Assembly (NCBI RefSeq): GCF_964204645.1
Contig: NC_134030.1
Location: 15,252,110-15,316,109 of the forward strand
Direction: 5' to 3'
DNA length: 64,000 nucleotides
Source of the DNA: Tubulanus polymorphus
Taxonomy: Eukaryota > Animalia > Nemertea
Shown here one piece after another: positions 1 through 64,000 of the stretch. The notes under the pieces are model-generated. The model was not told the DNA's origin, did not search any database, and saw nothing but the letters and a program-made list of their open reading frames with translations. Each line of letters starts with the position of its first letter. Position 1 is the stretch's first letter. Position numbers and translations under genes: made by a program.

Positions 1-379
1 AGTGAAATCTAAATATTGTGTGAATTAATTTTAAATCAGAATACTTCAAATTTTTATCTAAGTTATTTAAATGATCATTCCAACTTATTCCACATCCTGT
101 TGTTGCACAATAAACAGCAAAATCTAATTGGTTCTGCCAATACTTCATATTAGATTTTACTTTATATTTATGATATTCATCTCGAGTAAAAGTAACTTCA
201 TATGTATTAAATATATTTTCCATTTTAGAAATAAAAAACTGTGATTCATTAACATAAATTTCTAAATTAGTTAATGAATTTAAAACTATATTTTTATATG
301 TAATATTTTTCTTAAAATCTATTGCTGGAATATTATATTTAATTGATTTATTATATTGGAAAGCTTTTGGAAACCCCAT
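1..379 (-). CDS. Polinton-like virus hypothetical protein, 3'-truncated by the window edge (not in the ORF track)
   Basis: ATG at 379 preceded by the same TAATTTTTT..TAAATG motif as its neighbours. Reads MGFPKAFQY...YWQNQLDFAVYCATTGCGISWNDHL...IFRFH and is open to position 2. Confidence 0.8.
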   Translation of the reverse strand, partial: MGFPKAFQYNKSIKYNIPAIDFKKNITYKNIVLNSLTNLEIYVNESQFFISKMENIFNTYEVTFTRDEYHKYKVKSNMKYWQNQLDFAVYCATTGCGISWNDHLNNLDKNLKYSDLKLIHTIFRFH

Positions 380-395
380 TTATATAACTAAAAAA

Positions 396-830
396 TTAAT
401 AATTAACTAATTCTTTTAATAATTTATCTTGTTCTTCAACTGTTATATGACCATTTAAACTTATTATATAATCTAGTGTGTTCTTTAATTTATTAATTTC
501 TTTTATATTAGTTTTAATTTTTTCTTTATTACTTTTTATATTTAATTTTGAACTTATACCAGTTAAAACACTTGAACTTAATCCTAACACACCAATTGAT
601 ATAGCTAAAGGTGTTAATGGACTGAATATTGCTAGAAATGTTATTACAGAACTAATTGTAACCGAACCACTTATAATCAAATAATATATAATTTTACTTT
701 TTAGATATTTTTTCTTTTTTATCTTTAAGTCACTTTCAAATTCTAATATTTGTTTTTCTAAATATGTTTTTAATTTAGTTTTATTTATATCATGAGGAAT
801 AATATCAATACTATCAACTTTATCTTCCAT
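396..830 (-). CDS. Viral hypothetical membrane protein (two hydrophobic helices flanked by coiled coils)
   Basis: 144-aa ORF. Hydrophobic stretch IIYYLIISGSVTISSVITFLAIFSPLTPLAISIGVLGLSSSVLTGIS; TAAATG start motif. Confidence 0.8.
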   Translation of the reverse strand: MEDKVDSIDIIPHDINKTKLKTYLEKQILEFESDLKIKKKKYLKSKIIYYLIISGSVTISSVITFLAIFSPLTPLAISIGVLGLSSSVLTGISSKLNIKSNKEKIKTNIKEINKLKNTLDYIISLNGHITVEEQDKLLKELVNY

Positions 831-849
831 TTATTTAGAATAAAAATTA

Positions 850-1272
850 CTAATTAGTAAACTTATAAGCAACAAATATAACAATAACTGTTCCACCTAA
901 AATCCATATTATTTCATATTTCTGTTGTTCTTTACTTGGGGTATAATAATCTGATAATTTAGGTTTGTATAGATGTAATTTTTCTTTATTTGTTACTGCG
1001 TTATATAAACTCATTGCATCATCAACTGATTGAAAATCTCTGTGTGAAATCTTCTGATCATATAATTCTTTATTGATGTAATCCATATAGTTTTGTCTCT
1101 TTTCTCTATATTCTTCTGCATCTTTATTGTATTTCTCTAATGCTAAGTTATGTCTTTTTTGTTCTGTTAATGATCCATTTTTATCAATATGTTTAAATAA
1201 ATAACCACCACCAGTAAATGCTAAAGCGTTAACAATTGCTGATCCTATAATAGTTATAATTGCAGAAGCCAT
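850..1272 (-). CDS. Viral hypothetical protein: N-terminal amphipathic/hydrophobic helix, EQKRHN coiled coil, C-terminal TM (putative virion/membrane-active protein)
   Basis: 140-aa ORF MASAIITIIGSAIVNALAFTGGGYLF...EQKRHNLALE...IIWILGGTVIVIFVAYKF. Resembles small structural proteins of animal polinton-like viruses (from recognition, not a search). Confidence 0.8.
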   Translation of the reverse strand: MASAIITIIGSAIVNALAFTGGGYLFKHIDKNGSLTEQKRHNLALEKYNKDAEEYREKRQNYMDYINKELYDQKISHRDFQSVDDAMSLYNAVTNKEKLHLYKPKLSDYYTPSKEQQKYEIIWILGGTVIVIFVAYKFTN

Positions 1273-1296
1273 TTATTTAACAAAAAAATTATGTAT

Positions 1297-1518
1297 TTAT
1301 ATGGGAGGAATATATTTTTGTTTTTCCAAATAATCAATAGTTAAATTAGATAAAGTAACTGCTAATGTTAACTTTAAAATATCATTTATATCAAATCTAT
1401 CAACATTAACACTTCCCATTTTGAATACTTTTTTTAATACCATTGAATAACCAACAGTTCCAACTGATAGTAAGGCACCATTATATAATCCAGTTATTAT
1501 CCACTTATTATCACTCAT
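1297..1518 (-). CDS. Small viral hydrophobic protein
   Basis: 73-aa ORF with two hydrophobic/amphipathic segments; TAAATG start motif; tightly packed between neighbours. Confidence 0.78.
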   Translation of the reverse strand: MSDNKWIITGLYNGALLSVGTVGYSMVLKKVFKMGSVNVDRFDINDILKLTLAVTLSNLTIDYLEKQKYIPPI

Positions 1519-1521
1519 TTA

Positions 1522-1878
1522 TTAATCAAAAAAATTACTATCTTCAAAATATTTAGTTAACTTATTTATGATCAATTCAACATTTATTTTATTACTACTT
1601 TTATGATTATCATATATTTTGGTTAATATGTTTTTGATATCTTCAATGATAAAATCTTCATCTAATTCATAAAATCTTAAAGATTCTCTAATTAAATTAG
1701 TAATCTTTTCTACATTTAAAGTTTCTTTATCTATCGTTGTTTCATACTCAAATGTTGTTTCATTAGAAAATGTAATATTTTTGATATGTGTTATTACATC
1801 ATTAATGTTAAATTTCATTTCTTTCTCACGTTTAAAATCAAATCCAAAACATATACTCGGTCCAACAGTTATATTCAT
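1522..1878 (-). CDS. Viral hypothetical protein
   Basis: 118-aa ORF, TAAATG start motif, tightly packed. Confidence 0.72.
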   Translation of the reverse strand: MNITVGPSICFGFDFKREKEMKFNINDVITHIKNITFSNETTFEYETTIDKETLNVEKITNLIRESLRFYELDEDFIIEDIKNILTKIYDNHKSSNKINVELIINKLTKYFEDSNFFD

Positions 1879-1894
1879 TTATATATCAAAAAAA

Positions 1895-2650
1895 TTACTC
1901 TTTACATCTTATAACTAATTCATAAATTACAGGAAAGTTATTTAAATCAATTAAGTATCCATTATGATTTCTTATTTCTAATTTAAAATTATTAAATTTA
2001 GGAATGCATGGTTTAAAATCACATTCTGTTAAATTATAATTTATTTGAGTTCCAAATTGTTTAACATTTTTTAGCGGTAAAATATTTAGTATACTAGAAC
2101 TACAAATTGTTTCTTTAGTTGCTTCGAAAGTTTTTGTAGGCTCGATTAAATTGCAATAAATATAAAAGTGTGTAAAAGGTATTATATTTGAGCTACCTTC
2201 TGCGTTTCCAGTAACTGTAAGTGGTTTAATTCCTAACATTTTAGCCAGTGGTTTGTTTACCATAAATTTATGTTGTTCATTAGATATCTTTATTCTAATT
2301 TTATTAGTACTATCAATTTTATTAAATTTAATTTCAAATACAGAAGTGCCCCCGATTTTCAACCGAGCTCTTCTATTAATTTCCTGCGCTAATGATTCTA
2401 AATTATATAATCCTGGTTTTAAAAATATATGAAACCATTTATCTTTATTTCTCATATAAATCATAAACCCTCTATGTTCAAAAGTTTTATCCGATACATT
2501 GTAAAAAGAATTACATAAACTTATATTAACTAATTTTAAATCTACACAATTCTTAAATTCTCTATCTAATTGTACTAATAAATTATGTGATTTATAATTT
2601 GTAAGTCTTCTAGAATCAACAAATATTCTGTATTCTTTTAATTCTACCAT
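1895..2650 (-). CDS. Minor capsid protein (penton, single jelly-roll) of a polinton-like virus
   Basis: 251 aa with penton-typical pattern IFVDSR...NSFYNV...PGLYN...LAKMLG...YIYCNLI...LEIRNHNGYLIDLNNFPVIYELVI. Confidence 0.8.
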   Translation of the reverse strand: MVELKEYRIFVDSRRLTNYKSHNLLVQLDREFKNCVDLKLVNISLCNSFYNVSDKTFEHRGFMIYMRNKDKWFHIFLKPGLYNLESLAQEINRRARLKIGGTSVFEIKFNKIDSTNKIRIKISNEQHKFMVNKPLAKMLGIKPLTVTGNAEGSSNIIPFTHFYIYCNLIEPTKTFEATKETICSSSILNILPLKNVKQFGTQINYNLTECDFKPCIPKFNNFKLEIRNHNGYLIDLNNFPVIYELVIRCKE

Positions 2651-2667
2651 TTATTTTACATATTTTC

Positions 2668-3009
2668 TTATTCGAAATCTATTTCATGGTGCCCTTTTTC
2701 ATTCTTACCTTTGTATACGAAATAGAAATCACCAGAACATAATTCTTCTAAATCTTCACTTGATAATCTATGAAATCTATCTGGTAAATAAGTTCTGAAT
2801 TTATATGTATTTCCTTTTAATCCTTCATATTCTAAGTGTATAACTAATTTATCTCCATATTTATTAGTAATTGTTTCAATGTTAGTAATTGAATATTTCT
2901 TGTGAATTGTTAACTCAGTTAGTTTTTTAAATTTATAATCTACAGATTTTACATTTGTGGTATCTTTAATTCTATCTAAGAATTCATTGTGTACTTGTTT
3001 ACTCTCCAT
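2668..3009 (-). CDS. Small beta-rich viral protein next to the polymerase, possibly an OB-fold ssDNA-binding protein
   Basis: 113 aa, FKKLTEL..KKYSI...TNKYGDKLVIHL...TYLPDRF. The SSB function is an inference from the pattern and position. Confidence 0.6.
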   Translation of the reverse strand: MESKQVHNEFLDRIKDTTNVKSVDYKFKKLTELTIHKKYSITNIETITNKYGDKLVIHLEYEGLKGNTYKFRTYLPDRFHRLSSEDLEELCSGDFYFVYKGKNEKGHHEIDFE

Positions 3010-3037
3010 TTATTATACAAATTTTTATTGAAATTGA

Positions 3038-6000
3038 TTAACACGCTAGAATCCTTTTCATAATCTCATTTTCTTTTGTTTCTTCTCTTTTGAATTTTAT
3101 ATATTCATCTAAATTGCAACCATAGGCGACTGTGTGGATTCCATCATCTAAAATATATCTTTTATCATCAAATGGGTTTAGACTTATCTTCTCTATCTCT
3201 TCAATATACATTTCATGATCTTCAGATCTTAAACATTTCATTTTATGTTTTCTAACTTCTTCATTAAATATACAATTGATGTAATCTTTGAAATGAATAT
3301 TCTTTTCAACAACGCTTTTGGTAATTCCTTTTAACTTTTTAGCTTCATGTTCTTTAGTTTTATATGAATACATTTTAGATGTAATACCAATGAACTCTAT
3401 CATTTCTTCACCACCTAATTCATCCTTAAACTTCCCTGGAACTTTTTTATTATCATTGCTAAACAATTCATGATTTTTTGGATAATTACTAAAATCAAAA
3501 TGATGTTTTAATGTTTTTAAATCATCTGTTATGTTATCAGTTTTTATCTTTAATATGTAAGAATCTGTATCAAAATATAAGATTTCTATATGTTTTTCTC
3601 CAAAATGGGGTTGTAATATGTTATGATAAAATTGATACATTAATAACTTTGAAATTTCTAGAACTGATGCACCAACATAAATAGGTTTATTGAACTTCAT
3701 TGAAGTTCTTCTCATCTTAACTGCTGCTAAATTTTCATCAAATATTCTGTTACCTATAAACTTAGGATATGATTGTAAATGCCTAATTCTTTTACCATTA
3801 CTGACTAACTCGATATCATTTCTATTTCTAATATTTTCACAAGTCTTACCATAGAATGCATTATTCATTAGTTTGAAGAAATCTTTTTCAAAATCAGTTT
3901 TAGATTTAGTTCTCTGTGTAGTATTAAAATCTATATATTTTTCTAACCATTTAGATTGACTAAATGAAATATATCTATATACTTTTTTTAGGATGATTCC
4001 TTGATTCAAATAAAACTTCAACATTCTATAATGCACAACGTAATTATATTTATCTTCTTGAGTTACCATTAACTTTTCAGTATGAATATGATTATCGGGT
4101 TTAATTCTTTTTTGATAATTTGATAATTCTTCATGTTTAACAGTTTTATGTTCGGGACAATATGCTAGATTTCTAGATTTGAATTTAATGTTTTCGGGGT
4201 ATTTTAAATCTACAACAAAGAAGTAACCAGTATCTGAATCATCTGCAATATCTAGAATTCTTTTCTTCCAATCAAATTTATCAATTTGTAAAACTTCAGT
4301 TATTTCAAACATCCCATAAGGTTGTGGTTCCATCATTGCCCAACCATAAAGATTATTTGCATCTATGTATAATAATTTATATCCAAGATTATCATTTACA
4401 TTGAAATATCTATCACCCAATACACCTGAAACACCTCCTCTTATAGATTTTTCAAATAATAGTAATTGATCTATATTTGTTAACAAATCCATTTTTATAT
4501 CTGTAAATTTTAATCCACAATCCCATGTTAATCCTGGTGATGAATAACAATGACAAGGATCAATATTAAAATATTTTAGGTTTACATCTCTAAACCTTTC
4601 GAATATATCGGTTAATAATAATACATCTGATTTTAAATATAAATCTACTAATTGACCATGATTTTCTATTTTGAAATGATTCCAAATATTCAATGTTCTA
4701 TTATAAACTTCATCTTTAACATATTCATTTTTTAATTCATCATAAAATTGTTCTTTTAATAATTCAGTTATGTTAAAATCATTATGATTTTTATAGAAAG
4801 AATATGGAATCGCTCCTTTATATCTCATTAATTGAAAATCATCATAATTTGGGTAATATTCTTTTAATATCTTTAATTCATCATCAACTAATGATTTTGA
4901 TAAGTTATCTAATGAACTATTTAAAAATCTATATGAATCTATAAATCTTAGGCAACCAAATTGGAATGATATATAATTCTCAGATGTTTTAGCTAACATT
5001 CTAAATTTATAAGTTGGTATTTTATCTTTTGATCTATTTGAATTTAATATTTCTATTTCATTATTGATTTCTTCTATTTTATAACATAACTGTTTGATAA
5101 ATAAATGTGCATCATATCCTGATAGATTATGAAATATAACTGGTACAAAGTTAATTTTCTTAGCTTGTAAGTTACAATTCTCATGTGCAGCGCCTCTAAA
5201 CTTTCCGTTCAAATGATCATGGTCTCTTACTTTTTTATCATTATAATTAAATATCTTTTCACAATAATAACATTTATCTGCAAACGCAAATTCTTCTTTA
5301 TCTTCTTCTGTCATAATTATTTCTATATTTGTATTCAATAATTTACTAAATCTTATTTCATATTCAATTAATAAGTCACAAAAATGATTGATAACATTTT
5401 CATTTCTATAATTATAATATTCACTTTCAATTAGTTCTGGATAATTAGATTTAATATATAACCCGAAAGCTGCAGCTGATTGATGAATCTTTTTAATTGT
5501 TTTTGTTTTTGGTGGGTCTTCTGAATAATCACTTTCATTAGAATTTAATTTCTTTCTTTTATAATATATATCTTTTCTATCTTTATCTGTTAATTCTTTA
5601 TTTAATGATTCAAAATCTCCATATATTACAAATGGTACTTTATTTTTGTAATCATATTTTTTGAATTCTAATATTTTATCCTTTTCATTTGGTAAAACTA
5701 ATTTACAATAATCATGATTATCACATAGTTGTTTATGATTTAATAATGTACTTTCATTACTAAATCTATGTAAACATTTTCTACATAGATATATTTTATT
5801 ATGGTGATCACTTTCTGTTCTAAAAAATAAATCTATTTGTTTAATCCACATATAATGATTCTCATAATATAGTATATCTATAACATCGTTTGAATCATAA
5901 TCTTTTGATAGGTATAAAGGTTCTAATGTATAATGTTTAATATTATTTCCTTTTGTATTTGGTAATTTAATTAAATCAAATACATTTATTTTAAGATTAT

Positions 6001-7069
6001 TATCTCTTTCTATTTTGGGGATGTTTTTAATTCTAACAGGATACTTATCTATCTTATAATTATTTTCAAATGGTTTATAATGAGTTAATCTAAAACTATG
6101 TGTAATATCTTCTGTTGGATGTAAACAACTTATTATAGCCCATAGAAAACATTTATCATCTTCATTTTGTATATTTATTACAGCATTAGTTTTAAATGGT
6201 AGTTTAATATAACTTGTTCCATTTATACTATCATCTTTATAATATGATAAATTATTTTCATCAATTGGTTTTGATTTAGTTAACTTATTATATTTTGTGT
6301 TATAAACATGTAAAGTTATAAATATTATCTCATCAAATATTAAACCAGATCCTTCAAAATATTTTTCTTCTATTTTAGTTTTTATTTCATTATAACATTT
6401 TTCTAATTTATCATCTATATGTTGTTTAGATATAATATGTTGTGAATGAGAATTTATATTATATATTGGTTTATCTTCAGATTTTATAAACTTTACTTTA
6501 ACTGATATACTAATTTTAGGATATTCAACATCTGTAATTATTTTTATTATTTCTTTCATATTTTCTAAATGTTTTTTATTTTCTTCTAATGTTTTACCTT
6601 TATGAAATTTAAACTCGATAGCTGCTGGACCAATATCACTTTTAAATGCTTCGGTTATCTCTATATCTTTTTTATTATCTAATGAATTAATATAATTTCT
6701 TACATCTTCCATGTATGGTCTTTTATTGTTTAATTTATTTTTTATTCTTTTAATTGTCTTCTGTTTCTTATCGTTATCATTATCAAAATAATCTTCACCT
6801 ATAATATCATTATTCTTATTTCTAATATGACTTATAGATTTTAAATGTTCTTTATAATATCTTTTATCACTGAATGATTGATTACATGTATCACATTTAT
6901 ATGTTTCTTTTTCATTCTTTAATTCTTCTAATTTAGTTTCTAATATATCATCTTCATACTCTAGTTTCAATTTATTCTCTAAATGTGTTATAGTTTTATT
7001 GTGTCTTGCTTTTTGGGATTTATCTATATCGATATTACATGTTGGGCAGTAGTATTTATTTGCTTCCAT
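3038..7069 (-). CDS. polB: Protein-primed family B DNA polymerase (pPolB) with N-terminal zinc fingers, OTU-like Cys/His domain and endonuclease VII-like insertion
   Basis: 1343 aa, uninterrupted. ExoI YGDFES, ExoII FHNLSGYD, ExoIII YLKSDV, PolA YIDANNLYGWAM, PolB KLMNNAFYGK, PolC YFDTDS. Also CYYC...DHDHLNGKFRGAAHENCN (Endo VII-like) and DKCFLWA...NHYMWI (vOTU-like). Confidence 0.97.
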   Translation of the reverse strand: MEANKYYCPTCNIDIDKSQKARHNKTITHLENKLKLEYEDDILETKLEELKNEKETYKCDTCNQSFSDKRYYKEHLKSISHIRNKNNDIIGEDYFDNDNDKKQKTIKRIKNKLNNKRPYMEDVRNYINSLDNKKDIEITEAFKSDIGPAAIEFKFHKGKTLEENKKHLENMKEIIKIITDVEYPKISISVKVKFIKSEDKPIYNINSHSQHIISKQHIDDKLEKCYNEIKTKIEEKYFEGSGLIFDEIIFITLHVYNTKYNKLTKSKPIDENNLSYYKDDSINGTSYIKLPFKTNAVINIQNEDDKCFLWAIISCLHPTEDITHSFRLTHYKPFENNYKIDKYPVRIKNIPKIERDNNLKINVFDLIKLPNTKGNNIKHYTLEPLYLSKDYDSNDVIDILYYENHYMWIKQIDLFFRTESDHHNKIYLCRKCLHRFSNESTLLNHKQLCDNHDYCKLVLPNEKDKILEFKKYDYKNKVPFVIYGDFESLNKELTDKDRKDIYYKRKKLNSNESDYSEDPPKTKTIKKIHQSAAAFGLYIKSNYPELIESEYYNYRNENVINHFCDLLIEYEIRFSKLLNTNIEIIMTEEDKEEFAFADKCYYCEKIFNYNDKKVRDHDHLNGKFRGAAHENCNLQAKKINFVPVIFHNLSGYDAHLFIKQLCYKIEEINNEIEILNSNRSKDKIPTYKFRMLAKTSENYISFQFGCLRFIDSYRFLNSSLDNLSKSLVDDELKILKEYYPNYDDFQLMRYKGAIPYSFYKNHNDFNITELLKEQFYDELKNEYVKDEVYNRTLNIWNHFKIENHGQLVDLYLKSDVLLLTDIFERFRDVNLKYFNIDPCHCYSSPGLTWDCGLKFTDIKMDLLTNIDQLLLFEKSIRGGVSGVLGDRYFNVNDNLGYKLLYIDANNLYGWAMMEPQPYGMFEITEVLQIDKFDWKKRILDIADDSDTGYFFVVDLKYPENIKFKSRNLAYCPEHKTVKHEELSNYQKRIKPDNHIHTEKLMVTQEDKYNYVVHYRMLKFYLNQGIILKKVYRYISFSQSKWLEKYIDFNTTQRTKSKTDFEKDFFKLMNNAFYGKTCENIRNRNDIELVSNGKRIRHLQSYPKFIGNRIFDENLAAVKMRRTSMKFNKPIYVGASVLEISKLLMYQFYHNILQPHFGEKHIEILYFDTDSYILKIKTDNITDDLKTLKHHFDFSNYPKNHELFSNDNKKVPGKFKDELGGEEMIEFIGITSKMYSYKTKEHEAKKLKGITKSVVEKNIHFKDYINCIFNEEVRKHKMKCLRSEDHEMYIEEIEKISLNPFDDKRYILDDGIHTVAYGCNLDEYIKFKREETKENEIMKRILAC

Positions 7070-7149
7070 TTTAATACTATATTTTTTATTAAAATTGATT
7101 TTAGAAGTTCAATGATTTAAATGTTATTCATTTATGTGAATATTTTAAG

Positions 7150-7337
7150 AGTAATAGGGATAATAGGCTTTCGTATCAAAGGTTGAAGGGGCGAGTGAGT
7201 AAAAAAATGAAAATAATAATAATTTACAGTTGAATTAGGAGTGTGCGCGACTAATTCAACTGTAAATTATTATTTTCATTTTTTTTACGAGCTCGACCCT
7301 TCGACCTTTGGTATGAAAGCCTATTATCCCTATTACT
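7150..7337. repeat. 188-bp near-perfect palindrome/hairpin at the virus-host junction
   Basis: AGTAATAGGGATAATAGGCTTTC...GTTGAATTAG, 12-nt loop (7239-7250), then CTAATTCAAC...GAAAGCCTATTATCCCTATTACT. Confidence 0.92.
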
Positions 7338-7620
7338 TGTAATGTACAGTTTGCTTAGGAAGTTTGTCTGTATAAAACTTAGAATTGAAGCCAACCCACA
7401 TAGAAATATTTTCAAGGTTGATAGTGTGACATCCTAACCAGACGATATCTACTAAGTCCCCTTTAGTGTCAATAGAAGATGACTGTATGAGATCAGTTTT
7501 TGGATATGTGAATACGGACATTCTTGGTTTCTTTCTGTATGGCTCCAAAATGTTCTCATCAAATTCTAATTTTCTCTTCTTCATTGGTTTTTCGCTGGTT
7601 TTATTACTGACAAGCAACAT
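7338..7620 (-). pseudogene. Fragment of a large invertebrate DNA-transposon-like ORF, cut off by the hairpin
   Basis: MWVGFNS...PKQTVHY resembles a motif of widespread uncharacterised invertebrate transposase-like ORFs; the frame ends at the hairpin. Confidence 0.35.
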
Positions 7621-8809
7621 ATTCCATTTCAGGATGCTTTGAGCTAAATTGGAAGACCTAATTTGGGCATGGACTCTAAAGTCTAATTATACTTATTAAT
7701 TAGCAAAACTGATCAGCTTCTTAATTAGGCCTAGCCTTATTCCAAATTTACATTTCTTAAGTGATTATTTCATAATAACAGCATTAAAATCTTTAATTTA
7801 CAATTAAAATTATGCATGGACTCAACAGTCTAGACTGAACCTGTTTTTGAGGGACTTTTAGCCTAGCCCCCCCTGTTTTATGCACCACCTGTATAACTTA
7901 AGAACCATAGTTTTGAGATCAGCAATGCACCCCCTAGCATTCCCACACTCCAAACATTTTGGACTCAACAGTTTGATTAACTTTCATCCAGCTCCCAGAC
8001 TAATTGTATATGTGCGCGCTTTTATGTTACCAGCTTTAATACACTACGAGAATGCATGGCAGCTTATTGGAACACTGTCAGTTTCCTGGAAAACATAAAT
8101 TAGGCCACATGTCAAGGCATGTTTTCACACGATGCACACTTGAATTCAAACATACGTAGCTCATACGTCGGCAGTGGGTCGGTCAGCCGTTTTTATCAAA
8201 AATAAAATTCATTTCATTGAATCCCAGAAACAAAGTTATCACTCGGTACCTTTGAAAATCGGGTCAGTCGGGTTACGGCAAACAGACCATTAATATGGGA
8301 TGGCCTAAAATTCATATGATGTCACATATCAGAGGGTGGCTGAATATTGGGTCTTGGAAACCTCTTCCAATGTTGGCCGCGGAAGTTAAAATACCGGTAC
8401 AGAAGAAATCGGCTATTAGATCGTTTTAAATCCTGGAATTTACGACTACAATATTCAGACCTCGACCTATACTTGTAGTTTGCTAATTAATATTTTCAGG
8501 TGACAGTTACAATTTATTACAAATTCTATCAAACAGAAAACACAGCGCTCATCTTCTGCTACGATTATTCAGCCTATTTTCATGTCAAACGTGCACGCGT
8601 TACAGCATCACCTTTAGTAGTGTACTGTACGAGCTGTAGCACTCCGCGCGCACGTGGAGGCCTCGTGTAAGTAAATGTTCGCTTACATTTCAATCTCAAT
8701 CAATACAATCACCGTGTATTAAAATGAAACAATACCTATGGCGGATGTGAAATAATTACATCCTCACCAGCAATGAGCATTTGAAATTCACACGTATACG
8801 GCACCTAGT

Positions 8810-8975
8810 CCAATGAAACGTACGCCATACTACATCTTCACCCGTCAAGGGATTCGAACCCACTACGCTAAAGCTGTTCCCCGAACCCCTTGACCTCACG
8901 AGTCGTTGGAGTCGTTACTAGCCGACCAGAATCCGGTCGTACCAATCACAGCACTTGTAACAAACCGACACTGTT
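8810..8975 (-). repeat. Dispersed repeat with tRNA-like A/B-box; inverted copy at 18775-18866
   Basis: TAGCGTAGTGGGTTCGAATCCCTTGACGGGTGAAGATG and GTTACAAGTGCTGTGATTGG are shared with 18775-18866. Confidence 0.55.
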
Positions 8976-10778
8976 GGTTTTCCCGTTAAATGGACCAATC
9001 AGCGAACGTTTTACCGAACAAGGAAGTATTTCGCAAATCGATATATGAGGTCATGCGCAACAGCGCCAGTAATGAAATCACGCTTCGTGAGGCCAGGGGG
9101 CTGGTGGAAGCGAGTTCGGGAGTGATACTGGACCCTTGGCAAGCGAGGATGGCCATACTATGGCTTTCCCACAATTATTTTAGTAGCGCCGGAATTCCCC
9201 GTATATTCCAAAACAGCCAATCCCATTCGCTCGTATAGACGACGCCCCCAATCGAGGTCATTGCAATTTTATACGCAAGAAGAGCTAAGAATTTTCCCGC
9301 CAAAAACAGTTTTTCGTAGAATTTTAACTCAGTTGACCATGTCATCGACGGAGGTTCGCCATGTCTTCAATCGCATCGATTATACGTAGTTTTAGCCGAG
9401 AACCAATGAAACAAATGCTCGCATAAAAAAACGTACCGCGATTTTACAAGAATTGGCTCAATGCCAACATCACATCGCTGACAAAGGTAAGCCAAAAATC
9501 CCAAATGGTGTGAATTTTTTTTAACAGTCGCCTATTTAGAAGTCGTTTTATAGAACGACTTTTTCTAGTTTTGTCGCGCCATAAAGCGATTTTTTCTTGT
9601 TTTAACGCAGTGATTTCTCGTTTTTAACATGGTAAATTTCGTTTTATTGCGCGATAAAACGACTTTTAGCGTCTTTGAAAAAAAAATTGCACCATTTGTG
9701 ATTTTTTTACATGGCCCGAATCAGCCACCATACCGGTACAATGTTTGAATACCAGGTACAAAAGAAATATCTCGCATCGTATCGTTTCGTATCGGTTACA
9801 ACCGGCAAGCATTATATGCCTATTTATAGGTTGTCTTGCATCGGTGAATGAAACTCATTTCATGGACTGCTTCTTAATTTTTACCGATAATGTTCTCACA
9901 TTTACATCTACATTTATTGATCCAGGCATCCCCGGAAAGGGTTTATGTTATTATTCAAAAATAAGTAGGCCTGTTGTGGCGAGATCGACCATGGAACCAA
10001 CCTTCAGACTTGATGACCAGTCCGCGATAGCATTATATCCGTCTTTTGAGGAAAACTCGCCAATTCAGAGCCGCACTATTCAAAATCGCTGAAATCCGGA
10101 AGTGCCGTATCACCTCATCGTAGACGGCCGTTTTACGGAATAGTTCCTTTTACCTGGGATATTGCCAAGTCTTTTCCGTGAAGGGTTTCTGCTCTTTTAA
10201 TAGCAAATATCCAAACGAGGATTGATTTCGAGATAGTTCATCGAAAATTCCAGTCATGTACGCCTACCCAAAGCCGCGTGCGCCGGGATTTTTTATCGCG
10301 CAGTAATTTGGCTATTAGCCAATCAATGTAGAAGGTTGTAGAGGTTGTAATCGCTCGCTGAATAATCGATCTCTTAAAAATCGCCAGACGCATTGCCTTA
10401 TTCAGGTCTGTATTGACCCCGGAATGATGCGATAAGTCATTTCAAACCACGTCCCTCGGACAGGGCTCCGGCCCCGCTCGAATACTTCGTCTGAACCCGA
10501 AATCAAAGGAGAATCCGACCAAGGATCACTGCAATGGAAGAACATCATAGCCTTTTATCCCGTATGAATTACGTTTATTCGACTTCGAGTTGACTCGCCT
10601 CGATTATTAGTCTCTACCTTTTCTCGCTCGAAGACTTTCATCGCCTGAGCTTCTCTCGAATTCTCTCGAATCATGACTCGGGTAATCTGCGTTGTCTTGA
10701 CAACGCGGGTTTCTCTCGAAGTCGGATAATCGCCCTTGCCGCCTCTCGACCCGAGATCGCTCGGAGGTCCGAGGCCTA

Positions 10779-11320
10779 ATGTCTATTTATTAATGGATGA
10801 GACCTGTTTTTCTTGGATATTTTGCTTACTTTTTGGGGTACATACCTCATTTATGTCTTAACAGAATGCCAAAAATCGCGGACAACAACTGAATATCCGA
10901 TATATTTCCAATTCTGTACCAATTAAAAGGATTGGCAAAAAGACTCCTTAAGTCCAATTGAATGAGAGAGAAAATCCTCCATTTTGTGAAATTTCTTGAA
11001 TTTTTACATTGTCACCATGCCTACGAAATGAAGTTATTTTTCTTGTGGGGTCTCAACAACTAAATCAGGGTGGCGTAGGCATGGTAACAATGTTCAAATC
11101 CAAGAAATTTGACAAAATGGAGGATTTTCTCTCTCATTCAACTGGACTTAAGGAGTCTTTTTGCCAATCCATCTAATTGGTACAGAACTGGAAATATATC
11201 GGATATTCAGTTGTTGTCCGCGATTTTTGGCATTCTGTTAAGACATAAATGAGGTATGTACCCCAAAAAGTAAGCAAAATATCCCAGAAAAACAGGTCTC
11301 ATCAATTAATAAATAGACAT
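10779..11320. mobile_element. Foldback MITE with ~245-bp TIRs, flanked by TA
   Basis: TA|ATGTCTATTTATTAA...CCATGCCTACG, ~48-bp spacer, CGTAGGCATGG...TTAATAAATAGACAT|TA. Confidence 0.88.
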
Positions 11321-12463
11321 TAGTCAAATCCTAATAGCCTGTTCATTTCGCCACGATTCTCGACCTGAATAAATCAATAAATATTCATACATGTCATTTT
11401 TAACTATGAATTGTTACTTCTTTTGATTATGCGTTCGATTTTTCGGAGTATATATATTCGAGCATGATATTCTAGTAATGCGATTGCCTTATTTGCCTAT
11501 GACTGTCGCGAGATTCAGTGGGATTCGGTAGAGCTTATGGAAACCGGAATAAAATTCAGACTGCACTTGAATTTTATAGTCGAAGAAACCGATCGCTTAT
11601 TTTTAGTTTCTCTCGAATTTACGGTCGGAGTCGATTCGATTACGAATGGCCGACGTAACGAAAGTGGTGACTTCCGGCTGTGGTTCTTGAGAAATTCGAC
11701 CGACTGTACTGGTCAGAGTTATGTTTAGGCGGGGAAACCGAATCGAATCTCACGAGTTAGCAAATCGCATAGTATTTTTCGACGATTGTCCTAGGGCGGT
11801 CATTGACCCCTTTTTCTGTCCTCTCCAGGGGCAGAATCGACCTAGGCGTACCCACCTGTAGCGGACCTATTCTGGACTTACCTGCTCTCGCTACCAAGAT
11901 TTAATGCCGTATATACTGTCGACCCCGTGCCGCTACACTGTTGTAAGAATTCATAATATATTTTTCTTCTTATAATTTAACGTTTCAAATAGATAAATAG
12001 TGTAAAATTTTTGAAATATGTTTTCATCATTTAATACGGATTAGAATATTCATCCAAACTTGCCTTTGCTCCGTTCAGCGCGTACGCCTTACCATTTTAC
12101 TGTTTCGTCAAATATAGTCGTGAGTTTGGGTTTTCTCGGAGCCTGATGTGACAGATCGGACCTGTCATGTTAGATCGGGAGACTTGACATGACATTCTGC
12201 AAACTCTTCAGACGGCCATCGCGATGCCGCATTTATCGCGTACTTTTGCACGTTTTTCTCGACAAAAATTTATTGAATCGCATCATAACTCTACTAAATC
12301 ATGGGGTAAGTCTAGATTACTTTTATTTCACCCTTCTTCCTGTCATCCTTTGTTCATCTTTTCGCTTTTTTCACTAGTCTTGATTTTAAGTGAATAAATT
12401 CAATTCAATTTCAAGGTCGTCGGGAATCCCGCAGAAACCGTAAAGTTTCCGAACTCTCCGTTT

Positions 12464-13627
12464 CTGAGCTCAGACCACTATTCCAAAATCTTCTATATCC
12501 TATAGTAAAAACCAGAAATTCGAGAGTCATATATAAGCGCGTAAATTCAGGGGAAATCCTGCTTATGGCTCATAGGCCAGCATCTTAGCTACGCATTGAA
12601 GTGGTTTTCGCCACAGGGGCTTGTAAACTGGCTTGGATTTTACTTCCGGGCTGTTGATAACCTCGCGAGAATGGCGCTATATTTAAACTGCAAATAAATT
12701 CAAAATATCACAGAAATACCTCTTGTTGATGGTGTTTATTTATCCACTATAGAGTTTCGATAAACAATTCGCTGTTAAGGATCAGTATCAGCGGGCGCGA
12801 CGCCTTACTATATTAAAATAACAAGAGATGAAACGGCTTCGCTTTTGCCTGTGACCGTATTGATGCGGCGGAAACCACTGCGCATGCGCGGCAACTTCCG
12901 AGCGCTAGTGAGCTGTCAATCAAACTACACATTATAGTTTTTCTTCATCAATTCAAAAATTGATAATTTCCTTAGAAGTGTGATTGCCTTGGCTTGACAT
13001 AGGTTTTTGAGAAGAATCAATTGAACTTGAACTGATCTTAACCTTTCGGAAAGTTGCCGCGCATGCGCAGTGGTTTCCGCCGCATCAATACGGTCACAGG
13101 CAAAAGCGAAGCCGTTTCATCCCTTGTTATTTTTATATAGTAAGTTGTAGAGCCCGCTGATACTGATCCTTAACAGCCAATTGTTTATCGAAACTCTATA
13201 GTAGATAAATAAACACCATCAACAAGAGGTATTTCTGTGATATTTTGAATTTTACAAGCCAGTTTACAAGCCCCTGTGTTTTCGCCCCACATACCCAACC
13301 TAACTTTTGAAATAATCAAACCTTTAGAAAGGAGGGGTATCCCAGTACAGGTATGCCAGTACATCCGAGCCAAATATCTAAGGGAATTCCCCACAGTGTT
13401 TGGTACCCTTACTCCAAGCAAAAAAAGTCCAGGGAATCCCTTATTCCATCATCAATCTGTCTCTCAGGATCAATTGATTTCATACCATATAACCGAAATT
13501 CGTTACCTATCCCATTTGCAGAAATTATGGCAACATGTGGGGGACCTCTTCTTCACTCTAGGTACTATTTTTGGGGTCCGGCCCTACGCATCTTCGAGCT
13601 ACTAACCTAATTGTGGTCTGATGCCTG
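12464..13627 (+). mobile_element. ~500-bp non-autonomous element (copy 1, interrupted by the P-like MITE); copy 2 at 14560-15061
   Basis: Near-identical to 14560-15061. Imperfect termini (C)AGAGCTCAGACCAC / GTGGTCTGATGCCTG. Confidence 0.75.
12612..13278. mobile_element. Palindromic (foldback) MITE, CACAGGGG...CCCCTGTG, 7-bp TSD TTTTCGC; P-superfamily-like
   Basis: TTTTCGC on both sides (12605-12611, 13279-13285). The empty site is visible in the paralogous copy at ~14701-14720 (AAGTGGTTTTCGCCCCAC). Long TIRs. Confidence 0.88.
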
Positions 13628-14559
13628 ACTAGTACCCAAACTTAAGAATAGCATTAGTTTTTGTACAGTTTTAGAAAGAGTGGAGACACCCTAGTTATAC
13701 AACGCAATACAATAGCTCTCGGCCAATTACACATGGAAATTCATGCTAATGCACAAATCGCGCGTATGCGACAAAATCAAAGTTTTCTATCAATATCATC
13801 TAAGTCAAACATTCATTTCAAAATATGAATAAAACAATTATACAACACTTTCTGAATACTTGATAGATTTTTTTCACTGATGGATATAAATAGGCCTATA
13901 TGGCTATGGATAAAAATCAGAAACACAATCTTTAAGCATTTTTTGAAAAAAATGCCAATTTCATCATCGAATTGGCTGAAACCTTTAGATATGGCGTTTT
14001 CTTGCGCTGAAGGCCTAATTCGAATGCACCCTACTGCGTCCACAGGCCTTCGGCCGGGACGAATTTTATATATTCCAAGCGTAGTTGTCACCAGTACTAG
14101 TTAGGAAAAATATCACAACTGGCCTTTGACAATGTCCTTTCGGTTGCCATGGTTTCAACGAAAATATGCATTTCCCCTACCCCTAAATTCCTGACAGTAT
14201 CTGGCACCAAAAAGTCAGCCAGACTAGATAACTTAATCAAAGAAAGCTGAATTAATGTGATTATTCTGCATGGGCAAGGATGGCCTTTATGAAATAAATT
14301 TATGAGCCTAGACCGAGCCTCCTACGAGAAAATATCTTACGGTTCATGTCTAAAAATTGACCGAAATCTGCGATTCTAGCCTTCTACAAGCAAAAATATT
14401 ACCAAATCCTAACATGAAACTGATTAAAATCAGCAAATTAGGTCTCAATGAATGCCTCAAGACGACTTATATGTGCAAAAGATGTATGAGATAAAAATTA
14501 TTTGTGAAATTTCATCAAAACTTCAAAATTTGTTAGCCTATTTTGGCTGTATTGGCTGT

Positions 14560-15061
14560 CAGAGCTCAGACCACTATTCCAAAATCTTCTATATCCTATA
14601 GTAAAAAATAGAAATTCAAGAGTTTAGTTCATATATAAGCGCATAAATTCAGGGGAAATCCTGCTTATGGCTCATAGGCCAGCATCTTAGCTACGCATTG
14701 AAGTGGTTTTCGCCCCACATACCCAACCTAACTTTTGAAATAATCAAACCTTTAGAAAGGAGGGGTATCCCAGTACAGGTATGCCAGTACATCCGAGCCA
14801 AATATCTAAGGGAATCCCCCATTGTGTTTGGTACCCTTATTCCAAGCAAAAAAAGTCCAGGGAATACCTTATTCCATCATCAATCTGTCTCTCAGGATCA
14901 ATGGATTTCATACATATAACCGAAATTCGTTAGGCCTACCTATCCCATTTGCAGAAATTATGGCAACATTTATGGGGGACCTCTTCTTCACTCTAGGTAC
15001 TATTTTTGGGGTCCGGCCCTACGCATCTTCGAGCTACTAACCTAATTGTGGTCTGATGCCT
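14560..15061 (+). mobile_element. ~500-bp non-autonomous element, copy 2 (uninterrupted)
   Basis: Matches 12464-12611 joined to 13286-13627. Confidence 0.75.
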
Positions 15062-17651
15062 TCTAGCACAGGGGCTTGTAAACTGGCTTGGATTTTACTT
15101 CCGGGTTGTTGATAATCTCGCGAGAATGGCGCTAAATTTAAACTGCAAATAAATTCCAAAATATCACAGAAATACCTTGTTTGATGTTGTTTATTTATCC
15201 ACTATAGTAGGGTTTTCAGATCACGTGATCAAAACCGGCCATAGTGCCGTTTTTTCCCACTTCAAAAGTTATGAACTTGATGAATTTAATCATTGTCATC
15301 CGATTTACTTGGACTAAATTTTTGAGGAAAGATACTAAGGATCTTGTACTGTGTTGAAAATTCCATGTTGATGCGCGGCGTAGTTCGCGAGATACAAGCT
15401 GTTGGACTCCAGCCAACTTTAGATTGTTGATTGACAGGTGCGCGTGTACTCTTCACCGCGGATTTCGAAAAATGCAGTTTTGAGATGCCCATCTTCTAGG
15501 CGATCTCGCAAAAAAGGGGTGGGACTGGGGATCACGAAACCTTCACAGGTGTTTTCAAAAGTTCTTGATTGACATCCAGGTATGCCGTACTTGTTTGAAT
15601 CGGCAATTTGCCCAATTTTGCGACACTACAAAGTTTTAAACGCAATATATTTCATCAAATTATGAAATTTAGAAATAAGTTCTCCCCCAGGTGGAAAAAT
15701 ATAGTAGTTTAAGTAGGCCTATAGCAAAAGGTTTTAGTTTGATTCGTTAAGCCGTCTTCCCCGGAAAATGCCGTAAAGTTGGAAAGTATCGAAAAAATTG
15801 CTACATCCGGGCATTTTCATTCACTTTCGGGTTCGAGTAGCGTTTGTTTACATGTGTAGGTATGTTCATATCCGCGCGGGGCGCCACTATCGATTGTGAC
15901 GACCATTATTGACTAAGAAAAATGTGATGCGTGAGCGGACTCGTAGTAAATTCATTCATAAAACCACTAGAATCATGTGAACACTTAATTACCTCTATAG
16001 ATTAGCCAATCAGAACCTTCTTCATGACCTGGTGGGGTTTTTCACTGTATAAATTTGCCAATAGTAGATGAAAATTCAATTTGAAAATTTACCTCATGTT
16101 TGCATGCAAAATTATATACTTTTTCATCCGGAATAAGCGATCTCTCACCAGGAATCATATCCTTTAAGTTCTTAAGTTTTGAATCGCGAAAACCGCTTGA
16201 ATTTATATTGTGTCGGGGCTGAGTGAGAGCTGCCGGAAAATTGTCCTAGCCGACGATTGAAACGCGCATTCATCATGGCGGCTTCTCGCGCAATGAATGA
16301 TCACGCGATGCAGAGAAAATCGATGAGTCATTCAAATACGCAGTGCAGCAACTTTTAACGGTTTCTGGGTCTACAATACTAATTCATAATGCATCTGAGG
16401 TGGAAATATAATACGATTGCTGAATTTATTTAACTGGAAATAAGGTCGTTTTTTCCGCATTAATTCTTAATGCGGAGTGACATTTGACTTGGCATATTCT
16501 GTGAACCGGTTGGGTTAAAAAAAGCGCATTTTTTAAGGGAGGGGAGGCAGGCTTGTTTTTTTTCAAACTTTTTATTTTGACCGACTTATGCATTATATTT
16601 ATCGAGTTAAACTATTGATGGGAGGCACATAGTGGTTCAAGTCGATCATAGGAATGTTTTGATGCTAATTTCATCCAAAAAGCGGTCATGAGAAGTTTTA
16701 GATAGAAACTACTAATTCACCCTGGGTGAACTTTTAAGACAATATAGGTCGGGTAATTTTCCAGGAATCCTCATTAGCGCGCTGGAGGTTGACTGAGTTG
16801 GCAAAGCTACGGTCAATCGCGATTGATTTAGAGATAACTTGACCTCTTTTCAGTCGTTTTATCGTGATATTCGCGTAGGGTTTTAGCTCTAGGTAATTGT
16901 TTTAATAGTGTGGTACTTATCAGTACGGCATATATTAAAATAACAGATTTTCTTCTGGATTTTGAGATTAGAAGACGTACGGGGATCGTTTTGCCTTAAC
17001 CTGTCATTCATTCTTTTGATTCAGAACTTGCGACAAAAACACATTTTTCTACTTCGTTTGGGTGTTTTGGTATCCAAACTTTTAAATGCGTACACTTACA
17101 CAAACAATGCATTAAAAAACACTAGTTTAGGTTTCTAAGGCACGGGCATTGCACTTCGCTCGGTACCCCTCAATTAGTACATTTAGGAGGGTGCCTTAGG
17201 GCAGTTTGGTGAGGAGTATCCACCGATCCTGCTGCTGTAAATTTAGGTTAGGTTAGGGTCGCGTAAACCATTCAATATTTAATACTTTTTCTGACGATAT
17301 CGGAGCAATTTCCAGTAGCATAGATACGGGAGTATCCGCCTTGTCTCTGTGCCACTATTCTAAATATTAGTACGTATTTTCAGACGTATATCCGATATCA
17401 TCAGCAAAAGTTATCTCTGAGCGCTCAATAACTATAGTCAACTGATTTGAAATATTTTGCTCAGCGTTCTTACAGATACAATTCAACGCTTATCGGTTAG
17501 GTTTTCACTTCTTTAAGATATAGCGCTCAGAGTTAGGTCTTATTAGTTACTTTTTAGACACTTTCATCTTATTTAAAGTCAAAGTTTGATTTTTGACTTA
17601 TCATTTCGGTTTTTTAGGCCAGCCGTAGGCTGAGCCTATTACTATACAAAT

Positions 17652-18385
17652 CAGGGATGAGAATTCCCCGCGGATCCGCGGTTTCCCGCGGATTTCGGTA
17701 TTGAAAAATATCAATTTTCCAAATAGTCCAAAAATGATGTAAAAGTATGGGGGGGATGATCTCACTCAATTGGTCCGGCGTGATCGGTAATCAGGTGAAC
17801 CGTAAAAGCGTTCAGTGCCTGTTTTACTCATCGTCACGTAAAAGTATCGTATTTCAATGCATATTCATTGCAACACGGTGATTTTGTATCTACATTTGTA
17901 CTACGATCTTGATGAGTGTGTATGTATTTTATCGATCGGTTGCCGAACCGCGCGTGCGGCAACAGTAGTAATGTATATAGGCCTACTTACTGTTGCCGCG
18001 CGTGTGTGGCGAATGTCTTCGGATATTATACACTACTGGGTGATGATTTTTAGTGAGCATTCATCGGCGCATATTTACTGCAATAATTCAGGGCTCGACC
18101 CATATTGCATGAGATGTTGAATGTCATCGAATGAGGATGTACCACATTGGAACAAGCCATTACCTTCCAAAATATAATAGTCGTTCATGGGTTCAAGATC
18201 GCTCTAAGTGCTCGGAAAACGCATTTAATTTCTAAAATTTTCTTGGGGGAGGGCCGCCAAACCTCCCGAAATAGCTTCGCGCCTACGGCGCTCGCTAGTG
18301 CTGACGGCTATGCCGTCAACTTGTTCGCGCGTGTAACTCAAGAAAAAAAACCTGCGGATTTTACAGGTCGGCGTTCTCATCCCTG
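17652..18385 (+). mobile_element. CAGGGATGAGAA-TIR non-autonomous DNA transposon (hAT-like), TSD ACAAAT
   Basis: TIRs CAGGGATGAGAA/TTCTCATCCCTG. The empty target site is seen at ~42848-42863 (ACTATACAAATGGAGC). Confidence 0.88.
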
Positions 18386-19759
18386 ACAAATGGAGCGAAT
18401 TTAAATGACATGGTTTCCACACAAAAGGCTTGCCAAGTGAGGGCATATTCGAACAAATCACGTATTTAAGCGTAATCCATTCTCGGAATCGTAGCGAGCA
18501 GAATTTTGAAATAGGGTCTCATAAAAATGTTTTCTGCATTTTTCACGAAAGTTAAATCGGGAAAATTTCAATTTTTATCAGCCAATCAGGAAGTTTTGTC
18601 TTCCCTGTGATTGGTTTATCTGAAAATATCAGCAGCTGTTCACGTGAATTATCGCGATTTCATTACTGGCGCTTTTGCGCATGACTTCATGTATCAACAC
18701 GCGACAATACTTCCGCGTTCGCTACGTGTTCGCTGATTGGCCCATTTACTGGGAAATTCCACAGAAGCCTAATGAGGTTTGTTACAAGCGCTGTGATTGG
18801 CCCGACCCGATTCTGGCATGGCTTTAGCTTAGTGGGTTCGAATCCCTTGACGGGTGAAGATGATGGATCCTATCAATATCTATTGAAACTAATAAGTTTC
18901 CCGGTTGGGCAGCCGCGGATATCTACCGGAAGTGTTCCGGTTCGATATTTCGAGGTTTCTTTGAATTTTGGAGTGATATTGAAATCCGGTAAATACCAGC
19001 GGTAGATTGTGAAAACCCATTGCATGATATTTGTATTACTTAATCAACAAAAAGCGTCGGGGCCGCGCCAGGAGTTTTCGTGATTCAAGTAGCGCAATAG
19101 CCTACTTCTTCGTGTTCGTCCACCTCAATTTTCACTCCGCCGATCTCTGACACGGCTCTGTCCCCGTCGGCGCTGTGATTGCACTTTCGTACCACTAAAA
19201 TTTTTTATTTCTATATCAGGGAGGTCTGGAGAATAAAAAAGTCAAAATTTGGATATCACATAGGCCTGATTTCATCGAATAAGTCGACCATGGTCGTTAC
19301 GTTTCCATACTTATTACCACCTAAAACCGTCTGAACAATTTTGTCACAACCAACATTTCGTTTACAGAAATCAGGTGTTCACGTGAACCCGCGGTATCGT
19401 CTACTGTTTTACTTCCTGGTTTTATTTTAAGATTCAAAATTGTATTTCAAGATCGATTTCTATGAAATCTTTAGTTGATTTGGTGTTTGGGAGGAATTTT
19501 TATTTGCTCTACGGAAAATTCATCCTTGACAATTGCGCAAGGTTCGCGAAAAAAAAGGTTTTACCAAATCGGGTGTATGACCTTGATATGCTAATTAGCC
19601 ATGTGCCCGAATTGCAAATTCAATCAAATTTTATTCTGCCAAAAAAATGTTAAATACAATTCGCTTTCCGAGAATTAATGGTATGCTGCATGGAACAAAG
19701 TTGTTTTGAGATGGGTCTTGAAGCTATTGAGGTCGAGAGATAACCATCTAGATAGTTCG

Positions 19760-20742
19760 TGAGAGTTCCAAAGTTTTGAAGACGCTTCAAGGTAATGTCT
19801 TGATATTTGGTTTATACGTGTATCTACCCTAGACACATCTTCAGGCCAAAAACTGGCCCTGTCAGATTCAAGATGGCCGACTGGCAGCCATTGTTGTTCG
19901 CCAAAATCAGCACTTTTTACACATTTTTGAAGTTTTCGAGGGAAATCTTGAAGACACTTTTATCAATTACCTTGATCATTCGTATATATTTGTATCCCCC
20001 GAGGGCCCATGGGCATGAGAAAAATTGGGTCGATCGGACTCAAGATGGCCGTACTGTAACCTTTTTTGTTCCCAAAAATGTCAATTTTGGCCTGAATTCT
20101 GAGTACTGTAGCTTTCTAATGGTGTGCCATGTTTCATTGCAATTTGTAATGGGTATTCTTTGGAAAGGGATCTTTTATATCCGAGAGGGTATTTTTGACC
20201 AGGCAATTATGACGCACTTGACGGCCATCTTGGGGTCATCAGTACTCATTCGTAGGTGGAAAAAAAGTTTTTCCACATCATAATTGATACTTAAGCATAT
20301 TTTGCTACTATAATCAATTGGAAAGTTGTAGCTCATTCCATGTTCTATGATCGAGGTGAGTTTCAAGCTCATTGGTTTTTGTTTATGGCCACCAGGGGGC
20401 GTTGAACAATACAATAACTTAGTATTTCTATATTACATTCGTACCTATGCATATTTTGCTACCACAATCAATTGGAAAGTTGTAGCTCATGACATGGTCT
20501 ATGATCTTGGTGAGTTTCAAGCTCATTGGTTTTTGTATATGGCCACCAGGGGCGTTGAACAATACAATAACTTAGTATTGCTGTATTACATTCGTTCCTG
20601 CTGTCTGTGTTAACACACGATTTTACTATGTAAATGATGTTGAGCAGGGAGTGTATATTGATAAATATAACCCACAGATTACATCATTTATAAAGAGCAA
20701 ATCTGACAGGCTGGCCATTGTGCCCCTTGGGGCTCTTGTTTC
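19760..20742 (+). mobile_element. Helentron-type non-autonomous element (HINE), partial, with two 154-bp repeat units
   Basis: Homologous to 53159-54431 and 56502-57792. 3' hairpin GCCCCTTGGGGC followed by TCTTGTTT. Confidence 0.7.
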
Positions 20743-21150
20743 AATTTCAAGTTAGGATCATTATCAAAGTTTGAATTAATTTTGCTTTAATTCGGACTAT
20801 TTCAAGTTAGGATCTATATTCGCTCACTATTTCAAGTTTGGATTTATTCTCAAATTTGAATTAATTTAGTTTTGATTCAAACTATATCAAGTTTTATTCA
20901 GACTATTTCAAATTAGGATTTATTTTCAAAGTTTGAATTAATTTTGTTTAAATTCAAACTCCAAAGTCAGGATTTGTTCAGACTACAGTGTATTTTAAGT
21001 CAAACTTTGATTCTTGACTTATCATTTCGGCTTGTTTCAATTTCAAGTTAGGATCATTCTCAAAGTTTAAATTACTTTTGTTTTAATTCAAACCATTTCA
21101 AGTTCGGATTTATTCAAACTTTTTCAAGTTTGGATCATTTTTCAGGGTTA
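20743..21150. repeat. Degenerate short tandem repeat (TTTCAAGTTAGGAT-type units)
   Basis: Repeated TTTCAAGTT(A/T/C)GGAT and CAAAGTTTGAATTAATTT motifs. Confidence 0.7.
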
Positions 21151-21289
21151 GAATCAATAGCAATTAGGGTACATATTTGCCACTCGCGTTATGGCGGATT
21201 ATATGATTATATAGTGTTCTATCATTTTAAAAGGGTTTATTCAATAAGGATTATAAAACAGAGATTTACTGCAGTTCCATAGTTCAATC

Positions 21290-24200
21290 ATGGCTACCTC
21301 ACTTGGTCCTTTCTGTGATTCTTTAGGAATCGATAGCGAAAACCTTCTTGATAATCTAAAATGTTTGAATCCTGCTGACAAAGAATGGGAATGTATATGA
21401 GATTTTCAATTACGCTACAAAAGCCACAATCTCATGGATTGAAATAGCTAAGACATTAGGCTATGTATACCCACACATATCCGGTATACATTCAGGTAGA
21501 ATAATAAGATCTTCATTCAGTCAAGTTCATTGCAAAAGGAGGGCTATATCCAAAAGCAAGTCTTCAGAATACCTGAATCAAACTTACATCATGCCTAATG
21601 TCGATCCAATTACTACACCAGAACAATCTTCAGAATCCAACCCTTTGGCTACAAAGCGACAAAGGGTTTCATTTGAACAAGATATAGTGAACGAAGTCTC
21701 CATAACTATGGCTCGTGAAATAGCTGAAGCTAAAGATAGATTAAGATCCTTAGAAGAACAGAATAGCAATCTAAAAAGTAGAAATGATTCACTTGAAATG
21801 GAGAATTTGCAATTGAAGCAAAAGCTGAAAAAATTGCAATACGAGCCGCACTAATTTCCTCATGAAAAGGAAAGAAGCTTCAGCAAAATTGTGGAAATCA
21901 AGATATTTGGATTTAAAATCAACAAGTGAGGCTCAGAATGTTGCCAGGCTTCAGTCCAAACTGCAGAAAGCCAAACAAACTATCAGGCAACTTCAGAAGA
22001 ATAAATCAAAAACAAAATCCCGTTCACTATTATCCAGATCTAGCTTGAAAGAAAAACATTCCCAGAATTTAAATGTATCTCTTTTGGAACATCAAGAAAA
22101 TCTCTGTGGAAAGGTAAAAAGGATTTCATCTCTTAATTCAGAAGTTAGTCATCTACAGGATAAATGTTTGACTCTAGAAAATAGGGAGAATCAGGTATTA
22201 GGCGCTAAAATGGACGGAAGAACGTATTCGCATAAAATTCGTGAAGCTAGCTATCATCTGCAGAACTTAGGAATTTCTCAAAAAAATGTTTCAACTGCCA
22301 TTAAATTAGTAAATTCTGCTCTCACCGACACTGAACTATCTGGAAATATCCCTTCGTATACAACCCAGAATCGATTCACTAAAGAAATGAAAGCTGCCTC
22401 TAGGTCTTGGGTTCAAGAAACCATTGAGAAATAAGATAATCTCACAGTCAAATACGATGGAACTACAAAAAAACTAGGACATCTTGTAGAAGTTGAGGTA
22501 GCCACCAAACAAGGCGACTTACTAATGGGACTAACCATTCAAGCCGGTGGAACTGCTGATGAATATACTAAAACCATCATTAAAGCATGCAATAGAATCG
22601 ATTCTTCGAATTCTCAGAATTCAGTAGATTCCAACTCTACTTTGAATAAGATCAAAAACACCATGTCTGATCGTGTCACTACGAATACAATGATTGAAAA
22701 ACAATTAGAAAACTTGATAGGCCATAACTTGAATAACTTTAAATGTGCCATGCACCCACTAGAGGCAATGGCAGGCGACTGTGAGAAAGTGATCAAGATA
22801 TATGAGGCATCAGTTGACATAGCCAGCAAAAAGATTGGCGTCAATTATCCCTTTCTACATCGCGGTGAGAGCAACACAGTAGCTACAGTCAGAACAACCA
22901 GTAAATTATTTCATGACACAAAGTACAACTGTAGCACTGAATTGAGCAGTTTTCTTCATTCTAAAGGAATCGTACCTGAAACAAAAAGAAGAAAATCAGT
23001 ACTTAATAATCGTTTTGTCTGCAATAGGTTTCATGTAGTTTTCCTCTCATGCGGTTCATTATACCATTATAAATCAGGAATTATCGAATTTTTCAATGAC
23101 ACTTTCAGTCCTCGAAATGTTGTTCAAACAAGTGTACTGAACGCATTACAGTTGAAGTGGATCCGTGTTTACGTAGTCAGGGAATCATAGGCAAAGTTTT
23201 AACCGGACCTTGGATGCGACTCTTAGGCCAAACGCGGAATATTCTTGAAATGAATGAGCACTTTGAAATAGCTCATTCAAGACTTGGTGCTTGGGCAAAG
23301 GATGCTAGTAGTCTTTTGACACCTGATGCTCCTTGTGCTTTTGATCTTGTTGATATCCAGAGAGATGCTGTATTTCGAAGTTTAACCGCACCAAGTCATT
23401 CAGATGGAACCACTTTAAGTTTATTGAAAGACCTGTGCCAAGCATGTTTGAATGTGATGGACAGGCAATTGAAATCTCAACTTCCTGGTGGAATTTTTGA
23501 CAATCCATCTGCTCAGCTATTAGAAGAAGCCGCATCCTGCTCAAATACAAACATAAGCGGAGAACGAAATTTTGCGTCAGCAGATCAGGAAATTGCGCGT
23601 GCCAGAAATGCGAAAATAGAAGAATGGCTATATAGAAGCTACGGTTATGTTTCGAAAGAATAAAACAGGCGAATGGTTACGATCGAAGTCAGATGTTGAT
23701 AAAGAAAGTGTAATTAGTCTAGCTAGAAGATCAGTTAAGAATATAAACGAGCTTGATCGATTAGATGAAGAGGAACATTCCGAGAAAATTCAAAATAAAC
23801 TACTTGAGGCGCGAAAAAAGAAATTAGAAAAGGAAGATCGCGACAGAGCTAAATTTGAACAATGGCTCGAATGTATGTTTCAATCTGGGGGTCTCTGGAC
23901 TGGACCCGATATGATGGAAAGTTATCTGGCTGGACATTCTAAAACAAAATCCTTAGAAGTAATTAAATCTCCGATTAATATTCGAACTAGAATCTTTCAA
24001 TGTCAGCCTGAGTCGAAGATAACATTTAGCAAGTCCACTTTAGAAGATTTGGAATCGATCATGAATGAGCTGTTTGAAATTGCCATTCCATTAGAAATGA
24101 TAGACTTATTTGAACTGATAATTACACCGCATAGTTTAGTTAGTAGTAATTTTTCGCAGAGATGGCTAGATGAAGGGACAACCAAATGGTATCATGGATA

Positions 24201-24336
24201 TTTTGAGTCAGTAGAAGTAACTAAGCGCAGAATTCTAGATTTTAAAGTTGTATTTGATAATGGTGAATTTTGTTATATGTCGGCTGATGAAATTATTGTT
24301 GATATTACGCGTAATGACGTTGAGCTATTCCCTTGA
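21290..24336 (+). pseudogene. Decayed DDE transposase of the CxxH clan (hAT/P/MULE-related, hAT-like E motif)
   Basis: Consecutive broken ORFs 21591-21854, 21862-22434, 22525-23190, 23157-23663 and 23647-24336. Motifs VKYDGTT (D), MSDRVTTN (D), CAMH, TNISGERNFA (E). Confidence 0.8.
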
Positions 24337-24659
24337 AAATCAAACTTGCTAATGACCATTATTAACCTAAATAATAAGTTATTCAACAACAATAAATACA
24401 ATGAGTATTGAATTTTTTTTTGGATTTTTTTAAGATAAATATAACAATGAAACTCAACAAGAATAAATAATATTCATATTCAAATATATATATATATATA
24501 TATTTGTTTTTCAATTTTTAGGGTTTTCTGACTTTCGTCGAAAACCCTCTTGAAATTCTGTTGATTATTATTATTATATATTTTCCGCCGATTTCGTCAA
24601 ATAAGATTCATCTTCATTCAGATTCGGCAACTGACAGCTTCGAAACGAAATGTATAAAT

Positions 24660-24778
24660 TGATACTGTAATAACGGTCTCTCTGAACCAACAGATTGTCT
24701 GAATGTACTTTCCATCCTATTTGAAACTTAAAATTACTTATTAGGTTACTGTAAATAAAGAATTGAATTGAATTGTTA
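24660..24778 (+). repeat. Dispersed repeat 3' end with AATAAA(GAATT)n tail (LINE/SINE-like); inverted copy at ~62114-62223, similar tail at 46063-46083
   Basis: ACGGTCTCTCTGAACCAACAGATT...AATAAAGAATTGAATTG matches the reverse complement of ~62114-62223. Confidence 0.6.
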
Positions 24779-25284
24779 GACAACAAGCACCGGCGAAATA
24801 ACAGTTTGTGACGTCATTTAGTAAGTAAATAAAGGAGGGCTCCGAGAATTTCCAAATCACGGGGGACTATACTGGGGTTAGACCATTCAACCAAAAAGAG
24901 GATTGCTCCGATAATATCCAAATCATCTCATTTAATTTTTTCCATCGAATACCCGGTAATTAATTTTTCCTTTCGATCACATGCATCCAGAAAACCCGTT
25001 ATTGCTGCTTTGCAGCTATATTTTATATTTTTGTTATATTAATTCTTTTCAAATTTTCAGTTGTGTCTATTCTTAATTATTTATATTTTTTGTTATATTT
25101 ATTCTGTTTTAATCTTTAGTTATGTCTTTTCTTTTATTACATATACTCTTTCTTATATTCTTATCTTTAACCTATGTTTGTGTTGCATTCCAGTATATTT
25201 CGTTAAGTTTCATTTTTATTAATCTTTAGTTGTATTTTTCTTTATTTATTTGATTCATTCAAATTCTTTTTTTTTTGATGTCCT

Positions 25285-25480
25285 GATGGCTGGATAGAGT
25301 GCCTGGTGTGTTTAGCACCAGTGAAGCCAAGTTATTAGGTCAGAATATACCAGTGCTCCCAACTGGTTTATCAAAGGCCGGGCATGTACATACTTTTGTG
25401 CATGTAAAAGATCCCTTACTGTGTAATCGAGAAGAGTAGCTGGGGTACCGGCGGCAGAAGGATTTTCATTATTCTATCCC
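25285..25480 (+). repeat. Probable SINE fragment with Meta/MESC-type conserved core
   Basis: ACTGGTTTATCAAAGGCC...GTGCATGTAAAAGATCCCTTACTG...ATCGAGAAGAGTAGC resembles a lophotrochozoan SINE core (from recognition only). Confidence 0.45.
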
Positions 25481-26614
25481 TAAAAGCCCATACGAAACCA
25501 CCAGATTCAGTCTCACATACTGTTCAACCGTATTTTCACTCTGGTTTTACTAAATAGTAGTAGTCATAGATTATGCAACCCTTAGATCACAATTCTACCA
25601 AGAAATGAGTTCTGGATTAAACCAGTAGTGCTTAATGGTTTAAAAACCTTCAGAACATGAAAACTGCCTGCGAATTCATTTTAAAGCATCTATATGAATC
25701 TATATGTACACGCGCATAGGAGCGCACAAAAAATGTATACATTTTGTTAAAGTTTTTTGGTCGCCTAGCAACAGCCGAGGCACCCTGCCAGCCAGGTTAT
25801 TTTTAGATATTTGGTCTGGCTATCTATTTGATTCAATCCAGGATAATTTTAGAGAATAAACCTTTGATTACAGCCATTATTTTCATAGATTGGCACTATA
25901 ACCTAATGTAGAATAATATTCTAGAATATTACAGCTCTAGATTTATCAGCAAAAAATTTGTTCCGTACCTTTCTTGTTTAATTGAGTCCAAAAGTCATAA
26001 TTCCTATTAAAAATATTATTTCATCAGCATAAAGACCTTCCATGGTGTTCAGAGGGGGCTAATGATCATATTGTATCCTTGATTTCACCCAAGAAACCTA
26101 TGTTAAACACAAATTTCATCAAAATCTCAATTTTTGACACTGTTGTCATAGCAACCCTTTTGAAATTAAATCTATCAAGTTTTATCCAACATTTGGATTA
26201 TGTTTATTGTCAGGGGTTAAATAGTTAGATATGTATAATACATTAAATAACTTAAAACGCTTTTGCCTGTGACCGTATTGATGCGCCGGAGACCACTGCG
26301 CATGCGCGGCAACTTTCCGAGCACCATGCGCATGCGCAGTGGTTTCCGTCGCATCAATACGGTCACAGGCAAAAGCTAAGCCGTTTCATCCCTTGTTATT
26401 TTAATATAGTAAGGCGTCGCGCCCGCTGATACTGATCCTTAACAGCCAATTGTTTATCGGAACTCTATAGTGGATAAATAAACAACATCAACACAGGGTA
26501 TTTCTGTGATATTTTGAATTTATTTGCAGTTTAAATTTAGCGCCATTCTCGCGAGATTATCAACAACCCGGAAGTAAAATCCAAGCCAGTTTACAAGCCC
26601 CTGTGTTTCTAGCT

Positions 26615-28255
26615 CACGCCTGCGCATCAGTCAGTGCTGGGAATACTGGATATCGACAAATTCACTTGAATTACTCGTTTGATGGTGCTAGTCAGAACCC
26701 GAAATTGGAACCTAAATACGCCATGTTCTAGGTCATTTGCAATAAAAATCTCTCGCTTCAAGTTTTTAGTTAGCGATATTTTACTAACTATACAACGGCA
26801 CGCATAATCCTATGAGCATGATATCCTGACAATGTGTTGAATTCGATAAAACCCCACTTCGAACGCTAAAGATTACTTAGTCTAGTACCTAGCCGTTGTT
26901 CCTCAAACAATGTCTAGGGCGAAAGTGCTCATATAAGGTTAATTTTCGTCCCTCATTTTGAGGGACGAGGCTTTGAGCGTCTATTTCAGCCCTTAAAACA
27001 CCATCAACTGACCTGACTGTTCTGTAATCAGATGGAAGTAAACTATTGTTTGTGCATAAATTTGTAATCCTTAGTAGCTTTTGACGATCGTAGTAGCTCA
27101 AAACTTTTGACTAGTCGCTTCAAAAAATAGTTGAAGTGAAGCAACATAACAAATATGGCGGCTTTTAGTGGTGCATGATGGGAGTGTAAATTACCGATTC
27201 GAAATTAGACTTGGATTGACATTGATGCCAATGCAGATATTATTCTTGTTTCAAATTCTTAACGTTAAAATTGACTAAAATCTTTGCGTTTTATCAACAA
27301 AAAGTAACATTTAGAGTTATTTTAGAGAGACATATTGAATTTTCACATTTTATTAATTTAGTCCGTATTAGAAATCCCGATAGTGGCAATCAATTCAATT
27401 CAAATCAAATCAATAAATTCTCCGGTTCGCGATTTAAATCATCAAATATTTTATTGTAAAACACATTTTCAAAGTCAACAAGGTACTAATTTATTTATTT
27501 TAGTACAAAGGTTTGATTTGACACTAAAATCAGTTGTTGCATTGCAACTAACAGGAGTTAACGTCTATATGATACTTTAGCGTCAGACGTTGTAGGGAAC
27601 CGTAACAACGACTGGTATTCAGACTAAAGATTACTAGAGATGTAAAAAAACTACCAAAAATAACAAATTTAGCGATGACGCGCGAAGCAGCTAACGGAAG
27701 TAATGACTGGTGCCGGGTGTCATCACTTTGTTGTTGAGTTCAAGACTCTTAAGGTAAATTTATTGCAGGCTACACTGATAAATATGAGATAATATCATGA
27801 AATAAGATTGATTTTTGAAGGACTAAACTCGTAGATTCATAATAAAAATATGAAAAGTACCAGGACTCGAACCAACAATCAAAATTGGGCCGTCAGGTGC
27901 TGCCACCATGTAACACCTGGCAACCAGTCTTTGCATCGTCAGCAGTTGCAAAATGTTTTTTGATAATTTTAGGACATTTATATTGATTTCTAGCCTTTGC
28001 AGTGAGGTTTTATCATATCCAACGCAGCGGTAGGATGTAATATTTAAAGGATTATGCGTGACGATATATAGTAAGTAAAATAACGCTCATTGAAAACTTG
28101 AAGCGAGAGATTTTCATTGCAAATGAACAAGAACATGGCGGATTTAGGTTCCAATTTCCGGTTCTGACTAGTGCCATCACGCGAGTAATTCAAGAACTTG
28201 AATTTGTCGATATCCCCTATTGCGCTAAGTCGAGAAATCGGCAGAGTGCGCATGT
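26615..28255. repeat. Pair of ~230-bp diverged inverted repeats (26615-26855 and 28005-28255)
   Basis: GATATCGACAAATTC..CTTGAATTACTCG..GCTAGTCAGAACCCGAAATTGGAACCTAAAT is mirrored by ATTTAGGTTCCAATTTCCGGTTCTGACTAG..CGAGTAATTCAAG..GAATTTGTCGATATC. Confidence 0.75.
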
Positions 28256-29079
28256 GTCACTACATGTGAACAGCATGTGAACTTTAATGACTATAAGTCG
28301 CTGTAGTTTCTACGCAGGTTCTATTTGGTTCGAATCCCGTAAAATATTGATCTTATAGCATCCCGAATATGAAATAATAAACTTTGATAACCCCAGGGTG
28401 TATGTATGTGCAAGGTTCGAATCCCGAATGAGTAACAGAAAAATACATCATTTTTTTCAATGTACCGGTATATATATTCAGCTTACAGCAAGCCCACTTG
28501 AACACCTGTCATCCTCAAAAATACAAATGATCCTCTTAAGCAATTATTTGCAAAATCGTAGAATGCTGTGATCCTGTTGCACGGTTGTGGGTTAAAATTA
28601 GTCGAATCATAACTCACATCTATGGAACTAGGCTCCTGATTGATTGAATAACAAGAGAAATATATGATATGAATGGAATCAATTTATTTTAATAATTCAC
28701 TTATTTTATAAACATAAGATAAGATTATCTAGACATCAAATAGTTGACAGAATGTTTTTATCAAACAAGTTTCTAGTGGTAAAAATTAAACCACTGCCTC
28801 TAGGAAGTCATGAAGAAAGTACCCTTCCCACGTTTTATCTCTCTACCGAAGATTTATAAAAACAATACATAGGCCTAAGTTAAACAAGTACAACAAAATT
28901 GTAGGGAAAAACAACACATCTATAATAAATAATATATCAGAGTAAAAAAAGTACAACGCAGATGTATAGAAAAACAATACGTCTATAATCAAAGTAAAAC
29001 AAGTACAACAAAGATGTGAAGTGAAAACAATACCACTGGAATAAATCATATAAATAATATAATTAAAGTGAAAGAAGTA

Positions 29080-29268
29080 CAGTCTACCCCGATATACCGC
29101 CCCGCCCTCCCATATACTGCCACACATGCCTACCACCAGGTTTGCTCTATACATTACTCTACACAAATATATAGTAAAACATACCCGATATACCGCCATA
29201 CTCTTTTTACCGCCAAAATTGCTCTGCACCGATGTGGGTGCAGTATATCGAGGAGGGGGGGTCGACTG
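29080..29268. mobile_element. Tc1/mariner (pogo-type) MITE, TA TSD
   Basis: TA|CAGTCTACCCCGATATAC...GTATATCGAGG..GGTCGACTG|TA. Confidence 0.7.
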
Positions 29269-29903
29269 TACATAGAGATGTGAGATATTAAACCTAAACA
29301 ACAAAAGCACCAATAAGAAACCAGCACAAAGAATATTGTATTCGTGCAAGAATGTTCACAAGTGAATGTGTAGTACATGTATATAGTTAAAACATGAATT
29401 TCATTACCTTTTCATATTAAGCTAAAAGATAAAAGTTTAAATTGAATATTAATTTTGATAATTGTTATACAATATACAATACCATATAAGGCTAAAAGAG
29501 ATGAAAGTTTAAATTGCACAGCTGTATAGGCCTATTTATTTCAATAACTATTACGCAACACAATGTGATGGAATGTAAATACATGAGGATGCATGTTGAG
29601 AGGCATGGGCAGAATGAGAAAAGGAATAGACCCACAACGAATGTAGATAAATCCACTTGAAAAAAGAAAGATGTTGATGAATCCACAAGTTTGTATTAAA
29701 CATTAGATCTCAATGAAATCTACTACAGTCAAATCCGCTTAATCCGTATCAGTGGGACTGCCGATTTTTCTACGGATTAACTGAAAGTACGGATAAATCG
29801 AAAAAGCCTCAGATATGTGACCAACCTAGTATATGTTGAAATAATTCTTTATTCATCCAAGACACTGTATTCCTAATTCATTCCTGCTTTACTTAGGGAA
29901 TTA

Positions 29904-30493
29904 CCGTAAAAACCGGCGTATAAGTCTACGCGGCGTATAAGTCGAGGTCGATTTTTAGACCTACATTTCATGATTTTAACATATATCTGGCTTATAAGTC
30001 GAGTCCCTTCTTTTAGAAGAATAATTACTAGTATCATTGTATTGAATAGTTTGTTTTGATAACGATGTGTGCCTTCATGCACACTGCCATGCGTCAGCCT
30101 GATTGCTGCTGTGTGTTAATCAATAGACTGTTACACACACTCAGGTATAATACACTACCATACAGTGATACAGTAGTGTGAGTCACACGCTATATATAGC
30201 CTAATGTATTAAGCGCTGCTATGAGCGCGCATATATGAATACATCGTTTCAAATGAAGCTGTGTCAAAATGAAAGAAGTTTTTTTCATTAAATAGCTTTA
30301 TTTATCATGAATAATTATTGAAACTGTTATAGCAGTGAGAAGATGAACACTGTCTTTTTTGTCTGGTAGAATCAATATTTCTTGTGACCTGAAAATACTT
30401 TGTAGAAAACTGTACTCGGAGTATAAGTCGATGTCAATAATTTAGTGGTAAAATCAAGGGTTAAAAACTCGACTTATACGCCAGTTTTTAAGG
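29904..30493. mobile_element. CCGTA-type Tc1/mariner MITE nested in the Tigger 3' region
   Basis: TA|CCGTAAAAACCGGCGTATAAGTC...GACTTATACGCCAGTTTTTAAGG|TA. A related left end occurs at ~50499. Confidence 0.82.
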
Positions 30494-30662
30494 TATAGAT
30501 GAATTTCTATTGAAAAGTAAACATGTAACATTATCGACGAAGTTTGAAAGTGGGACATCTGTCAAGATAACAGGAAAATGAGGAGATTTTACTTGCAACT
30601 AATGAAACAAATTTATTAAACATAAAACACTAGTATCTTGTCAAAATTTAAATGTCTTCAGT

Positions 30663-32244
30663 TCAGTTTTTTTCCCCAAAGAAATCGGTTATTTCCATTT
30701 GCTTTTTCGGAAGCTTTGCCAGGTATTGATGGACCCGCTCAGTGAATGCGAGAACATCGTCAGTAAACTCCTGTGAACTCTGCGTTAACGCGTAACTACT
30801 AAGTGTTGCGAGAGATTGACGAATGGCAGCAGCTGATGGAGGGGTAGGATTAAATTCTTCTTCTTCCTCCTCAGTGTCGGAATTTTCATGGTAATCCATA
30901 TTGACGTCGGTTTCGTTGAACATGAGTCACAATGTCCGAATCGCTCATTTCCATGTTGTCTGAAACTTCCAAATTGTCATCAACCGGTGGTAAATCATTA
31001 CCATAAATCGTACCAAGACGATCCCAGATGTTACGGAATTCACGCTGCTCAGTAGGCTCTTGTGAGCTTGTGGAAACGACTTCGACGATGTCGTCTGTAT
31101 CAAGATCAATACCTGGTGCAACAAACCCAGTTGATCTAAAACAATTTTCTATAGCTTTTTTAGAAACTTTCATCCAGGCTGATTTTATCGCAACAATCGC
31201 ATCTAAAATGTTCCACTTTAAGTCTTGATTTGCCTCAGCAGCCGTAAGACGACGAGTAGCTAATATTTTCCTGTAGTAAAACTTTAAGTTTTTAATGACG
31301 CCGCCATCCATAGGTTGCGTAATCGAGGTAGTATTAGGTGGTAAAAACACAAGTTCTATGTTCTTTAGTTCAATGTTCGGGTGAGCGGTACAATTGTCTA
31401 CTATCATGCATATTTTTCGTCGCTGAAGTAACATTTTACGATCCAATTTCTGTAACCATTCGATAAAAATAATTCCCGTCATCCACGCTTTCTTGTTGGA
31501 CAGGTACTCAACTGGAATTCTTACAACATTTTTGAACGCCCTTGGTCTCTTACTCTTACCAATGGCCAGCAGCGGCAGTTTATCGTCACCATTCATGTTT
31601 GCAGCAACTAAAACCGTGATGCGGGTTTTTGCCTGTTTAGACCCATGATCTTTAGAACCCTTGAAGCCAAGCGACTTCTCTGGCAGTAACTGCCAGAACA
31701 AGCCGGTCTCATCGGCATTATAGATATCACTGGGCCTGTATTGTTCAAGAATTTCTTTCAATCGCCCATCTTTCCATTCATTAACTATAACCTGGTCAAC
31801 ACCTCCTGCTTCTCCAGCTTTTAGAATTTTCACGATTCCATATCTGTGTCTAAATCGACTGATCCAGCTAGCAGATATGTTGGATTCATGTCCATTTTCA
31901 CGGCTAAAATAATTTGCCTTGGTCAGCAACATACCGCCATCAATCCTGAGATCGGGTTTCTGGCTTAATTGGCAGAACCAGATGATCAATGCCGCGTCAA
32001 CATCTGATAAGTCAAGGGTGCGTGCTCTCTTGATTGAACCTTTCCTTGCATCCTGCGGTTTTTCAACTAGACTCTTTATTTTTTCATTATTTTTGATATA
32101 ATCGTTCAGTGTTTGTGGTTTTAAATCGAATTTCAGACCAATGTCCTTCTTCTTCCAGTTTTGATGGTTTTCGTAAAATTTCATAATCTCGTATTTTTCC
32201 TGATAAATACGGTCCGTACGTTTTCTTTTTTCCATCGTGAACAA
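30663..32244 (-). CDS. pogo/Tigger transposase (CENP-B-type HTH + DD29D), one frameshift near the acidic C-terminus
   Basis: ORF 30886-32244 has YNADETGLFW, IVDNCTAH and QPMDGGVI. The C-terminal tail (EEEEEE...KQMEITDFF) is in 30663-30923. Confidence 0.92.
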
Positions 32245-32660
32245 ATGAATGAACGAATATACAGTAGCCGAGTGCAGTAGTATAGCCTATATAGCGACTC
32301 TTTGAAGCAACAGTAGACTCATATAAATAGCGACAGTGTTGGCCTGGCATTTTAATCAATACACAGTGTCTGGGATTTTGAGTTATCGTTCTAACTACGG
32401 CGGCACGCTATGTTTTAACGGTGATTTGTAATTAATAATAAAATGTTTTTTACGATACGGATTATCCGACCGTTAATGTACATGGTTTGCACAATTGGAC
32501 CACATATATACTACGGATTAAGTGAAAATACGGATTATTTTGAACGGATTAATTAAAAATTTTATTAAGGGTTTTAACAGTAAATAAACGGGACTGAGTA
32601 AAATATACGGAATATCTAAGAATACGGATAAATCGGCTCCGGATTAAGCGGATTTGACTG

Positions 32661-32740
32661 TATCACATAACAACTTTCACTCAATGAAATCTACTATCAC
32701 ATAACAACATTCACTCACTGAAATCTACTATCACATAATA
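32661..32740. repeat. ~33-bp minisatellite into which the Tigger element inserted
   Basis: CTCAATGAAATCTACTATCACATAACAAC.TTCA units; the left half-unit is at ~29709-29725. Confidence 0.75.
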
Positions 32741-32930
32741 CGGTAAAAAAGGAAAAGACTTAGAGTGAACAGGGATGTCAGCCCTGGAGTGACCGACTTT
32801 GATTTCTTGTTTTTCTGGTAGGCCTAAGAGAATTGCTACACTTCAAAAAAGTCACAGAGAAATCACCCTTCCCACATTTTTATTCCCAGGTACTCACTCC
32901 GCAACTTTCTCAAAGCAAAATCTAAGGAAT

Positions 32931-35900
32931 TTACATGTTCGGGCCACAGGAAAGACAAAAGCATATCTCAGTCAATGGTTCATCAGTCAAACCAACACAT
33001 TTCCAGTGAAACCATTGGTCACATGTATAGCACCCAATTGATTGATGTTTACTTGGGTTAGAGCTACAATTCTGTTTGCATACAGGACACCTCCATTGTC
33101 TTTGTATTTTTGTTCCTGCCATAATCTCAGATGGACTTTTCTCTTTCTAATCTTTACAGATATCTTTTAGTTTTAACTTCGCAATATTTTGAATACCAGG
33201 GGAACCAATATTGTTTTCTTATTTCTCCAAATCGACTTCATTGTTACATCTATTTACCTCTGATATTTTTTCTGTGACATTCTTATTTCTAGTCTTGTAT
33301 TTTACTCTTTTAACTCTATTGAATTATTATGTACAAGTTTAACATGTTTTTCTAAATGAGGTATACTAGAAAAAGATAAATTTACACCTGATGCCCAACA
33401 TATTGAGCACATAATAAGTTTTAAGTCATGGACAATAGATATATGTTTATTAAGCTCCAGACGACTTGAACAAATATAAGGAGATTCAGAATTATTTTTT
33501 ATGCATAACGAACATAGAACTGTCTTATTTGTGTCGACAGGAACATTTTTGTTTCTTCCAGGTCTGAAGTAACCTCACGTGTTTTTTTATCTACAGTCGA
33601 GTCTTCATTACCGATATCATCTTTATTATCAATACCTAAGTCGGGGTTTTCTTTATTATGATTCACTTGCAATTTACTTTCAGTTGGTTTATTCGGTATT
33701 GGTTCACTAATTACATTTTGTGACAAGTCAATCTTTTCATCGAGTTTTTCCTAATTTATACAATGCATCCGTGACAGTTTTATTAAATGAAACACTTCTT
33801 TTTGATAATCTTGTTCTTTTTCTACCACCATGTTGGTCACTCCAAGAAGCCTGGGGAAATGGAACATTTGGGCGATAGGGATCATAAACAACTGACTCAT
33901 CGGAAGACACCAAATCATATTTGCTGTCTTTAACAGTTCCACTGAGGTGTCGCGGGCCAAGATTGTGAGGCTGCCGTTTTGCCAGTTTACCTTAAAAAAG
34001 TCGAACCCCTAAATGACTTTCATCATGCATGATTTTCAATATCTTGCCTTCTTTTATAAATTCAAGCGCTTGTTGCTGAATGTGAAATATTTTTCTATTC
34101 ATCAATAAAATAACTAGAAAGGGACTGCCGAGATGGATAATTGTTGACTCCACTTTCAATTTTATGCGACAAGTAAGATGACATCAGTTCATCAACACTG
34201 TTTAGTTTCTTGATGTGAGCCATTAGGGCAAATAGATGTTTGCAGAAGTAAGGTTACCCCTTCATAATAAATGCTTCACAGCTACAAATACCAAGTTGAA
34301 GATTAACTACCGGTATATGAGAATTATCGCCTATTTTCTCTTGTATTGCATCCGGAACCAAGGTGAATAAATACTTAAAATAAAGATTCGTAGCAAGTCT
34401 CCAACATAACTGCAACATTTACTGATTATATCATTACTGTGTTCATTAGAGATCTGATTAAAATCACAGGAGGAGAGAAACTGACTACTTATAGGTGTAC
34501 TTGATGGTAATCTATCTTCTAACATTTGAAGGTCATTATCATAAGTGTCACTTTCAAAAAATTGATCAGGCAGCGGCTCATCTGAAAGCATTTTTTTCTA
34601 TTCGACTTTCTACGAGGACTTTTATAAACACCCCAACCATCTCCATCACACGCAACCAAAAATCCACCCTTTAACAATTCAAGTGCTCTATCACAGGTTT
34701 CTCGCACTAATGTCTTCTTTCGTATAGTTCGAATCTTCTCCGAAGATTTTTGGTAATTAAAATTGGCTGCTTTTAAATCATCATCAAATGCATAATGGAG
34801 CATTTTTACTACAAAAACTGATATCAAACGGTTGAGATGATTGCTGAAATATGTTGAATATATATCTTTTCGTTCAGTAACATTGTCTGTCATAAGAAGG
34901 GGATTGTGACGTTCAGTAGCTATGTTACAATATAGGCCTATTGGCTCAGCCTTAAATATGTCTGACCATGACCAATTTGTCTCAAGATAATTTATCAAAT
35001 TTTTTTTTTGAGTCATTACTTAGTAAATTTGAAGGATATTATTCTTTATGAAATTAAGAAATTCTTCAGCAAGGAAATTGCGAGAAGGTTCATTCCATGA
35101 GCACATAACACATTTAAATCCTGTCTCTAATGGCCTCATAAGCAATTTCAATTGTGAATTGTCATTCAAAGTACGTCGAATGCATTTTAAAGCATGAAAA
35201 TTACACAGTACAGACAGCAAACCATTTAATGATGCTCCCCTTTTAAGGGCAGTATCTTTGTCATGTTGAACCAGAGGAAAAAACCACAGCCATCATTGTA
35301 TATATATAGAACTCTCTAGGATGTTGACATTCTTTTCTTTGACAAGGTGTATTATTAGCACATAAAATCCGAAGCAACAGAACATGGGAATCTGCATCAT
35401 CAGAATTGCTCACTGAAGCTGCTGCTATACGACCTTCGTTTAAACTATCAGTAAATGTAATAAAGCTTGTATTGAATCTAACTGCATTGAAATCATGTTT
35501 AACATCCATTCCTATAACCGAACGCCCAAACTTTGATAAGTATGAAAGATTTTTTTCAGGAGCTAATACAAAATGATAATTTCTTTTAAAACTGCGATCT
35601 CCTCTTTCAAATAAAATCACCGATTCCACTTCAGTCTCTAATAGTTTTTCAGTATTGCGCCAATCTGAGCCAATCAAAGGGATATCATCTTGGCTTCCCA
35701 TACTTTTTTTAACAGCCTCCCTATCGATATAACGCAATCGGTCACTTACTTGCTTTATTGTATGATTTACTGAGGAGCTTTCCTCATTTTCATTTGACAA
35801 ATGGACTTTCTGTTGATTGTTTGTAGCGGAAAGAACTTGTTTTGGAGTAGCTTTATGTACAATTCGTTGTTGATCCCATTTATCTCTGGTTGTCAGGGAT

Positions 35901-38760
35901 GGACGCTTATTTAATTGTACATGGACATTCTTATGATATTTATCATTATCGCAATGTTTATATACCTTCCACATTGAAAGGTTATCACCGTATAAGACAA
36001 GCTTTAATTTCCAATCGCAAACTAGATGAGGGTGATGGAAGCGTTTTGATTGATCATTTAATCTTACCTGGGCAGGCCGATCCCTCTTTGTTCTCAATTT
36101 ATAATTGTAGCAAGTACTACAAAGTTTTCTACCATTAACATCTAAAACCCATTTCTGACTGGTCATAGATGCACAGTGTTCACAAATATTATTAGGCAAA
36201 TTCTAAGTTTAGACCACATGCAGTATAGTTCATAGCTGTTGTTGATCTGTCTAAACTACTAAGTAATTTGCCACATGCGGAGCGACAATCATTTGACTTC
36301 GATGAACATTTTATGATCAATTCAACAATTTTTCCATCAGGTTTTTCATTGATTCCTGATATGATTTTTCATCAAATCTATGAGTTTTCCCCCACCCAGC
36401 CTTTTCTGTTACCGATACTTTCATAGCTGTTTGATTCCCTGGATAAACAGCACACACATTTTTATTGTCAAACATTTTGACTTTTTAGGTGATATCAAAT
36501 GTAAATTTACTGAAATGATTTTTGGTTTCTACACCAGTTTCTAATACACCATCTTCTAACCACTGAATTTTATTTGATTCTTGAATCCAATTACAAGCCT
36601 CCTCATTGTTCAAAAACTCTTTCATTTTATCCAATGATATTTTATCATCATTACCAGCTTCTGTAAATGGGAATGTCTTATGCAACCGCTTTCCAGTTTT
36701 CAAAGTGACTTTCAATTTCAATGTATTTTTATTGTACCTGTATCGATGATGAATCATTGGTTTCCCTCTTATCAAGTTACTTACCTTGTTAAAACATTTT
36801 CCATCTACTACGGAGTAATTCTATCATCATCTTTGAATGACGTTTTTCTCACCTTTGATTCCGGTATTTCAAAATCATCATCATCATCAGGAATTGAAAT
36901 TATTTTTGTACATTTCCGCTTCAGTTTAGATGCTAAACAATTCTCTGTTCGAATCACTGGAGATTCAGTCGAAAAAATATGACTCAACTGAATTGATTGT
37001 CCAATTATCCAGTCAATAAGAACTTTGCGTATAAAATGTGAATGTTTGCTTATATCACGTATATACACAAGTTTTAAAGATACAGGACTGAAACTAGTTA
37101 GGTTTGAAAATTCCTCAATATCCTGGGCAGCAAGACATCCTATAAGAACAGCAGATGGACCGCAGACAGAACCACATGTTCGAATCGGATAAAGAGGTGC
37201 ACATGACCTACCACAATTGACAGTTGGGCGGCTTGTATTATGATGTTCAGCATCATGGCAACAAATTAGAGTGGGCAATGGTAGTTTTAAATTTGAACAT
37301 AATTCATTGATATTAGCCACTTATGCTATTGGACAAGACCATTCCAATGTGTCCAAATAAAAAAGCTTGTTGTTTACCTTATCATAAACCGCAAGGGCCC
37401 AATGATTAGTATTGTAGGCATTTAAAACAGAAACATTATTAATGCAACCAACATGAAGGAAAAGGATCATTCTATCACATTGTTCAATAGTTCCAAACCT
37501 TTTTAAAAGACTAAAGAAATTAACAGGGAAAATGTCTGATTAATAACATCAGCAAACACACGAGGAGAGGTATGATTAATCAAACTGGCAAAGGCGTGTA
37601 TAATCGAACCTTCGTACCATTTATCTAAATACATAGTTTGCAATTCATCAACTTGAGCACTGTAATTCATAAGTTGAATGAATCTTTCATCGGCCATTTT
37701 AGTTACACACTCAAAGAAATATCTTAAATTATTAGCACTGGTGACTGTTTCTGTAAGAGGGTGGTTGGAGGGCTCAAAATTAAACCAGTCACATACTTTC
37801 TTAAATTCATTTTTCTTTGCTTTGACAGTAGTTAAAAGATAAATAAACCTGTTTATCTCACCCAAACTAAAGCATCCATAATCAAGTTTTACATGTGCGT
37901 GCCCTGTTCCACTTGTCAGTCTATCTTGAAGTTGAGTTTTTATGTGGTTTTAGCTGGTTTAAAGGTGGTGTGTATCTTGACTGATCTGCTTTCTCGCACT
38001 CTTCATAACAAATAACAAAATCGACACTAGTTGATGATCTGGTTTCTGGAATATTGAATGTTGAAAAATGCTCAAGTCCATCGCTGAGTGCTGTTATCTC
38101 ATTAGGTGTTGTCTCTGCATTCACATCGCTGGTTTCATCATCGCTGATCAATATGACTTCCTCTTCATATCCATCACCCCTTGACCTTGAAATGATTTCC
38201 ATCAGTATCAATAATAAATTAGGGAAATGTTATTTTTTCATGACCACTCAAATTGATATTTACCTTGATTTAGCTTTCTTGCTCCTACAATTCTGTTCTA
38301 TATTTCCTATCAGCAATTTTTCTCTGAAAGGAAATTTAAAATCTTGCATTAATTATATTCACAACTTCATAAGTAGCGAGTCAAAGAACATCATAAAAAA
38401 CAGTAAAATTACCAAAAAAGATTATTAAGAGCCTAAAAACTTCTTATTCCGTAATTCATCAGTGCAGCTGTTGCGTATTCTGCCTTAGTAAGGCAATGAA
38501 TATAAGTAAGATACTCATGTTCATTGAAAATACAGTAATAAGTTTTAGAAATAATTTCAGCATTGCTTTACAATGTTTTTACCTTGATACATGGTGATCT
38601 ATCACATGATCTAACAATTCCATGTCATTTTCATAATGAAATTTGAGGCACCAACACTCCAGTCTCTTAGCAGGTTGACAAACAGCTGAATATGTTGAAG
38701 ACTGCTCACCAATCCAAATATCCTTCTTTGCTTTCTCAACAGTTAAACAATCATACCTGA
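32931..38760 (-). pseudogene. Decayed Mutator-like (MULE) transposase gene: Ulp1-like protease, GATA zinc finger, DDE, SWIM, PHD
   Basis: NHWALAVYD..FYLDT..CGSVCG (Ulp1 H-D-C, ~37140-37420); C-x2-C-x17-C-x2-C (36070-36185); IGMDVKHD, HDKD, CNFH, ATERHN (DDE); CSC..CKH (SWIM, ~34230-34295); C4HC3 PHD (32931-33122). Many stops and frameshifts. Confidence 0.8.
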
Positions 38761-38852
38761 AAAATAGAAAGGTTACATTGCCGTGAACTGAAGATTCTGA
38801 AGAAATGGTATCTGGTATCATGATTATTTACCGGTTTGTAGTCCTAAAATCA

Positions 38853-39470
38853 ATAAATGAGGAAATCCCACACTTCAAATTTTAAAATTAAACGATCAAA
38901 TTTATTATAATGAAACCACAACGTTTCGGCTGTTGACTAACAGCCATCATCAGGTGGAATGACCAGAAAAACAAGTAACAAAGCATATAAACTCACAGGA
39001 TCTAAAATAGAAGCAGTGTGTCAAAACTAAAGATAAACAGACCAAGCAATAAAACATCAAGGGTTACCGTAGAAACCACAGCAATTCAAAACAGTTCAGA
39101 GTAAAAACAAATTATGTAACTAAGTGAAGTGGACTGAAGATTTGGGCGATAACAGAGTGACACATAGTGACATTAACCCAAATCTTATAAAGAGTTGATG
39201 TGTCTGGATAATAATTGATTAAAACCAGTATTTAAATTAGTAGATAAATTGGATTTCGAAAGTTTACATATTAGGGCTGATTCCACTATGTGTCTCTTAT
39301 GAATATCTTTACAAGGATAAATAGGTTTCGAATTCTGAAAGTCAAATTGGTGATTGGTTGTAAAGACATGATTTGCTATTCCACTCTCAGGCTTTTGGTT
39401 GCGCATATCTATTTTGTGTTCTTTAATACGCTGACTAAGATTACGCCCCGTTTCGCCGATGTACATCATA
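38853..39470 (-). mobile_element. Penelope-like retroelement 3' fragment (GIY-YIG C-terminus + pLTR)
   Basis: ORF 39185-39469 YIGETGRNLSQRIKEH...HIVESALI. The downstream region matches 63545-63780 and contains a hammerhead. Confidence 0.88.
38916..38957 (-). ncRNA. Minimal hammerhead ribozyme (Penelope pLTR)
   Basis: CCAC-CTGATGA-TGGCTGTT(AGTC)AACAGCC-GAAA-CGTT-GTGG; core intact. Confidence 0.85.
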
Positions 39471-40118
39471 TTAAATTGTCTTCTAAAATAAATTCAGCCA
39501 CTGCTGTAGTGTTATCCTTTTGAATACGGATATGAACGAAAGATAATTTGGAGCAAAATCATTTAAGAGTCAAAAAGGCTGCCATTAGTTCAAGATAGTT
39601 AATATGAGCCTCAGCTACAATATCAGTCCAACGACCGCCTGTCGACCTACAATTTTTGAAAGCGCCTCCCAACCATTTTTTACCTTCATGACGTAGTCAT
39701 GAAGATTATAAGCAGGTAGTGAGTCGATGATGTCATTTTCGTGTCGCCACTTATAACTTGTTGGTGGGAGTTCAGAGGAAGATTTGTCAAACGATTCAAT
39801 ACTTTAATCTTATTTATGCCGAGTGTGAAATTTCGCTTTTTAAAAATATTTCCTTAAATTATTAGAAAATGCCGATAGTAAGACATAGGAAAGTTTTTAT
39901 TGTGAATGGGCGAATGACGGTGGCAGAGTCAACCTGTTATAAGGCGGAAATAGTTCCATGTGAAGGCAAAGCTTTTAAATGATAGGACAGTCCGAGGTGG
40001 TTTATCAACTTTTTTCAACTATAGTCCTGCTATTTTCCCAATCAAATTGCTAGATTTCGATCGTTTCTCATTAGTCAACACTTGTAATTCAAGTGTGATT
40101 TTGATGTTTTCCCGACCA

Positions 40119-41606
40119 CAGGGATGAGAATTCCCCACGGATCCACGGTTTCCTGCGGATTTCGGATTTGAAAAATATCGATTTTCCACAGTCCAAAAAA
40201 GATGTAAAAGTATGGGGGGGATGATGATCTCATTCAATTGGTCTGTCGTGATCGGTAATCAGGTGAACCGTAAAATCGTTCAGTGCCTGTTTTACTTATT
40301 GTCGCGTAAAAGTATCGCATTTCAATGCATATTCATTCAGGGATGAGAATTCCCCGCGGATCCGCGGTTTCCCGCGGATTTCAGTATTGAAAAATATCAA
40401 TTTTCCAAATAGTCCAAAAATGATGTAAAAGTATGGGGGGGGTGATGATCTCACTCAATTGGTCCGGCGCGATCGGTAATCAGGTGAACCGTAAAAGCGT
40501 TCAGTGCCTGTTTTACTTATCGTCACGTAAAAGTATCGCATTTCAATGCATATTCATTGCAACACAGTGATTTTGTTTGTACATTTGTACTACGATGAGT
40601 GTGTATGTATTTTATCGATCGGTTTCAGACACGCACGCACAGCAACAGTAGTAACGTATATAGGTCTACTTACTGTTGCTGCGTGATTGTGGCGAACGCT
40701 TTCGGATATTATACACTACTTGGTGATGATTTTTAGTGAGCATTCATCGGCGCATTTTTACTGCAATAATTCAGGGCTCGACCCGTAATGCATGAGATGC
40801 TGAATGTCATCGAATGAGGATGTACCACATTGGAACTAGCCATTACCTTCCAAAATATAATAGTCGTTCATGGGTTCAAGATCGCTCGGAAGTGCTCGGA
40901 AAGTGCTCTAAGTGCTCGGAAAACGTATTTAATTTCTAAAATTTTCTTGGGGGAGGGCCCACAAACCCCCCCGAAATAGCTTCGCGCCTTCGGCGCTCGC
41001 TAGTGCTGACGGCTATGCCGTCAGCTGGTTCGCGTATGTCACTCAAGAAAAATAACCCGCGGATTTTACAGGTCGGCGTTCTCATCCCTGATTCATTGCA
41101 ACACTGATTTTGTATCTACATTTGTACTACGATGAGTGTGTATGTATTTTATCGATCGGTTGCAGGCACGCGTGCGCAGCAACAGTAGTAATGCACATAG
41201 GCCTACCTACTGTTGCCGCACATGTGTGGCGAACGCCTTCAGATTTTATACACTACTGGGTGATGATGTTTAGTGAGCATTCATCAGCGCATTTTAACTG
41301 CAATAATTCAGGGCTCGACCCGTAATGCATGAGATGCTGAATGTCATCGAATGACGATGTACCACATTGGAACTAGCCATTACCTTCCAAAATATAATAA
41401 TCGTTCAGGGGTTCAAGATCGCTCTAAGTGCTCGGAAAACGCTTTTAATTTCTAAAATTTTCTTGGGGAAGGACCCCCAAACCCCCCGAAATCGCTTCGC
41501 GCTTTCGGTGCTCGCGAATGCTGACGGCTATGCCATCAGCTGGTTCGCGTGTGCAACTCGACAAAAAAAAAACTGCAGATTTTATAGGTCGGCGTTCTCA
41601 TCTCTG
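40119..41606 (+). mobile_element. CAGGGATGAGAA-TIR element with a second copy of itself nested inside (40338-41090)
   Basis: The inner copy is flanked by an ATTCATT duplication, the outer copy by GACCA(CA). Both match 17652-18385. Confidence 0.88.
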
Positions 41607-42074
41607 GACCACATAGAAAGATTCTTTCTAGTTTATGTTGATTTGACGAGAAAATTCGATGTTTATTTTTGACAGGTAAGAAATGAAAGTGTGACGAATA
41701 AAATTATATGAATGATGTTTGATGGGTAAATCCAATGTTTCATTTGATATTTCATCGTAAGTCTATGGATGTGCTACTTTTTTGGTCTACCTTTGTGCTT
41801 CGTCACTGTAGGTGAATGTGATTGGCTGTTTTTGGAATTCCCGTGCTACTAAAATATTCATGGGAAATTCCACGCATACGCGAGTGCTAATTATTTAAGA
41901 GACAGGCTGCGCCATAACCGCTTTCTCATACAGCACTGGCATTGAATGTTGAAATCAGATTGTTGACCTTTTCAAACCACTTCTCTAGTGGGCGTGGTGT
42001 GCCTGAACTGCTAGTAGAAAACTGGCTCATTCGATTTAATTGTGGAAAACTGAAAAGTTTAACTTCATTTCCAG

Positions 42075-42278
42075 TACTTCAGGGATGGCAACCAGTACGA
42101 ACATTGACCAATCAGGAGGTTCGCAACAAACGCTGCTTGATATATGACCAGGAAAAGTTGCGTCAAGAATCATTGATTCGAAGAATAGAGAAAATACAAG
42201 TAATTCGTAAAGGACCTACTGAAGATTTAACCCTCATCATGAATAAAAATTTGTCAACCCCTTATAATTGCGCCATGC
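42075..42278 (+). CDS. MRPL39: Mitochondrial ribosomal protein L39, internal coding exon
   Basis: ccag|...|gtaag. Encodes ..RNKRCLIYDQEKLRQESLIRRIEKIQV..LIMNKNLSTPYNCAM(H), matching MRPL39 (VMNKNISTPYSCAMH). Confidence 0.92.
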
Positions 42279-42429
42279 GTAAGTAAATTTAAGCTTGGGC
42301 GGGTTGTGCAGTCTCACTTCAGACTTCAGTCGAAATTTCAAGACTGATTTTTTAGATATATCACCTTATGTTCTTAGGTTGGTTCATTGTCATAACTGAT
42401 GTATAAATCATTATCATAAGCACATTAAT

Positions 42430-42810
42430 TTTTAGCCCATTTGGGACTTAAGTCTCAGCGGGCTATTGCCTTCAGTGAACTTCACTTTTCGTCTCTCTGT
42501 AAATAGAATCCAATTATTTTGGGAAGTTTTGTAGATGCTTCTATAGATTGTCTTGATATTTGGTTATATATGTATCTACCCTAGATACATCTTTGCCCAA
42601 AAACTGACCCGATCAGAATCAAGATGGCCCACTGGCAGCCATTGTTGTTCACTGCAATCAGCACTTTTCACACACTTATGAAGTTTTCAAGGGAAATTTT
42701 AAAGATACTTCCATCAATTATCTTAATCTTTCAGATATATTTTTTATCTCCCAAGGGCCAATCAGCATGCGAAAAATTGGGTTGATCTTGAGGAAAATAT
42801 CACTTAAAGT
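42430..42810 (+). mobile_element. HINE 5' fragment
   Basis: TTTAGCCCATTTGGGACTTAAGTCTCAGCGGGCTATTG and the following body match 53159 onward. Confidence 0.7.
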
Positions 42811-42996
42811 GTAATAATTTTTACGCCAGCCATAGGCTGAGCCGATTACTATACAAATGGAGCAAATGTAAATGACATGGTTTCCAGAGGAATGGCCCTT
42901 TGTGTAACTGAGCATATATTCATACAAATCATTCATTGAATAAAGTATTACCCAATCTCCAAATCCAAGGGAGCTGAATTTGGAAAAATTGCCTCG

Positions 42997-45440
42997 TGTT
43001 ACGACCAATTGAGAATCCTCTTGCAAATTCCTTGAAGTCAAGCATAATAGAAGAACGACTTCCACATTTCATGTAACAGCAATTTATTCTATGTAATACC
43101 GGTGTTGCCGTAACTCTCAAACTGCCTGCATGTTCACAAATCCAGATATTTATTTGAAGACTGTGAACACGCAGTACAGTCCCAGTGATTCTTAGCTCAC
43201 AATATATATATAGAAGTTATGCAGACAGTTTAACACAGAAATATGAATATGCAAGATAGAATACCATGGAGATTATATACATTTCACATACATAGACATA
43301 ACACACGCCCCCCTCCCCTCCCCCTTAAGAGGGTCAGTCAAATTTATTACAGCACAAACTACAGAATGAACTAAAAAATGTTCAGAATTTCTTCTTCAAA
43401 ATTCCATCTTCACAGTAATAGGCCTAAATGCAATTAGATTCTGGAAAGAGTGTCGGTTATCACATTATTCTTGCCACGAATATGATGAATCTCAGGATTA
43501 TATTCTTGTAACATAAGACTCCATTTCATTAATCTTTATTACGGTTACACATTGATTTCAGAAATGTTAACGGTATGTGGTCCGTAAACACGAGTAGTGG
43601 AAACATTCTCATTGATGTATACCCATTAAAATGTTCAAAAGCGAGTACAAGTGACAAATATCTTTCTCGATTGTTGAGTAATTCAATTGTGCACCAGCAA
43701 ACTTCTTAGAATAATAACATACCGGATGGTCGATATCATTTTCATCAGTTTGAACTAATACCGCACCCGTGCCAATGTCGGAAGCATCAACAATCAATTT
43801 AAATTGCTTGTCGAAATCTGATGCTAACAAGACAGGACTACAAGTTAACAAACTCTTCACAGATTCAAAAGCAATCTGACACTCCTTTGACCAGATCAAT
43901 TTAACGTCTTTCTTCAGTAAATTCGTTAATGGTTGAGCTACTGATGAAAAGTTTCTGCAAGACTTTCTGTAATATCCAGCCATTCCAAGAAATCTCATGA
44001 TACCCTTCTTATCTACAGGAACCGGATAATCAATAATAGTTTGAATTTTAGCTGAAATTGGTTTGACATGTCCTTCACCAACTGCGTGACCCAAGTATCT
44101 AACAGTCGCTTTTCCGAATTCACTCTTAGATAGATTAATGGTGAGATTTGCAGTGGTCAGATTTTGAATCAAACCACGCACTTGTTCAGGATTTTCATTC
44201 CAATCAGCAGAAAAGACAACGATGTCGTCCAAATAGACAATCACACACACTAACCCTTTAACCCTTTCAGTGCTGGCTTATTAATACCCTATAGTGCTGA
44301 AGATAATTTGAAAATTCTGAAAAATTCCACCCTAGTGTGTTGAATAACGGGAATAGCACTATAGTGTTTCTACACCCTGGCACGGTATATCGTTAGTTAC
44401 TAATATTTCACTATATTAGACAGGTGCTGCCATCTTTCAAGAGAGATAATTAGTAATTACTAATTAAATCAATACACCGCAGTGCGGTGTTCTAGCAAAA
44501 TCCATCACTGATTCATACACCGCACTGCTTTGTTCATTAATCTTTGGAAAGAAGCGGCTGAGTTTTTCATACCAAAAGGCATGACCTTATGCTGAGACAA
44601 CCCATCAGGAGTTACGAAAGAAGGTATCTCTTTCGCACGGTCAGTCAGTGGAACTTGCCAGTACCCATTATTTAGATCAAACTTTGATACAAATTTGGCT
44701 TTGCCGATTTTATCAATAAGGTCGTCAATTTTAGGCATCAGTTAATAATCAGTTTTAGTTAGTGAATTAGCTTTCCTATAATCGGTGACAAAACGCTCTT
44801 TCCGCCAGGTTTAGGCACATGGATACATGGTGAGCTCCACTGACTGTCGCTAGGCTCAGCTACTCCTAATTTCAACATTTCGATCACTGATGTCTGCCTT
44901 TTCAGGATTAAGACGGTAATTATGTTGTTTAACAGGGCGAGAATTACCAACATAAACATCATGTTTTAAAAGATAGTCAAACCAGGTTTTTGTGTGAATA
45001 GATGTTTATATTCAATTAGCAAATCAGTTAATTGAACCTTTTTGTCAGATTCTAAACGCTCTGAATGACAATTAATCTTTTCGAGAAAATTATCATTTTT
45101 TACAGTTTTTTCAACATTGTTACTGCCCAAACTACTACGGTCCAAATAGTCATCGAATTCATAACAATCATCAACATTTTCGACTAAACTATTTACAGTT
45201 TGAACACTAGAATACGATTCTGAGACTAACGGTCGGTTTAAAGACATGCAAGATTCCACTTTCTCTTTATACGGTTTAAGCATATTTATATGACACAATT
45301 GCAATTCTTTTCGGCGATCAGGAGTTTGTATAAGATAGTCAACATCATTTAATCGCTTTTGAACTATGTATGGACCGTGGAATTTGCAGTCAATGAATTG
45401 GACTGAATAGGGAAGAGTACTAAAACTTTATCATCACAGG
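42997..45440 (-). mobile_element. Ty3/gypsy LTR retrotransposon 3' half, Gmr1-like order (INT-RT-RNaseH), with PPT and 3' LTR
   Basis: GPY..CHINMLKPY integrase tail (~44966-45440) lies upstream of RT (SQWSSP, FDLNNGYWQ, MPFGMKN, YLDD) and RNase H (DASDIG). PPT at ~43306-43326; LTR TGTTA...TAACA at 43303-42997. Degenerate. Confidence 0.88.
44258..44500. mobile_element. Short piggyBac-like (TTAACCCTTT) insertion interrupting the gypsy RT
   Basis: Non-coding insert between MPFG and YLDD beginning TTAACCCTTTCAGTGCTG; right TIR not evident. Confidence 0.5.
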
Positions 45441-48062
45441 TGTTTGCAAGAACCTGCGGTATCATCTACTGTTTCTCTGCCGGGTTTCATTTTTAGATAT
45501 AACAAGAAAATTAATTTTAGAAAATTATTTGACGCCTGGGAAAAAAATGTAGAATTTCTGGGCTAAGCTAATGTGGAATTGCAAATTTGAAATCGAAGTT
45601 ATAAGAAATTTGGGGAATGATGAGATTTGGCGATTGGGTAGATGAGACAGGTCTTCGACTCTAGTAGTGGTTTAAATTTTTTTATTGAAAATGCTCAATA
45701 ATTGATCGCGAACTTGCGACCGACTTCATTTACTTATGCCTCTAAGCTGGTCTGCAACTTCATTGCCTCCATGGATGAAGAAAGAGCTCTTCTGATGTCT
45801 GCTTCATTATGACTTCGAGCATATCGTGCGGCCTAGCCAGCCGGCCCGGTCCCCGGGCCCGGGCCACGCGTTTGGCTGTCACTCGATTTCCTAGAGTCTT
45901 CAGTCTGGGTGGGTTGAAGTAGACATTGTCATTTAAAATAACATGCTTATGTTGTTCTGTATGAATTACCCGTGTGTCATGTATGTTGTATTAATTTATT
46001 TTAAAATTTGCATTTATTGAATTTGGGAATTTTATCCCGGAATTTCAATGTAATAAGGATCAATAAAGAATTGAATTGAATTGTCACCTAATACACATGC
46101 CATCAGAGGACACGGAGCCGTATATGACAGCTATGCTATTATAAATTGCTAATCTCACGAAACTTGCATACTCCTAATATCAAACATATTTTCACAAACG
46201 ATTGAATATTGAAATTATATGTTTACACATTTTCATATTGACCGCTTGTAGCCGCTGATGAAATTCACGCCGGCCCTACACACATCGTAGATAGCTTCGT
46301 CATTCCACCGGCATGCCCACGTCAGGGTCTGACTTTTATATCAGACTTCCGCATCGTGTATACATCCGCCATTTAACCGAATAATCCGATTTACTTATCA
46401 TTTCTATTTATGCCTGCCGCTTCTGATATAATCATACATCCTTTACTATTACAATACGTCTTCTAATGATATTCAATGCAATATAACATTTCAACGTTCA
46501 AATATAGGTCATTATATAATCACAGGAAGCCATTCTACATCTATGTCAATAATATTTTGCCAGATAGCTTGTTTGTGTACACATAAACCTGTGACGTTTT
46601 ACACATCGATTTACGGCTGTCGTTTGTAAAATGACGCTGAATGGTTAGCATTGTTTAGGTTTCATAATGGTAACGTTTTATAAGGCGTCAAAAAAGTGTA
46701 TTTCAAGATCGATTTCTTTGGAGGAATATTCTTATTTGTACTACTGAAAATATCATTGACAATTTTGCAAATTCCGGGAAAAATAGCTTTTTTCAAATTG
46801 GATGTATGTCCTTGATATGCTAACCTAATAACCCATGTGCTCAAACTGCAAATTCAATCAAATTTTATTTTGTAAAGAAAATATCAAATCCTATTGGTTT
46901 TTACTTTATTGAACAAAAATCAATAAGACCAAGGGTAAAAATTGACCAGAAGTATTTGTTCCTGCCAGCTCCCCGTCTGCGCTACTCTGAAAACACCATT
47001 GTACTGTGTAAATTATGGGTATTAGCTCTGAGCTGGAATGTATTTTTGTCAAATGGAACCCACAGAATGCATCATTTGCCATTTATGAAAAGCTGACCGG
47101 CTGGCCATAGTGCCCCATGGTGCCCTTGTCTTTGATTGTGGTGTCTTTCAAGGTCATTGGTTTTTGTGTTTATGTGAATTGCAAAATTATAGCTCATGAC
47201 ATTTTCTATAATCTAGTAAGCTTCAAGGTCATTGGATTTTGTATATAGTCATTTGGGGGATTGAATAGCTGAATAACCTAGGATTTCCATATTATATTGG
47301 TACCTAGACATATTTTGTTACCACAATCAATTGCAAAATTATACCTCGTGACATGTTCTATGATTGTGGTGAGTTTCAAGGTCACTGGTTTCAGTATGCG
47401 TTCACCAGGGGTGTTGAATATCGGAATTATTAAGTATTTCCTTATTCTATTAAAACCTAGGCATATTCTTTTAATATGGGGCTTTGAATATTTAAAGGGT
47501 ACAGACACTTTTTAAAAAATTCAAAATATGATGTATTCTATTGATCTATACTCTCATCTTCAAATGTTAAGTTTACGCGCAATCTGTGATTTTGTAACAT
47601 GAAATTTGAACTCATTTCGTTGTTTACTATGGACCATAATTGTCCTCAAAAAGTTTTCACAGATATTGCTATCATTTTTCTTATGTTTTTTGCATGACGT
47701 ATCTCATGACCAAACTAGGTCATGATGTTATCGAATATGGCCGACTGTGACTTCACTTAGCACCTGACCAAGTAGGCTTTGATGCTTTGATTATAATATG
47801 CCATCACCATCACCACATTGGAATCTTTGGAGATAATTTCTATTTCAAGTTTACCATTTCACACTGCAGTGCAGTGAATAAATCGGCGATGGAGTTTGCT
47901 AGTCCACTGCACCATTTTGTATTGTTATTAGTTATTAATTATGCCCATCAAAAGATGGCAGCATCTGTGAAACATACAAGCTGCATGGCGGTGTGGACGC
48001 AGTATAGCAGTATGCCCGTTATTATACAGTTATGGAATTTTTAAAAGTTTTGAAATCATATC

Positions 48063-49132
48063 CAGGGGCGTAGCCACTGGTGCGACAACTGCGACATATG
48101 TCACACCAATAATTGAAAAACCAATTATGCTAAAACGTCATAATAAACTTTATTCTGTATTTACATGGGGGGGGGTATCAAGTTCTTTTGAAGATGTCAG
48201 TGGTGCTAAAACGGAGGCGTTAGTAATGCACTTGAGATTTTCGGTGTGCCATTGAGATTTTCTTGAGATTTTCGGTCTGGACCATGCACCTCATCTCACA
48301 GTATAAAAGTTGCCGAATTCAGAAGACTTTTTTCATATTTCTTTAGAGTGACTCAAACCAGTTTTCTTCTGGTTATATTTCACTGATTCTGTAGGTGCTT
48401 TTGTTCATGAAAAATGGACCATAATAAGGGATTTGACCAAAAAATTCTGCTCAAGTGCTGAGACATGGAAACCGAGGAAATTGAAAGAGTACCGGTATTG
48501 ATGTACAATAAGCTAACATTAGTTTACTATTCATCAATAAATGGTCAAGGGCAGATCCAGCCTACCACTTGTATCGAGGAGTACTCAGGTTTGCCCTTCT
48601 ATTTTTCTAGTTCGTGATTTTGACAGGCTCTTTTACTAACATGAATGATTTTTTCCGGGCAAGTATTCTGGAAGTAGTATAGAAAATGGTCTAAATGAAT
48701 CTGTAGTATAGAAAATGGTCTAAATGAACCTAAACGAAAATAATTAACTTCAAGGGGGATAGACTTTATGCCCCAAATATGCTTAAAGATTGCATCTCAG
48801 AGCCTTGAGAAATCAAAATATTCTGGGGGAGTGCCCCTAGGTCCCCCGTTTTGTTCTATGATATAGTTGCCCTTCCAGTTCAGCAGGACTCAGAATCTGC
48901 TGGGATGGTGAAACATCTGGATCCGTCCCTAGACCAAAGGTAACCTTAGAGGCACTATATTATCTACAGAAAAATTATTCAAATATGAGCTCTCAGCCAT
49001 CAGAGCGCATCTCAGACGTTTTAATGTTCAAAATTTTCCAAAACCCCCCTTCTAGACGTCGCACCTTCGGCGCTCGTTTGGATGAGTGCTCCGGATTGTC
49101 GCACCATTGAATCTTAGGTGGCTACGCCCCTG
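48063..49132. mobile_element. CAGGGGCGTAGCCAC-TIR MITE (hAT-like), apparent 5-bp TSD ATATC
   Basis: ATATC|CAGGGGCGTAGCCAC...GTGGCTACGCCCCTG|ATATC. Confidence 0.85.
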
Positions 49133-49478
49133 ATATCCAACACTTAAGGGCATTGATTAGTCAGCATTGAAAGGGTAATGATATTGGTAGGTTTCACATG
49201 CTTAAAACAGTTTGATGATCTTGTATCCATCATATAGTTTATCATACCATTATTTTGTATCCATCATACACTATTGACAACCTTCCTTTAACAAGATTAA
49301 ATTAATCTCGTTAAAGGAAGATTGTCAATACTGTTCACTTCAAACATAAGTGATATTTGAACCACCAGCCGTAACTGCACTTTTATGTGCAGTTTGTTTC
49401 CTCGTTAGTATAGATTTTTATTTTGTCCATAATGAATAGGCTATATGGAAATTGATTTTATTTGCTATATATTTTAAG

Positions 49479-49618
49479 ATGATAATGAGATATACATGGA
49501 TCAGTCTATTCTCGCACTGGTCAATGGTAAACCGTGGGACATGCACCGCCCGTTAGTTGAAGATTGTCAGTTGGACTTCTTACATTTCAGAGATGATAAT
49601 CCACTTGCATGCAACAAA
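49479..49618 (+). CDS. MRPL39: MRPL39 coding exon
   Basis: ag|...|gtaag; (H)DNEIYMDQSILALVNGKPWDMHRPLVEDCQLDFLHFRDDNPLACNK; phase compatible with flanking exons. Confidence 0.93.
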
Positions 49619-49714
49619 GTAAGATAGGACATTGTATACCTGTTTTCTCAAAAAGAAAGGTTGAAATAAGTCGCTTGTAAAGTTTAATGATTCATCATTT
49701 GTGTTATTTTTCAG

Positions 49715-49814
49715 GCATATTGGCGGTCTTGTTCATTTATTTTGGGTCATGTTCTTGAAACAGCATTTAAAAGTAGACACTACGTGGAACTCTGCAGTTT
49801 TCCTGCACCAAATG
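49715..49814 (+). CDS. MRPL39: MRPL39 coding exon
   Basis: cag|...|gtagg; AYWRSCSFILGHVLETAFKSRHYVELCSFPAPN. Confidence 0.94.
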
Positions 49815-51171
49815 GTAGGATTTTATTCCGCTAAGTCATGGGCGCAATTGCGTAAACTTAATGCTGAAATTTGGTAATGAAAAATGTAACATTGCTCGTT
49901 AGTTAACTTGCTGAAGCGGGTTGCTTCTGCAATGCTCAATATGCATTGGTCACATTATCATGGTCGCAAGAAATATTGATGACAAAGTCAAAAGTTTTCC
50001 ACAAAACAAACAAACAAACAAGCATTATAATGATTTAAGTTTATTTTGTTTAAAGAACTCCACTCATTTAACCACCGAAATAATGTCAATATAGCCAACA
50101 TATGCCTGCCTCCCTGGTTAGTGAGAAACACCGCATGTGGAGATTGTAGGTCATAGTCTGAGCAACGCTAAAAATTTTCTAACTCTTCATAAGTAATCGA
50201 AGATAGTAAATTGTCATTAATTTGATTCGTTTTTATGCCCTTAGCGATTGTGTTTGAAGCCTGACTAACTGTATTTAGTTAACAACACAGTGATATTACT
50301 TTTGTTGCGCATCAACTTGCCTTGGGTACTCTCGCTTTATATAGACGGCGTTCACTGTTCATGTATATCAATAGTAACAATGCTTCCCACTGAGCAGATT
50401 GTATTTTTTACTGAGCATAATCCACTGACATGTATCAACAGAGACCTACATTGATTTGTCAAAACATGTAGCTGTATGAAATTGTTTCTTTTAAGCTACC
50501 GTATCTTCCGGTGTATAAGTCGGGTTTTTGAGACCAAAAATCATGTCCAAAAAATGTAGGTCGACTTTACACCGAATACACTATCAATATCGTTAACAGA
50601 CGATATTTTAGATTTCAAGGTTGCCATGATGATATGGAATATATAATTTATGTAAGGCTACACTCGAACCGTATACCAATTAGAATTTAGAGTGTTGTTA
50701 AAATAATTTCTATAGTTTGGAAATGGTTCAAAATTAACTGATGTTAAAAATCAAATGAGAACGAAAAGCGCGCGCGTGTATCATTGTACAGCATTTTATA
50801 TAAGCCGTGCAGATAATCAATACACAGCAGTCTAATACTAGACTACAGGCGCGCAGCATTCAATGTATACACAATACATTCAACAATGAGCACTAATCCG
50901 GTAATTTACTATCAGAAACAACAGATCCCAATGATTGATAGTAAACAGTGGTAAAGACTCTCAACTACTATGAGAATGACCATAGCACTGTTTTCAAAAA
51001 TGACTTATGTATACAGGTGAAGAAGGGACTCGACTCATGTGAAGCTCACCAAAATCAATGAAGCTGTTAATCTTTAGATAGAGGATATTCTAAGATAAAA
51101 TCCCACTATTTACAGATTAAAAGAATTAAAAAAAAAGGAAATTAATTTATTCAATCTAGAATATATAAAAG

Positions 51172-51213
51172 ACACGACGTTTCGATCTCACCATAGGGAT
51201 CATCGTTAGGTGT
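51172..51213 (-). ncRNA. Hammerhead ribozyme copy with core mutation (CTAACGA), probably inactive
   Basis: ACAC-CTAACGA-TGATC..GATC-GAAA-CGTC-GTGT. Confidence 0.7.
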
Positions 51214-51332
51214 GAGATATAGACTAAAAACAGGGGTATATATACAGAGGAGGACAGGTTAATTGAGTAAATTGGTGAGTGAGTGAATAATTAGTGTTTG
51301 GCAAGGCATGAAGTAATATACTTAGAAAGAAG

Positions 51333-53002
51333 CCATCAAAACCATCCGCATTTCCAAGGCTGATAAAGGCGGCAAAATTGTTATTCAAGATTTGATCAAT
51401 TACAATTCTAAAATGTGTGCTATTCTCGGTGATTCCAATTTCTACAAATCCATCAAAAACAACCCTTTGAAAAAGATGCAATCAGCTTTTAATTTAGGTT
51501 TAAAAAACATCTCTAAGAAATTTCCTGACCATTCGGACTTCATCTCCAAATTTAACTCTCGGCTTCCAAATCTTCCTTATGCTTATGGTCTTCCCAAAAT
51601 TCATAAACCCAATTCACCTTTAAGACCGATCATTTCTGATATCAATTCTCCATCATATCGGTTCTCCAAATATCTGGCGAAAGTACTCTCCCCGGCTTTG
51701 GGTACTTTTTCTGATTCTCACATTCGACACAATATGGATCTTTTAGACAAACTCAAAAATCTCAAACCTAATGGACAAAAATTTATATCTTTCGACGCTG
51801 TTTCCTTGTTCACTAATATACCATTGGAACCAACTCTCAATTTCTTAAGAAGAAAACTCCCGGACTCCAATCTTGATCTCCCAATTCCTGTAGAATGTTT
51901 ACTTGAACTTTTGGAACTCTGTACTACCAATCTATATTTCCAATTCCAAGACAAATTCTATGAACAAATTTTAGGTTTCGCTATGGGTAACCCATTATCC
52001 CCCATTTTGGCTAATCTTTTCCTTGAACATTTTGAATCCGAAATTCTCCCTAAGTACGCTGGCTCTAAACCTAACTTTTGGATTAGATATGTTGATGACA
52101 TTTTGTGCTTAGTTTCTGATAATTTTGATCTTACCTCTTTTATCGACTTCATCAACTCCCATTATCCATCTTTGAAATTCACTTTTGAATGGGAACAAAA
52201 TGACCAAATTCCATTTTTAGATCTTCTAATTCACAATAAATTTTCTCATTTGATTTTCTCAGTCTACCGTAAACCTATCAATGCCGAGGCATACCTTCAC
52301 TTCTTTTCGTTTTCTGCCAAATCAATCAAAATTGGTCTCGCTCAAGGCCTCTTTCTCCGTGCACTATGGATCTGCGATGAAACCTTCCTTTCGGCTGAAT
52401 TTGACCATATATCCAACTCTCTTAGGAAATTGGCTTACCCTGATCACATGTTGAAAATCGCTATTTCTAAGGCTAAACGTACTTTCTTCATTTCTAAACC
52501 TCCAGAAAATAAAAAACACATTTCAGAGTTCATTGTAGTTCCGTATGTACCTGTTTTGGAAAAGTTTCATCACTCTCTCCCTTTATTGGATAAACAAATC
52601 ATTTTCACGTATGAAAACAAAATTAGTAAGACTTTGGTTAAAAACAATCAATCTAAACCTTTGGACTGCAGAGTTTACAAAATTCCTTGTTTTGGATGTG
52701 ATAAAATTTACTTTGGAGAAACTGGTCGTGATTTAAAAACTCGAATTTCGGAACACAAAAAGGATATAATAAATCAAAAACCGGCTAGTGGCGTAGCCAA
52801 TCACATTTGGAACGCTGGTCATCGTTTTAATTTTGATAAAGTCGAAATTATTTATACTTCCAGCAATTACACTAAACGCCACATAGTTGAGTCTGCCCTA
52901 ATTACTCGTCACTCAGATATTAGTACCAATTTAAATAATGGCTTATCTCCGCATAATTCCCTTCTTTCTAAGTATATTACTTCATGCCTTGCCAAACACT
53001 AA
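51333..53002 (+). CDS. Penelope reverse transcriptase + GIY-YIG endonuclease (open frame, 5'-truncated)
   Basis: KADKGG, YGLPKIHK, SFDAVSLFTNIP, GFAMGNPLSP, RYVDD, FLDL, VYKIPC..C..YFGETGR..RISEH; no stops over >536 aa. Confidence 0.95.
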
Positions 53003-53079
53003 TTATTCACTCACTCACCAATTTACTCAATTAACCTGTCCTCTTCTGTATATATACCCCTGTTTTTAGTCTATATCTC

Positions 53080-53121
53080 ACACCTGACGATGATCCCTAG
53101 GGTGAGATCGAAACGTCGTGT
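53080..53121 (+). ncRNA. Minimal hammerhead ribozyme (Penelope pLTR)
   Basis: ACAC-CTGACGA-TGATC(CCTAGGGTGA)GATC-GAAA-CGTC-GTGT; core intact. Confidence 0.88.
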
Positions 53122-53158
53122 CTTTTATATATTTTAGATTGAATAAATTAATTTCCGG

Positions 53159-54431
53159 TTTTTAGCCCACTTGGGACTTTAGTCCCAGCGGGCTATTGCG
53201 TTCACTTTTCATCCGTCGTCCGTTTGTCCGTCCGTCCCTAGACGGAATCCAGTTATTTTGGGAAGTTTTGAAGACGCTTCAAGGTAACGTCTTGATATTT
53301 GGGTTACACATGTATCTACCCTAGACCCATCTTCAGCCCAAAAACTGGCCCTGTCAGAATCAAGATGGCCGACTGGCAGCCATTGTTGTTTGCCAAAATC
53401 AGCACTTTTTACACATTTTTGAACTTTTTGAGGGAAATTTTGAAGACGCTTTGATCAATTAGCTTGATCTTTCGGATATATGTGAATCCCCCCAGGGCCC
53501 ATCAGCATAACAAAAATTAGGTCGATCAGACTCAAGATGGCCGTCCTATGACCTTTTTAGTGCCCAAAAATGTAAATTTTGGCCCGAATCCTGAGTTCTG
53601 TAGCTTCCTACTGGTTTGCCATTTCTCATTGCAATTTGTGATGGGTATTCTTTGGAAAGGGATGTTTTATACCTGAGACGTATTTTTCATCAGCCAATTA
53701 TGACGCAATTGGCGGCCATATTGGTGTCACCAGTACTCATTCGTAAGTGGGAAAAAGTTTTTCCACATTATATTGATACCTAAGCGTATTTTGCTACCAC
53801 AATCAATTAGAAAGTTGTAGCTCATAAGGTGTTCTATGATTGTGGTGAGTTTCAAGGTAATTGGATTTCGTATATGGCCATCAGGGGGGGGTTGAATAAT
53901 TCAATATCTTCGCATTTCTTTATTATATTCGTACCTATGCATATTTTGTAACCACAATCAATTGGAAAGTTGTAGCTCATGACATCATCTATGATTGTTG
54001 CGAGTTTTAAGGACATTAGTTTTTCTATATGGTCACCAGGGGGCGTTGAATAGTAGAATAACTTAGTATTTCCTTATTATATTGGTACCTAGGCATATTT
54101 TGTTACCATGATCAATTGCAAAGTTGTAGTTCATGACATGTTCTATGATTGTGCTGAGTTTCGAGGTCATTGGGTTTTGAATATGGTCACCAGGGGGCGT
54201 TGAATAGTAGAATAACTTAGTATTTCCATATTAAATTGGTAACGATGCATATTTTGTTATCACAATCAATTACAAAATCGTAGCTGCTGATTTGTTCTAA
54301 GATTGTGGTGAGTTTCAAGGTCATTGGTTTTTCGTATATGGCCACCAGGAGCGTTGAATATTGAAATTGTTCGATTGTTGAGCATTTGGAACCACTTCCC
54401 AAGTGGGCATGGTGTCCCTGGACCCCTAGTT
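53159..54431 (+). mobile_element. Full-length Helentron-associated element (HINE/DINE-1-like) with four ~154-bp tandem units
   Basis: 5' subTIR GCCCACTTGGGA with adjacent stem-loop, (GTCC)n microsatellite, internal tandem array, 3' subTIR TCCCAAGTGGGC, hairpin GTCC-CT-GGAC; inserted in a T-run without a TSD. Confidence 0.88.
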
Positions 54432-56501
54432 AAATTCTTTTAATCTGTAAATAGTGGGATTTTATCTTATTATCCGTTCACCACGTTTGAGTGTGGTTAT
54501 CGTTCTATAAAGGATATTCTCTGAATAAAAAAGAATTTGGTAGAAAACATTTGAATTAAAATAGATTATGCATACGCTCGGGATTATCTTGACAAAAAAA
54601 ATGTTTGTATCAATATGCAGATGAATTTTAAACAATTCTAATTCGCATTAAAAACACCATACATGTCGACCAATATTGTGTAGTATATTGTTGAATTCGA
54701 ACACTTCGTCAGCTGCGATCCTGCCTATGCATGGGAACCGTCTTATTGACCTTGCCGTCTTTTTTGCACTACTGCTTGACGCTAAGGTTTACGATGAGAC
54801 AGTTTACATAATACGGAAGCTGCGATCCACGTCCTCTCTCATATGGCGTGGTTTAAGTTGCCACGCCGATAGAATGATACTACGAGGGAACGTTGACTGT
54901 CACTTCTATCCGGCGAATAGATACCGCCCACACGTAAATATTGTTCATATCGAGCTGGTGCACTGTAGCTTGAAAATAGATTGGCAATTCATTCGAAAGC
55001 CGAACTTGATAAACCCAACCACACGGAAAGAATCTGTTTAGTTGTAAAATGTTATAAACTTTATCAGTTCATTTCTAAACTGTCTCGTATGATATGGTAA
55101 AATATCATTGATCATGGTTTAAAAAAAGTAATGTACAAGGTAGATATGTGGCCGGCTGTGTCAACTATTTAGCTCAGCAATGAGTGGAGAGACAAGGTAT
55201 TGATTTTTTAGCCTTAGGTCTTGGCTTTGAATCCTAAAAATCCGGACGGAGTTTGTATGGAAATTAGAATACTTTCTCATCTCCCGATACAGCTAGATTT
55301 GATTTCAGCTTCAGCAACAAAAATATGAATATGACATCTGAGTTGCTTTTGATTTAACGAAACCTTATGATATATTAGGAGGCGTATAATTTATAATGAT
55401 TACACGTATTTCATTTTGAAATCTATTAGGCCTACATTGGTTACGTATTTACATTCTCTACCTTGTATAAACAACTGTTAGTCATTTTATCTATTATTTT
55501 ATCTAATTAGCTTATAGTTTCATAACATGCATTTCCTTTGATGTCAAGTATAAGCTGATAGAGCACCTCACTAAACCAAAGTATGGTCTAGTATGGTGGA
55601 TATGATTAACTTCTTCAATTCACTAACTTCTGCGCTGAATCTAACAGTGCCCATGGGCACCTTGTTTTCCCCCCCACACCGGTTTGCCGAGCCACTGGAC
55701 CATTGGTCCTTTATTTTAAATCATGATCAGGCTAACAATCACAGACCCGGCAGCTATAGAAATGAACTGATTGGAATTTACAAAATAGATGGGGCAACCA
55801 ACTGGCAGCTCTGTAAACGGTGGTAGACAATGAAAATGGCTGTTCAAGTTATTTTATCATTGATTTTTTGTATATCTAAGGCCCAGAATGCGTCTAGAGC
55901 ACTCCAAATTCACCAAATGTTTAGAGCTAGGGCCCCAGACAATGCCCCCCTCCCCGTTAGTGGTTTCGCGCTCACTTCACGAAAATTTGTTATTTTTTTC
56001 TAATATTTTTTAACGGTCGAATACGATGATGTGACAAGCTCTAACGGTAAATTAACGGTAATTATGCCTGAAATTATTTGGTATGTTTAATGTTGTAATG
56101 GGTCCAAAAATCAAATTTTTGCTAACAAATGAGGTTATAACTTTGACACGAAGACATGCAATCTACTATGTTTATGTGCAAAATGTAGCTTCATCATGCG
56201 GTTAAAATCTGTTGGAAATGGAATTTTGAATATCGCGTTCATTTAAGAGAAATCGACGTATTTGTGGCTATTTTTAAAGAAATTTCAAGGAGCATTTTTG
56301 TTTCATAAAACGGCTACTAGGCCGATGTACAACGTTACATTGAAGTAAAATAACTGCTCCCTGCGATTGGCTGAGCTGCCGCTGTCAATCAATGTAAGGG
56401 CATATTCGATTGACGCAGACAAACCGGTCTATTAATCTACTCGTCTATTAATCTGCCCGGTTCTAGGTTCTCATTTCCCAGTCATGGGAGCGTCCTATAT
56501 G

Positions 56502-57792
56502 TTTATTAGCCCACTTGGGACTTTAGTCCCAGCGGGCTATTGCGTTCATTTTTCGTCTGTCGTCCGTCGTAGCGTCCGTTCGTCCGTCCGTCCGTACACG
56601 GAATCCAGTTATTTTGGGAAGTTTTGAAGACGCTTCAAGGTAACGTCTTGATATTTGGTTTATACATGTATCTACCCTAGACACATCTTCAGCCCAAAAA
56701 CTGGCCCTGTCAGAATCAAGATGGCCGACTGGCAGCCATTGTGTTTCGCCAAAATCATCACTTTTTACACATTTTCGAAGTTTATGAGGGAAATTTTGAA
56801 GACGCTTTGATCAATTACCTTGATCTTTCGATTATATTTGAATCTACCAAGGGCCCATCAGCATAAGAAAAATTGGGTCCATCTGACTCAAGATGGCCGT
56901 CCTATGACCTTTTTAGTGCCCAAAAATGTCAATTTTGGCCAGAATTCTAGGTCCTGTAGCTTCCTACTGGTTTGCCATTTCTCATTGCAATTTGTGATGG
57001 GTATTCTTTGTAAAGGGATGTTTTATACCTGAGACAGGTATTTTTGATCCGCCATTTATGACGCAATTGGCGGCCATCTTGGTGTCATTAGTACTCATTC
57101 GTAGATGGGAAAAAGTTTTTCGACATTATATTGATACCTAAGCATATTTTGTTACAACAATGAATTAGAAAGTTGTAGCGTATAACGTGTTCTATGATTG
57201 GGGTGAGTTTCAAGTTCATTGTTGTTTGTATATGGCCACCAGGGGGCGTTGAATTATACAATATCTAATTATTTCTATATAACATTTGTACCAATACATA
57301 TTTTGTTACCGCAATCAATTGCAAAGTTGTAGCTCATGACGTCATGTATGATTGTGGTGAGTTTTAAGGAAATTAGTTATTCAATATGGTCACCAGGGGG
57401 CGTTGAATAGTAGAATAACCTGGTATTTCCTTATTATATTGGTACCTAGGCAATATTTTGTTACCATGATCAATTGCAAAGTCGTAGTTCATGACATGTT
57501 CTATGAATATGGTGAGTTACAAGGTTATTGGGTTTTGAATATGGTCACCAGGGGGCGTTGAATAGTAGAATAACTTAGTATTTCCATATTAAATTGGTAA
57601 CGAGGCATTTTTTGTCATCACAATCAATTACAAAATCGTAGCTGCTGACATGTTTTATGATTGTATTGAGTTTCAAGGTCATTGGTTTTTGTATATGGTC
57701 ACCAGAGGGCGTTGAATATTGAAATTGTTAGATTGTTGAGCATTTGAAACCACTTCCCAAGTGGGCATGGTGTCCCTGGACCCCTAGTTTTT
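56502..57792 (+). mobile_element. Full-length HINE, second copy
   Basis: Same architecture and sequence as 53159-54431. Confidence 0.88.
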
Positions 57793-58904
57793 AATTTGAT
57801 AGCCGTAGTATCGATTCCGTCTCCCCATATCTATTTCATTATGCAAATAACCGAATCGATACGCTATTTCACGGAAGATTATGCGCGCACAATCGAATAG
57901 GCCCAAACCTCGTGTATTGCCGCGATGATTGCTGATTAGATTTCGATAATGTTGTTCACTGAAATCAGCAGATTTTACACATCCATGAAGTGTTCAAGGA
58001 AAACCTTAAAGATGCATCAATCAGATGGCGTGTATACATTACAAAGATAACATTCTGCACCCGAGATATTATGATCCGTGGATCTCTTGTGTATAATTTC
58101 AGTTTGTCAGAAATGTTTTGAGTGATGCATATGTAGACTCTGAACGAGGTTTCCGCTCATCTGTACTACTGCAAAACTGGTTTCCTCAGAACTATGTTGA
58201 AATAATTATTCCACCAGCATAAACATTTCTTATTATATTCCTTGTGTATATTGTATGTGTATATTGTGGAATCATCTTCGGATCAAGTAATTCAAAAAAA
58301 TTTGAACTTTCAATAATTCAAATTTTCAATGAAGTTTCAATGAATTAATCAACTATTTACCTTCTTCGAGGAGTTTTTGCTGTTGCTGTGATATTTTATA
58401 GCTTTCAGTGATGTGAAATTAGAAACTGGAATGATCGGATCGAGCATCAAACGTTAACCTAAAGGAATAGTTAGCCAGAAAGTTCTAAAGGGTTATTAGC
58501 CCTGAAAAAAAATTTTGGGACTTAATTTTTTCCTGTCATGGTCGGAGTCTTACTGCATTTGCCCTTCTACAAGGAAAGAAAAACACATGCTGGTCAAATT
58601 CAGGTGCGTCTAGCTAAAATGTCTCCACGGTCTTATACGGATTAAAATTACTGTTTTGGTTCTTAATGCGAAAATAGTTTTCCCCGATAATGGCGATGTC
58701 ACTTGGTTATATCATAACATCATAACCGAAGCTTCAAGGCCCATGGGACTCTTTAGTATCAGTGTCAACAGTGTTTGTATTTGCTCAACAGCAAATGCTA
58801 AATATTGAATTTTTTAGATTGGCAAGCATTTCATAAAATCGTCATGGTGGCGCAGGGTAAATGGTTTATCATATTTTTAATGAATTTCTTCTCGTGCTTT
58901 GCAG

Positions 58905-58966
58905 TTAAAAGTGGTAGTTTTGTTTATGACGTAGATCTGAAATTGGATAAATGGCGACCAAGCTCA
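58905..58966 (+). CDS. MRPL39: MRPL39 coding exon
   Basis: gcag|...|gtaagt; (V)KSGSFVYDVDLKLDKWRPSS, cf. ISGAFCYDVVLD..LDEWMPT. Confidence 0.9.
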
Positions 58967-61900
58967 GTAAGTAATTTAATAAAAAAAACCAAGCATTTTA
59001 CTCTTTTCTACGACAAAAATGTGAAGGTTAAGATTATTTTTGACCTCTATTCCCACAGATTTATTGAATTCTAGAAAAAAACAGGTTACCATGAATATGT
59101 CAGGACCGCTACATTATTTTCCTAGGCAACATGATCCTAAGTTGTGTCAACAGGGCAAAATATATCCGCTTAGTTGACAGGATTGTTGAAGTATATAACC
59201 CACTAAAACAAAGGAAAACTAGAATATAGCTGCATAGCAGCGATAACTGGTTTCTGCCTATCTGGTCCAAGTCTAGTCGAAAAATGGCGAAATTTCAATA
59301 ACAATCTGTTGAACTACCTTCATTAGGCATCAATTTGTTCAGTAAGGAATTTGCCTTCAGAAATAAACAACTACAATTTTTAACATTTTTGTTTTGATTT
59401 ATCAATGATACATTGCAACTTTGAATACAACATTTTTGGAACCGAACTTAACTGCGTATACTCAATAAACGATAATTGTCTTCAATAGACAGCTTTGCCA
59501 TGCTAGTCTCAAATGAGGGAATTACAGATTACAAAATTATTGCATTGTCGGGATTCGAACAGGATGCGGCATCACTGCATCATGTCAGTGAAGTGTTTTA
59601 GGTAATGTTTAGTTTATCCACCAAACAGAAGTTATACAAGTGGCGCCTTTTGTGAATCGCATATAGATGAAACAGTTCGCGGGAAATGACGGATCCGGAC
59701 TGATGTAAGTCTGAATCCGCGATTTACGGTTCAGTTTGACGCTCAAGGACATCCGGTAATTTGTAGGCTTTTCGGGATGTACTTTTATCAATGAATGGCC
59801 ATTACAACATTCTTGTCGCCGTTTAGACCCAGTAAAAGATGGTGAGACGGAAATCAATATTTCAGTCAGAATAGAAAATTACGTTTATAAGCTGTTAGTG
59901 GTCCAATCTGAGAGGAGTTACATTTTGTGAACATTTTTTGGCTGGAAAGTGGTTGAAATAATGAATATAGCTGCAAAGGAGCAATAACGGGTTTTCTGCA
60001 AAGCCAGTCAGGGTGATGGGAACTGTAGAAAATGTAAATACCGTTACATAGAATAAAATGCATTGACAGATTCGAACCTAATATGCAACCACTGTGTAAA
60101 ACGTCATATGTGATTCAGCTTTGAGACCGAACTTACGCGGACGTTCAATCAACAAATTTGAATTTATTCGACCAGGCATTCATTTTGGCATTATAACTTT
60201 ATGATACTGAACACGCTTTAAAAATGAATCTGTTCTAAAGAACTCATCTTGGGAATCCGCAGAGTCTATAGATTGAGTAAATTTACAGGTAAGAACCTAT
60301 TATGATTTGGAATAGATTTAAGGAGTTATTCTTTTTATTGAAATATTTGAATAAATACATATATTGTAGTAGATTCAATCAATAAATTATGATTTGATTT
60401 GGTCTGGGTTTCGGGCCTATGTTGATTCAGGGTTTTATGGATTATAAATTCTATACTGATAAACTATTTATGCCTGCAACATGTGAGTAAATATCTAATC
60501 GATTCGACTAGTAACGTGTGTTTCCAAATAAACGGGACAGTCAATCTTAGTTATTAGAAAAATAATGTTCATTTCATTATAGATATTCATTACATTTTTG
60601 AAAATTCTACAATAATATTTGTTCTGTCCTAATTTCAATTACGGTATGAACCAATGATATGCTTTGTAAATATGATGTAATAAAATAAATTTGAATTTTA
60701 ATAAGATTTGAATATGACGATTAAGCATAACTTGTGTTCTTTCCACTTGTCCTACTTGTCTCTCGATAACAGTTCCAGAGTTTCAATTACAATCAAATCC
60801 AAATTGGCTAAAAAGTACATAGGACTAAATGAAATGAACTGTTAGTCACTGCAAACCTATTCCAGTGTTATATCGATCGTGTTGAATCACTTTGCTTGAG
60901 TTGAAAGAATCAGATCTTCTCTCATATGATGCAACCTCGGTCGAAGAGAGTTCTTGGTGTTCACTACCTTAACCATTTGATTTCATGTGTTTGACATCGG
61001 AATCCGCATGAACCCATTTGAACTGCAAGATATTCATAGAACATGAAAACCTATATTGTAAACAATACATGTATACAGTTTTCAAACTTTCACCGACGTT
61101 GGATATTTGAATGAACGTAAGGCTTCAATTTCAATATTCTAAAGCAGGAAATAATAAGCCCAATCAATAGGCCCTAGCTATTCCCATTGTTATAATGCGT
61201 ACAGCTGTACCGTACACTTATCAGTCAAGGAATAGAAATCGGTATACAAGCCATGGTATACAAGCCGTGACCACACAAAGGTTTTGGATCTAGGCTTGAA
61301 TATAAATGTCAGCAGGTCAGGCAAGGCCTTAGCAAAATTTAAACGCAGTTATGTTAACATCAGTGCAGGGCCGACGAGAGGGAAAAAGTTGTGTTTGTAG
61401 TATGTAGCCATGGTAGGCTTATGGTACTCACTTAATACTTAAAACGCTGGAGTTACCTGTACGTGACTGTACCGTGATTTCCACACTTTAGCTGTATGTG
61501 AGTACGTTGGCGCGCTCTGACTTGCAATATTGGTATTCAAAAACCAAATGAAAAACTTTGTACTTAAAATGGTATTGGCTACTATAAAAGGCCCAAGATC
61601 AAGATCAACAAGATAGACGAATAAATACTGGTGCAGTAGGCTTACTTAAGTTTCCACACTTCACAACCGAGCCAACTGACTAACCGGTATATTTTTGTCC
61701 CAGTACGCACCAACTGGCACAGGCCTAACACTTTTTGTCAACTGTGTGTTCCGGTAGGCTATCGATAATCACCTGATACTTTTCTGTCGTTTCTTTTCTC
61801 TCTGAAGCTGAATTGTCTGAATGTAGTCGAACATTTATTCTAGACCCGCGACTCAGCGACCTTGATTTACAAATTTGATCAAATCAAAAATTATTTATTG

Positions 61901-63544
61901 ACGCCTTTGGTTACATGAACAGATTGGAAATGTACTTAAATAAAGAATAACTGCTATAACAAGAAAACAACAATATAAAAGAGGTAACAACAAACAAATG
62001 CTCGTAAACCTGTAGGACTCGCGAACGCCGGACTCGTGAAGTCTTGGACTCGGACCTGATATTCTCGGAGCATTCCTCTTTTGGACGAATTATCGGTACA
62101 TGTGCATTCAGGTTCAATTCTTTATTGACAGTAACCTAATAACTAATTTTAAGTTTCAAATAGGATAGAAAATACATTTAGAAAATCTGCTGGTTCAGAG
62201 AGACCGTAATTACAGTATCAATGTACACCGTGGATTACCCGTGGCTGGATCGAGGGACTACGAGTATGTTGGTTTGTCGGTATGTCGGTTTGTTGGTTTG
62301 TCTTGAAAAGTACGCTGCCGAATCACTTCTTTTCTAAAAATGTATCTTTGAGCGGGGAACTATTCCACACTATACTGGACTTGAACCCAAATAATAAAGG
62401 AAAACGGAATTTGATAAACTAAATGTATTAAGAATTATAAATATATACAAGACCGAAAATAATATAGTATATGATACCTAAAATTAGCCTAAATTACTGA
62501 AGGAAAGTCCTGGAAATTATACTTTACCCAGGTTAACTGAGAATAACTGAGGTCCGGGTCCGGTACGATCAAGAGTGCCTGGTCCGTGAATGCATGGCCA
62601 TTTATAGGGGCCACGCTACCAAGCACTGTTAATCCGACACGGATAAATGGTTCCCAATAGTTGCTGGTCGAGAAAAAAAAACTGGAAAACAACCATCTCC
62701 CTGTCATAAATATGCCATACTTGAATAAAGCAACCTTCTTCCCAGAAACTAACTGAATTGTGGGACTGTTTTTAGTGTCAAAAATTAAGTCAAATTTTTT
62801 TAATGACATGTACACATGTGGGTACAACGTCCTCTTAGAAAATTGCTAAAGGACACGATTTTGTTTGCCCACTTCATCAAATCTTAAATCATATGAAAGT
62901 GTAACCGGCTGGTTGTTGTATCGGCAGGCTGGCGGGGGAACTAGCATTTACGCCAGCGGTACAGGATTCCATCCATCAGGAACAACAAGGCAGTTAAACC
63001 TTATATGTACAATCTTTATTGCATCCCGGAATGAGAATGGTTATCATAACTTAACGTAGTCTTTATATACAGAATCATGAGTATAATGTGAGAACTAGGT
63101 GTCAGACAAGTTGTAGACATCAGGACTCACAAACAAACACCTAGTGACATGGTTGAGAGACATTAATTAATAATCGATGACCACTGACTATAGCTAATTA
63201 CTGTGAATACATATTGAGTAGTCTGACATGTTGATAATGATAAAGCACATATTGACACTATAGTCATAAGTTATATTACATTATATTATTATTATTATTA
63301 TTGTCATTATTATTAATATGTAGTAGAGCTATGAAATATTATGAACTGTTCGATATGGCATTGTAGATCTATATGATTATAAAATATGCGTTTTATATCA
63401 GGGTGACAAAAGCCTTGACTATTTACTTCAAATAATACAAACTTGTTATACATGAAGATAAACTGAGAATGAGCTATTCTGTATCCTTATGAATTTGGAT
63501 TTTCCCATGAAATTCCTGCGGAGTAATAGACACTACGTAGTGAG

Positions 63545-63780
63545 ATAAATGAAGAAAATCCCACACTTTGAATTTAGAATTATGCGATCAAATTTATTAT
63601 TATGAAACCACAACATTTCGGCTGTTGACTAACAGCCATCATCAGGTGGAATGACCAGAAAAACAAGTAACAAAGCATATATACTCACAGGATCTAAAAT
63701 AGAAGCAGTGTGTCAAAACTAAAGATAAACAGACCAAGCAATAAAAACATCAAGAAGAACCATAGAAACCTGAGCAATTC
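63545..63780 (-). mobile_element. Solo Penelope pLTR fragment with hammerhead-like core (63608-63649)
   Basis: Near-identical to 38853-39090; GAAACG is changed to GAAATG. Confidence 0.82.
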
Positions 63781-63919
63781 TACGTAGTACCTAGTAGTTC
63801 CTGAGTACTTAGGCTATAGGTTAAAGATGTATAAATCAGATGATAATCAAAACCCAGGTACAAACATAGCATTCTGGGCTTAAATATGATCCTCCTTGGA
63901 TCTCTTGTCATAATTCTAG

Positions 63920-64000
63920 GGAGAATTGATAGCTTTAACACAAATTGCTACAGGATTAATGGCAGAAGAACTGAGATTCCAAAGATTAGACGTGGACGCA
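63920..64000 (+). CDS. MRPL39: MRPL39 coding exon, runs off the window end
   Basis: ctag|GELIALTQIATGLMAEELRFQRLDVDA, cf. [27 protein letters not shown]; phase 0 fits the preceding exon. Confidence 0.85.

What the first reader, a model, noticed from the sequence alone, without database searches (positions are those of the whole stretch)
377..1897. Five viral genes share an exactly spaced 22-bp start motif that looks like a poxvirus late promoter
Seen: five consecutive genes begin with TAATTTTT-N8-TAAATG, with exactly 16 nt from the first TAA to TAAATG in all five. At 1516-1537 the T-run lies inside the last codons of the upstream ORF (AAT TTT TTT GAT), and at 1270-1291 the leading TAA is not a stop codon. 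The motif is therefore not just a by-product of gene packing. Established: vaccinia late promoters are a T-rich run, a ~6-bp spacer and a TAAAT(G) initiator that overlaps the start codon. Virophages such as mavirus and Sputnik share late-promoter or polyadenylation signals with their helper giant virus. Inference: this animal-integrated polinton-like virus is transcribed by a cytoplasmic poxvirus-like/NCLDV RNA polymerase. It would then be an endogenous virophage-like hyperparasite, possibly antiviral for the host, implying an unrecognised pox-like helper in this invertebrate.
Basis: partly seen in the sequence, partly recalled or inferred. Interest (0 to 1): 0.9.

Follow-up and report, generated by a model that had tools for sequence, protein, structure and literature searches.

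The report
Poxvirus-type promoters in an animal Polinton
Nearly every gene of this virus-like element, which sits in many copies in an animal genome, starts at a precisely spaced signal matching the poxvirus post-replicative promoter, so it is likely a dormant parasite of a poxvirus, switched on by that virus's own RNA polymerase.

Summary
TAATTTTT-N8-TAAATG occurs five times in the window, all on the minus strand at gene starts (0 of 100 shuffles). The genes belong to a multi-copy Polinton/Maverick ending at 7337 in a 188-nt hairpin. With three metagenomic relatives, 28 of 31 automatically called genes start TAAATG, against 10 of 221 in 21 other Polinton-like loci. T at -10 from TAAAT, the published vaccinia late mark, is present at 29 of 32 such starts. 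A matrix trained on 36 chordopoxvirus loci recognises these upstream regions in exact register (z 8.6 over composition-matched shuffles). Other Polintons (z 0.7) and 73 other giant-virus loci (z -3.5) fail. Kozak, poly(A)-signal and gene-packing explanations fit poorly. Best reading: an integrated satellite transcribed by a poxvirus-family helper (0.55). Not shown: any transcript, a helper virus, or host protection. Entomopoxviruses, asfarviruses and egoviruses were not sampled, and the motif has fixed bases that chordopox promoters lack. Polinton-like viruses associated with entomopoxviruses are published, but a text search of that paper found no promoter analysis. The scan's notes hold no earlier report of this motif or element.

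The parts
377..398 (-). T-run/TAAATG start motif of the gene starting at 379 (442-aa homologue in L121; runs off the window)
828..849 (-). start motif of the 144-aa two-membrane-helix gene (396-830; weak SLATT hit E 0.0037, below cut-off)
1270..1291 (-). start motif of the 140-aa gene (850-1272); first TAA is not a stop
1516..1537 (-). start motif of the 73-aa gene (1297-1518); T-run lies in the last codons of the upstream ORF
1876..1897 (-). start motif of the 118-aa gene (1522-1878)
2648..2669 (-). A-rich variant start (TAAATG, no T at -10) of the minor capsid gene; the L121 orthologue has the same variant
3007..3028 (-). A-rich variant start (TAAATG) of the 113-aa gene (2668-3009); shares a 49-nt similarity with the PolB start (repeat D4)
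7067..7088 (-). A-rich start of PolB, TAAAATG
1895..2650 (-). minor capsid (penton-like) gene, 251 aa
   Evidence: Atlas neighbours 0.97-0.98, incl. a Sputnik V18/19 minor capsid cluster; weak DUF5901
3038..7069 (-). Polinton-type family B DNA polymerase, 1343 aa, with C2H2 finger and endonuclease VII-like segment
7150..7337 (.). terminal imperfect hairpin (about 94-bp arms); element end at 7337 reading 5'-AGT inward
   Evidence: z -19.8; 1440 reads with mixed loose ends behind 7337

Best explanation
The motif is a bipartite start signal (T-run at -13 to -9, then ATAAATG containing the start codon) at the head of nearly every gene of this integrated animal Polinton, and it is likely a poxvirus-type post-replicative promoter read by the RNA polymerase of a co-infecting poxvirus-family helper. 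Shown: motif, spacing, conservation in relatives, match to poxvirus promoters in register, Polinton identity, integration in many copies, and no RNA polymerase among the ORFs annotated. Inferred by analogy with vaccinia: transcription would start inside TAAAT, polymerase slippage would add a 5' poly(A) leader (which would explain the T at -3, a poor Kozak base), and each gene would be its own unit. Inferred by analogy with mavirus/CroV: the element would stay silent in the chromosome, be expressed when the helper infects the cell, and replicate and package at the helper's expense.
For:: 32 of 36 hand-curated starts and 28 of 31 automatically called starts are TAAATG, against 69 of 949 other ATGs in the same DNA and 10 of 221 ORFs in 21 other PolB-related loci. 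T at -10 in 29 of 32 versus 22 of 69 non-start TAAATG (p 2e-8); TTTTT at -13..-9 in 17 of 32 versus 0 of 69. (PMC11980589, passage): vaccinia late promoters have TAAAT(G) over the start codon and a conserved T at the 10th base upstream; in 36 chordopox loci T peaks at -10/-9 (142 of 186 unique starts); the T profiles correlate best at zero shift (r 0.63); a pox-trained matrix separates start from non-start TAAATG in the element family with AUC 0.92; composition-matched shuffles give z 8.6 for the family and 4.2 for the window alone (0 of 2000 each), against 0.7 for other Polintons, -0.5 for L127 and -3.5 for other giant viruses. T at -3 in 28 of 31 versus 36 of 195 in other Polinton-like loci; stop-to-start distance varies from -80 to 325 while the T-run keeps its place; the divergently oriented dNK gene of L121 has the motif with no upstream gene on its strand; across copies, listed variants at 0 of 12 TAAATG sites, 1 of 16 TAATTTTT sites and 5 of 16 spacer sites. 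Precedent: PLVs in entomopoxvirus occlusion bodies (PMC11296320).
Against: No transcript or start site was examined, and no helper virus was found or sought in the host's reads. The motif carries features chordopox promoters lack: A at -1 in 31 of 31 versus 73 of 186, A at -15 in 0.90 versus 0.37, exact TAATTTTT-N8 in 8 of 31 versus 0 of 186. The pox control rests mostly on 8 orthologous genes, and 3 of the 7 with T at -10 are classed intermediate in vaccinia. TAAATG alone is not pox-specific: L214 has it at 9 of 21 starts and L127 at 7 of 7. Without the composition control the matrix also gave AUC 0.75 on other Polintons (n 11 starts). One T of the run (-11, place 1286) varies in about 37% of reads. 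PolB, which should be needed early, has no clear pox early promoter. The four family loci are related, so counts are not fully independent.
Confidence: 0.55

Rival explanations
1. It is a helper-read viral promoter, but the helper is not a poxvirus: another Pokkesviricetes lineage (egovirus, asfarvirus relative), an iridovirus-like virus, or a cytoplasmic linear element with a poxvirus-derived RNA polymerase like yeast pGKL2.
For: Family-specific fixed bases absent from chordopox promoters. L214, whose gene content (XPG, MSV199, Bro-N, HMG box) suggests an invertebrate iridovirus, starts 9 of 21 genes with TAAATG. Yeast VLEs use a TAAAN initiator with poly(A) leaders (PMC6211774, passages).
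Against: L214 has T at -10 in only 1 of 9; the 73 other giant-virus loci show 77 TAAATG in 724 ORFs with 26 T at -10 and score below shuffles. The ASFV late initiator is TATA with variable spacing (PMC7163114). VLE promoters need ATNTGA 20-40 nt upstream, which was not evident in the position counts (not searched for separately).
Confidence: 0.22
2. It is a compact gene-by-gene promoter read in the nucleus by host RNA polymerase II, perhaps with an element-encoded factor, and the likeness to poxvirus promoters is convergence in AT-rich DNA or an inherited relic.
For: The element encodes an rve integrase (L121) and has spread to many chromosomal sites, so it reaches the nucleus. An unchecked scan note (e1-9578067) reads host-type promoters in another Polinton.
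Against: The TATA-like bases (TATAAA in about half) abut the ATG, so a Pol II start 25-30 nt downstream (established knowledge) would fall inside the ORF. T at -3 is disfavoured for host translation unless replaced by a poly(A) leader; other Polinton-like loci have A at -3 in 118 of 195. The register match to pox promoters survives a composition control.
Confidence: 0.15
3. It is a by-product of gene packing or a 3'-end or translation signal: stop codon plus T-rich terminator or AATAAA of the upstream gene, or stop-start coupling on a polycistronic mRNA.
For: The first TAA is the upstream stop in 2 of 5 window cases; AATAAA overlaps the start in about half; most intergenic gaps are 3-28 nt in the window.
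Against: Position -2 is A in 17 and T in 15 of 32, so AATAAA is not kept. The motif is anchored to the ATG, not to the stop (-80 to 325 nt). It is present before the divergent dNK gene with nothing to terminate. The TAA of TAAATG is the upstream stop at only 1 of 29 adjacent pairs (L121 ATPase, gap 0).
Confidence: 0.08

Closest known systems
Vaccinia/chordopoxvirus late and intermediate promoters (PMC11980589, PMC5294985; passages)
   Same: TAAAT initiator fused to the ATG; T peak 9-10 nt upstream; purine at +4 (31 of 31 here, 471 of 539 pox ORFs).
   Different: Here the motif is tighter (A at -1 invariant, T-A at -16/-15) and heads about 90% of genes versus a median 49% in the pox loci; the element shows no RNA polymerase gene.
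Entomopoxvirus-associated PLVs AHEV_PLV1/2, CBEV_PLV1, Ca_PLV1 (PMC11296320; text parts 1, 2, 4 of 8, term search, supplement parts 1, 3, 72)
   Same: Small capsid-encoding Polinton-like elements linked to poxviruses; Ca_PLV1 is integrated and has a PolB with animal homologues.
   Different: Linked by co-occurrence in occlusion bodies, not by promoters ('promoter', 'motif', 'TAAAT' 0 hits). They have a cysteine protease and L2-mu protein and no rve integrase; this family has rve integrase and dNK, and no protease was annotated in the parts seen. Sequence kinship was not tested.
Mavirus/EMALE with CroV, Sputnik with mimivirus, Gezel-14T with PgV (10.1101/2025.10.09.676808 and 10.1101/2022.07.28.501842; passages)
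   Same: Satellite carries its helper's promoter motif; EMALEs are integrated and only those with CroV-like late promoters are reactivated.
   Different: Protist hosts, Imitervirales helpers and different motifs; dependence and host protection were shown by experiment there and not here.
Animal Mavericks/Polintons (Polintoviricetes)
   Same: PolB, rve integrase with chromodomain, A32 ATPase, major and minor capsid, integration, AGT terminus (terminus rule recalled).
   Different: Other sampled Polintons start genes mostly at A(-3) contexts, not TAAATG.
Yeast cytoplasmic virus-like elements pGKL1/2 (PMC6211774; passages)
   Same: Linear elements with a TAAAN initiator giving 5' poly(A) leaders; pGKL1 depending on pGKL2's polymerase is recalled.
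   Different: They use an ATNTGA early-type upstream element and their own RNA polymerase; no capsid, not integrated.

Membership tests
Polinton/Maverick | Family B DNA polymerase of the Polinton type | tested here: met
   1343-aa ORF, 32-38% identical over long stretches to PolBs beside integrase and ATPase in IMG/VR loci; groups with animal-type elements L129/L147 in a quick tree, long branch. Pfam polymerase model itself did not hit.
Polinton/Maverick | rve integrase, A32 ATPase, double jelly-roll major capsid | tested here: met
   In the syntenic relative L121 (79% identity at the 140-aa gene): rve E 1.5e-10, Pox_A32 E 4.6e-11, capsid-like Atlas neighbours. These genes lie beyond the window's left edge.
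Polinton/Maverick | Terminal inverted repeats and 6-bp target duplication | tested here: inconclusive
   One end mapped at 7337; the other end is outside the window.
Poxvirus post-replicative promoter | TAAAT initiator overlapping the start codon | tested here: met
   32 of 36 starts.
Poxvirus post-replicative promoter | T at the 10th base upstream of TAAAT within a T-run | tested here: met
   29 of 32 versus 22 of 69; register test.
Poxvirus post-replicative promoter | Late rather than intermediate class | tested here: inconclusive
   T(-10) in L1R 25/25, L3L 29/29, L5R 24/28, H4L 28/31, but also in J1R 33/33, H3L 33/33, H1L 20/30 (intermediate); L4R 1/34.
Poxvirus post-replicative promoter | Initiation within TAAAT with 5' poly(A) leader by viral RNA polymerase | not testable with these tools
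   No RNA run holding the element was listed.
Virophage-like satellite | No own RNA polymerase | tested here: inconclusive
   None among the 8 window and 12 L121 proteins scanned; neither locus is a full element.
Virophage-like satellite | Replication depends on a helper virus and reduces its yield | not testable with these tools
   Needs infection data.
Entomopoxvirus-associated PLV lineages (Barth 2024) | Their capsid lineages; protease and L2-mu genes; no rve integrase | tested here: not met
   L121 has rve integrase and no protease annotated; capsids were compared only by eye, no tree.

The most novel reading that the evidence does not exclude
A family of animal Polintons are endogenous poxvirus satellites: integrated in tens of copies, silent until a still unknown poxvirus infects the cell and its polymerase reads their pox-type promoters. 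They would act as inherited antiviral defence, possibly also through the promoter-linked two-helix SLATT-like protein. Promoter signatures in Mavericks could then be used to predict helper families and undiscovered poxviruses across animal genomes.
Probability: 0.35. Interest if true: 0.92.

Novelty: new variant of a known kind. Interest (0 to 1): 0.78.

Why it matters
How animal Polintons are expressed, and whether they are autonomous viruses or satellites, is open. A helper-specific promoter on almost every gene gives a sequence-level answer for one family and a cheap test (5' ends, reporter). It would extend the mavirus-type endogenous virophage system from protists to animals, add promoter evidence to the poxvirus-PLV link known only from co-occurrence, and point to a poxvirus in hosts where it has not been looked for.

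Tried and rejected
No own genome held. No RNA holder listed; this says nothing on expression. Searches for family loci in viral contigs (one weak 27-residue hit) and in prokaryote genomes found no usable relative. dNK homologues had no informative names, so a pox origin of dNK is untested. A whole-record motif count was not possible. The PolB tree is only the quick version. By eye, the terminal hairpin has no T-run-then-TAAAT arrangement like the poxvirus resolution sequence (recalled), so that idea was dropped. The hairpin as a separate MITE was rejected: single copy in the window, and mixed loose ends were listed at 7337 but not at 7150 among the rows shown. Yang 2012 was not held. The Barth supplement parts read gave proteins and repeats, not upstream DNA, so their PLV promoters could not be scored; its figures are pictures I could not see. 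Paper searches for prior reports: 6 papers, none on this by title; 1 unrelated; 1, algal PLV; 0; 0; the library lacks most subscription journals.
Full report
Observation. The pattern TAATTTTT-N8-TAAATG occurs 5 times in the 64-kb window, all on the minus strand, at 377-398, 828-849, 1270-1291, 1516-1537 and 1876-1897; 100 shuffles gave none. Markov simulations of the 20-25% GC element alone gave at most 1 in 1500 runs. Each ATG opens one of five consecutive ORFs, and all 5 minus-strand TAATTTTT in 1-7150 are at this spacing. The next two genes (2650, 3009) also start TAAATG and the polymerase (7069) TAAAATG, with an A-run in place of the T-run.

What the element is. Positions 1-7337 are one end of a Polinton/Maverick: a 1343-aa PolB, a minor capsid-like gene and six further ORFs. 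The last 188 nt fold into a hairpin (z -19.8). In raw reads of the same species label (X6, about 12 in 100 of the run read) depth over the element is about 150-1300 per bin against about 12 in the flank bin 7609-7925, and 1440 reads leave the element at 7337 into mixed sequences. It is therefore integrated at many sites, roughly tens of copies (inference). The flank holds an exon similar to animal mL39 (E 8e-9) among repeats; the host group was not determined. L121 is syntenic and adds major capsid, rve integrase, A32 ATPase and a deoxynucleoside kinase. No RNA polymerase was found among 20 proteins scanned, but no full element was seen.

The motif in the family. Of 36 hand-picked starts (8 window, 16 L121, 6 L122, 6 L123; small ORFs nested in longer genes dropped; one probably wrong integrase start and one broken gene kept), 32 are TAAATG, against 69 of 949 other ATGs (p 7e-30). 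Counting from the T of TAAAT, T at -10 is found in 29 of 32 (non-start TAAATG 22 of 69), TTTTT at -13..-9 in 17 of 32 (0 of 69) and A at -1 in 32 of 32. An automatic caller gave 28 of 31, against 10 of 221 in 21 other loci fetched by a PolB motif; a 22nd, L127, had 7 of 7 TAAATG but T at -10 in only 2. Among copies, variants above 5% of reads were listed at 0 of 12 TAAATG sites, 1 of 16 TAATTTTT sites (place 1286, about 37% of reads) and 5 of 16 spacer sites of two motifs; this is modest support.

Comparison with poxviruses. PMC11980589 (passages) states that vaccinia late promoters have TAAAT, typically followed by G over the start codon, and a conserved T at the 10th base upstream; PMC5294985 (passages) gives a T-rich core, 5-7 bp spacer and TAAAT. 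TAAATG is also noted for salmon gill poxvirus and an entomopoxvirus (passages). I fetched 36 chordopoxvirus loci (family confirmed on L151 by Pfam): 264 of 582 ORFs start TAAATG, and T at -10 is in 142 of 186 unique upstream regions versus 131 of 469 non-starts. The T profile of the element family correlates best at zero shift (r 0.63; +1 gives 0.54), and a pox-trained matrix separates its start from non-start TAAATG with AUC 0.92. Because other Polintons also gave AUC 0.75, I added a composition-preserving shuffle: family z 8.6 and window alone z 4.2 (0 of 2000 each), other Polintons z 0.7 (481 of 2000), L127 z -0.5, other giant viruses z -3.5. The top locus, L214 (iridovirus-like gene content by inference), has 9 of 21 TAAATG but T at -10 in 1.

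Results against. The element's motif has fixed bases that chordopox lacks (A at -1 31 of 31 vs 73 of 186; exact TAATTTTT-N8 8 of 31 vs 0 of 186). The pox set is mostly 8 orthologous genes; T at -10 marks four late genes but also J1R, H3L and H1L, which the same paper classes as intermediate, and is absent from L4R (the class of H4L is recalled). So the match is to post-replicative promoters, not strictly late ones. Entomopoxviruses, asfarviruses and egoviruses (search listing only) were not knowingly sampled. No RNA and no helper were examined.

Ordinary explanations. Kozak bias: the family has T at -3 in 28 of 31, other Polinton-like loci A in 118 and T in 36 of 195; a pyrimidine at -3 is disfavoured in animal translation (established knowledge) but harmless if a poly(A) leader replaces it. 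Poly(A) signal: position -2 is A 17, T 15. Packing or termination: stop-to-start distances run from -80 to 325, and the divergent dNK gene has the motif with no upstream gene. Pol II TATA box: too close to the ATG (established knowledge).

Mechanism. Most likely (0.55) each gene is a unit read by a poxvirus-family polymerase after helper DNA replication, starting within TAAAT with a slippage-made poly(A) leader (vaccinia mechanism as summarised in PMC6211774 and PMC7163114, passages). The integrated copies would be silent until infection, as for EMALEs carrying CroV late promoters (10.1101/2025.10.09.676808, passage). These steps are inferred. Rivals: another helper with a pox-like polymerase (0.22), host Pol II or relic (0.15), packing or 3'-end signal (0.08). 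Host protection is a further untested step; the 144-aa gene has only a sub-threshold SLATT hit, and a preprint notes SLATT genes in such viruses (10.64898/2026.10.13.758929, passage).

Novelty. Promoter sharing between satellites and giant viruses is known, and PLVs were found in entomopoxvirus occlusion bodies (PMC11296320; supplement), with 0 hits for promoter, motif or TAAAT in its text. Searches found no report of poxvirus-type promoters in an animal Polinton; two further preprints had 0 hits for 'promoter'. The library omits most subscription journals, and bioRxiv supplements were not seen. The scan's own notes had no finding with all search words and no look-alike stretch. Verdict: real, lineage-specific and probably functional; a new variant of a known kind; interest 0.78.

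Noticed in passing
window 7150-7337: The element's terminus is a 188-nt imperfect hairpin. Each arm holds an A-run-TG-A-run stretch (7201-7220, 7266-7286) resembling the poxvirus early core ('A-rich interrupted by TG'), pointing toward the loop. Reads skipping the hairpin centre exist.
   Followed up: partly
L127 1-9034: An unrelated Polinton (PolB, rve, A32; GC 0.38) starts 7 of 7 genes with TAAATG but lacks T at -10 and has TAAG-containing palindromes upstream; possibly a satellite of a different helper.
   Followed up: partly
window 2648-2669, 3007-3028, 7067-7088: A second, A-rich start class for minor capsid, the 113-aa gene and PolB; the latter two share 49 nt at 71%. 91 reads join 3026 to 7092, either polymerase-less copies or mis-mapping.
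   Followed up: partly
L121 10340-10981: The family carries a deoxynucleoside kinase gene (dNK, E 1.7e-31), with close homologues in three other clusters; origin unresolved.
   Followed up: partly
L214: An iridovirus-like record starts 9 of 21 genes with TAAATG without the upstream T.
   Followed up: partly
window 396-830: Two-helix membrane protein with a weak SLATT hit (E 0.0037, below cut-off), conserved in L121-L123.
   Followed up: no
L121 7141-7588; L123 1458-1900: The integrase region of L121 and the 144-aa homologue of L123 contain in-frame stops, so those copies look decayed while their neighbours' start motifs are intact.
   Followed up: no
window 21369-24336, 30886-32286, 43609-45427, 51326-53002, 41918-42286: Host flank holds several long ORFs that look like transposon remnants by eye (DDE transposases, reverse transcriptases) and an mL39 exon.
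   Followed up: no

Follow-up and report, generated by a model that had tools for sequence, protein, structure and literature searches.

How Maverick elements integrated in animal genomes are expressed, and whether a helper virus is needed for it, is the question raised by the locus analysed here, a window of 64,000 nucleotides (the whole stretch of DNA that was analysed) from the nemertean Tubulanus polymorphus. In the initial annotation, the genes near the polymerase were assigned to an A-run promoter class and the small distal genes to a T-run class, and the two were read as an intermediate and a late stage in an expression programme borrowed from a poxvirus-type helper. The feature proved to be real and conserved, and its two-stage label is plausible but less clean than had been proposed.

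The element end and its genes

The end of a Maverick/Polinton-type element was located at positions 1..7337 (minus strand) of the window, the remainder lying beyond the window, and eight genes were visible in it, all on the minus strand and separated by intergenic gaps of 3-28 nt. The element is AT-rich (GC 0.21-0.25 vs about 0.35-0.42 in the flank) and inserted in eukaryotic DNA rich in transposon remnants, where no host gene was recognised, and it terminates in an imperfect palindrome of 188 nt (7150..7337, no strand assigned; z = -18.8, with 0 of 200 shuffled sequences equally stable). Reads of run X6 covered the element to a depth of about 275-1870 and the flank to 6-16, and 1969 of them diverged from the window sequence behind 7337. 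The departing reads and the excess depth (about 40-100 times that of the flank, a rough figure from X6 reads) indicate that the element is a multi-copy family. As in Mavericks/Polintons, integration was found together with a family B DNA polymerase and capsid genes (the penton being likely, but unproven); an rve integrase was present on a relative (L026), and the visible part (1..7337) contained no RNA polymerase gene.

The polymerase (1343 aa; 3038..7069, minus strand) had relatives with 40-80% identity, some of them with PF03175, and is presumably of the protein-primed type, as known for the family; for its own sequence Pfam gave only Endonuclease_7 and zinc-finger matches, none of which reached the cut-offs. 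The 113-aa protein (2668..3009, minus strand) is likely a single-stranded DNA-binding protein (SSB), as judged from its predicted fold: the model obtained from an alignment (pLDDT 80.9) gave a phage SSB as the top viral fold match (E 3.2e-5) and the PRD1 SSB P12 as the top PDB match (E 2.2e-3; none in the PDB at or below 1e-3), and superseded a single-sequence model (pLDDT 46.5) for which no fold match at Z of at least 5 was obtained. The 251-aa protein (1895..2650, minus strand) is likely the penton, a minor capsid protein. It matched DUF5901 with E 5.5e-4, below the cut-off, and its Atlas look-alikes (0.97-0.98) were viral clusters, one of them, in which 26% of the members have that family, bearing the name Sputnik minor capsid V18/19; the penton profile found 0 relatives among 150 stretches of viral_contigs and 0 matches among PDB sequences. 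With the fold matches for the former, and DUF5901 and the viral clusters for the latter, the SSB and penton labels of the initial annotation were retained as likely.

The remaining five genes had been described as small membrane or structural genes. Hydrophobic segments above 1.6 were found in two of the five products (140 and 144 aa, two segments each), one of the five being clipped by the window edge, and the membrane part of that description is therefore only partly right. Three of the five had any relative among the loci fetched, and a structural role is putative for all of them. Depletion of TTTTTNT in coding sequence (3 vs 8.4) was considered as a trace of early-type termination and rejected, since T- and A-runs were low in most control polymerases too.

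One promoter scaffold with a four-base switch

The start is formed by TAAATG in seven of the eight visible genes and by TAAAATG in the polymerase. When promoter positions were numbered from the T of TAAATG, -13..-10 read AAAA in all three proximal genes (polymerase, SSB-like and penton-like) and TTTT in all five distal genes, each in exact register, and T at -9 (8/8) and G at -6 (6/8) were common to both forms. Instead of two unrelated promoters, the two 'classes' represent a single architecture that contains a switch of four bases.

The A form was located on the minus strand at 7067..7095 (polymerase, in the terminal slot), 3007..3037 (SSB-like gene) and 2648..2667 (penton-like gene, for which the T form is found in a minority of the copies). 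Each motif immediately precedes its minus-strand ATG (7069, 3009 and 2650, respectively), and the three read as they had been quoted. The T form was located, also on the minus strand, at 1876..1897 (118-aa gene), 1516..1538 (73-aa gene), 1270..1292 (140-aa gene), 828..850 (144-aa gene) and 377..398 (gene cut by the window edge). Because the motif of the 73-aa gene stands within the upstream coding sequence (3-nt gap), it is anchored to the downstream start. Across the T-form genes the distance from the preceding stop codon ranges from 3 to 24 nt, so the T-run goes with the ATG downstream of it.

The penton and SSB motifs differed at 4 of 22 positions, which is the 18/22 agreement reported previously; with the shared TAAATG excluded, 12 of 16 positions were identical, and the chance of such a match was 0.0008 in random element windows or 0.012 with pooled upstream composition. 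The polymerase motif had little in common with the others beyond the A-run (7/16 with SSB, 9/16 with penton, 6-8/16 with T-form genes). At 13 other sense-strand TAAATG sites used as a control, -13..-10 was AAAA in 2 and TTTT in 0. A pattern derived post hoc from the starts, by which the polymerase motif is not captured, matched at seven places, each of them a gene start; there were 0 matches on the opposite strand and 0 in the 56.6 kb flank, and 0.035 were expected by Markov simulation. For the A form to fall on just the three terminal genes the probability is 2/56 (0.036), and for it to occupy any contiguous block it is 6/56.

Polymerase searches gave 119 loci, and the forms were tallied in the six close relatives showing a start (L024-L028 and L034), the other loci serving as controls; duplicates of L025 (L028 and one L026 gene) entered the tally only once. 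For the tree, built with FastTree from 73 rows, each locus was represented by the final 520 residues of its longest ORF (at least 1000 aa), and 12 database polymerases were added. None of 121 loci matched a strict A-form pattern, which was too narrow, and the tallies were therefore based on position. In nine polymerase-block promoters (polymerase, SSB and adjacent gene, each in the window, in L024 and in L025), A was found at 34 of 36 switch positions, and eight of the nine were pure AAAA. Since the four-fold sites of the polymerase are only 55-57% identical among the same three elements (saturation 43%), this retention suggests that the A form is under selection, with the reservation that the nine promoters are not fully independent and may copy one another within an element.

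Changes of form were also observed. L027, the sister lineage (tree support 1.0), has a T-form polymerase promoter that is 12/16 like four window T-forms. Hybrids were found in the 697-aa gene of L027 and in L034 (AATT), in the 129-aa gene of L026 (AAAT) and in the SSB gene of L025 (ATTA), and the integrase start of L026 has neither form. Among family copies in the host, 79 X6 reads carried, ahead of the penton, a motif of seven Ts in the register of the T form vs a depth of about 633 reads over the A form; those reads stop short of the bases between initiator and ATG, and divergent copies are perhaps undercounted. The T-form motif before the penton was likewise present in 6 contigs of X1. In view of the L027 polymerase, the minority of penton copies and the hybrids, the form would be a tunable setting per gene rather than a fixed label. 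The initial annotation had named a lack of class conservation across orthologues as grounds for rejection: the classes were kept in the window, L024 and L025, and were not kept in the L027 polymerase or the minority of penton copies. The split itself is real and is retained on polymerase-block genes in close relatives, but the proximal half is shared and the forms intergrade.

Gene order varied as well. In L024 and L025 the order is end, SSB, polymerase, and among X6 reads 137 have the SSB behind the terminal-type motif and 52 have the polymerase-type A form after the SSB, with 63 and 91 reads carrying joints from the SSB start to the terminal motif. Since polymerase and SSB occur in both orders and the joints coincide with the start motifs, it appears that gene cassettes are exchanged around these motifs, although some joints may be alignment effects of similar motifs.

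Vaccinia promoters and the meaning of the switch

According to the available portions of two papers (PMC11980589; PMC11423596), the vaccinia late consensus is T, N9, TAAATG and the intermediate consensus TAAAAA, N14, TAAA, and a T at -10 distinguishes late from intermediate promoters. The accessible text of PMC11980589 also gives TAAA without a following TG as an intermediate feature, and names DNA-binding, packaging and core proteins (D13 and A32 included) among the intermediate genes and membrane proteins among the late genes. The T form agreed with the late consensus in all five genes, both in TAAATG over the start codon and in a T at -10 within a T-rich stretch, which supports the late-type assignment of the T-run. 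The A form has the TAAA initiator in 3/3 window genes, with TAAA not followed by TG at the polymerase start (TAAAATG), and lacks T at -10 in 3/3 window genes and 9/9 polymerase-block promoters, A being preferred upstream. It fails the vaccinia intermediate core at -19..-15: the A-run ends 8-9 nt before TAAA in eight of the nine and is absent in one, i.e. the spacer is 8-9 nt vs 14 and the A-run lies about 5 nt (half a helical turn) closer. The A-run was thus not upheld as an intermediate core with the published vaccinia spacing; judged from sequence, the A form would at best be like an intermediate promoter and by spacing not a member of that class. The likeness to vaccinia, as far as the excerpted consensuses go (PMC11980589, PMC11423596), consists in the TAAAT initiator over the start codon and the A vs T preference upstream; the difference is that here both forms have T at -9 and G at -6, and that the element is integrated and the RNA polymerase gene absent from its visible part. 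The penton had been regarded as an exception to a clean split, which is not necessarily so, the capsid-like D13 and the packaging ATPase A32 of vaccinia being intermediate in the part of PMC11980589 that is accessible.

Our preferred reading is that the switch is a stage setting read by a poxvirus-like helper, with the A-form genes likely on before the T-form genes (probability roughly 0.45). The start signals would be read by the poxvirus-type RNA polymerase of a cytoplasmic helper virus, whose factory is the likely site of transcription. Host nuclear transcription is unlikely because no RNA polymerase is visible, the gaps are 3-28 nt and the polymerase gene contains 40 canonical poly(A) hexamers (17 AATAAA and 23 ATTAAA). 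AATAAA was not avoided in the polymerase gene (17 observed vs 15.9 expected); the same was found in control elements without TAAATG starts, an observation that counts against the two-stage reading. Poxvirus transcripts start within the AAA of TAAAT and receive a 5' poly(A) leader, and both would be expected here. Since early transcription in poxviruses takes place inside the incoming core, DNA from outside would gain access to no class before the intermediate one, and this would suit a polymerase and an SSB; the T form would require late factors, and the intermediate spacing of the helper would have to differ from that of vaccinia. Register and purity of the switch in 8/8 genes were counted for the two-stage reading, and the A-run spacing, the T-form polymerase of L027, the T-form penton reads, the hybrids and the L026 integrase against it.

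A poxvirus in the strict sense is not required as the helper: TAAATG starts are also present in distant elements that differ in their upstream sequence (e.g. L003, at 7/7 genes), so TAAATG alone does not name a poxvirus. Motif scans of viral_contigs for a helper gave 29 loci (2, 0 and 27), of which none was a relative; in none of them did the motif coincide with the start of a called gene, nor did the majority of genes carry TAAATG. A wider proposal, doubtful in our estimation, is that a clade of animal Mavericks consists of virophage-like parasites of an undiscovered poxvirus-like virus, whose intermediate-to-late cascade would have been rebuilt by a four-base switch in one scaffold, copying genes first, with the short spacing as a fingerprint of the helper.

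A close rival to the two-stage programme, though a somewhat improbable one, is that the four bases set the strength of one late-type promoter within the same stage, T-runs being strong for abundant products and A-runs weaker for the polymerase, the SSB and a low-copy penton. Upstream T-runs strengthen vaccinia late promoters, and few penton copies per particle are needed in capsids of this type; T at -9, G at -6 and the TAAATG spacing are common to both forms, the hybrids can be taken as a gradient, and the failure of the A form at the vaccinia intermediate spacing is accommodated. But the A form is found on the SSB, which is normally needed in bulk, its sequence (34/36 A) is conserved and specific and so more than a loss of T, and the terminal slot has the intermediate-like TAAAATG.

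It is less probable again that A and T are interchangeable, a reader protein sensing A-tract shape in the minor groove and the blocks arising by cassette copying and shuffling with no regulation. If forms were freely interchanged they should have been mixed, yet the A form has been kept in three lineages while silent sites were largely randomised, and five unrelated genes of the same element retain TTTT. For this reading speak the absence of a TpA step at -14..-9 in 17 of 18 promoters, the AAAT and AATT intermediates, the variable order of polymerase and SSB, whose joints fall at the motifs (reads and relatives), and the existence of both forms for the polymerase as well as for the penton; TATA-binding protein, moreover, reportedly targets both intermediate and late elements of vaccinia.

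Host nuclear signals are a very unlikely explanation. The AATAAA-like hexamer at the start would be the poly(A) signal of the upstream gene, the T-run a U-rich helper element and the A-rich start a translation context, and AATAAA, ATTAAA or TATAAA indeed lies over the initiator in all 19 clade starts listed, with TTTTTNT also matched by four of the five T-runs. The motif is, against this, fixed to the downstream ATG at 3 to 28 nt from the upstream stop, stands also before terminal genes with no upstream gene (window polymerase, L024 SSB, L027 polymerase), and the 17 AATAAA and 23 ATTAAA within the polymerase gene show no depletion. Least probable of all is an early-type core (A-rich and TG-interrupted, like those of poxvirus early genes and of the linear plasmids of yeast). 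In the published geometry of the poxvirus early promoter and the yeast upstream element (UCS), the core ends about 12 nt ahead of a start site that is itself upstream of the ATG, which here would place the start about 11 nt inside the reading frame; moreover, TG at -7/-6 is common to three T-form genes and low TTTTTNT in coding sequence reflects a general avoidance of homopolymer runs.

A conserved poxvirus-type start signal on every visible gene suggests that expression is cytoplasmic and driven by a helper, and a poxvirus-like virus would be predicted in the host lineage. Stage and strength can be told apart with short reporter fragments carrying the four-base switch, and the signal provides a sequence tag for helper hunting in existing data.

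Relation to known systems

Staged borrowing of helper promoters has already been published, and the literature searched gave no Maverick that carries a pair of poxvirus type. No description of TAAATG promoter classes in Mavericks was found in that literature, which comprised few subscription papers and no supplements; two preprints (10.1101/2024.03.23.586382, 10.64898/2026.06.19.733378) contained no mention of promoters in the text covered by a term search. Entomopoxvirus-associated polinton-like viruses (Barth et al. 2024, PMC11296320) are tied to poxviruses, from which it is apparent in the accessible text that such parasitism exists, but differ in having a tyrosine recombinase and a primase-helicase end module; the main text, as far as available, makes no mention of motif, transcription, TAAAT or upstream. 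The yeast pGKL virus-like elements are also AT-rich, and are cytoplasmic and linear with a TAAAN initiator leading to 5' poly(A) leaders, but encode an RNA polymerase themselves and use a single upstream element of early type, 20-40 nt ahead of the ATG (PMC6211774, available part).

Sputnik, mavirus/EMALE, PgVV-14T and the transpoviron would, on the reading preferred here, resemble the present element in being parasites of large cytoplasmic DNA viruses with helper promoter motifs. Per the available excerpts, Sputnik has early and late gene groups whose motif class predicted the measured timing only partly (PMC11998528), PgVV-14T has the helper early motif on its polymerase and recombinase (10.1101/2022.07.28.501842), the pacmanvirus transpoviron has an early motif on the helicase and late motifs on virion proteins (PMC11788076), and EMALE reactivation depends on the late motif (10.1101/2025.10.09.676808; 10.64898/2026.07.28.741278). 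Helper motifs of the earlier class on replication genes thus have a precedent, to the extent of those excerpts, in PgVV-14T and the pacmanvirus transpoviron. Those systems use early vs late motifs of mimivirus or asfarvirus type in protists, whereas the pair described here resembles two post-replicative poxvirus classes and is carried by an animal Maverick.

Arrangement of the polymerase and SSB-like cassettes

The relative order of the polymerase and SSB-like genes was found to vary, both orders being present in reads and contigs of other copies of the element family. In those copies, the joints lay at A-form motifs (AAAA at positions -13 to -10 before a TAAATG or TAAAATG start), the corresponding stretches of the window being 2651-3040 and 7065-7103. 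The occurrence of either gene order, together with joints at these motifs, suggests shuffling of cassettes with the promoters as their boundaries. The polymerase frame was broken close to its 5' end in two metagenome contigs (L026, 1-336; L028, 116-488). Among the genes carrying the T form (TTTT at the same positions), those for the 140-aa and 73-aa products (853-1518) had relatives at 35-43% identity in L035, L036, L040 and L048, elements without the A/T switch.

Terminus, depth and host flank

The element was closed by a 188-nt near-perfect palindrome (7150-7337; z = -18.8 against shuffles), both arms of which contained the terminal sequence, and a similar nested palindrome preceded the first gene of the close relative L024. 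Possible roles of this terminal palindrome are as a hairpin origin and, alternatively, as a resolution site. Position 7131, just inside this palindrome (within 7117-7150), carried one more sense-strand TAAATG, the ninth, which opened a frame of 4 codons and had its A-run one base out of register. The summed contig depth of the element (1-7337) was approximately 1000 times that of the flank in sequencing run X1, versus approximately 40-100 times in run X6, neither figure being a copy number. In the host flank, transposon-like reading frames were recognized by eye at 21369-24336, 30886-32286, 43609-45427 and 51326-53002, comprising transposase-like, LTR-retrotransposon-like and reverse-transcriptase-like types; 154-nt repeat families were also present.

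TAAATG starts in distant lineages

TAAATG was present at most or several gene starts in the distant polymerase lineages L003 (7/7 starts; GC 38%), L045, L046, L048, L052 and L101, each with upstream sequence of its own. Such starts with lineage-specific upstream sequence hint that several separate helper systems stand behind these lineages. A further distant element (L105, 320-9277; polymerase 33% identical) had TAAATG or TAAAATG at 10 of its 14 gene starts and a T-rich sequence upstream of its SSB-like gene. TAAAAA was located 12-18 nt upstream in seven of these 10 genes, a spacing closer to that of vaccinia intermediate promoters.
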